Origin: Patescibacteria group bacterium
GTDB taxonomy: Bacteria > Patescibacteriota > Minisyncoccia > Minisyncoccales > JASEJS01
Reading direction: 5' to 3'
Length of the DNA: 31,721 bases
NCBI GenBank assembly: GCA_030016765.1
Contig: JASEJS010000001.1
Coordinates: 1 to 31,721, forward strand
This document shows positions 1 to 31,721 of the stretch, one piece after another. The position numbers were made by a program, and so were the translations under genes. The notes beneath the pieces are model-generated. The model was not told the origin of the DNA, did not search any database, and saw nothing but the letters and a program-made list of their open reading frames with translations. Position 1 is the first letter of the stretch. Each line of letters begins with the position of its first letter.

Positions 1-628
1 CTTCTTCTGGTTCTCCAACAATATTTAAAACAAAATCTATTCCTTCTTTATCTAACAAATTTGCAGCTTCAATTAATATATCTAAATTTTTTATTGGCGA
101 AATTCTACCTAAATATAAAATTGAATTTGATATTTTTTGAATATTTTTGTCTCTTTTAAAAATTTCTGTATCAATACCCGCTGGCATAATTTTTGATTTT
201 TTAAATTTAGAAGAAAAAGAAAATGGAGAAGTATAAAAGACTGTATTAGCTAATTTTATGCCTAGCTTTGTAATTAAATTTCCATATTGATGGTTACACC
301 ACAAAAAAACCTTTTTTCTCCAAATCTTCCAAAATATTCCTCCCAAAATTATATAAATAGCATTCATATGAACAAAAACGGAATCATAATCTTTTCTCAG
401 TTTCCAAATATATTTATAAAATCTAAAAAGATACTTAATTCTCGATCTTCCAGTTTCTTTTCCCAAAGACCAAACTCTGACATTAGATGGTAAAGAATAT
501 TTTCCCTGCAAAAGACAAATCACGTTTAAAAAATCAACTTTCTCGGCAAATTTCTCCAACCAGTAATGGAAAAAACCTAAATTATTGCCATTGATATCTA
601 CTTTCTGAGTAATAATTAACAATTTCAT
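1..628 (-). CDS. GT4 (GT-B fold) glycosyltransferase, 3' end runs off the window
   Basis: Not in ORF track; hand-translated from ATG at 628: MKLLIITQKVDINGNNLGFFHYWLEKFAEK...MPAGIDTEIF...ILYLGRISPIKNLDILIEAA, open to window edge; starts 2 nt after stop of 631..1404. Confidence 0.9.
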   Translation of the reverse strand, partial: MKLLIITQKVDINGNNLGFFHYWLEKFAEKVDFLNVICLLQGKYSLPSNVRVWSLGKETGRSRIKYLFRFYKYIWKLRKDYDSVFVHMNAIYIILGGIFWKIWRKKVFLWCNHQYGNLITKLGIKLANTVFYTSPFSFSSKFKKSKIMPAGIDTEIFKRDKNIQKISNSILYLGRISPIKNLDILIEAANLLDKEGIDFVLNIVGEPEE

Positions 629-630
629 AA

Positions 631-1404
631 TTATTTTTTGATTTCAACTATTAATTGGGCGCCAAAAGAAGGCATAAACTTCTCAAGTTTGTCATCAATT
701 TTTTCAATCAATTTTACCATTGAGAAGGGATCCCGAGCCCAAGGAAAAAATACAGTAATCGGTGAAAGGCCATAAATCTTAACAGATTGAGGATTTACTC
801 CAGTGGTTAATTTCCTTATTTTTTTGACGCTATAAAAATTGAGTGGAGTTTTTCGTTTTAAGAAAGATAAAATATAACTAATAAGATTCGGTATCGAATA
901 CCATGTTTCAACGGTAAAAATTATCTGACCTCCTTTCTTTGTCACTCTATACATTTCTTTGAAAACTTTTTTTGGATTATCTTTAGGTCCATTTAGATTT
1001 TCAAAAAGATAAGAACAGGTAACGACATCAAAAGTATTATCCTTAAAAGGTAGATTCTCGGCATCGGCCTTGATTAATATTGCCTGATCTTTAGTATTTT
1101 TTCTTGCCTTCTCTAACATTGGCTCACTAATATCAACTCCTACTGTTTTTCCCAAAGACAAAAAATGGTTAAGATAGCGACCTGTACCACATCCGATATC
1201 TAAAAGAGTAAATTCTCCTACGTTTTTTCGATTTTTTTGTATTAATTCTAAGATTTTTTTTATTTGCCGGTTCATGCGATAACGAACAAGTGGACGATGA
1301 CCAACAAAAAAATCCCATTTTTCCGGCGAGTCTTCTCTGCCATACCTCTTAAGCAACCTCTCTATTCTTTGATTTGTTTGAAAAGCCATCATTGAATTTG
1401 GCAA
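631..1404 (-). CDS. Class I SAM-dependent methyltransferase
   Basis: Motif I LLDIGCGTG, VGVDISEPML, ADAENLPFKDNTFDVV, EMYRVTKKGG; TTG start at 1404, alternative ATGs at 1392/1389. Confidence 0.9.
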   Translation of the reverse strand: MPNSMMAFQTNQRIERLLKRYGREDSPEKWDFFVGHRPLVRYRMNRQIKKILELIQKNRKNVGEFTLLDIGCGTGRYLNHFLSLGKTVGVDISEPMLEKARKNTKDQAILIKADAENLPFKDNTFDVVTCSYLFENLNGPKDNPKKVFKEMYRVTKKGGQIIFTVETWYSIPNLISYILSFLKRKTPLNFYSVKKIRKLTTGVNPQSVKIYGLSPITVFFPWARDPFSMVKLIEKIDDKLEKFMPSFGAQLIVEIKK

Positions 1405-2296
1405 TCAATCAATTTTTTTAAATAAAACAAATTTAAGATATTTATAATAAGAAAGGATATTTTTAGAGAGCCAAAATTTCCCCTCCTCCCACTTCATTCC
1501 TAAGGTTCTTACATTCATAAATTCTATCTCTTTAAACTGCCGAAGAAATTTAAAATATTCTCTAAAACGCTGAATTATATCCTCTCTGAAAACCATCAGT
1601 CTTTGGATCAATACATTTCCAAGAATGGGTAGAAAGAAAAATAATAATCGGCTGCTCAATTTTCCTTGACTCTGAAATTAAGACATTTGTCCCTTTCTTC
1701 ATTAATTTCAAAGGAATGGAATTATCTACAAAAATTCCTAATCGTTTATTTATGATGGGAATTATTAAAATCTTGGCCTCGCCAACTTTGGTGATGTCTT
1801 TATAGTTCGGGTGATAAGGAGAGTCGGGAATATCGTACCACCTTTTATTACCAATTGAGGTATTTTTATAAGGAGAAACATCATATTTTATACCATACTT
1901 TTCCAAGATTTTAATCGTATCTTCGTTAGTAAAATATTTCCCCGCCCGAAAAGAAACAATTTTACCATATTTTTCTTCTAAACGTCTAATACCTGAGGCG
2001 ATTTCTCTTTCCCGAGAGTCAAAATCATAACCGCGCTCAAAATGAATATGGAGCCCAATTTCATGATTTGGTTCTTTAATAATGGCTTCTAATATCTGGG
2101 GATATTTTAAAGAAATACTAGCTGAGACATCTGCCTGTTCTTGAATATGAAAGGTCGCCGGAACTTGAAATTTTTTAAAAATACTCAAAAACAGTGGAAT
2201 ACCTTTTTCTACCCCGGGATTTTTATCACCGTACGGTTTACCAAATCTCTCATTGTCAAATTCTACATCTAAATCCATTGTAAACCAAATAGGCAT
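1405..2296 (-). pseudogene. Polysaccharide deacetylase (NodB/CE4-like), interrupted by a +1 frameshift near 1589-1592
   Basis: FTMDLDVE, ATFH, HEIGLHIH, SFRAG, HSW motifs in 1562..2341; removing one base of the A4 run at 1589-1592 joins it to the 1405..1659 frame (DG-FREDIIQRF...), giving 296 aa from ATG 2296 and a stop flush with the next gene. Confidence 0.8.
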
Positions 2297-2300
2297 AGGT

Positions 2301-2411
2301 TTAATTCTGTTTTTTAATCTTCTTTTTGGCAAATTTTTCAATCCAGTGATGAAAGAATCCCAAAATAGGATCTTTTAAATCAACCTTTTGAGTTAAAATT
2401 AAAAGCTTCAT
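2301..2411 (-). pseudogene. 36-aa N-terminal stub of a GT4 glycosyltransferase
   Basis: Hand translation MKLLILTQKVDLKDPILGFFHHWIEKFAKKKIKKQN*; 20 of first 28 residues identical to the GT4 at 628; ATG overlaps upstream stop (ATGA, 2408-2411). Confidence 0.85.
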
Positions 2412-3502
2412 GCATTTATCATCGAAATATAATTTTTGATATATTTTTCATTTGAAAAATTTTTCTTAACAAATTCCCTCCCTTTTTTCCCCATTTCAAT
2501 GGCTAACTCTTTATTTTCTAAAAGAATCTTTATTTTCTCTGCTAACTGCTCGACATTTTTTGGTTCAAATAAAAATCCATTTTGGCTATCTTTAATTAAA
2601 TCAGGAGTTCCGCCAATGTTACTCCCAATCACTGGTTTCCCTAAAGCCATAGCTTCCATTAAAACCCTTGGCAATCCTTCGGATAAAGAAGGCAAAACAA
2701 GGCAATAGCAATTTTTCATGATTTCTTTAGTTTCTTTTAAAGATAGTCTTCCTTTAAATTCTACCTTGTTTTGAAGTTTGAGGTTTGAAGTTAGAAGTTC
2801 GAGGTTTTTTCTTTCGGAACCATCGCCCACAATAACCAATTTAAAATCCGGGAATTCTTTTTCAATCTTTGAGAAGGCATCGATTAAATATTCTACTCCT
2901 TTAACCTTTTCTAATGCCCCAACAAATAGAATGAAATTATCAAATTTAGTTTCTTTTTCTTCTAAAAATAAATCAATGTCAGTAAAGGTTGGAAAAATAA
3001 AATAGGGTTTAGGACCTGAAATTTTAAAAGCCTTCCTTTTTGTGAAATTTGAAATGGCTCGGATTTTATCCGCTGATTTTAAACTAAATTTCGCCATAAC
3101 GGGAACGATTTTTCTTTCCAAAAATTCCAGTCTCCTTTTTCTTGCCAAAAATGGCCCCTCTTCCCAATCTCCATGAATTTCAACGATTAATTCTTTTTTC
3201 AAAATTTTTTTTAAAATCGAGCCCAAAAAGCCTTCTATCAAAGGGGACTGGCAGATAATTGTATCTATTTTCTTTATAAAACATAGATAAAAAACTAAAG
3301 GAAAAGATAGAGGCCAGAAAAATTTTGGAGATAAAAGATAAAATTCTGTTTCCCAGATTTTTTTGTGAAATGGCTTTCCTTTAGCTAAAACATAAGGTAT
3401 TATTTCTTGACTCAGTCTGCCAAATTTTTTTCTTAAGTGGAATTGAAATTTTGAATCTACTAAATTGTAATTTGTTACTCCAATAAATAAAACCCTTTTC
3501 AT
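2408..3502 (-). CDS. GT4 glycosyltransferase
   Basis: FVGALEKVKG, LVLPSLSEGLPRVLMEAMALGKPVIGSNIGG (EX7E motif). Confidence 0.93.
   Translation of the reverse strand: MKRVLFIGVTNYNLVDSKFQFHLRKKFGRLSQEIIPYVLAKGKPFHKKIWETEFYLLSPKFFWPLSFPLVFYLCFIKKIDTIICQSPLIEGFLGSILKKILKKELIVEIHGDWEEGPFLARKRRLEFLERKIVPVMAKFSLKSADKIRAISNFTKRKAFKISGPKPYFIFPTFTDIDLFLEEKETKFDNFILFVGALEKVKGVEYLIDAFSKIEKEFPDFKLVIVGDGSERKNLELLTSNLKLQNKVEFKGRLSLKETKEIMKNCYCLVLPSLSEGLPRVLMEAMALGKPVIGSNIGGTPDLIKDSQNGFLFEPKNVEQLAEKIKILLENKELAIEMGKKGREFVKKNFSNEKYIKNYISMINA
2770..2804. repeat. Degenerate 7-bp tandem array, 5 units, in-frame within GT4
   Basis: tttgaag tttgagg tttgaag ttagaag ttcgagg; encodes LELLTSNLKLQ. Confidence 0.85.
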
Positions 3503-5763
3503 TTTTTTAAAATTTCTAATGTCTTTTTGACCAAATTTTCCCAGCTAAAATCTATTAGCTTTTGTTTTGAATTCTCAATGAATTTATTTTGCAGTGCTTT
3601 ATCTTTCCAAAGTTTTAAAATAGCCTCTTTTAACTGTTCTTTATTATTATATCCAATCAAAATTCCATTTTTGCCATTCTCAATTAACTCTAGATTTCCG
3701 CCGATATCAGTGGTGATAATTGGCAACTCAGCCTGCATTGCCTCTAAAATAACGTGACTGAGACCTTCGTAACCCGAATTTAAAACAAATAAATCTGCTG
3801 CTTTAAGATACAGAGGTATTTCTGAATGATTAACATTACCTACTAATTTGATTTTTTCATTTAGTTTGAGATTTGAGATTTGAGATTTGAGATTTATTTT
3901 CTCCGGTCCCTCTCCAACAATAACTAAACGGAAATTCGGATTTTCTTTCAGCAAATCAGGCATTATTTCAATTAAAGTTTTAAATCCTTTCCAAGGCATA
4001 AGCCTACCGATGGATAAAATAATATCTCCTTCAATTCCAATTTTTTGCTTAGCTTCTCTTTTTGAAAAATTCGAAAAAAAATCCTCAACTGCGTTATAAA
4101 TTACGGTTACTTTATCTTCCGGTATCTGCCAACCATTAGTTATTATTTTTTTTAAATAATAGCTTGGAACAATTATTTTATTTGCATTTTTTGCTACAAA
4201 CTTTTGAATCTTCCGCAGGCTTTCTACTTTTAAGTCGTATTTTTTATCTTGAAATTCCTCTAAATTTTCTTTTACATTCCACTTTGCTCTTCCTTGCTCC
4301 CAGGCATAATCCCCTACTATTTTTAAAATAAATTTTTTTCTTAAAATTTTAGAAACCAACATCGCTGGAAAGCCCGCACTTATCGGATTTTGAGCATAAA
4401 TCACATCCACATCTCTAGCCTTTTTTAATAAATTTAAAAAATACAAAAAATGCCTTAAGCCTTTTGGATGTCCCCGAGAAATCCTCAAAATTTTTATTTT
4501 TGGATTTTGGATGTTGGATGTTGGATGTTTAAAATTAGAATAAGTAATTACTTCGACATCAAAACCCTGCTGAAACAACTCAATTGATAATCTTTCAGTA
4601 TATATTGCTGGTCCTCCGATATCCGGTGGAAAAATTCCTGCAGCTAAAATTATTTTCAATAGTTTTTGATAAATAGCATTAATTCTCTGAGCAATTTTGC
4701 TCCAATTGTATTTTTCTAAATTGGCTTTAGCATTTTGAACTAGGCTTTGACCAAATTCAGGATCAGAAAAAATTTTTATGATAGCTTGGGCAATTACCTG
4801 AGAATTTTTTGGCTCAACTAAAATTCCGGTTTCTTCATCTCTAATAATATCAGGAATTCCGCCCACTTTTGTAGCGACAGCCGGGACTCCAGCTGCTTGG
4901 GCTTCTAAAATAGCTATTCCAAATCCTTCTTTTAATGAAGGCAAAACAAAACAATCAGCAACTGATAAGTATTCTGGAATTTTTTCATTTGGAATTTGGC
5001 CAAGAAATTTTACTTTATTTTTAAGATTGAGTTTTTCAACTAAATTTTCTAAATTTTTTCTTTCCGAACCCTCTCCGATAATTAACAATTTACAATTTAC
5101 AATTTGTGATTTTACAATATTGAAAGCTTTAATCAAATACTCTATTCCTTTAACTTTTTCCAGCCGGGCTATAGTCATTATCACAAATTCATCTTTTAGA
5201 CCTAATTCTTCTCTGCTTTTCTGAGGGTTAATATTTTTAAATCTTTCTAAATTAATCCCATTGGGAATTATCTCTATATTTTTTACTCCAATTTTTTCAA
5301 AATAATTTTTAATAGCAGAGCTAGCTACTATACAAAAAGAGGCTCTTTTATAAACTATTTTTTTCAAAATATTTTTGTTTTCTTCTAATCCCTGGATTGT
5401 TATAAGATAAGGGACGCTAGTTAATTTACAAAGAAAATAACCCAAGAGAGAACTCAAAAATCCTTGACAGTGAATTAGATTAATTTTTTCTCGTTTTATT
5501 AGATTAAGGGTTTTAAAGAAAATAAAAGGCAAAGTAGTAAAAATATAAATTGGCGAGGAATAAGAAAGATTTTTTAAAGTAAATAGCGAAGTTCTGAAAA
5601 TTTTAACTCCGTTTCTAATTTCTATTGATCTTTCACCTTTTACTTTTCCAGTTGCTACAAAAATTTCAAATTTTTCTGAAAGTCTCTCAGCAATATTTTG
5701 GGTCCAGAGCTCTAATCCCCCAATCACTGGAGGATAATGTAAGACAGGCATTAATACTTTCAT
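3499..5763 (-). CDS. Tandem two-domain GT4-GT4 fusion glycosyltransferase (754 aa)
   Basis: Two complete GT-B units: MKVLMPVLHYPPVIGG...EGFGIAILEA and (L)KIILAAGIFPPDIGGPA...EGLSHVILEA; second unit begins at in-frame TTG 4659. Confidence 0.9.
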   Translation of the reverse strand: MKVLMPVLHYPPVIGGLELWTQNIAERLSEKFEIFVATGKVKGERSIEIRNGVKIFRTSLFTLKNLSYSSPIYIFTTLPFIFFKTLNLIKREKINLIHCQGFLSSLLGYFLCKLTSVPYLITIQGLEENKNILKKIVYKRASFCIVASSAIKNYFEKIGVKNIEIIPNGINLERFKNINPQKSREELGLKDEFVIMTIARLEKVKGIEYLIKAFNIVKSQIVNCKLLIIGEGSERKNLENLVEKLNLKNKVKFLGQIPNEKIPEYLSVADCFVLPSLKEGFGIAILEAQAAGVPAVATKVGGIPDIIRDEETGILVEPKNSQVIAQAIIKIFSDPEFGQSLVQNAKANLEKYNWSKIAQRINAIYQKLLKIILAAGIFPPDIGGPAIYTERLSIELFQQGFDVEVITYSNFKHPTSNIQNPKIKILRISRGHPKGLRHFLYFLNLLKKARDVDVIYAQNPISAGFPAMLVSKILRKKFILKIVGDYAWEQGRAKWNVKENLEEFQDKKYDLKVESLRKIQKFVAKNANKIIVPSYYLKKIITNGWQIPEDKVTVIYNAVEDFFSNFSKREAKQKIGIEGDIILSIGRLMPWKGFKTLIEIMPDLLKENPNFRLVIVGEGPEKINLKSQISNLKLNEKIKLVGNVNHSEIPLYLKAADLFVLNSGYEGLSHVILEAMQAELPIITTDIGGNLELIENGKNGILIGYNNKEQLKEAILKLWKDKALQNKFIENSKQKLIDFSWENLVKKTLEILKK
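3865..3892. repeat. Perfect (TTTGAGA)4 array in second GT4 domain
   Basis: Four exact units; encodes LKSQISNLK. Confidence 0.95.
4499..4526. repeat. 7-bp tandem array, 4 units, in second GT4 domain
   Basis: tttggat tttggat gttggat gttggat; encodes HPTSNIQNPK. Confidence 0.9.
5085..5112. repeat. 7-bp tandem array in first GT4 domain
   Basis: acaattt x3 plus gtgattt; encodes KSQIVNCKL. Confidence 0.85.
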
Positions 5764-5789
5764 ATTTTTAAATTGGATAATGAAATTTT

Positions 5790-6923
5790 TTATAAATTAG
5801 CTATTACTTTTTTTATAGAAAATATCATTTTTTTAATTTCTTTTTCAGTATAGTAATTTTGCAAAGGAAAATTAATGATTCTCTTTGCTGCTTCAACAGT
5901 ATTTGGAAATTCATTTAAATTAATTTGATATTCTCTCTGAGCTCTAGGATTTAAGATAATGGGTGTCTGCCAAATTCTAGTGCAAAAAATTTTATATTTT
6001 CGAAGGGTTTTAACAAAACAATCACGTTTACTCTTCAGATTCCCAGGTATAAGAGCCGAAAGGTAACAAAACACATTGTTTTTAGATTCTTGAACCTGAA
6101 AACCTAATTTTTTAAGTTCTTCTTGAAAATATAAAGCTAGTTCAATTCTTTTTTTCAAAGACTTTTCAAAATTTTCCAAAAATCTTTGGAATAAGTTTAG
6201 GGAAACTCGATTAAGAGCACTTGGCCATTCTCTTTTTTCTTTTCTAGGTATTTTAGGGGCTATTCTATTACCAAAAATTTTAAACAAAAGGGCAAAAATT
6301 GAAAAACAATTTAAGAAAGAAAGACAATCTCGAAAGTCAAAAAAAGTTTCAGCTAAATTTATCTGCCAATCTCTAGGACAGACCAAAAGTCCCCCTCTTA
6401 AGGTTGGCAAAAATTTATAAAGGCTGAAAAAGGCAGCCTCTCCAAGATTGCCAGCAAAAATTCCATTTTTTTGAAGACCAAAACTATGAGCACAATCTTC
6501 AATTATCAACAATCGATTATTCGTAATCTCTTTGATTCTTTGAATATCGCTCAAAAGGCCGTAAGTATGACAAATCAAGATAGCCTTGCTTTTAGAAGTA
6601 ATTTTCTTCTCAATCTCTTCGGTGTCAATATTAAAAGTTTCCAAATCAATATCTAAAAAAACAGGTCGAATATTGTATCTTTTAAAAATAGGATAAAAGA
6701 TATCGCAAATATAGGCAGGAAGAAGAACTTCAGAATTTTTTAAATTTAATTTTTCAATGATGATTTTGAAGGCCGATCTTCCCATATCAGTAAAAATAAA
6801 TTGCTTTCTTGGAAAATAGAAAGAAAGTTTCTGGATTAATTTTTCTAAATCGGGAGACCGAGCCAAAGATAAAATTGCCTTATCTAAATTGTTCAATTTT
6901 ATTTGGGGATGAACAAAATACAT
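5790..6923 (-). CDS. DegT/DnrJ/EryC1/StrS-family PLP-dependent sugar aminotransferase
   Basis: VLLPAYIC, CHTYG, IIEDCAHSFG, FFSLYKFLPTLRGG (PLP-binding Lys position), IINFPL. Confidence 0.9.
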   Translation of the reverse strand: MYFVHPQIKLNNLDKAILSLARSPDLEKLIQKLSFYFPRKQFIFTDMGRSAFKIIIEKLNLKNSEVLLPAYICDIFYPIFKRYNIRPVFLDIDLETFNIDTEEIEKKITSKSKAILICHTYGLLSDIQRIKEITNNRLLIIEDCAHSFGLQKNGIFAGNLGEAAFFSLYKFLPTLRGGLLVCPRDWQINLAETFFDFRDCLSFLNCFSIFALLFKIFGNRIAPKIPRKEKREWPSALNRVSLNLFQRFLENFEKSLKKRIELALYFQEELKKLGFQVQESKNNVFCYLSALIPGNLKSKRDCFVKTLRKYKIFCTRIWQTPIILNPRAQREYQINLNEFPNTVEAAKRIINFPLQNYYTEKEIKKMIFSIKKVIANL

Positions 6924-6924
6924 T

Positions 6925-7653
6925 TTAAGATTTAATTTTTTGAAATTTAACCAGCCTTACTCTTCCTAAAAAATTTTTAAATATTTTTCCTATTGTATTC
7001 TCAAAAGTCAAAAAAACTTTTGGACTTAACTTTAAGTCTATCGGAGGATAAGTATTGAAAAGGCGCTGATCTACAAAAATAAGACCTTCTTTTTCAAATT
7101 TTCGACGGATTCCGGCAAGAAAAATATAATAAGGAATCTTTTGACCTTTTATAACTCTTTTTAAAGTCGGTAAAAACTTATAAAAAGATAAGCAATTGAT
7201 AAAATCACAAATTAAAATTCCTCCTGGTTTTAGAACTCGAGCAATCTCCTTTTGGACCCCGGGATAGGTAGCCGCTGAAACATATCCAAAGCTTATTCCA
7301 ATATCAAAAAAGTCATTAGGATATTTAAGACTATAAACATCACCCTCTTCAATTTTAATTCGCTGAGTAAGGCCTGCCTTTTTAACATTCTCTCTCGCAG
7401 TCTTTACTGCAATTTCTGAAATATCACAACCAATAATATTAAAATCAGTGTTTTGAGCTAAGAGAATATCAATTTCTCCAAAACCACATCCTATATCCAA
7501 AACCCGCCCTCTTCTTTTGTCTTCTAAAAGCTCAAGGGTATTTTTTGTGGTTAAAATAAAGGTTGCTTCCCGAGAGGAATTTGCACTTGAAATAATTTCG
7601 CGGTTTTTCTTCTCCCATTTTTGTTTTCTTTTTTGGTAAGTGCTAGGCTTCAT
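6925..7653 (-). CDS. Class I SAM-dependent methyltransferase
   Basis: VLDIGCGFG, IIGCDISE, GDVYSLKYPNDFFD, EIARVLKPGG. Confidence 0.9.
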   Translation of the reverse strand: MKPSTYQKRKQKWEKKNREIISSANSSREATFILTTKNTLELLEDKRRGRVLDIGCGFGEIDILLAQNTDFNIIGCDISEIAVKTARENVKKAGLTQRIKIEEGDVYSLKYPNDFFDIGISFGYVSAATYPGVQKEIARVLKPGGILICDFINCLSFYKFLPTLKRVIKGQKIPYYIFLAGIRRKFEKEGLIFVDQRLFNTYPPIDLKLSPKVFLTFENTIGKIFKNFLGRVRLVKFQKIKS

Positions 7654-8663
7654 TACAATTTGTATTTTAACAAATAAGAACTGAGTTTTTTTATCAAAAA
7701 ATCGGGTAGAAGGGCGAAAATATCTCTTAGTTTCGATTTGCGAAAACTTTTTTCTTTAGAGAAATTACTGAGCTCAAAAATTGGATATTTTTTTGTCCCC
7801 CAACCACTTTTAAAAATTTCGAGTAGAGAGTTGCGGCCAGTGCCGCCCAGATCGAATACCTCAAAATTTCTGCCTACATATTTTTGAATTTGAGTCCACA
7901 AAATTAAATGATTGGGATAAAAATTTTTATATTTATCATTCGAAGCATTTAGAAAGTAATGAATGAATTTATTGTAAAAAAGAAAACAACTTCCGGCTAT
8001 AACTCGGCCATTGTGTTTAGCTAAAATTATTTCTCCATCCGGAGACCTCCAAAAGAACTGAAGAAACGAAAAAGGATAAGCTGGAACCCTGTGGATTTTT
8101 GCTTTCTTAATGTATAAATTATAAAAAGACCTAAGATCTTTTTCTTTTTCGCATTTTTCTATTTCCAGCCCTCTATTTTGGGCTTTTTTTATTGAGTGAC
8201 GAAGCGTCTCTCTAAACGAATCCCAAATTTGACCCACTGTTTTTCTGTGATAATCCTCTATAAAATAAGTATCTATCTCGCTATCAACGAGGCCCGGTCT
8301 TGTTGATGACGTTACATTAAAGAATTTCAAAATCTGGGGATGAAAATTTACTCTAAGTGGAGATTCAAATTCTCGAAAAAGGTCTTGTTGAAAATTATCT
8401 CCGGCAATTTGTTCAGCCAGAGGTAACAGTCCTCCATATTCACAAAAAGGATGGGAAACAAGCTTTTCTTTGCCAAAAATCTTAACTTGGGCCAAGCTCA
8501 AAAGAGCCTGATCTCGCCAGAGATATCTTTTGAATTTCAACCATTTAAATTCTTTTTCTAAAAATTCCTCCCATTCTAAATTATGAAAAAAAGTCTTAAA
8601 TAAGATTTTATCTAACAAATCTTGCCATTCTTTTTTGTCATCTATTTTTTGAAAGAAGGTCAT
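7653..8663 (-). CDS. GNAT-superfamily / FemAB-like acyl- or aminoacyltransferase
   Basis: LVSHPFCEYGG, RHSIKKAQNRGLEI, YPNHLILW, FDLGGT, FKSGWG resemble FemAB-related proteins of polysaccharide loci. Confidence 0.75.
   Translation of the reverse strand: MTFFQKIDDKKEWQDLLDKILFKTFFHNLEWEEFLEKEFKWLKFKRYLWRDQALLSLAQVKIFGKEKLVSHPFCEYGGLLPLAEQIAGDNFQQDLFREFESPLRVNFHPQILKFFNVTSSTRPGLVDSEIDTYFIEDYHRKTVGQIWDSFRETLRHSIKKAQNRGLEIEKCEKEKDLRSFYNLYIKKAKIHRVPAYPFSFLQFFWRSPDGEIILAKHNGRVIAGSCFLFYNKFIHYFLNASNDKYKNFYPNHLILWTQIQKYVGRNFEVFDLGGTGRNSLLEIFKSGWGTKKYPIFELSNFSKEKSFRKSKLRDIFALLPDFLIKKLSSYLLKYKL
8283..8307. repeat. 25-bp hairpin element in-frame within the GNAT gene
   Basis: atcaacgag-gcccggt-cttgttgat, 9-bp arms with one mismatch, GC-rich in an AT-rich gene; encodes STRPGLVD. 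Confidence 0.65.
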
Positions 8664-9366
8664 AAATTTGTTCTCCAGTTAAAAACAAATATCCTTTATT
8701 TTTAAGTAATTTCAAAAGCTTTTCAAGTTTTTTCAAAAACTGGAAAGTGGTCCTTCCCAAGGCATCCCAAGAGTGCATGTTTAGAGTCAAAAAAGGGGGA
8801 GTATAAATTTTAAATAAAAAATTATAAAACCAAAAAGGAAGTCTTGAAATCCAGGCTCCAGCTAAAGGGATTCCAAGCAATTGACCGGAAACTGGAATCT
8901 CTAAAATTTTTTTTCCTTGGGGATAATAAGGAAATAAAGGTCGTCTACCTTTATATCCCCGATATTTTTTAAAGGGTGGATAATGTGGAACGACGCTGCT
9001 GTCATATAAAAACCCCCAGTCCTCCAGAAGCTTCATGCCATCGTAATCAATAATGTGGGAAGGGGCACGAAAGCCCTTCGGCTTTTTGCTAAAAATCTTT
9101 TGATAAAAATTAACAAAATTTTCTAATTCTTTTTTTCTTTCTTCAAAGTTTAGATTGTCCCAGAATCTATGGCTAAAACCATGGCAAGCAATTTCATAAT
9201 CTCTTTCCAACTTTTTAAATAACTCTGGCTGTTGCTTCAGGATTTTACCTGTAACAAATAGGGTCACTGGAATCTTATATTTTTCAAAAGTTGCTAAAAT
9301 CTTATTTAAATTCTCAATATTCCTCTCTACATCAACAGAAGCGAAACATACCTTTTTAGTTTTCAT
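8638..9366 (-). CDS. Polysaccharide deacetylase (NodB/CE4-like)
   Basis: ASVDVE, VTLFVTG, EIACHGFSH, GFRAPS, YDSSVVP, NMHSWD; ATG at 9366 preferred over track TTG at 9378. Confidence 0.88.
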   Translation of the reverse strand: MKTKKVCFASVDVERNIENLNKILATFEKYKIPVTLFVTGKILKQQPELFKKLERDYEIACHGFSHRFWDNLNFEERKKELENFVNFYQKIFSKKPKGFRAPSHIIDYDGMKLLEDWGFLYDSSVVPHYPPFKKYRGYKGRRPLFPYYPQGKKILEIPVSGQLLGIPLAGAWISRLPFWFYNFLFKIYTPPFLTLNMHSWDALGRTTFQFLKKLEKLLKLLKNKGYLFLTGEQIYDLLSKNR

Positions 9367-10327
9367 GGAAATAATCAATAATTTTTTTGAGACTTTCCTC
9401 CAAAGTCACTTTTGGCTGATAATTTATTAGTTTTTTAATTTTTGTTAAATCTGGCTTTCGATGTTCCATGTCTTCAAATCCTGAACCATAAACTTTGGTA
9501 TAGGGAATAAAAATAATTTTCGATTTACTTCCAGTTAACTTTTTAATTTTTTGAGCCAATTCTCTAATAGTAATTTCTTCTTCTGACCCCAGATTAAAGA
9601 TTTGGCCTGGAGCTTTGGGATGATTCATTAATTTAACCAGCGCCTCAACAACATCTTCAATATCAGTAAAACATCTAGTTTGAAAACCAGTTCCATAAAC
9701 TGTAATTGGTTGCCCAGATAGAGCTTGTTTGATGAATCTTGGCACTACCATTCCGTAGGCCTCGGTTTGTCTTGGCCCAATGACATTAAAAAGTCGAACC
9801 ACAACTACAGGTAATTTTTTCTCTCGAAAATAAGCTAAGGCTAAGAACTCATCTGCTCCTTTTGAGAGGGCATAACCCCAACGGTCATTATAAGCTGAGC
9901 CATAAACCCGATCATCTTCTTCTTTAAAGGGGAGAGAATCATTTTTCCCATAAACTTCAGAGGAGGAAGTGAAAAGTATTGGCTTTTTATATTTAGAAGC
10001 TAACTCAAGAACAATTTCTATCCCTTTAATATTATTCAAAAAAGATTCAAGAGGCTTTTCCATTATTGTTTTCACTCCTACTGCTGCTGCCAAATGATAA
10101 ATCTGATCAGATTTTTTAATTAAATTTTCTAATTTCTTTCGGTTTAAAATAGTATCTTTTGTAAAATGAAATTTTTTATTCTTTTTCAAATGAGCAATAT
10201 TTTTTAGGCTTCCAGTTGAAAGATTATCAATAACAAAAACTTCCTCTCCACTTTTTAAAAGTTTCTCAGCTAAATGAGTACCAATAAAACCAGCTCCACC
10301 AGTAATTAAGATGGTTTTTTTAGGCAT
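9356..10327 (-). CDS. NAD-dependent epimerase/dehydratase (extended SDR)
   Basis: ITGGAGFIG, HLAAAVGV, TSSSEVYG, YALSK (YxxxK), RLFNVIGPRQ. Confidence 0.92.
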   Translation of the reverse strand: MPKKTILITGGAGFIGTHLAEKLLKSGEEVFVIDNLSTGSLKNIAHLKKNKKFHFTKDTILNRKKLENLIKKSDQIYHLAAAVGVKTIMEKPLESFLNNIKGIEIVLELASKYKKPILFTSSSEVYGKNDSLPFKEEDDRVYGSAYNDRWGYALSKGADEFLALAYFREKKLPVVVVRLFNVIGPRQTEAYGMVVPRFIKQALSGQPITVYGTGFQTRCFTDIEDVVEALVKLMNHPKAPGQIFNLGSEEEITIRELAQKIKKLTGSKSKIIFIPYTKVYGSGFEDMEHRKPDLTKIKKLINYQPKVTLEESLKKIIDYFHEN

Positions 10328-11219
10328 CTTCCAAAAGGTTTTTAATGCCCTCTTTTAACTTTATTTTTGGCTGCCAGCCAAGCAATTTTTTAGCTTTAGA
10401 AATGTCAGCTAAGGTATGGCGCATTTCTCCTGGCCGGGGAGGAATATAAATGGCTTTACCTCCGATCATCTTTGCAATTTGATTAATGCTATAATTTCTG
10501 CCTGCTCCAATATTGATAACTTCTCCCTTGCCCACCTTGTCTGATTCCATGGCTAAAATATTAGCTCTGACCACATCAAAAACATGGGTGAAGTCCCGAG
10601 TTTGTTCTCCATCTCCGGTGATAGTCAAAGGTTGACCTTGAGTTTTTTGGGTTAAAAAAACTCCGATGACTGGTACATAGCAGCCTTCCCTCGGTTGGCG
10701 AGGTCCATAGACATTAAAGTACCTTAAACAAATAGTGGGAAGACCATAAATTTCAGAAAAAACTTTGCAATAAAGTTCACCAACATATTTTTGCAAAGCA
10801 TAGGGATTTAATGGTTGACAAGGAGCATCCTCTCTCATTGGAAGTGTGACATTGCCACCCAGAACTGAAGATGAAGAAGCATAGATAAATTTTTTAACCT
10901 TAGCTTCTTTTGAAGCTATTAAAGCATTTAAAGTTCCTTTAATATTGACTTCATTGGTTTCTGCTGGTTTTTCAATTGATAGAGGAATCCGAGGCAGGGC
11001 AGCCTGATGAAAAACAAAATCAACTCCTTCAAATAAAGGGCGAATTTTTTCAAAATCACGAAGATCAACCTCAAAAAATTTGGCTTTAGGATTTAGGTAC
11101 TCTCTTTTGCCGGTGCTTAAATTATCGATAATTAAAACCTCATCTCCTCTTTCAATCAAAGCATCGACAAGATGAGAACCAATAAATCCGGCTCCGCCGG
11201 TAACTAGACATTTTGCCAT
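10320..11219 (-). CDS. NAD-dependent epimerase/dehydratase (extended SDR)
   Basis: VTGGAGFIG, ASSSSV, YALQK (YxxxK), RYFNVYGPRQ, RDFTHV. Confidence 0.92.
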   Translation of the reverse strand: MAKCLVTGGAGFIGSHLVDALIERGDEVLIIDNLSTGKREYLNPKAKFFEVDLRDFEKIRPLFEGVDFVFHQAALPRIPLSIEKPAETNEVNIKGTLNALIASKEAKVKKFIYASSSSVLGGNVTLPMREDAPCQPLNPYALQKYVGELYCKVFSEIYGLPTICLRYFNVYGPRQPREGCYVPVIGVFLTQKTQGQPLTITGDGEQTRDFTHVFDVVRANILAMESDKVGKGEVINIGAGRNYSINQIAKMIGGKAIYIPPRPGEMRHTLADISKAKKLLGWQPKIKLKEGIKNLLEDA

Positions 11220-11225
11220 ATATTA

Positions 11226-12062
11226 TTAAAACTCTTTTCTCAAACCTGCTTTCTCAGGATCATCAATGCCTTGATTTCGCAATAGCTCTTCATTAATGGC
11301 GTCAACAATTTTGTGAAGTTTAAGATCTATTCCTTGCTTATCAGCAAATTGGATAAATGCTTTCATGTCTTTGAAAAGACATTTTCCACCATAACCCCTA
11401 TAACCTTTATGCCAAACATTGAGATGAGTCCTACCAATTCTTTTGTCAGCAGCAGCTGCTTCAACCACTCGGTCATAATCAATTCCTAACTTTTGGCAAA
11501 GGTCGTAAATCTGATTAGCAAAGATAACTTTGACTGAAAACCAAGTATTGCCAAAATACTTGACCATTTCAGCTTCGGTAGCAGGTAAAATTCTTTCAAA
11601 GGGAGCCAAAGGCAAAAGCTGTAATACATCCCGAGCAACATTGTAGCTTTTTTTTGTATAACCAATAATTTGTCTATCCGGATAGCACATATCCTGATCA
11701 GCAGTCTCTTCAGTTAAAAATTCAGGATTCATTAAAAGTTTATGTTGAGGATACTTTTTTTGAAGCATTTCAGTGGTTCCTGGTAAAACAGTTGACTTCA
11801 TTACCACTATTTTTTCTCCTCGAAGAATGCTCATTGCCTCTTCAACAGAAGATAAATCAAAACCTTTGCCATTTTTTAGATAAGGAGTAGGAACACAGAT
11901 AAAAACTATTTCTGCCTGATTGACTTCTTCTGGAGATCCCAAATTTTTCCCTTTGTCATACAAAAAAAGTTCTAGTCCTTCTTTTTTTTCAAAATAGCGC
12001 CGGAGAGCTCCTCCAACCATGCCTACACCAACAATTCCAACTTTTTTAAATCTTTTGAACAT
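11226..12062 (-). CDS. UDP-glucose/GDP-mannose dehydrogenase family protein, lacking the C-terminal domain
   Basis: GIVGVGMVG, FICVPTP, KSTVLPG, NPEFL, EMVKY, GYGGKCLFKD (catalytic Cys); ATG at 12062 avoids overlap with upstream gene. Confidence 0.88.
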   Translation of the reverse strand: MFKRFKKVGIVGVGMVGGALRRYFEKKEGLELFLYDKGKNLGSPEEVNQAEIVFICVPTPYLKNGKGFDLSSVEEAMSILRGEKIVVMKSTVLPGTTEMLQKKYPQHKLLMNPEFLTEETADQDMCYPDRQIIGYTKKSYNVARDVLQLLPLAPFERILPATEAEMVKYFGNTWFSVKVIFANQIYDLCQKLGIDYDRVVEAAAADKRIGRTHLNVWHKGYRGYGGKCLFKDMKAFIQFADKQGIDLKLHKIVDAINEELLRNQGIDDPEKAGLRKEF

Positions 12063-12072
12063 AAACAAAAAA

Positions 12073-12306
12073 TTACCATCTTTCAATGGTGTTTTTAGTT
12101 TTTTCTTTAACTTTTTTATAAACCTGATAAACTTCTGGTGAGACTAATCTTAAAATTTCGCTTCCCCAAATCCGATATTGCCGGCCAATTTTGTAGGCTT
12201 TGATTATTTCCTTTTTCAAAAATCTCTTTAAAGTGCTTTCGCTTATTTTCAAGAAATCCCGGACTTCTTTTGGGGTGTAGACTTGATCTGGCTTTATTTC
12301 TGGCAT
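12073..12306 (-). CDS. Small excisionase/MerR-like helix-turn-helix DNA-binding protein
   Basis: YTPKEVRDFLKISESTLKRFLKKEIIKAYKIGRQYRI matches the HTH_17-like pattern. Confidence 0.85.
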   Translation of the reverse strand: MPEIKPDQVYTPKEVRDFLKISESTLKRFLKKEIIKAYKIGRQYRIWGSEILRLVSPEVYQVYKKVKEKTKNTIERW

Positions 12307-12312
12307 AGATTA

Positions 12313-12341
12313 ATATTAACATACCTATCAAAGGATATCAA
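12313..12341 (-). promoter_or_regulatory. Sigma70-type promoter of the HTH-led glycan operon
   Basis: TTGATA (12341-12336), 17 nt, TGt+TAATAT (12318-12313); 6 nt to ATG; TATCAA direct repeats 10 bp apart overlap the -35. Confidence 0.6.
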
Positions 12342-12365
12342 GAGGGTTCATATTGGTTTAAAAAA

Positions 12366-12721
12366 CTAAATTTTTTCAAAATCTTCTTTTAGGAATTTTT
12401 GATACCAATTTTGGTATTCTTTGGGAGTGGCTAAATAAATTTGAAAAGGAGAAAAAGGGTCAATGGCCCCTTTAATTTTAGTTCTGATTTCATCTCTTTT
12501 TGTTTGGTTTTCTGGCAAGTTTTCCGAAATGATTAAGACATCAATATCGCTTTGGGGACTAAACTTTCCTTTTACAATCGAGCCAAAAACTAAAACTTCT
12601 ACAGAACCCAAAATATCTTTGGCTTCTTTTTTAATTTTTTGGCAATAAAATTTATAATTCTCGAAATATCTCTTTTTTCTTCCCAGACCTCTTTTAAAAT
12701 TTGAGTAAAAGTTTTGGTCAT
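12366..12721 (-). pseudogene. Minimal nucleotidyltransferase (MNT antitoxin-like), -1 frameshift in T6 run 12673-12678
   Basis: VFGSIVKGKFSPQSDIDVLII (GS...DxD); ATG at 12721 (MTKTFTQILKEVWEEK) joins RYFENYKFY... if one A is added, giving 118 aa. Confidence 0.8.
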
Positions 12722-12889
12722 TTGAAGAATCTCTCTTTGGTAATTTCTTCAGTCAATTTCAAAAAATCTTTAAGAATTTTCAATCAATTGGCTAACACCA
12801 TTTTGGGTGAAAGTTTTTGGAAAATATCTGGAGGTAAAATAAGCATCTTCTAAATTATCAAAAAATAATTCTTTTTTTATAATTAGCTT
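12718..12889 (-). pseudogene. C-terminal remnant of a HEPN-domain protein
   Basis: Hand translation KLIIKKELFFDNLEDAYFTSRYFPKTFTQNGVSQLIE, then +1 shift at T4 12777-12780 to ILKDFLKLTEEITKERFFK*; stop overlaps MNT ATG (ATGA); no start codon. Confidence 0.7.
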
Positions 12890-12907
12890 TTAAAAAAGGG
12901 CTTTTAT

Positions 12908-12916
12908 TGATAAAAT
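12908..12916 (+). promoter_or_regulatory. Extended -10 promoter of the flippase
   Basis: TGa+TAAAAT, 7 nt before ATG 12924; no good -35. Confidence 0.5.
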
Positions 12917-12923
12917 AAAAAAC

Positions 12924-14162
12924 ATGAATTTTAAGCAGAGACTTTATCAATTTTTAAAATGGATGGAAAAATATATTGAAATTGACATGGTTTATGTAGC
13001 TAAAGGGGGATTTTGGTGGCTCCTTGGCAGGATTTGTATTTTTTTAATTACTTTAGGGACAATGGCAGCTTTTGCTAATTTAGTCTCAAAGGAAACTTAT
13101 GGAGCCTATAGATATATTCTTTCTGTTATGGGAATTTTAGCTATTTTTACCTTACCAGGAATGGATACAGCTTTAATTAGGGCAGTAGCTAAAGGATATG
13201 AGAAAATGATTTTTCCTTGTGCTAAAAGTAAATTTTTTTGGGCTTTAATTGGCAGTGGAATTTGCTTTATTATTTCTATTTGGTATTTTTTTTATCAAAA
13301 TTTTCCTTTGGGAATTTCTTTTTTAATTGCTGGTATTTTTCTTCCTTTCTATAATACTTTTAGCCTATTTTTATATTTTTGGCAAGGGAAAAAAAGATTT
13401 GATATCCAAAGCCAGTATTTAATTTTATATTATCTTCTAATAACTTTAGTTTTGATTCCAGTCATTTTTTTAACTGATAATTTGATTTTAATTGTCTTTG
13501 TTTATTTTTTAGCCCAAACTCTTTTTGGAGCAATTTTTTTTAAACTTACTTTGAGAAAAATATCTAATCAAAATGAGGAAAAAGAAACCGTTTCTTTTGG
13601 AAAACATTTAACTCTAATGGGGTCTGCTGTTTTGTTGGGAGAAGGAATTGATAAGATTATTATTTGGCATTTTTTAGGATCTGTTGCCGTAGCAATTTAT
13701 TCTTTTGCCCAAATTCCGATTTTAAGGATTAGAGAATTGATTCCCATTTTCCCTTTAGCCTTGCCTAAATTGAGTGAAAAAAATCTCAAAGAAATAAAAA
13801 AAGGAATTTTTGAAAAATTTCTAAAACTCTTTTTTTTCTCTATTCCTTTTGCTCTATTTTTTATTTTAATTTCTCCTTATCTTTATAAAATTTTATTTCC
13901 AGCTTATTCAGAATCTATCCCCTATTTTCAGGTCCTTTCTTTAATCTTAATTTTAGCTCCTTTCAGTCTTTTAGGAACTTCTTTAGTAGCTGAAATGAAA
14001 AAGAAGGAACTTTATATCATTCAATTTGCCACTCCTTTTTTACAGATAATTTTATTTTTAGTTTTAATTCCTTTTTATGGAATTTGGGGAGCAATTTTCG
14101 CTATTTTGATTTCCCAAATTTTCAACGGAGGATTAGTGCTTTATTTTTTCAAAAAGATTTAA
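12924..14162 (+). CDS. Oligosaccharide flippase (Wzx/MOP superfamily-like)
   Basis: 412 aa with many hydrophobic segments; SKETYGAYRYILS, IDKIIIWHFLGSVAVAIYS, YGIWGAIFA; glycan-locus context. Confidence 0.85.
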   Translation: MNFKQRLYQFLKWMEKYIEIDMVYVAKGGFWWLLGRICIFLITLGTMAAFANLVSKETYGAYRYILSVMGILAIFTLPGMDTALIRAVAKGYEKMIFPCAKSKFFWALIGSGICFIISIWYFFYQNFPLGISFLIAGIFLPFYNTFSLFLYFWQGKKRFDIQSQYLILYYLLITLVLIPVIFLTDNLILIVFVYFLAQTLFGAIFFKLTLRKISNQNEEKETVSFGKHLTLMGSAVLLGEGIDKIIIWHFLGSVAVAIYSFAQIPILRIRELIPIFPLALPKLSEKNLKEIKKGIFEKFLKLFFFSIPFALFFILISPYLYKILFPAYSESIPYFQVLSLILILAPFSLLGTSLVAEMKKKELYIIQFATPFLQIILFLVLIPFYGIWGAIFAILISQIFNGGLVLYFFKKI

Positions 14163-14167
14163 ACCAA

Positions 14168-15067
14168 TTATAGGAGTTTTTTAATTCCTTCTTCTAAGGA
14201 AATTTTAGCTGACCAACCAAGTACTTTTTTTACTTTAGTAGTATCTGCTAAAGTCTCTTTTACATAATTTTTAATTGGATTTTTTTGATAGACAGGCTTT
14301 ATATTTTTTCCTAAAATTTTATTCAAAATTTCAACTAATTCATTTAAGCTATAACATTTACCACTACCTAAATTAAAAATATCGCAGTCAATCTCTGAGT
14401 TCATGCCGGCAATAAAACCTCTGATGACATCATCAACATAAACAAAATCTCTGGTTTGGCTGCCATTGCCATAAATTAAAGGTCTTCTTCCTGCTTTTAT
14501 ATCCCATAAGAATTGACTACCAAGATTGGCGAAATTTTTCTTTGCTTTCTCTTTTGGCCCATAAACTGAAAATAATCTCAAGCCAATTGATTTAACTTGG
14601 TAGAAATCATAATAAAGTTTGGCCAATCTTTCCATAAGATAGCGAGCTTCGGTATAAAAATCAGTTACCTTAATTTCCATATCTTCAGAAAAGGGAAGGG
14701 GATTTCCATTATAAATAGAGGAAGAGGAAGCATAAATTAGCTTACAATTTTCTCTTTTAGCTAACTCTAAAACTTTTACAAATTCTTGAAGGGATATCCC
14801 AACTAATTCTCGATTATTTCGATACAAAGTAGTAGTTGAAGGTATTCCTAAATGAAAAATGCCATCTAAATTTTTTAATTCTTTCAATTCCAAAACTTTC
14901 ATTGCCGGAACTTCAATAAATTTTATCTTATTTTTGACATTAGAAAGATTATCTAAACTGCCAGTAGAAAGATTATCCACCACTATCACTTTGTGGCCTC
15001 TTTTAACTAAATCTTCTGCCAAGTTAGAGCCAATAAAACCTGCCCCACCAATGACTAAGTATTTCAT
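14168..15067 (-). CDS. NAD-dependent epimerase/dehydratase with YxxxR active-site variant
   Basis: VIGGAGFIG, ASSSSIY, RLFSVYGP, RDFVYV; catalytic motif reads YTEAR. Confidence 0.88.
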   Translation of the reverse strand: MKYLVIGGAGFIGSNLAEDLVKRGHKVIVVDNLSTGSLDNLSNVKNKIKFIEVPAMKVLELKELKNLDGIFHLGIPSTTTLYRNNRELVGISLQEFVKVLELAKRENCKLIYASSSSIYNGNPLPFSEDMEIKVTDFYTEARYLMERLAKLYYDFYQVKSIGLRLFSVYGPKEKAKKNFANLGSQFLWDIKAGRRPLIYGNGSQTRDFVYVDDVIRGFIAGMNSEIDCDIFNLGSGKCYSLNELVEILNKILGKNIKPVYQKNPIKNYVKETLADTTKVKKVLGWSAKISLEEGIKKLL

Positions 15068-15073
15068 ATTTCT

Positions 15074-15101
15074 ATGATAAGCAATCCCAAAAGGATGTCA
15101 A
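15074..15101 (-). promoter_or_regulatory. Sigma70-type promoter of the epimerase
   Basis: TTGACA (15101-15096), 16 nt, TATCAT (15079-15074); 6 nt to ATG. Confidence 0.65.
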
Positions 15102-15154
15102 AAAAGTTAATTTGATCCAGAAAGAGCACTAAAAAAAGAACGGACCAAATTCAC

Positions 15155-15184
15155 CAACTTAAGCAACGGCCGTTTATCGACTTG
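15155..15184. repeat. 30-bp palindromic element, copy 1
   Basis: CAACTT aagc AACGGCCGTT tatc GACTTG, 6 nt beyond the PaaX-like stop. Confidence 0.9.
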
Positions 15185-15190
15185 AAAGAT

Positions 15191-15950
15191 TTAAAGTTTT
15201 TTGTCTTTAAGGTATTTCTTTATGAGTTGATGAGCTTTTATTCCCTGCCAATTGTTTGGCAAAAGTTCTAAAGGTAATTGAGGATCTTTTCTTAAAATGT
15301 TGAAATATTTAAACAGAAGCCAAAATTTCTCCTCTTTCCCAGCTTCTTGCCATTGATCAATAAATTTAATATAAGATCGATTTATTTTCTCTAATTTCCA
15401 AATTCGATTGGCTAAAACTTTTGAGGTTTCCTTTCCCAATTTATCAGTCTGAGCCAAAATTACAAAATCTTGAAGCTGATAAAATTTAATAATCTCTTCC
15501 ACATTTCCTAAATAATTTACTGCCGAAATCCAGATGCTTTGTTGGAGCTGACCAAAACCCAATTTTTTTAAATTTTCTCTTAAGATATCTCTTTTTCTGC
15601 GCATTTTTTCTGGAATATCAAAAACAGCTAAATACCATTGACCATCCCAATGCTTTGGCGGAAAAAATTGAGGAATAAGACGAAAGATTCTTTCCTTTCC
15701 TTCTTTGGTTAAGGTAAAATCTTCTTTAATCCATCCTCGTTGTTTTCCTCGATAGATTGCGTCCCTTATTATTCTATCTTTATTAGTAAATACTAACTTA
15801 TCTAATTTAGCGAAGAGACCTCTCATTGAGTAATTTCCTGAAAGGCCAATTTCTCCCATCATTGCTAAAGTAAATAAGACCAGATCAATAGGGGGTAGCT
15901 AAAATTTCACAGCTAATTTTTAAAATTTTCTCTCTCAATTCTCTTTTCAT
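15191..15950 (-). pseudogene. PaaX-like transcriptional regulator (Cas2-like central fold), +1 frameshift in G5 run 15891-15895
   Basis: WDGQWYLAVFDIPE...LKKLGFGQLQQSIWIS and DPQLPLELLPNNWQG motifs; ATG 15950 (MKRELREKILKISCEILATP) joins the 15191..15862 frame if one base is removed, giving 252 aa; a 223-aa product from ATG 15862 remains possible. Confidence 0.78.
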
Positions 15951-15964
15951 ATCCCAAAATCTAT

Positions 15965-15994
15965 CAACTTAACAAACGGCCGTTTGCTAAGTTA
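15965..15994. repeat. 30-bp palindromic element, copy 2, over the PaaX-like promoter
   Basis: CAACTT aaca AACGGCCGTT tgct AAGTTA; adjacent to minus-strand TGa+TAGATT (15966-15958). Confidence 0.9.
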
Positions 15995-16016
15995 GTAAAT
16001 TATTATTTTAAGAATG

Positions 16017-16387
16017 TCATTTTTGTAAAAGTTGATTTAGTTTGGCTCGGGGTCATTGGACCCACAAAGCCAGTTCCCTTCTCCAGGCCCAAAGGAGCTA
16101 AAATTTCTGAAGCATATTTTTCCTGAAATCGAATAACGGCAGCTTTGGTTAAAGAAAGGAAATTTCCAGTAACCAGTCCTTCTGGATAAATCTCAGACTC
16201 CTGGGCTTTTAAAAATTTTTGGCAAGAAACTGATTTCTTTCAGCTAAAATAGTATTAATTTGAGCCTGAACTCTGGCGATTTCGGCTTTCAAATAAGTAG
16301 AATTGGTATAGCTTAAAATACCTTCACCAATTTAGAGAAGGAAATTAGTATGAGAACAATTTTTAAATTTTTTAAATTTTGATTCAA
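16017..16387 (-). pseudogene. Decayed secreted protein with peptidoglycan-binding-like domain, paralogous to the C-terminus of 18839..20563
   Basis: Hand translation [19 protein letters not shown] / [61 protein letters not shown] / [10 protein letters not shown]; two frameshifts and a 20-codon deletion; 5' boundary uncertain. Confidence 0.85.
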
Positions 16388-16440
16388 GTAATAATAGTCT
16401 AAATTAATAAAAATCTATCGCTAAATCCGACCTGTTAGAA

Positions 16441-16457
16441 ATATTTGCGTCAAATAT
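16441..16457. promoter_or_regulatory. 17-bp palindrome, possible operator
   Basis: ATATTTG-cgt-CAAATAT, perfect 7-bp arms in intergenic DNA. Confidence 0.35.
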
Positions 16458-16513
16458 AATCTACCCCAATTGCTAAAAAATAAAATGCGATCAGGCTTTT
16501 AAATTATCGTGCT

Positions 16514-18613
16514 CTATCGTATTACCATCCAGCTCCAAGTCTCAGCACCACCATCGATGGCAGCGGTGGTTGAAGCATTGACAAGTCCAATATTAATATA
16601 GCCATCAGCAGTTGAGGAAGCGTTTGCTCCATTAAAGATTAACCATCTTGTTGCCGAACCTGAAGCAAAATCATAAGGTGGAGTAACAATAACGTTTTTG
16701 TCTGTGGTTAAAACACCCGAAGCAGCACAATTGCCATAACCTTTACCATAATCAGCTGCGATAGCAGGTGGATCAACTGAGCAGGTTCCGAAAAGAACTT
16801 TGGAAATAGTTGTTCCGTCACCAACGCGAAGCTTGAAAGTAGAAGTTGTGGCACTAACAATGAGATTGTCATTTATTGATAAATCTCCAGCAGTGTTCTT
16901 AATTTCAGACTGAACATCTAAATAAGTTCCGGCTCCGCTAATGGTAGTGGTGGCAAGAGAAGTTAAACCAGAAACTGTTAAATCTTTGCTAACAGTTACA
17001 TTGCCTCCATCAGCAATGGTGAAGATTGTGGTAGCTCCATCTTTTGCTTCAAAAATGTTGCCAGTGCCGTCTTGACGAACGGTCAGAGCAGTTGATCCAG
17101 TATTAACTGTAATTTGAGTTGTAGTAGCAGTTAGAGTACCAGTTATGTCAGTAGCATCAGCAAAAGTCAGATTTCCACCCGAATCAAAGACATTTCCCTG
17201 AAGATCTGAAGTACCAGAAACCACTACATTATCATTTATTGATAAATCTCCAGCAGTATTCTTAATTTCAGACTGAACATCTAAATAAGTTCCGGCTCCG
17301 CTAATGGTAGTGGTGGCTAGATTTGTAGTACCACTAACTGAGACATTCCCTGAAGTATCAACTGTAAAATTAGATCCTCCCACAGTTAGGGAAGCTCCAG
17401 TAACATCCAGTCCAGCTGTGGCATCTACATTTTTAGCCAAAGTAATTTTCTCTCCTCCGTCAGTAGTAACTACTGTCAAATAAGAATTTGTCCCTTCTTT
17501 AATATCCAAGGCAGCTGTAACATTGTCTTTTAAAGAAAGGATAATAAGATCCCCTCCATCTCCGATAGTAGTATCTGCTCCAAAATTGAGATTACCGCCA
17601 TTGACAGTTAGATCATCAGCTAAAGTTAGACCACCTCCCGAAGTAAAGTCAGTTCCAGCTGCTCCGATGTTAAGTAAGAGATAATTTTTCATGTCTAAAT
17701 TAGAGCCAGCTCCAGCAGTAAAGACAATGTTATCAGTGCTAGCATCACCTAAAGTGGTAGTAGCTTTTACAGTAAGGCTACCGGTGATAGTTTCGTTTCC
17801 CGAAAGAATCTTGTTTCCAGAAATAGTTAAATCTCCTGAAACACTCAAATTACCAGCAGTAGTAATATTACCAGTATTTACCCCCACTACAAATTTAGTT
17901 CCTCCCACAGTGAAATCTCCTCCAGTGACATCGAGTCCAGATTGTGCATCAACATTTCCTGAAAAACTGACCTGGCCTGAACCAGTTTGAGTAATTGAGC
18001 CATCGATTTTTAAGGGATCGGAGATATAAATTAAGGGGTTTAAATTATTAGTCGAATCCATTATGATTTGATTGCCTAGCAAATGAAAACCCTTAGCTGC
18101 TGACAAAATAATGTTTCCTGAACCAAGGGTATTAATAACAAGATCATGATCTTCCTGATAGAGTCGGGAGGCTTTGATATTTCCAGTTACAACGAGATCG
18201 CCAGTTACGGTCTGATTTAAAGAAGAGGGTTGAACTTGCGGAACAGCTACCTCCGGAACGGCTTCCTTTGTCACTTCCTTTTTCTGACCATAAAGTTCAT
18301 TCAGCTTAGCTCTGGTTGAAGGACCAACATAACCAGTAGCCGAAATCCCATATTTTTCCTGAAAGCATTTAACTCCAGCTAGAGTTATTGAATAAAAATT
18401 TCCAGTATATTCTGGCCAGTCAAAACATCCCTCTTTATCTAAAACCTCCTGAAGAGCTTTTACATCTGGATCATTAGTTAAGCCATAATAAAGATCTCGC
18501 TCAAAATTATAGCTTTGAGCAAAAATTAAATTGGGAAATAAAATTAAGGATCCCAAAATTATTAAAGAAATTCTTCTCATAGATTTCAACAGCTCGCTTA
18601 TTTTTATTTTCAC
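16514..18613 (-). CDS. Secreted protein: N-terminal peptidoglycan-binding-like domain plus long Gly/Thr/Ser/Val beta-repeat stalk (adhesin/fibre-like)
   Basis: Signal peptide MRRISLIILG...LIFA (ATG 18580 likely); FERDLYYG...DVKALQ...FQEKYG...TGYVGPSTRAKLN; repeated GNVDAxxGLDVTG and GDLxVxG motifs. Confidence 0.8.
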   Translation of the reverse strand: MKIKISELLKSMRRISLIILGSLILFPNLIFAQSYNFERDLYYGLTNDPDVKALQEVLDKEGCFDWPEYTGNFYSITLAGVKCFQEKYGISATGYVGPSTRAKLNELYGQKKEVTKEAVPEVAVPQVQPSSLNQTVTGDLVVTGNIKASRLYQEDHDLVINTLGSGNIILSAAKGFHLLGNQIIMDSTNNLNPLIYISDPLKIDGSITQTGSGQVSFSGNVDAQSGLDVTGGDFTVGGTKFVVGVNTGNITTAGNLSVSGDLTISGNKILSGNETITGSLTVKATTTLGDASTDNIVFTAGAGSNLDMKNYLLLNIGAAGTDFTSGGGLTLADDLTVNGGNLNFGADTTIGDGGDLIILSLKDNVTAALDIKEGTNSYLTVVTTDGGEKITLAKNVDATAGLDVTGASLTVGGSNFTVDTSGNVSVSGTTNLATTTISGAGTYLDVQSEIKNTAGDLSINDNVVVSGTSDLQGNVFDSGGNLTFADATDITGTLTATTTQITVNTGSTALTVRQDGTGNIFEAKDGATTIFTIADGGNVTVSKDLTVSGLTSLATTTISGAGTYLDVQSEIKNTAGDLSINDNLIVSATTSTFKLRVGDGTTISKVLFGTCSVDPPAIAADYGKGYGNCAASGVLTTDKNVIVTPPYDFASGSATRWLIFNGANASSTADGYINIGLVNASTTAAIDGGAETWSWMVIR
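16869..16954. repeat. 86-bp intragenic direct repeat, copy A
   Basis: 85/86 identical to 17232..17317. Confidence 0.95.
17232..17317. repeat. 86-bp intragenic direct repeat, copy B
   Basis: Encodes ATTTISGAGTYLDVQSEIKNTAGDLSIND; 363 bp from copy A. Confidence 0.95.
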
Positions 18614-18615
18614 GA

Positions 18616-18689
18616 GGCTGTGGATAACTTTTTTCTAATTTTATTTTACCACATAATGTCAAGAAAAAAATAGGGAGTTATCCACAGCC
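18616..18689. promoter_or_regulatory. Pair of inverted consensus DnaA boxes flanking an extended -10 promoter
   Basis: GGCTGTGGATAACT (18616-18629) and AGTTATCCACAGCC (18676-18689) are exact reverse complements, each containing TTATCCACA; minus-strand TGg+TAAAAT at 18651-18643. Confidence 0.7.
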
Positions 18690-18782
18690 CCCTTTAAACC
18701 TCGATTTCCTTTTAAATAAAGTTGGAGTTTGTTCTAAATCAAAGATAACTAAATTCTTTTTAAGAAAATCCATCTTAGCCAT
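18678..18782 (-). other. 34-aa ORF, possible N-terminal remnant of a DEDD/DnaQ-like exonuclease
   Basis: MAKMDFLKKNLVIFDLEQTPTLFKRKSRFKGGCG*; LVIFDLE resembles the first DEDD motif. Confidence 0.25.
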
Positions 18783-18838
18783 ATTAAGGTTTGAGGTAAA
18801 AGGACCGGTAGCCAGTATGGTTATTAGTTTAAAGGTTT

Positions 18839-20563
18839 TTAGCTCCCAGTCTCCCAAAAACTAATAAGTTCATTAATTTTGGCTCGAGTGGCAGGACCAA
18901 CATACCCTGTTCCTCTTTTTAAACCAAGAGGGGTCAAAATTTCCGTAGCATATTTCTCTTGGAAACGAATAACAGCAGTTTGAGTTAAAGAAAGAAAATT
19001 TCCAGTTACTAGACCTTCAGGATAAATTTCTGGACCCTGGACTCTCAGAAATTCCTGAAGGCAGCGAACATCAGCATTATTCACTAAGCCGTAATAAAGA
19101 TTGTTTTCCAATTTTTGGCAGGAAATCAGCCAACCTCTTTCAGCTAAAATAGCATTGATTTGAGCCTGGAGTCGAGATATTTCTGCCTGAAGTTCAGCAA
19201 TGCGAGCTAGTAGGTTTTCGATAAGCCTTTTTTTAGCTATTTCTTCGGGTTCCTTAATTGAAGCTTGCCAAGAAAAAGAGTAGCTTGGCTCAAAGCCATT
19301 GAAACCCGAGATTTTGGTCTGAAGAGATGGAATGATGGTTAAAGAGGTATATTTTTCTCCAAAATCAGAAATGGTAATTTTGCCTTTTTGCTCTTTGTCT
19401 AGAGATAAAAAATCAATTGAACACTGCTCGGAATTTAGACAAAGAACATAGGGAACTTTAAAATTAACCTCGTCTTGGCCATCAAATTCAAGCTCTAAAA
19501 TTCCTTTGCCGCCAATGATCTTATGCCAATTGCCAGTCCAATTTGGAGTAGCATAAGTCACAGAGAGCTTTCCCTCCCCTAACATTGGAAGGAAATTAGT
19601 TGTGGGAATAACTCGGAAATCCTTTAAATTTTTATTTAAGTAGCAGTATCTCGGACCCAAAGAACAATTATTAACCAAAACAGCGATTGTCCAATCAGTA
19701 AAAATTTGAGAAAAATCTTGCTCAAAACCTCTTTTAGCTAAAGCTTCATTTATAGAAGGAATTCCAATTAAGGGAGATTTTAAAGAATCAACTAAAATTT
19801 CAACTCCATAATGATCAACTAAATATTGGATAAAAAGGTTGATCACCCCATAGTCATAACGAAGGTTTTGCCATTCGGTTAAAGAATCATAGGGCTTATC
19901 GATAAAATTATTTATTCTCATCTGAAGATTGCTACCTTCAAAAATTTGATCATAACCAAGTAAGGTTGGAGCATATTCAGATCGGGCTTCATTCAGCCAA
20001 ATTTCCTCAGAAACTTTCTGCTTTTTTTCTTTTTGATTAAAAGTAATTAAATGCAAAAACTCATGAGCTAAAGAACTTTTGATATTCGGCTTATCAAGAT
20101 GCTGAGCATTTAAATAAACCATCTCTCTTTGATTAGATTTTGGATTTTGAGCTTTAGAATACTCATCTCCTGAATTAAAATAGCCACCAGCTTCTTCAAT
20201 CATTTCATGAATTAAAATAGTAATTCTTTCATCATTATCAATTCCTGGCTTCCATTCTGAACCAAAAGTAGAAGTCAAAATCGGATAAATTTTATTTTGA
20301 AATTCATAGCCAAGATCAGTTAGAGCTTGATCAATTTTTTCTTTTTGGCTGGAGCTCAACTTCTGCCACCAGGCATCATCGATGTAAAAATAGAGATGAT
20401 CCGTAATTTTCCTCAAAGTTGCCATAAGTTGATTTCGATTTTCTATATCATAGGAAGAGTCAATGTTAAAAGTCTCCTGCTGACCTTGAATGTCGGCGTG
20501 CGCAAAAAGAGGGATTGCTAGAAATACTACTCCAATAAAAATTAGTTTAAGATTTTTAGACAT
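18839..20563 (-). CDS. Secreted zinc metallopeptidase (M30-like gluzincin) with C-terminal coiled coil and peptidoglycan-binding-like domain
   Basis: Signal peptide; GGYFNSGD, REMVYLN, AHEFLHLI (HExxH), WLNEARSE; C-terminal DVRCLQEFL...FQEKYA...GTGYVGPATRAKIN. Confidence 0.85.
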   Translation of the reverse strand: MSKNLKLIFIGVVFLAIPLFAHADIQGQQETFNIDSSYDIENRNQLMATLRKITDHLYFYIDDAWWQKLSSSQKEKIDQALTDLGYEFQNKIYPILTSTFGSEWKPGIDNDERITILIHEMIEEAGGYFNSGDEYSKAQNPKSNQREMVYLNAQHLDKPNIKSSLAHEFLHLITFNQKEKKQKVSEEIWLNEARSEYAPTLLGYDQIFEGSNLQMRINNFIDKPYDSLTEWQNLRYDYGVINLFIQYLVDHYGVEILVDSLKSPLIGIPSINEALAKRGFEQDFSQIFTDWTIAVLVNNCSLGPRYCYLNKNLKDFRVIPTTNFLPMLGEGKLSVTYATPNWTGNWHKIIGGKGILELEFDGQDEVNFKVPYVLCLNSEQCSIDFLSLDKEQKGKITISDFGEKYTSLTIIPSLQTKISGFNGFEPSYSFSWQASIKEPEEIAKKRLIENLLARIAELQAEISRLQAQINAILAERGWLISCQKLENNLYYGLVNNADVRCLQEFLRVQGPEIYPEGLVTGNFLSLTQTAVIRFQEKYATEILTPLGLKRGTGYVGPATRAKINELISFWETGS

Positions 20564-20579
20564 TCTTTTTTATTTCTAC

Positions 20580-20608
20580 ATTATAACCAAATATTAAAAT
20601 TAAAACAA
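20580..20608 (-). promoter_or_regulatory. Probable sigma70 promoter of the peptidase
   Basis: TTGTTT (20608-20603), 17 nt, TATAAT (20585-20580). Confidence 0.5.
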
Positions 20609-20653
20609 CTTTCAGCGTTTTATCAGCATTTATATCAACGTCATCTCAGCGAA

Positions 20654-20687
20654 CCGAAAACCGCTCCATTAAGGAGCGGCTTTTCGG
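20654..20687 (-). terminator. Intrinsic terminator-like hairpin after the S-layer-like gene
   Basis: Minus strand CCGAAAAGCCGCTCC-ttaat-GGAGCGGTTTTCGG, 39 nt downstream of stop. Confidence 0.75.
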
Positions 20688-20726
20688 TGTCCACAAGGAA
20701 AGACAAAAATTAAATCGATTAGTAGC

Positions 20727-23700
20727 TTATTCGCTGAGAGTTTTACCAGTTAAAGGCAGTTCCTTAACTTTGTAGGCATTGGTGTATTTCTTTCCATCAT
20801 ACCAGCACCAATCCCAATCCCTTTGACAAGAGGTATTACTCACCAAGCTGGTGTCATTATCTTTGGTAACATCCAAGTGGTAGGCAAAGTCATCAGTAGC
20901 ATTGGTGGTATCAGCTTTGATGGTAAAGGTTACAGTATCGCCTGCAGAAATGGGATAGTCAGTAATATCAAGCTTGAACTGATAGCCAGATTTGTAACCA
21001 GAGGGTGCAATGGTAATTCCCTGAGCTCCGGAAGGAGTATTGACCGTGGTATTTAGGCTGATGGTGTCACCAGTGGTACTAGCATAATCAACCACCGCGT
21101 CTGAAACATCGGTATCAGTCTCTAAATCAATATCCACTATTTCTCCCACCTGGAAGTAATCAGCAGCAACCTTTCCGGCTGGAAGAGCTCCAAACACATT
21201 ACCTAGATCAATATATTGATCAGCGGTAGTGGTAGAGAAAGTATCACTCGTAGTAGTCATCGCAGCATTTAAGATGCTAACGTTCAAACTTCCATCTGGA
21301 TTGTAGAAGTGAATACCATCTCCTCCAGTGACATCGCCATTCATGTAAGGCTTAACAGTGATCACAGCCAAATCAACATCTCCAGCATTAGCCTTTACAG
21401 TGAATTTAAGAACAGGGGTCTTTGCACCAGGTAACAAAGTACCAGAAGGAGTATCAGCAGCAAGATTGATAGTGGGAACACTCTTTCTCAAAATCTGAGC
21501 ATTTCCAACTATTTCAGTCCAACCTGAGCCATCCTCATCTGCTACTGTAACAGTCTGGCTAGATGCTGCTCCTTTTGCCACAATGCTGTCAGTGGTGGAA
21601 GCATGAATTCCAAATTTTGCTGCATGGCCGCTGAATGCTCCAGCATCAATACCATTAATTTTAACTCTTAGAGCAAACTCAGCAACAGTATTTTTGGCAA
21701 TCACTGGGGGTTCAACAAAGGTAAAGGTAAAGAAGGCATTACCATTACCAACAGTTTCAGGATAGGCAACTGGACCAACTGCGCTTCCAGCAAGATAAAC
21801 CTGGGCGCTGGCAAAATCGGATGTGGTCACATTAGTAGTACCTCCACTTTCATCAACCACATCAAAGACCAAATTTGCAATCATTACACCTTCATTTATT
21901 GCTTTTGCCTTCCACTTTAGCACATCTACTTCAGCTCCAGTGGTTCCTAGAGCATGGATTGCCTCTCCTGGAGTGTAGGTCGACTTGGTCCAGACATAAA
22001 GCTGACCAGTCTGACTAAAGGTCATTGCCTTACCCCAGCCGCTGCCAGTTGAGCTGATATCCTTTCCTGAACTCACACCGATTCCTCTCACATCTCCATC
22101 AGCTGCGATTCCAAAGTAGTAATTATTGGCAGTATCATAATCAGCAACTTTCACTTTCACATCAATGGCAGCAGTGGTTCCTTTGGCAATAGTTAGATTC
22201 TCGATGTTCTTGAATTCACAGTAATCCCCTGAAGCACCATCAACTAATGAAGTTATTGTGCTTCCAATCTGAGTTGCTCCTTTGTAGAGTCTCAGATTAG
22301 CCACCTTAGTGCTCGCCGGACTTGCACCAGCTGCAGTGCTTGTTGCTACATTAAGCTTCAAGTAAGTTACTTTCACATCTTCAGCAGGACCTGCTTTGAG
22401 ATAAATGGTAGCAACATGGGCATCAGTTTCGCCTTTAATGTAGGTTGAGGCAACTGGAGTATCAGCAATATTAACAGTAAGAGAACCTTCAACAATGGTT
22501 ACAGCTAAAGGAATTGCCTGGACTGGGAAGGTGCCACCAGCAGCAATGGTTTCTGCAGAGGTTACTCCTTTGACAGTGAGATCTGAAGCTGCATTAATTT
22601 CAAACCGATGGGTCTCTCCGGTTGATTGAACACTAATTCCAGTGTCAACATCAGCTTTAACAGTTAAGGTCTTTACTCTCCCAGCTGGAATGGTCCAGTT
22701 TGGATAGAAAGTGGCTGTACCACCACCACTGACAGGAGTAAATTCATTTACAGTAGCCCCAAGTTTAGTCTCACCATCAAAGATCTCGATGCTACTTAGA
22801 TCAGAGGCAATGGCATTGGTACCAGTAGCATCTTTGATGGTAATCTTTGAGATCAGAACATCCTCACCTGAACCAGCAGTAAAGGTGAATTTAGCAAAAA
22901 CAAAATCTTCAGTACCAGGGCTGACATTGGTCAAACTAATTCCAGTTGCATCAACAGACAAAGTGCCTTTATCTAAAACCTTGTGCTCGGAAACTTCACC
23001 AATGGTGTCCACAGCACTAATGTCGATCTGATCAAGCGGAACTTCAATATCAGACTCTAGGCCCTTCATCGTTAGGTCGGTCTTAGCATTAATGTAAAGA
23101 CCTGCCTGATGATCTTTAACAGCAGCTCCAGAAATGTCTCCTTTTAAGACCAAGGTCTTATTTTGTCCTTTGGGAATGTCAAAGGTTGGAGAGAAGATTA
23201 AAGTTACTACACCAGAAGAGAAACTGGCTGGACCAGCTACAACATTATCACCAACATAAGCCTTGATGTTGGAAAGCTCAGTGTCAGTGATCACAGTACC
23301 AGCGCTGGCAGCTTTAGTGAACTTTATCCTCTCAATCTTCACTCCTTCCATAGAGCCGCTGGTAGAGAATCTATAAGCTCCCCAGACTCTCTGCTTTGAA
23401 CCTTTGACATATTCTGCGTCAGAAGGATTAAGAGTTGGATCAAGGGTTACCTTCAGCTGACCGGTCTTAAAGGTGACTTCGTAACCAGCACTAACTGGCC
23501 AGCTGGAAGCCTTGACCTCAAGGAATCCTCCTGAGCTCTGACCAAGAATAGAAACATCGTCTGCCTCGTCAATGACAAAATAAGCAGTATCACCAGCATC
23601 TACTGCTACATCAGCTTTAATGTCAGCATAGACTGAGATGTCTTCATAGCTTGATTTTAGAATTCTGACATTGGCTTTGCTTAGATCAAAAGAAGCCTGG

Positions 23701-25118
23701 GAATTAGCATCTACCTCTGGTACAGTCTCACCAACTTGGGCACCACCCCAGAAAAGTTTGATGTTTTTAACATCGGTGTCTGCGCAGGTTCCTTTTAGGG
23801 TAAGAGTTAAATTGGTCAATTGAGCACTCTCTGTGTCATCCACCTGAAATCTGAAAGTATTCAAGAGCTGTTCAGTAGCACCAATAAGAACATAAGTATC
23901 TCCAGGAGTGGCATCGGTGGTGGTTGCTTTACCAGCAGAGAGAGAGGCCACAGTCTTGGCGTATCCATAAAGAGGAAATTCACCAGTAATGGCTTCTGTA
24001 GCCACAATATGTCCAGCTTCCGCAATTCCCAGTTTGATGGTGTTTCCAGGATCAGCATTGGTCCTGTCAATGGTTCCCTTAATGGTTAAAACTCTGCTCT
24101 CGCCAACTGGAATGGTCCAGTTTAGACCAGAGAAAGTCGCTGAATGAGTGGAAACATTAAGAACCTGGGTTGCGCCAAGCTTGATGGTTCCATCGTAAAG
24201 CTTGATGTTAGTTACATCATTATCTTCAGACACACCGCTCCGGGTCACAGTGATGCTAGAAATAGTCAAATCTTTGGCGGCAGCAGTGAATTTAATCTTG
24301 GTAAAGATTAAATCCTGCGCACCTTTTGCTACTACCGCAGCAGCTGGAGTATCCGGGGCTAAACTAGCAGTAGGCTCTTTAGGAACAACTTTTTCTTTTT
24401 CATTACAAGCTTCATCATACCAATAATAACCTACGGCAGTACATTCAGCCTTAGTAGTTATTTCTGCTGCTGATTTCTTGACACAACTTCCTTCTACGCA
24501 TTTATAACCGGTATCACAGTCAGCATCAGTTTGGCATTTTTTTGGTGAAGGTGCGACAGCTAAGAGGCTATTCAACTTAGCTCTGGTTTTTGCTCCAACA
24601 AAACCAGTTCCAGCTGTCAAGCCAATTGGGGTCAAGACATCAGCTGCATATTTCTCCTGGAATTTAATAACTGCCGCCTTGGTCAAAGGACCAAAGTAGG
24701 TAGTTTCATTGCCAGGAGAACCTGGACCTTCAGAAGATACCTGAGTGGCGGAATCTGAGTTTAAAACAATCTGTAAACATTTAACATCATCTCCAATCAT
24801 TCCTTGCTTTAGATCGCGATCAAAAGAAGTAATGGTGCAACCTGTTATAGCAGGACCTGCTGGCGCTTTTCCAGCTTGAAGTTTAACCAATTGCTGTTGA
24901 AGAGCAGTTAAGGTAGCAGTTAAATCAGCAACCTGAGCTTGGAGAGCTTCTACCTGATTATCATAACAAGTATCTTTGTACCAATAATAACCTGCTGCCT
25001 TACAGTCTGATTCTGTGGCTTTATTAGCTACTACTGCCGCTGTTGCTAGACTAACCAGAATAACACTCAAAGCCAAACCACCAATTACACCTACAATCCT
25101 TTTTACTAAACCAGACAT
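20727..25118 (-). CDS. Large S-layer-like/cell-surface protein (1463 aa): Cys-rich motifs, peptidoglycan-binding-like domain, about 7 beta-sandwich repeats
   Basis: Signal peptide; coiled coil; FDRDLKQG...DDVKCLQ...FGPLTKAAVIKFQEKY...TGFVGAKTRAKLN; repeated units xG...FxF.A..EDV.I..I...IKLYDG..KLG...TIPxG..KTLTVKAD; visibly higher GC than the glycan locus. Confidence 0.85.
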   Translation of the reverse strand: MSGLVKRIVGVIGGLALSVILVSLATAAVVANKATESDCKAAGYYWYKDTCYDNQVEALQAQVADLTATLTALQQQLVKLQAGKAPAGPAITGCTITSFDRDLKQGMIGDDVKCLQIVLNSDSATQVSSEGPGSPGNETTYFGPLTKAAVIKFQEKYAADVLTPIGLTAGTGFVGAKTRAKLNSLLAVAPSPKKCQTDADCDTGYKCVEGSCVKKSAAEITTKAECTAVGYYWYDEACNEKEKVVPKEPTASLAPDTPAAAVVAKGAQDLIFTKIKFTAAAKDLTISSITVTRSGVSEDNDVTNIKLYDGTIKLGATQVLNVSTHSATFSGLNWTIPVGESRVLTIKGTIDRTNADPGNTIKLGIAEAGHIVATEAITGEFPLYGYAKTVASLSAGKATTTDATPGDTYVLIGATEQLLNTFRFQVDDTESAQLTNLTLTLKGTCADTDVKNIKLFWGGAQVGETVPEVDANSQASFDLSKANVRILKSSYEDISVYADIKADVAVDAGDTAYFVIDEADDVSILGQSSGGFLEVKASSWPVSAGYEVTFKTGQLKVTLDPTLNPSDAEYVKGSKQRVWGAYRFSTSGSMEGVKIERIKFTKAASAGTVITDTELSNIKAYVGDNVVAGPASFSSGVVTLIFSPTFDIPKGQNKTLVLKGDISGAAVKDHQAGLYINAKTDLTMKGLESDIEVPLDQIDISAVDTIGEVSEHKVLDKGTLSVDATGISLTNVSPGTEDFVFAKFTFTAGSGEDVLISKITIKDATGTNAIASDLSSIEIFDGETKLGATVNEFTPVSGGGTATFYPNWTIPAGRVKTLTVKADVDTGISVQSTGETHRFEINAASDLTVKGVTSAETIAAGGTFPVQAIPLAVTIVEGSLTVNIADTPVASTYIKGETDAHVATIYLKAGPAEDVKVTYLKLNVATSTAAGASPASTKVANLRLYKGATQIGSTITSLVDGASGDYCEFKNIENLTIAKGTTAAIDVKVKVADYDTANNYYFGIAADGDVRGIGVSSGKDISSTGSGWGKAMTFSQTGQLYVWTKSTYTPGEAIHALGTTGAEVDVLKWKAKAINEGVMIANLVFDVVDESGGTTNVTTSDFASAQVYLAGSAVGPVAYPETVGNGNAFFTFTFVEPPVIAKNTVAEFALRVKINGIDAGAFSGHAAKFGIHASTTDSIVAKGAASSQTVTVADEDGSGWTEIVGNAQILRKSVPTINLAADTPSGTLLPGAKTPVLKFTVKANAGDVDLAVITVKPYMNGDVTGGDGIHFYNPDGSLNVSILNAAMTTTSDTFSTTTADQYIDLGNVFGALPAGKVAADYFQVGEIVDIDLETDTDVSDAVVDYASTTGDTISLNTTVNTPSGAQGITIAPSGYKSGYQFKLDITDYPISAGDTVTFTIKADTTNATDDFAYHLDVTKDNDTSLVSNTSCQRDWDWCWYDGKKYTNAYKVKELPLTGKTLSE

Positions 25119-25140
25119 TTAATAATCAGTAATTATTAAT

Positions 25141-25320
25141 TAATATTTATTTCTGTCGCGTCGACCTTTATTTCGCGACTTCGCGCCATCCGCGCCTCAT
25201 ATTATCCTTAAATTGCGAAGGCAATTTAAGAAATATTCATTCGGCGCGGTGTCGCTTCTCTCCAAAATTGCTTCGCAATTTTGGAGACCTCATATTTTAG
25301 GCCACGAAACCGCGACTCTC
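25141..25320 (-). ncRNA. Candidate structured 5' leader or cis-regulatory element
   Basis: Two perfect hairpins (25207-25230, 25259-25287) among GC-rich CGCG motifs in an AT-rich spacer; no family assignment possible by eye. Confidence 0.35.
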
Positions 25321-25324
25321 TTCA

Positions 25325-25573
25325 TTATTTCTTTTTCATCGCTAAAATTTTTTCAATTTCTTCAACCCGGGCTTTTAACTCCTCAAATTCGTTTCGATAA
25401 ACTATACCTTCTAACTTTTTTTCTATTCTCTTTAATCTTTCACTATGATCTACTAACATTACTGCGTGTTTATCCAATATGCCTAAAATCTGCCGATGCT
25501 GTTCGGTATTCTCATTAAAACCTTTGGCAATCATCCCAGCTAAATCTTCTAAGGTAATTTTTTTCTTCGCCAT
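25325..25573 (-). CDS. Small coiled-coil hypothetical protein
   Basis: 82 aa, ATG 1 nt after upstream stop; heptad-like RLKRIEKKLE...ELKARVEEIEKIL. Confidence 0.75.
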   Translation of the reverse strand: MAKKKITLEDLAGMIAKGFNENTEQHRQILGILDKHAVMLVDHSERLKRIEKKLEGIVYRNEFEELKARVEEIEKILAMKKK

Positions 25574-25574
25574 A

Positions 25575-26282
25575 TTATTTATTTTGACTCAAAATCCAGA
25601 TTTTTTCCAGGGCTTCAGAATACTTTCCAGCCTGATAAAGTTCTTTCGCCTCTTCTAAAATTTTTTGATCTTCTTCAGAAAGGGTTCTTTTTTCTAAGTC
25701 TTCGATGAGGACTTCGGCTGGAGTTTTATATAATCCTTGAACAGAATCGCCTTCTTTTTCAGAATCTATTTTTGTTGCCAAAACTTTTTCTACTTTTTGT
25801 TTATTTTCTTCCAATTTTTTAATTTCAACTACTACCTCTTTAGCTTTTTCAGGTTCTTTTATTTTCTCAAGGCTCTTGGCAGCTTCTGAAACATTAGTTT
25901 GATATTCTTCAACCGCTGCTGGTAATTTCCTTACCTGATTGGTTTCAGCGATTTCTGCCAATTCTTCTAATCTTTTATTAGTTAATTCTAATTGGACTTT
26001 TGGTTTTTCTGCTTCAGGAACAAAAACTGCCTGGCTCTTTTCTGTAATCTTTTTGATTGGATATAAAAAATCACCAGGTAGAGAATTTTGGCTAAAAGCG
26101 AAAAGGCCGAAAAGAATTAAAACACTAATTAAGCCAGCTTTAGCTGGCTTGAAAAACGGGAAAAATAATACTTTTGGCTCCTCACCCAAAATCTGGCTTT
26201 TAGTCAAAGCAACCCAATCTGAGCTGGGCTTAATTTGTCGCAGTTTCCGAATTTTATTAACTAACTCGGCTTCAGTCATCAC
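25575..26282 (-). CDS. DUF5667-type membrane-anchored putative anti-sigma factor
   Basis: N-terminal IRKLRQIKPSSDW, one TM segment, SQNSLPGDFLYPIKKITEK, RLEEL; downstream of an ECF sigma; ATG 26279 possible. Confidence 0.75.
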   Translation of the reverse strand: MMTEAELVNKIRKLRQIKPSSDWVALTKSQILGEEPKVLFFPFFKPAKAGLISVLILFGLFAFSQNSLPGDFLYPIKKITEKSQAVFVPEAEKPKVQLELTNKRLEELAEIAETNQVRKLPAAVEEYQTNVSEAAKSLEKIKEPEKAKEVVVEIKKLEENKQKVEKVLATKIDSEKEGDSVQGLYKTPAEVLIEDLEKRTLSEEDQKILEEAKELYQAGKYSEALEKIWILSQNK

Positions 26283-26341
26283 TATAACTATGACGAAAAA
26301 CTCCCCAAAATATTACACTAATAAAGGAAAAATAAATTCAC

Positions 26342-26371
26342 CAACTTTATCAACGGCCGTTTGCCAAGTTG
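26342..26371. repeat. 30-bp palindromic element, copy 3
   Basis: CAACTT tatc AACGGCCGTT tgcc AAGTTG; symmetry extends to ATTCA...TGAAT (26336-26377). Confidence 0.9.
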
Positions 26372-26407
26372 ATGAATATTTAAAGAGGAATACCTCTACT
26401 CAAACTC

Positions 26408-26450
26408 TACTCGAAACCCGACGTTGAGTATTCGAAACCCGCGTTGAGTA
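26408..26450. repeat. Two overlapping copies of a 22-23 bp hairpin element
   Basis: TACTCGAAACCCGACGTTGAGTA (26408-26430) and TATTCGAAACCCGCGTTGAGTA (26429-26450); partial copy at 26397-26405. Confidence 0.85.
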
Positions 26451-26458
26451 AACTAGGC

Positions 26459-26992
26459 TTAAACATCTTGATTGAGTTTATTTTTTAAAATTTTCAAGGC
26501 TCGATGGAGCATTACCCTCGCTGTCTCTTCGGATTTATTTAACATTTTAGCTATTTCAGAGATAGAAAGGTCGTCTAAGTAGTGCCAAATAATTACATTC
26601 TGATATTCTTCTTTGAGATTAGCCAAAGCGGTTTTAATATTCTCAACCTCTGAGTTTACTGCTGCTTTTTCCTCTAAATTTGTTTTCGGATCAATAATTT
26701 TCACTTGGTCAGCTGAAATTATCTGGGTTTTACCCTTTTTTCGATAATAATCAATAACTAAATTCCGGGCAATTTGATATAAAAAAGCCTGGAGATTTTC
26801 AATTTCTTTTTGATTTTTGATTTTTGATTTTTGATTTTTATAGGCCTCCCAGCCCTTTAAAAAAGTTTCTGAAGTTAAATCTTCAGCTATTTCTTGGGAA
26901 TTGACCTTTAAAAAAATAAAACGATATATTTTATCTATATACTGATCGTAAATTTTGCCAAATTCTTTTCTCCAGCGATTTGTCATAAGCAC
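26459..26992 (-). CDS. ECF-type RNA polymerase sigma factor
   Basis: IYDQYIDKIYRFIFLKVNSQEIAEDLTSETFLKGW, FLYQIARNLVIDYYRK, LSISEIAKMLNKSEETARVMLHRALKIL; ATG 26986 likely. Confidence 0.93.
   Translation of the reverse strand: MLMTNRWRKEFGKIYDQYIDKIYRFIFLKVNSQEIAEDLTSETFLKGWEAYKNQKSKIKNQKEIENLQAFLYQIARNLVIDYYRKKGKTQIISADQVKIIDPKTNLEEKAAVNSEVENIKTALANLKEEYQNVIIWHYLDDLSISEIAKMLNKSEETARVMLHRALKILKNKLNQDV
26807..26834. repeat. Perfect (TTTTTGA)4 array inside the ECF sigma gene
   Basis: Four exact units; encodes KNQKSKIKNQK within sigma region 2. Confidence 0.95.
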
Positions 26993-27022
26993 TCGCCTAA
27001 TTACAACTAAAAATAATTTGAC

Positions 27023-27697
27023 CTAGGACAATGTCCTACCTTTATTCGTAATCGGCTTTGATTCGTAATTTGGAGGAAGCTGATAAAAGGTTTCATTTTT
27101 CTCTCCTATTCTCTCAATTAATCCCTGCTTAACCAATTGCTTAAAGTCTCTTCTCAGAGTTCTTTTAGTTACTTCAGGAAAAATTTCCTTAACTTCCCAA
27201 ATCTGAACTTTGCCTTTCTTTTTTAGAAAATCCAATATTTTCTCTTGCCGAGTATTTTTTTGAATGCCAACTGAGAAATTTCTCTGAAAAGATTCTCCTA
27301 ATCCTTCTTGAGCAAATATCTTCTCTCTTGAGATTTCAGCTACCTCCTTTATTCTCTCTCTATGAAATTTGACCTCATCAAGCTTTTTTAATTCTTTTCT
27401 TATTTTACCATATTCTTCTTGGATCTCAGAAATCTTAGAAGGACTTACCCAATTTTGTTTTTTAGCTAATTCAAAAAAGCTATCAAGAATTTCTAAATTT
27501 TTTGAAATTTCTGGATTTTGCTCTTTATAAAAATTAACTAAAATTTCATCGGCCAATTCCCTCATTTTATATCTCAAAGGCTCCTTTTTAGGGAAAAGCA
27601 AAGTAAGGTGATAAAGATTGTTGGTAAGTTGAATAAGCAACTCCTTATTAAGGAGGGATGGGTTGTTTATTTGGGTGGCGGGTAAATTGGAGTTCAT
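27023..27697 (-). CDS. Four-helix-bundle-like N-terminus fused to DeoR-type winged HTH
   Basis: LIQLTNNLYHLTLLFPKKEPLRYKMRELADEIL...FELAKKQNW; RQEKILDFLKKKGKVQIWEVKEIFPEVTKRTLRRDFKQLVKQGLIERIG. Confidence 0.8.
   Translation of the reverse strand: MNSNLPATQINNPSLLNKELLIQLTNNLYHLTLLFPKKEPLRYKMRELADEILVNFYKEQNPEISKNLEILDSFFELAKKQNWVSPSKISEIQEEYGKIRKELKKLDEVKFHRERIKEVAEISREKIFAQEGLGESFQRNFSVGIQKNTRQEKILDFLKKKGKVQIWEVKEIFPEVTKRTLRRDFKQLVKQGLIERIGEKNETFYQLPPNYESKPITNKGRTLS
27024..27038. promoter_or_regulatory. 15-bp perfect palindrome, candidate operator upstream of the sigma gene
   Basis: TAGGACA-a-TGTCCTA overlapping the last codons of the DeoR-HTH gene. Confidence 0.5.
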
Positions 27698-27701
27698 AAT
27701 T

Positions 27702-30700
27702 TTATTCCCAAGTTAAATCATGGCTGGCAAAAAACTTTAAATCCTCTCCTTCATAATAGATAAAGAGATATCCTTTTTTGGGTTGATTGGTTTTAATTCC
27801 AGAAATTATGGGATAAAAGGACCAGAGAGAATTAGGGAAATTCTGGTCATTAATTGCCTCTAAACTTTCAATTGATTGCCATGCATCTGTATATTTTCTG
27901 AGATAAATATGCCATTTGTCATCTGACTTAGAGAAACGAGAGCAGACTACATAAATATGGCCATTAGCATCTAAGGCAATTGAAGGAAAGGCTATGGTAG
28001 TGTCAATGTCTGATTCCAAAATCTGGTATCTTTCACTCCAAGAATTAGTATACTTTTTATATGAAATATGGCAACCACACTGCTCCTCCCAAACCACATG
28101 CAAATGACCATCCTTATCTATAGCAATTGAAGCTCTAGACCCGTTACCCAATTCTTCAGAGCTTGTGCTTGTTTGCCTCCAATATTTAATTTTAAGTGAA
28201 AGTGACTCACGCCCTACATCACTACACCAAACCAAATGAATATTGTCTTCACTATCAATAGCCATTGAAAAATGACCTATCCCTCTTCCACCACCAACCG
28301 GTAAATCTATTTCCTCAAAATAACTCAAATTGTTGTTATATTTTCGATATCGAGGCTTAGGACAAGGAAAAGAACCTAATTCGTGACTAGAAGAACATAA
28401 TTTTTTATCCACCCAAACCAGGTGGATATTATCAGCAGAATCTAAGGCAATTATCGGACTTTCTTGATCCCAATTCTCATTATCTGTGAGATTTTTAATT
28501 TCCGACCAAGTTCCATTATATCTCCGATAGCGGATTTGATAAGGACCATTAGCTGAAATTTTTCCCATCCAAACTAAATGAAGATTATCATTTGAATCAA
28601 TGGCAATTGAAGGATATATTTGGTTATAGCTGGATTCAGAAGTTATTACTTCTTTTGTCCAACTTTTTCCTTCATCAATTGATTTAGCCAAAAAGACATT
28701 ATATATTCCTTCAATTTGTTTAGCATAAACCACATATAAATTTCCATTTGAGGCCCTAACCATTTTTCTACCCTCGGTTCCAGGCGGTAAAGAGGGATCT
28801 AAGGTAAAGCCACTCTCAATAGTACTAATAGTTGCTGTTTGATAGGAAATAATATCAGAAAGTAAAGAATAATGCCAGCCATCAAAAGCTTCAATGCCAA
28901 AATGATAAGTAGAATTGTAATCAAGGTTAGAAATAGTCAGGGTAGTGGCTGAGGTAGTAGCAGAGAAAGTGGAAGAAGAATTTAAATTATCTTCAGTAAT
29001 CTCCTCTTTTGAATAATAAATTTGGTAAGAGAGATTTTCTGGAGGAGTATCTGGGTCAGTAGTAGTTGACCAAGTTAAAACTACTTTATTATTTTCTGAA
29101 TTTTCCTCATCTATTTTGAAATCAGAAACTTTTTCTGGTCGGAAAATGTCGGCTTTTTCTCCTTTTGAATTTTCCGGCAAGGGAATTTTGAGCTCAAAAT
29201 CAGTTGAATTGTTATCATCATCAATATAAAAACCTTCTTTGTTTTTCTTTCTTTGCAATGATTTTTCGACTAAATCACTTTCCTTAAACAAAAATGAACT
29301 TCCTTCAAAAACTAAAGTACTAGTTGAATTTTCTTCTCTCCAGCTGAAAAGGTCAATTTTGCATCCAATAGCCGCCTCAGTGGTGCTAGCTGAAGGATTG
29401 CAAGAAAAAATGCCAATGGCTCCAGTTTTATTATTTAGATTAGTGGAAACAGAAGGTTGCCAATCTGGTTCGGGATAACCTTCTTCAACTGAGTAATCTT
29501 TTAAACCAATAAGAAAATAAGTTGAGGAAGCTATAGTTGTAGTTGGAAACTGTATATTTATCCGCCAGGGATTATTCCAATCATGCTTCGCCGGAAAATA
29601 ACTCAAATACCAACCGGCAGTAGAAACAGATTGATCAGTTGGATTATAAAGCTCTACAAATTCATTCTTTTTAATTTGAACTTCAGAGATGATTACATTT
29701 TGGGCTAATTGGTGAGCCTTTACTTCAATTGTGCTGGTGGTGGTGCTGGTTGCTCCCTGATTATCTTGCACTACAAGTCGAACCAAATACTCGAAACCCG
29801 ACGTCGAGTAAGAATGAGCAGTTGTGGCCTGAGTAGTAGTGGTGGAATTACCATCGCCGAAATCCCAGATGTAGCCGGTAATGGTTCCATCTCGGTCAAT
29901 AGATGAAGAGGCATCAAAAAAAATTTCATCACCAATAAATGGATTTTGAGGAGAGAAAGTAAAAGAGGCAATCGGCAGTTGATTCTCTGGCTCCACTTTT
30001 GGTTTATTTTTTGCCTTAGGGGTTGGCTCCTGAATTTCAAAATCTTCTCTATTGTTATCAGTATCAATATAACTTTCGCTAGTAGTGGACCATTTTCTGC
30101 CTATACTTTCGCCAGCTTTAGGATTTGAAGTGGTGGCAGTTTCATAATCTTGAGCCTCTCCCCAGCTAACTTTATCAACAACCTCTCCATTTGGATTTTT
30201 TAAGTAAAGAGTATTATCTGAAGTAAGAGGGTGGGTAGTGGTAGCATCAGCTGAAAAGGTAGAGGAGGCATTGGCAATCAGAAAATAATCATGTTTTTTA
30301 ATTATTTTGCCAGAAAATAAATTTTTTGGAGCATAAGAGGAAAAATCGCTACCAGTTTTTGTTTTCCTCTGAAGGTACCAATTAGTCAAATCAACATCTT
30401 CTGAATTTGGATTATAAAGCTCAACAAAATCATCTTTTTCACTGGTCTGGCTTTCAATTTGAATTTCGGAGATTAAAATTTTTAGATAAGAAGGGGTTGG
30501 CGGTTCCTCGGGTGGTGGGGAAGACACTCCCCCTCCGCCACCATAATATTCAACATATCCTCCGCTATTTTCTGCTTTTGGTGTGCCTCCTGGATTAGCG
30601 CTGGTTTGCCAACTCAAATCATTCCTCCTTTCTGCTGTTCTTTTTGAATTATTATCCCCAGCTAGCCAATTAGGAGAGGCTATGACTTCATCTTGAAGCT

Positions 30701-31721
30701 GGCAATTTTCATCAAAAAGATAAAGGGCTTCATCAGTGTTTTTAAGAGAGCCAGTATAAATTAAATCAGCTGCTACTCCCGGCACTGTTTCATCATCGCT
30801 CCTCTCTAAAAGAAAAAACCCATTAGCCAACACCCGATTTTGGCTATTAAAAATTATTTTAATTTGTTGGTCTTTATCTAAAAGTTGCCAACCTGCTAAA
30901 TTGATTTCTGTTCCTGAAATGTTTTTAAGCTCTATCCATTCATTATTAGAGCTTTCTCCTGTTCCCATCCAAGCCACTTCATTAATAATAATTTTATTTC
31001 TAATGGGATAACTTCCGGTTATTCTCTCACAAAATTTCTGTCCTACTTCTTGTCCTACCTCTTCTGACTCCTTTTCTTTCACTGTTTTTTCTGATTCTTC
31101 TGGCTCTGTTTCTTCTTTTCCCTCAGTTTTTGATGTTTCTTCTGAGATAGACGAGGTCGCAGTTTCAACTAATTTAGCCACCTTTGCGCTTAAAATATCA
31201 ACTCTTTCTGAAATATCATCCAGCCTTTCTTGAACTTCCTCTAAGCTAAGAGGTCTCTCCCTTCCTATGCCAGGAGTTTGCGGAGCTTCGACCTTCCCAA
31301 TTTCTTCTATTTTTTCTTCAACTAAAGGCGGCTCCTTCTCTATTTCTGGCGCCTTTTCTTCTATCGCCTTTTCCTTTGGCGCCTCAACCTTCTCTGGCGC
31401 CGGAGCAACCGCAGCCTTAAAAGGATTGAGCTGAAAAAGAACAGATTTTATTTGGGATAAAGCGCTTTCTACCGCATTTTCAACCTCTTGGTTAGCCTTT
31501 TTTACAAACCTCTCTATCTTTTCAATTTGTTTTACTAAATTCTCCCAAGCTAATTTTGCTTTCTCCAAAAGAGATGGTTTGGGCTCCTCTTTGACAAATT
31601 TATGAGTTTTAATAGCTGAAACAAGGGCTATTTTTATTTCTTCCCTGGCTTTTTGCTTACATTCTGCCTTCACTCCACCTGGCTCAATGCATTCACCCCA
31701 TTTCTCCCAAAGCTGAGCAAA
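27702..31721 (-). CDS. Large surface protein: 3 lamin-tail-like domains, PKD, FN3 and C-terminal beta-propeller; 5' end outside window
   Basis: IIINEVAW..EWIEL.N, ILISEIQI..DFVELYNP, VIISEVQI..EFVELYNP; WDFGDG PKD; VVLTWS...YHFGIEA FN3; repeats of SIAIDSxDxxHLVW and SIDEGKSW; frame open past GTG 31673 to window edge (FAQLWEKWGECIEPGG). Confidence 0.88.
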   Translation of the reverse strand, partial: FAQLWEKWGECIEPGGVKAECKQKAREEIKIALVSAIKTHKFVKEEPKPSLLEKAKLAWENLVKQIEKIERFVKKANQEVENAVESALSQIKSVLFQLNPFKAAVAPAPEKVEAPKEKAIEEKAPEIEKEPPLVEEKIEEIGKVEAPQTPGIGRERPLSLEEVQERLDDISERVDILSAKVAKLVETATSSISEETSKTEGKEETEPEESEKTVKEKESEEVGQEVGQKFCERITGSYPIRNKIIINEVAWMGTGESSNNEWIELKNISGTEINLAGWQLLDKDQQIKIIFNSQNRVLANGFFLLERSDDETVPGVAADLIYTGSLKNTDEALYLFDENCQLQDEVIASPNWLAGDNNSKRTAERRNDLSWQTSANPGGTPKAENSGGYVEYYGGGGGVSSPPPEEPPTPSYLKILISEIQIESQTSEKDDFVELYNPNSEDVDLTNWYLQRKTKTGSDFSSYAPKNLFSGKIIKKHDYFLIANASSTFSADATTTHPLTSDNTLYLKNPNGEVVDKVSWGEAQDYETATTSNPKAGESIGRKWSTTSESYIDTDNNREDFEIQEPTPKAKNKPKVEPENQLPIASFTFSPQNPFIGDEIFFDASSSIDRDGTITGYIWDFGDGNSTTTTQATTAHSYSTSGFEYLVRLVVQDNQGATSTTTSTIEVKAHQLAQNVIISEVQIKKNEFVELYNPTDQSVSTAGWYLSYFPAKHDWNNPWRINIQFPTTTIASSTYFLIGLKDYSVEEGYPEPDWQPSVSTNLNNKTGAIGIFSCNPSASTTEAAIGCKIDLFSWREENSTSTLVFEGSSFLFKESDLVEKSLQRKKNKEGFYIDDDNNSTDFELKIPLPENSKGEKADIFRPEKVSDFKIDEENSENNKVVLTWSTTTDPDTPPENLSYQIYYSKEEITEDNLNSSSTFSATTSATTLTISNLDYNSTYHFGIEAFDGWHYSLLSDIISYQTATISTIESGFTLDPSLPPGTEGRKMVRASNGNLYVVYAKQIEGIYNVFLAKSIDEGKSWTKEVITSESSYNQIYPSIAIDSNDNLHLVWMGKISANGPYQIRYRRYNGTWSEIKNLTDNENWDQESPIIALDSADNIHLVWVDKKLCSSSHELGSFPCPKPRYRKYNNNLSYFEEIDLPVGGGRGIGHFSMAIDSEDNIHLVWCSDVGRESLSLKIKYWRQTSTSSEELGNGSRASIAIDKDGHLHVVWEEQCGCHISYKKYTNSWSERYQILESDIDTTIAFPSIALDANGHIYVVCSRFSKSDDKWHIYLRKYTDAWQSIESLEAINDQNFPNSLWSFYPIISGIKTNQPKKGYLFIYYEGEDLKFFASHDLTWE
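29788..29810. repeat. 23-bp hairpin element inside the PKD domain
   Basis: TACTCGAAACCCGACGTCGAGTA, 22/23 identical to 26408..26430; encodes YSTSGFEY. Confidence 0.9.

Follow-up and report, generated by a model that had tools for sequence, protein, structure and literature searches.

A palindrome bracketing a PaaX-fold gene in a Patescibacteria genome is a putative cognate protein site with REP-like dispersed relatives

A gene encoding a compact PaaX-fold protein in a Patescibacteria group bacterium lies between two copies of a 30-bp palindrome (~46 bp at full extent). The palindrome is probably the cognate DNA site of the encoded protein, and the gene and its putative site would then belong to a module class found phylum-wide in CPR/Patescibacteria. 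Comparisons of paralogs and of related genomes at the sequence level support a specific tie between the palindrome and the PaaX-like gene. Sites of this palindrome class have been copied to new places in the manner of REP elements. The window analyzed here is the whole stretch of 31,721 nucleotides at the start of contig JASEJS010000001.1 (assembly GCA_030016765.1), and all coordinates refer to it unless another contig is named.

A pattern search of the window for CAACTT-N4-AACGGCCGTT-N4-AAGTTG, allowing up to three mismatches, returned matches at 15155-15184, 15965-15994 and 26342-26371 with two, one and zero mismatches, respectively. The pattern was absent from 100 shuffles of the window, with zero matches expected by chance, which bears out the three copies named in the preliminary description of this locus. 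A genome-wide motif scan had also been proposed there. Across the whole 754-kb genome, this palindrome (family A) occurs six times, with the three copies of the window and three on other contigs, and each occurrence of AACGGCCGTT sits within the full motif. The palindrome of 30 bp originally described is real, but its true extent is wider, reaching ~46 bp (AAATyyAyC-AACTT...AAGTT-GaTrAATTT). The sequence that copies 1 and 3 were said to have in common upstream is likewise present, as AAATTCAC. The exact motif has zero matches in 40 genomes of the same order and zero in metagenome contigs. A single match in a wider genome contig collection (Albimonas) is presumed to be due to chance.

On the minus strand, the PaaX-like gene ends with the stop codon 15191-15193, and copy 1 (15155..15184) follows 6 nt further on. 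Its right arm is degenerate (GACTTG), and its centre is ~100 nt upstream of a promoter-like site of the epimerase gene. Copy 2 (15965..15994) begins 14 nt upstream of the ancestral ATG at 15950 and is also located 8 nt past the stop of a minus-strand ORF fragment with a PG-binding domain (16003-16239). A sigma-70-like promoter candidate on the minus strand (TTTACA-16-AATAAT, 16002..16029) would place copy 2 directly downstream of the -10 element, at ~+1 to +30 of the predicted transcript. The candidate is a 10/12 consensus match only, and promoter-like matches around it show no excess over shuffles. Copy 3 (26342..26371) is a solo copy within the 176 nt that separate an ECF sigma gene from a DUF5667 gene, 88 nt past the stop of the former (26459) and 60 nt upstream of the start of the latter (26282). 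An unrelated REP-like element of 23 bp is present in two copies 37 nt away. The coordinates agree with the initially reported geometry of one copy 6 nt past the stop, one 14 nt before the ATG and one ahead of an anti-sigma-like gene.

The PaaX-fold gene spans 15191..15950 on the minus strand and combines a winged helix with Cas2-like PaaX_M and PaaX_C domains. Pfam searches recovered PaaX_M (1.7e-24) and PaaX_C (1.9e-9), and the N-terminal PaaX model had no match at E 0.01. The PaaX structure 8A39 was matched by phmmer (5e-9) and was the top Foldseek match of the AF2 model (pLDDT 91.8), at 2.2e-10 over 234 columns, along the full length. Next came 3KFW (2.5e-7), followed by Cas2/VapD structures reaching a TM of ~0.6 on the target. 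Domain searches and structure comparisons hence concur with the PaaX-like, Cas2-like fold first assigned to the protein. The protein falls below the TIGR02277 equivalog cut-off (87.2 bits vs 264.55) and just under the cut-off of the Cas2 model TIGR01573 (22.6 bits vs 24.5). Compared to E. coli PaaX, the protein is compact (~252 aa vs 316) and retains the Cas2-type Asp of beta1 (D93 in the motif FDIPE). This residue shows no variation across 73 homologs, whereas the corresponding position of E. coli PaaX reads SEGLDK. The gene is surrounded by the epimerase gene and surface-protein genes. Phenylacetate genes had been described as absent, and the genome, which is 93.6% complete, indeed contains no match to PaaA/PaaC (PF05138). 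Cas1 (PF01867) was not found in the genome, and the window showed no CRISPR array.

The reading frame of the gene is interrupted. The ORF covers 15191-15862, and the ancestral N-terminus starting at the ATG at 15950, which is homologous to L017 and P0001, lies in another frame as a consequence of a 1-nt insertion. Translation and comparison with an intact homolog place the frameshift in a C5 homopolymer at 15891..15895 of the minus strand (G5 on the plus strand). The run is C4 in the intact homolog with 68% identity, and the intact homolog L090 reads ACTACCCCTATCGAT at the same place. The frameshift is present in this assembly and may stem either from misassembly or from true inactivation of the gene. 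As the gene is frameshifted here, the protein is possibly not made and the module might be decaying.

The pairing of gene and palindrome recurs across paralogs and genomes. The preliminary description raised the question whether each PaaX-like paralog has its own palindrome, and all ten PaaX_M paralogs of the genome do carry their own palindrome family at the gene ends, as do many units in other genomes. Matching flanks, defined as at least 19/24, were detected at five of the six evaluable paralogs compared to 32/570 other ORFs (p 3e-6). Bracketed units amount to ~17/27 in 15 other genomes of the same order and to 13/27 phylum-wide (p 5e-10). The nearest homologs of the PaaX-like protein are bracketed by palindromes in all five cases examined. 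The closest homolog (P0001, 68% identity) has a palindrome with the same AAACGGCCGTTT core and the next (L017, 49% identity) has the core AAACGGTCGTTT, so that both flanking cores fit AAACGG(C/T)CGTTT and are identical or nearly identical to that of family A. The type of palindrome centre tracks the protein clade, with 15 changes compared to 19.9 in shuffles and none of 200 shuffles as low. Across units, one copy is nearly always found at the stop codon. Literature searches retrieved no published description of a PaaX-like gene bracketed by its own palindrome, in line with the earlier statement that none was known.

PaaX_M has a patchy distribution, with 0-12 copies per genome and presence in 75/301 genomes. 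The genome contains no two identical PaaX_M gene copies, and its paralogs represent old lineages that intermingle with paralogs from other genomes. In another genome (G022), two units share 88% identity, and the similarity extends to the outer limit of the downstream palindrome and no further. Between genomes, only the gene itself shows nucleotide similarity. Horizontal transfer was considered based on such similarity. The divergence of the PaaX-like proteins is not clearly lower than that of uvrC (53-63% identical, same genomes), and we therefore make no claim of transfer. Copies flanking a gene could be expected to be always inverted, as at RAYTs. This is true for families E and G here but fails overall, with 13 direct, 15 inverted and 11 equal cases.

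Dispersal is evident from a census of all palindrome families in the genome, among them those with CGGCCG, CGATCG, CCATGG and CTATAG. Among the 60 sites, 14 flank paralogs, 22 lie in gaps between tandem genes, three in convergent gaps and 15 inside crude ORFs, with 4-15 copies per family. The palindromes fill stop-to-start gaps and many are located a few nucleotides past a stop codon. In pth and dinB, clean in-frame inserts of 12 aa (36 bp) coincide exactly with palindromes of sister families. Palindromes are also in frame in uvrC, miaB and ksgA, but the alignments show no clean length difference, and hence only the pth and dinB inserts are counted as proven. A further genome (G040) contains 11 copies of the palindrome of its unit, seven of them identical, and has no detectable Y1_Tnp. 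Because family A comprises only six copies and all are intergenic, we infer its REP-like nature from the sister families.

The family-A sequences point to a site read as duplex DNA. In the alignment of the copies, all eight spacer columns are variable compared to 4/22 block columns (p 8e-5). The spacers are unpaired and covariation is absent (0.109 vs 0.140 shuffled). Conserved blocks, variable unpaired spacers and a lack of covariation fit a protein dimer on duplex DNA rather than a hairpin. Family A as a hairpin or terminator was rejected on the same grounds, together with weak single-stranded DNA folds (-0.8 to -7.7 kcal/mol), an unfolded copy 1 (-0.8 kcal/mol, z +0.96), and no match of the palindromes in Rfam and tRNA searches. 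The palindromes of the other families are near-perfect and could possibly form hairpins in RNA or single-stranded DNA.

A mechanism can be proposed by analogy to canonical PaaX, a repressor that responds to phenylacetyl-CoA in E. coli and Pseudomonas (PDB 8A39, 3L09; TIGR02277; Pfam PaaX, PaaX_M, PaaX_C). The two proteins have the same three-domain fold, with a winged helix-turn-helix, a Cas2-like dimerization domain and a helical C-terminal domain, as judged from AF2, Foldseek and Pfam. The E. coli protein recognizes an inverted repeat of 39 bp and acts as a repressor of its own promoter, and canonical PaaX reads TGATTC-N27-GAATCA (PMC9493321). The protein studied here would dimerize through the Cas2-like middle domain, and the dimer would read symmetric blocks of the duplex, namely the CAACTT/AAGTTG arms ~12 bp to each side of the dyad and the GC core. 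The predicted position of copy 2 at +1 to +30, just downstream of the -10 element, fits a long inverted repeat at the own promoter, as for PaaX, and suggests autorepression. Autorepression leaves the stop-codon copy in almost every unit unexplained. This copy might mark the 3' boundary of the module, with looping, insulation or a unit end all possible. Given the REP-like spread of the palindrome class, dispersal as solo copies is the best reading of the copy between the sigma and anti-sigma genes, which is no evidence of a glycan/surface regulon, and of the three family-A copies on other contigs. The PaaX-fold protein may still bind these copies. The resemblance to PaaX has limits beyond the equivalog score. 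No paa genes were found in the genome, which carries ten paralogs in 0.75 Mb, the gene in the window is bracketed on both sides by its palindrome, and sites are dispersed, some within genes.

Among alternatives to a module-specific cognate site, the palindrome could be an ordinary operator, with the six sites forming a dedicated regulon (the own gene, the epimerase, DUF5667/anti-sigma and others) for the coordinated expression of glycans and surface proteins. The fully intergenic placement of family A, the five of six copies upstream of a gene on the matching strand, the blocks maintained while spacers drift as for selected binding sites, and the known action of PaaX as a repressor at a long palindromic operator all speak for such a regulon. 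We nevertheless consider it improbable. The positions relative to promoter-like elements are inconsistent (+1..+30, ~-100, ~-97, ~-45, a convergent gap and a contig end), and the site at C22:7096 lies between two convergent stop codons. The genes next to the six sites share no function or theme. Sister families insert into coding sequence, and the two unrelated REP-like copies in the sigma/DUF5667 gap mark this gap as a landing site. In the 40 same-order genomes and the genome and metagenome contigs searched, the motif occurs only as the presumed chance match in Albimonas, and the searches thus lend no support to conservation of a regulon. The lack of a common promoter position or neighbour theme, and sister palindromes inside genes and convergent gaps, thus speak against the preliminary proposal of a repressor linking the epimerase and the anti-sigma gene across glycan and surface loci. 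Even less credible, and in our view highly improbable, are hairpins unrelated to the PaaX-like protein, either REPs moved in trans by Y1 transposases (IS200/RAYT-like) or RNA terminators and stabilizers. The genome (G000) does encode two Y1_Tnp genes, PaaX_M and Y1_Tnp co-occur above chance (12/16 vs 9/25, p 0.025), the many sites shortly past stop codons resemble REPs or terminators, and copy 2 was flagged as terminator-like in a sequence scan. Against this, the Y1 genes have their own, different flanking repeats, and four PaaX_M genomes have no Y1 match, including G040, whose 11 palindrome copies weaken mobilization in trans by Y1 transposases. Furthermore, the palindrome type follows the protein clade and is kept between orthologous units, and the folding, covariation and Rfam results for family A described above speak against a hairpin.

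A further possibility extends the reading as a cognate site and does not exclude it. The Cas2-fold/winged-helix mini-PaaX might itself recognize and propagate its 36-46-bp palindromes, perhaps including its own gene and the whole unit, without an HUH transposase. It would then be a non-HUH functional analogue of RAYT and REP/REPIN. We regard such propagation as possible yet doubtful, although less remote than either alternative above. The architecture of a gene flanked by its own palindrome class with dispersed solo copies matches REP/RAYT, and the scan for bracketed genes also picked up the two Y1_Tnp genes of the genome (C5 gene, 20/24), each with its own repeats. Propagation would also be consistent with the clean 36-bp inserts in pth and dinB, the abundance of identical copies in G040, the sharp edge of similarity in G022, the patchy distribution, the invariant Asp and the frequent contig breaks at palindrome-gene units. 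Conversely, we know of no nuclease or strand-transfer activity for PaaX-fold proteins, and Cas2 can do without its catalytic Asp in the role for which it is best known. The orientation of flanking copies obeys no rule, neither a target-site duplication nor an empty site was seen, copy numbers per family are low, and the gene copies are old rather than identical. The REP/RAYT-like unit suggested in the preliminary description thus holds for architecture and dispersal but not for an inverted orientation of flanking copies.

The favored reading of a cognate site shares features with several known systems. In REP/REPIN-RAYT systems, a gene present in single copy has its own class of short palindrome on either side (Nunvar 2010; Bertels and Rainey 2011, PMC3116915; PMC3337134; PMC3733652). 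Similarly, the PaaX-like gene is flanked by its own class with further copies dispersed (six in family A, 60 overall), several gene/palindrome classes coexist in one genome, and solo copies occupy short intergenic gaps just past stops. For comparison, the genome with the mini-PaaX modules also has a bona fide Y1_Tnp gene arranged in this way. Unlike in RAYTs, the partner has a PaaX/Cas2 fold instead of an HUH Y1 transposase, and the two Y1_Tnp genes of the genome sit elsewhere with other repeats. The palindromes lack the GTAG/CGTC tag of REPs, follow no rule of inverted orientation, reach only low copy numbers and, in family A, form no stable hairpin. Ogata and colleagues are said to have described RPEs in 2000 as selfish palindromic repeats inserted in frame in protein-coding genes of Rickettsia. 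RPEs are 100-150 bp long and have no known cognate protein gene. Sister families resemble RPEs in forming clean in-frame inserts of 12 codons each in pth and dinB, but the elements here are 36-46 bp long, each is tied to a paralogous gene, and family A has no intragenic copy. The middle domain is like Cas2/VapD in fold and in the conserved beta1 Asp. Unlike Cas2, it forms one protein with a winged helix and PaaX_C, and no Cas1 accompanies it in the genome.

CPR/Patescibacteria have tiny genomes with few regulators, and the genome analyzed here devotes ten genes and ~60 sites to a single protein/palindrome design. A quarter of the sampled genomes of the phylum contain at least one PaaX_M gene. 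Should the proteins do no more than bind their sites, the modules would amount to a large natural collection of protein-DNA pairs with co-evolving specificity on a Cas2 fold. Such a set could help to learn how Cas2-fold proteins read sequence and might provide orthogonal repressor/operator parts. If propagation were true, the modules would represent a novel kind of replicator within genomes, similar to REP/RAYT yet with an unrelated protein. This would be a second, independent symbiosis of a REP and its partner, widespread in CPR and writing 12 codons into essential genes. Propagation would also account for short in-frame insertions in conserved CPR proteins and for many of the assembly breaks in CPR MAGs. 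In annotation, mini-PaaX genes should be named neither phenylacetate regulators nor Cas2. The N-terminal hydrophobic stretch of the mini forms was considered as a membrane anchor and, judged by eye, is likelier helix 1 of the PaaX N-domain.

Each gene for a PaaX-like protein in the source genome (G000; 754 kb, 33% GC, 105 contigs, with the window as contig C7) has a short palindrome at its ends. The pattern CAACTT-N4-AACGGCCGTT-N4-AAGTTG, here called family A, has three matches in the window (15155 with two mismatches, 15965 with one, 26342 with none) and no match in any of 100 dinucleotide-preserving shuffles. The gene geometry given in the preliminary description is correct. Between copy 1 and the stop of the minus-strand ORF 15191-15862 there are 6 nt, copy 2 starts 14 nt upstream of the ATG at 15950, and copy 3 falls in the gap that separates a DUF5667 gene (25575-26282) from an ECF sigma gene (26459-26992). 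Six family-A copies exist across the genome, AACGGCCGTT appears only inside the full motif, and aligned copies define an element of ~46 bp.

The window ORF encodes PaaX_M (1.7e-24) and PaaX_C (1.9e-9) domains and matches E. coli PaaX 8A39 in sequence at 5e-9. An AlphaFold model built with 73 homologs as input (pLDDT 91.8) aligns along its whole length with 8A39 (2.2e-10) and Rv0674, and the middle domain matches Cas2 and VapD. Scored against the PaaX equivalog, the sequence reaches 87 bits, below the cut-off of 264.55, and by this measure the protein is not a PaaX equivalog. Neither PaaA/C nor Cas1 was found in the source genome. A Cas2-type Asp (D93 in FDIPE) is invariant among the 73 homologs and missing from E. 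coli PaaX, leaving an enzymatic role of the PaaX-fold protein possible. The first ~20 codons lie in a different frame from the remaining ORF, and the closest homologs, L017 (49% identity) and P0001 (68%), show this upstream frame to be the true N-terminus. The frameshift falls at a C5 run (15891-15895) where P0001 reads C4, and may reflect an assembly error or real decay.

All ten PaaX_M genes of the source genome are accompanied at their ends by palindromes, 28-46 bp long and GC-rich in the centre. Bracketing is two-sided for six of the genes, and the rest are cut by a contig end or match on one side only. Flanks matching at no fewer than 19/24 were found for five of six evaluable paralogs versus 32 of 570 other ORFs (p 3e-6). 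The same bracketing was found for ~17 of 27 units in 15 further same-order genomes, and for 13 of 27 units in a phylum-wide sample, where 75 of 301 genomes carry PaaX_M in 1-12 copies each. Within the full-length subfamily that includes the window gene, bracketing was seen for all five of the nearest homologs fetched. In P0001 the core, AAACGGCCGTTT, is identical to that of the window and the arms are AACT/AGTT, L017 has the core AAACGGTCGTTT, and the palindromes of the homologs P0002, P0004 and P0005 are CGGCCG-centred. Palindrome centre type also clusters on the protein tree (15 changes versus 19.9 when shuffled; 0 of 200 shuffles as low). Because paralogs, other genomes and nearest homologs are bracketed and centre types follow the tree, the link between gene and site is, on sequence grounds, specific and inherited. 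The paralogs are old lineages rather than recent copies, and the flanking palindromes are not oriented to each other in any fixed way. In another genome, G022, two units are 88% identical and their similarity stops at the outer edge of the downstream palindrome, which hints that the unit may duplicate as a block.

The palindromes are also dispersed away from their genes. Among 60 sites of all families in the source genome, 14 flank paralogs, 22 lie in tandem gaps (often occupying the entire stop-to-start gap), three in convergent and two in divergent gaps, four at contig ends and 15 inside crude ORFs. Similarity between copies stops sharply at the edges of the 36-46-bp element. Compared with solved homologs, peptidyl-tRNA hydrolase (pth; G000:C83:391) and DNA polymerase IV (dinB; G000:C24:4162) have clean 12-residue inserts, each encoded exactly by a 36-bp palindrome; the families concerned are GCCATGGC and ACGGCCGT. 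Palindromes in ksgA, miaB and uvrC are in frame, without a clean length change.

In family A, variable columns comprise 8 of 8 spacer positions versus 4 of 22 in the blocks (p 8e-5), and covariation is under the shuffled mean. Predicted single-strand folding energies run from -0.8 kcal/mol for copy 1, which forms no hairpin, to -7.7 kcal/mol. The hairpin reading is countered by spacers that are unpaired in half of the copies. A dimer bound to duplex DNA would be expected to leave such a trace: symmetric blocks that are conserved and spaced by about one helical turn, with free spacers between them. The binding site of canonical PaaX is TGATTC-N27-GAATCA, and that protein is a repressor of its own promoter (PMC9493321). 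Given a promoter-like TTTACA-16-AATAAT at 16029-16002, a consensus match only, copy 2 would sit at +1 to +30 of the predicted transcript. The broader proposal that family A is the operator of a glycan and surface-protein regulon is not supported, as the six sites have no common placement with respect to promoter-like elements and no function unites the adjacent genes. Copy 1 is ~100 nt upstream of the promoter-like site of the epimerase gene, and the copy on contig C24 ~97 nt upstream of the promoter (read by eye) of a 56-aa ORF. On C22 the copy occupies the space between two convergent stop codons, and on C39 it lies at a contig end.

The epimerase gene has a near-consensus promoter-like TTGACA-16-TATCAT (window 15067-15101, minus) whose -10 ends 6 nt before the ATG, so its mRNA would be leaderless or nearly so. 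The unannotated ~56-aa ORF between murG and gltX (G000:C24:14300-14490; L002:6300-6490, minus) has a strong AGGAGG site and a promoter-like TTGACA-18-TACTAT, with a family-A palindrome ~45 nt upstream of the -35. A 78-codon stop-to-stop frame without ATG, GTG or TTG start (window 16003-16239, minus; stop 8 nt from copy 2) resembles the N-terminal PG_binding_1 module of the 699-aa surface protein next to it and is probably a gene fragment.

The module draws on two kinds already known: PaaX-type binders under autoregulation, and REP-like repeats that have a partner gene. A full-text literature search for PaaX in a Cas2-like, CPR or Patescibacteria context found nothing. Contributed here are a full-length subfamily that bears PaaX_C and in which the CGGCCG core is conserved, a palindrome with unpaired spacers that count against a hairpin, a single genome with ten modules and ~60 sites, and a RAYT/REP comparator inside that same genome. 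The comparator comes from one of two Y1_Tnp genes (G000:C101:5096-5898), flanked by inverted copies of the 23-bp element TAYTCRAAACCCGACRTYGAGTA. This element has 12 copies in the genome, two of them in the window (26408 and 29788-29810), and accounts for the "hairpin element" seen in an intergenic spacer and inside a PKD domain. Together, element and IS200/RAYT-like gene look like a genuine REP/RAYT pair. A degenerate further copy at 26429 forms a pair with 26408 (26408-26451) that lies right next to copy 3 of the palindrome. Small repeats of two unrelated kinds thus gather in the sigma/DUF5667 gap, which favours reading copy 3 as a dispersed solo copy over a dedicated operator. Genome G040 has no Y1 match and holds 11 copies of its unit's palindrome (seven identical over 24 nt), so Y1 genes appear not to be needed for dispersal. 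Across 41 same-order genomes PaaX_M and Y1_Tnp co-occur above expectation (both 12, PaaX only 4, Y1 only 9, neither 16; Fisher p 0.025, a test that overstates the association given kinship), and certain lineages may simply be permissive for both types of small repeat.

The second Y1_Tnp gene (G000:C5:2895-3602; 235 aa, PF01797 5e-12) has its own palindrome, GGAACGAGAAC(G)GTTCTCGTTC, on both sides, with no further copies found in the genome. Bracket and palindrome scans also recovered a 24-mer, CACTTTTTATATTGAGTTGCCAAT, at the ends of two adjacent genes (G000:C23:500-3800), and a GC-rich perfect palindrome, TAATCCCGCCCTCTGCAGAGGGCGGGATTA, near two contig starts (G000:C36:24 and C64:84).

Follow-up and report, generated by a model that had tools for sequence, protein, structure and literature searches.

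The stretch of DNA analyzed here, 31,721 nt from a Patescibacteria genome and referred to below as the window, raises the question of how one 23-bp hairpin comes to lie both in an intergenic spacer and, in frame, inside a PKD domain of a large protein. An earlier note on this sequence had proposed a tiny mobile or converting element that overwrites protein sequence. The answer developed below is that the 23-mer is, with good probability, the REP-type hairpin of a REP/RAYT system.

Hairpin copies in the window

The copies and the genes around them are as follows.

25575..26282, (-): DUF5667 gene, downstream of the REP-bearing spacer
26395..26405, (-): arm-like TACTCAAACTC, abutting the full copy; possible remnant of a third copy, a weak call made by eye
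26408..26430, (-): full putative REP copy in the sigma-factor/DUF5667 spacer, assigned from sequence match and hairpin covariation
26429..26450, (-): degenerate tandem copy of 22 nt, with C3->T and a one-base deletion; its TA is common with the full copy
26459..26992, (-): ECF-type sigma-70 gene; its stop codon precedes the full copy by 28 nt in gene direction
27702..31721, (-): gene for a large surface-type protein (three LTD domains, PKD, fn3, BNR-like), 5'-open and running off the window end
29721..29984, (-): PKD domain, residues 580-667 (PKD_4, E 2e-16), with the coding copy at its HxYxxxGxY motif
29788..29810, (-): coding putative REP copy, in frame as YSTSGFEY, residues 638-645 of the open reading frame 27702-31721(-)

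The 23-mers at 26408 and 29788 differ only by T/C at position 18, in agreement with the 22/23 identity that had been claimed for them, and no match to the 23-mer with up to 3 mismatches was found in 100 dinucleotide-preserving shuffles of the window. The degenerate tandem copy that had been described at 26429 is also real, and the coding copy does fall inside the Pfam PKD_4/PKD match, as had been proposed. The copy at 29788-29810 is identical at 23/23 positions to a non-coding copy located after a tRNA-Val gene on another contig (C90). The hairpin consists of a 7-bp stem and a 9-nt loop. Pairing is perfect in the coding copy, and the stem of the intergenic copy has one G:T/A:C position; the loop of the latter, read on the same strand as the flanking genes, is GTCGGGTT. 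Partial copies, tandem or nested, likewise adjoin the RAYT gene described below and are present in one YchF ortholog.

A hairpin family dispersed through the genome

The source genome (G000; 0.75 Mb, 33% GC) is a metagenome-assembled genome of 105 contigs with 3.2% contamination. The genome-wide search for the 23-mer that the earlier note had suggested recovered 11 copies at up to 3 mismatches and 13 at up to 5, with 0 matches to reversed-pattern controls. These are spread over 10 contigs. The count, about 13, is low for a REP family, and the copies on C11 and C17 have common flanks and may represent one locus assembled twice. Ten of the 13 are intergenic, most of them 6 to 100 nt after a stop codon or a tRNA gene, and the other three are in frame within the genes for the PKD protein, YchF, and IleRS. 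Orientation relative to the neighboring or containing gene is the same in 10 of the 12 copies for which it could be assigned. All are singletons or direct tandem/nested partial copies, with no REPIN doublets or BIME arrays among them. A scan with the exact pattern of one genome per species gave no matches. Scanning of metagenomes returned 8 contigs, all with identical flanking sequence at the hairpin, and these therefore appear to be one shared locus.

Across the family the loop core GTCGGGT is almost invariant and the 7-bp stem covaries. In a set of 26 hairpin copies from 7 genomes and one metagenome contig, 94.4% of stem cells were paired and both sides changed in six of the seven pairs; the covariation score was 0.586, compared with 0.295 in shuffles, of which 0/500 reached 0.586, and slid controls scored far lower. 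No GTAG (or CGTC) tag was present at the foot of the stem, and the flanks of the 13 copies had no common tetranucleotide; CGTC occurred only within the loop region of some copies and was variable there (TGTC, AGTC). A tRNA T-arm relic, a DNA uptake sequence, and a CRISPR repeat were each considered and dropped on the basis of anatomy and copy number.

This pattern of conservation bears on the idea that a dimeric regulator, such as the neighboring DeoR-type HTH protein or the sigma factor, uses the 7-N9-7 palindrome as its double-stranded operator. The arms form an inverted repeat, the window copy lies within a cluster of regulator genes, and some copies, including ones on metagenome contigs, are 5 to 17 nt upstream of -35-like hexamers recognized by eye. 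However, the arms vary freely with compensation and the asymmetric center is conserved, which is the reverse of the operator pattern, and copies also occur in coding sequence, after tRNAs, and around a Y1 nuclease gene. We find an operator scarcely credible as an explanation of the family.

Y1/HUH transposase-like genes between hairpins

The earlier note had recommended looking for an associated nuclease, and a RAYT-like Y1/HUH gene was indeed found between two inverted copies of the hairpin.

C101:5138-5866: RAYT-1, Y1/HUH transposase-like gene with a PF01797 match
C101:5096-5118 and 5876-5898: inverted REP copies flanking RAYT-1
C5: RAYT-2, PF01797 match of 46.4 bits, passing the cut-off

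One flanking copy ends 19 nt before the ATG of RAYT-1 and its inverted partner begins 9 nt after the stop codon. The protein is about 240 amino acids long and has a C-terminal extension; it matches PF01797 at 20.3 bits, below the cut-off of 23, and has no NCBIfam match. The HxH motif and catalytic tyrosine (H94, H96, and Y154) are invariant in 16/16 aligned sequences. In a Foldseek search with its AF2 model (pLDDT 88.7), the top match was the E. coli RAYT-REP complex (4ER8_A), with IS608, ISDra2, and IS200 TnpA next, at a probability of 1.00. RAYT-2, which is bracketed by a second hairpin family, matches NF047646 (REP_Tyr_transpos) at 47.9 bits, where the cut-off is 80. The two proteins share 29% identity and are the sole paralogs in the genome, in which no TnpB-type partner (PF07282) was matched. 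Homologs were present in 196 of the 401 genomes from the order; of the 14 RAYT-1 orthologs inspected (49 to 70% identity), nearly all had inverted hairpins of their own on both sides. G401, which has the hairpin family, yielded no RAYT-1 ortholog; the assembly of that genome is fragmented.

The positions of the copies could also suggest that the hairpins are RNA-level signals (terminators, mRNA-stabilizing stems, or processing sites), conserved for their function, with no transposase behind their spread. The majority of intergenic copies closely follow a gene or tRNA on its 3' side, in the orientation that would be transcribed, several stem mismatches are compatible with G:U pairing, and published REPs are also thought to work as RNA elements (PMC3733652). 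On the other hand, the stems have little stability (-2 to -4 kcal/mol) and a T-run is missing from most copies. A terminator and promoter scan of the sigma/DUF5667 spacer region of the window (26150-26550) found no terminator-like site and no signal above chance. Rfam searches of the region (permissive threshold) and of 15 loci (gathering threshold) matched only tRNAs. Copies lie within coding sequence as well, one of them in the opposite orientation, and inverted copies bracket a Y1 transposase-like gene both in this genome and in orthologs. RNA signaling is thus unlikely to account for the family by itself, although such a role is compatible with REP identity, which it does not replace.

Coding copies in YchF, IleRS, and the PKD protein

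The presence of three in-frame copies in protein genes suggests that this repeat family rewrites short protein loops; the coding copies appear to substitute codons of variable loops and not to add length. YchF has 344 amino acids in G000 and 342 to 347 in most of the listed orthologs, and it is 344 residues long whether or not this type of hairpin is present. An insertion of 8 codons was ruled out by the equal length of the orthologs. In the YchF of G401 (78% identical), a hairpin belonging to that genome's own family of 10 copies occupies codon for codon the same site, with two compensatory stem changes that alter the amino acids (YSTSGFEY versus GLRSGFKH). The YchF hairpin of G306 has 4 further copies within that genome, and those of G045 and G175 are singletons; the YchF hairpin was therefore a member of the genome's own multicopy family in three of the five genomes tested. 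The IleRS copy lies in the anticodon-binding domain, where an ortholog has a different hairpin, with an 8-bp stem, in the same loop. In relatives, coding hairpins were also seen in DprA and UvrC.

At the PKD site the change is slight. Homologs at this position read YSTSS-EF, YSTSG-EF, or YSTSGVEY, residues close to those that the REP copy encodes, so the protein has hardly been altered by it. The difference from one homolog is a 24-nt patch plus one codon. One homolog is without REP-like nucleotides, and another holds a different REP variant that is identical at 21/23 positions to the hairpin of a YchF ortholog. No paralogous PKD domain was found in G000. The earlier note would have taken its proposal as refuted if only the window copies existed and orthologous PKD domains had the same residues; the first half does not apply, as the family has 13 copies, whereas the second half does, the homologous domains coming close to having the same residues. 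Random insertion does not account for the likeness of the REP-encoded peptide to the native PKD motif.

These peptides invite the explanation that the coding copies are simply a native sequence under selection (YSTSG.EY), with a resemblance to the intergenic repeat that is coincidental or a product of codon choice. The PKD homologs listed above agree with it, as do YchF orthologs, which read YSTSGVDY, YSTPGVDY, or YPTSGVGY at the site. Against this, the PKD copy has the same 23 nucleotides as a non-coding copy; its codons include ACG and TCG, which end in G and are expected to be uncommon at 33% GC, and the homolog with an almost identical peptide uses different codons. The stem changes that distinguish YchF genes of different genomes compensate each other and alter the encoded residues, and the same 23-mer is found in unrelated proteins. 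We consider a purely native peptide very improbable.

Possible mechanism and significance

If the 23-mer is the REP of a REP/RAYT system, as we think probable, then the element is not autonomous. The proposal of the earlier note is thus supported in part. The three checks that it had advised favored it: there is a family, there is an associated nuclease gene, and the coding sites appear to be rewritten rather than lengthened. It does not hold as regards autonomy, and at the PKD protein little has been overwritten. There was no target duplication, and no event of movement or conversion was caught directly. Target duplication is not expected with Y1 (IS200/IS605-type) transposases. Among strains, no pair was found in which one had an occupied site and the other a clean empty one, no public sequencing run was listed, and no movement was observed. 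In the nearest genome, a clean empty site for the intergenic copy of the window was not found, as the spacer is unrelated and an extra gene is inserted there; that genome also has no ortholog of the PKD protein at the corresponding place and encodes instead a 663-residue protein without Pfam domains.

We hypothesize that RAYT-1 binds to the hairpin when it is folded in single-stranded DNA, with the loop being the part that is read, and that it would cut and rejoin beside the hairpin without target duplication, as IS200/IS605-type Y1 enzymes do. Fresh copies may arrive at or beside resident hairpins; such landing would give rise to tandem and nested copies and to fixed landing loops that are rewritten by whichever family is active. 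Selection would then retain only those copies that are in frame and free of stop codons in tolerant loops. At the PKD site, a patch of about 24 nt and one codon may have been converted to REP sequence where the native sequence was already similar. It is possible, and we suggest it only tentatively, that fixed loops of essential genes (YchF and IleRS; DprA in relatives) are long-lived landing pads, repeatedly overwritten without change of length by the currently active REP family, through RAYT-dependent homing to a resident hairpin or through short-patch conversion.

If this is the case, a selfish or domesticated repeat determines a few codons of housekeeping and surface proteins, and these codons change along with the repeat. 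Even in E. coli and Pseudomonas it is not yet understood how REPs disperse and remain uniform. The hairpins described here can be aligned at codon resolution in universal genes of hundreds of small genomes, every one of which has a hairpin type of its own and, in many cases, its own RAYT as well, and such a natural series of replace-in-place events could reveal target choice, patch length, and enzyme-hairpin specificity. A repeat family able to set several residues of essential and surface proteins would also matter for the annotation and alignment of Patescibacteria proteins and for how variation in their surface proteins is read.

Comparison with known systems

The closest likeness is to REP/RAYT systems, or "REPtrons" (Nunvar 2010, PMC2817692; E. 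coli TnpA_REP-REP complex, PDB 4ER8, PMC3479197), which also have a short palindromic repeat dispersed mostly 3' of genes, a Y1/HUH gene between two inverted copies, and hairpin and enzyme that differ together between genomes; the best fold match of the RAYT-1 model is the E. coli RAYT itself. The present family differs in having no GTAG head, its conserved part being the loop core, in consisting of about 13 single hairpins and not of REPIN doublets or BIMEs, and in its protein of about 240 amino acids, below the curated family cut-offs, in a Patescibacteria host. Classical REPs typically number more than 100 copies per genome (PMC2817692), far above the count here. Our literature searches found no report of REP/RAYT in Patescibacteria.

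Members of IS200/IS605 (IS608, ISDra2) have a Y1/HUH transposase fold that reads DNA hairpins, and the modeled structure of RAYT-1 suggests the same; here, however, the enzyme gene is unrepeated apart from the one diverged paralog, no TnpB-type partner was found, and the hairpins are dispersed alone. Intrinsic terminators likewise place a hairpin shortly after stop codons and tRNA genes, but the present stem is weak and AT rich, the T-run is mostly missing, and some copies are inside genes.

Intragenic REPs have already been published (Di Nocera 2013, PMC3733652) and, with the Rickettsia palindromic elements, provide a precedent for in-frame palindromic repeats in known proteins, including those of housekeeping and repair genes. 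The copies described here differ in that they span just 8 codons and replace YchF codons at constant length. RPE-1 elements are much longer, about 100 to 150 bp. A further difference is that the hairpin type found in a given loop varies from genome to genome.

REP Copies in the Sequence and Across the Genome

The earlier note described a 23-bp hairpin element in a spacer, with a degenerate tandem copy beside it, and again in frame within a PKD domain. All of these copies were located, and we read the element as the REP of a REP/RAYT system.

25575-26282, minus strand: DUF5667 gene, bordering the REP spacer
26408-26430: 23-mer, first site, in the 176-nt spacer between the sigma gene and the DUF5667 gene
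26429-26450: degenerate 22-nt copy overlapping the first 23-mer by TA, with one substitution and one base missing
26459-26992, minus strand: ECF-type sigma gene, bordering the REP spacer
27702-31721, minus strand: 5'-open PKD-protein ORF (three LTD domains, PKD, fn3, BNR-like repeats)
29788-29810: 23-mer, second site, antisense in that ORF

A single base separates the two 23-mers, and shuffles of the window gave no match with up to three mismatches permitted. The second site encodes YSTSGFEY (residues 638-645), within the PKD match (residues 580-667). In the whole assembly, a fragmented metagenome-assembled genome (MAG; 754 kb, 33% GC, 105 contigs) in which the window is C7, the genome-wide search that had been proposed recovered 11 copies at three or fewer mismatches and 13 at five or fewer, a low number, with no copies of the reversed pattern. 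Ten copies are intergenic, most of them 6 to 100 nt past a stop codon or a tRNA-Val, and orientation relative to the gene is identical in 10 of the 12 assignable copies; those on contigs C11 and C17 have common flanks and may represent one locus assembled twice. The three copies inside long ORFs, encoding the PKD protein, YchF, and IleRS, are all in frame.

We compared 26 copies, drawn from one metagenome contig and seven genomes. In this set, 94.4% of cells in the 7-bp stem are paired, six of the stem's seven pairs have changed on both sides, and the loop core GTCGGGT is nearly invariant. The covariation score was 0.586 versus 0.295 in shuffles, none of 500 shuffles reached the observed value, and scores collapsed in slid controls. 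The hairpin has little stability as naked DNA (−2 to −4 kcal/mol). An Rfam search of the hairpin loci returned no family for it, and a terminator scan of the sigma/DUF5667 spacer found no terminator-like site.

Other repeats were seen as well. A palindrome of ~30 to 49 nt (CAACTT..AACGGCCGTT..AAGTTG), with no sequence kinship to the REP family, occurs at 15147-15195, 15957-16005, and 26334-26382, the last of which lies within the REP-bearing sigma/DUF5667 spacer, at a distance of 26 nt from the REP copy. In the nearest genome, G401, that spacer holds ~15-nt tandem repeat units in place of REPs (L089:974-1069, contig C4) and the two genes are separated by an additional gene of 136 aa; only the final ~25 nt ahead of the DUF5667 start are conserved. 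Many genomes, belonging to different families, have one or a few copies of another hairpin variant (stem ..TCAAC/GTTGA.., loop CTCGGGT); G050, G052, G076, G158, G172, and others have a single copy. This variant is present here at C43:11298-11320 and C96:2295-2317, one copy being intergenic and the other in frame in a 460-aa GlyRS-like ORF (identity by eye from motifs), where a second partial hairpin adjoins it.

A Y1 Transposase-Like Gene Bracketed by the REP

A search with Pfam Y1_Tnp found two genes, which share 29% identity.

C101:5138-5866: RAYT-1, 242 aa
C5: RAYT-2, 235 aa

RAYT-1 supplies the associated nuclease that had been sought: an inverted 23-mer pair brackets this Y1 gene, 19 nt 5' of the ATG and 9 nt 3' of the stop, and a partial nested 23-mer adjoins the upstream copy. 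RAYT-1 scores slightly below the Pfam cutoff; RAYT-2 is above it and has an NCBIfam REP_Tyr_transpos match under that family's cutoff. The HxH motif and the tyrosine are unchanged in all 16 sequences compared. The AlphaFold model of RAYT-1 (pLDDT 88.7) matched best in the PDB to 4ER8_A, the Escherichia coli RAYT in complex with a REP hairpin, followed by the IS608, ISDra2, and IS200 transposases. Homologs are present in 196 of 401 genomes of the order, and nearly all of the 14 orthologs inspected (49 to 70% identity) have an inverted pair of their own genome's hairpin near start and stop; two of these genomes, G392 and G171, share the loop core of the genome under study and have different stems. 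No RAYT-1 ortholog was detected in G401.

RAYT-2 is bracketed by a separate hairpin family (10-bp stem, ~7 copies) unrelated to the 23-mer. This second unit (C5:2870-3643; L028:1226-1997) has one hairpin copy in frame within its own RAYT coding sequence, and another lies in frame at C97:2937-2959 in a PheT-like 699-aa ORF (identity by eye from motifs). Directly upstream of the REP copies preceding RAYT-1 is a perfect 10-bp-stem palindrome (GGATAGGACA/TGTCCTATCC; L029:1133-1178, contig C101), itself preceded by related partial repeats.

In-Frame Copies in Protein Genes

YchF also encodes YSTSGFEY at the 23-mer. Since its length (344 aa) matches the 342 to 347 aa of most orthologs listed, YchF gained no residues at the hairpin. 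Orthologs carry YSTSGVDY, YSTPGVDY, or YPTSGVGY there, over hairpin-like DNA, and YSTPGVDY is doubled in tandem on one contig. In G401 (YchF identity, 78%), a hairpin with the same loop and another stem occupies the codon-for-codon same site, with two compensatory pair changes that also alter the amino acids. It belongs to a 10-copy G401 family (control, 1) that is also found in the DprA linker; the DprA ortholog of the genome under study lacks it. The YchF-loop hairpin has further copies in its own genome in three of five genomes (the genome under study, G401, and G306) and none in G045 and G175. Such differences could reflect slow change in place or repeated replacement at a hot spot; the sequences favor repeated replacement, because the YchF hairpin of G306 is unlike the type flanking its RAYT-1 ortholog.

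One metagenome relative has its own hairpin type in frame in UvrC (L025:1368-1390) and two tandem copies in YchF, 12 codons apart (L025:10634-10692), which lengthen that protein to 355 aa. In a relative, the FtsK gene is interrupted by an intein that includes a LAGLIDADG endonuclease domain (L027:13104-16682; precomputed Pfam matches).

The IleRS copy encodes YSKPDIEY in the opposite orientation, in the anticodon-binding domain.

C84:6013-9501 (L023:414-3902), minus strand: IleRS gene, host of an in-frame 23-mer

The site is a hypervariable loop (FLSEEIY to SVHLEDWP) that in a 77%-identical ortholog holds an unrelated 8-bp-stem hairpin, of the type flanking RAYT orthologs in G026 and G013. This IleRS also has a histidine-phosphatase (His_Phos_1) domain inserted mid-synthetase, an architecture common to most listed Patescibacteria relatives.

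At the PKD site, 36 homologs have the consensus [YF][ST]TS[SG]-[DE]F. One homolog with nearly identical flanks has other codons and one codon fewer, and another has a different REP variant, identical at 21 of 23 positions to the YchF-gene hairpin of a metagenome contig. Judged by these two homologs, conversion to REP sequence at the PKD site seems to have covered a patch of ~24 nt and one further codon, where the native sequence was already REP-like. The fit of the REP peptide to the native motif could come from microhomology-guided patch conversion or from selection for the least disruptive sites. The proposal that the element overwrites protein sequence is supported for YchF, whose codons look replaced without gain in length, and less so for the PKD domain, where the native peptide is nearly the same. 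The earlier note took as refuting the absence of further copies together with the same residues in orthologous PKD domains; the homologs do have nearly the same residues, yet the 13-copy family exists.

Proposed Mechanism

The hairpin family, the Y1 gene bracketed by it, the orthologs of that gene, and the genome-specific hairpin types that occupy orthologous loops in frame are direct observations. We propose that new copies would settle at or beside resident hairpins. The copies found in tandem or nested at 26395-26450, next to RAYT-1, and within one YchF ortholog are consistent with such landing. Selection would afterwards retain only tolerated, stop-free frames. In our literature search, no paper linked RAYT or REPIN to Patescibacteria or dealt with REPs in the candidate phyla radiation. 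REPs within genes for known proteins, and the preference of REPs for positions 3' of genes, have already been published (PMC3733652). RAYT-1 would recognize the hairpin as it folds in single-stranded DNA, and would probably cut and join beside it without target duplication, like the IS200/IS605 Y1 enzymes.
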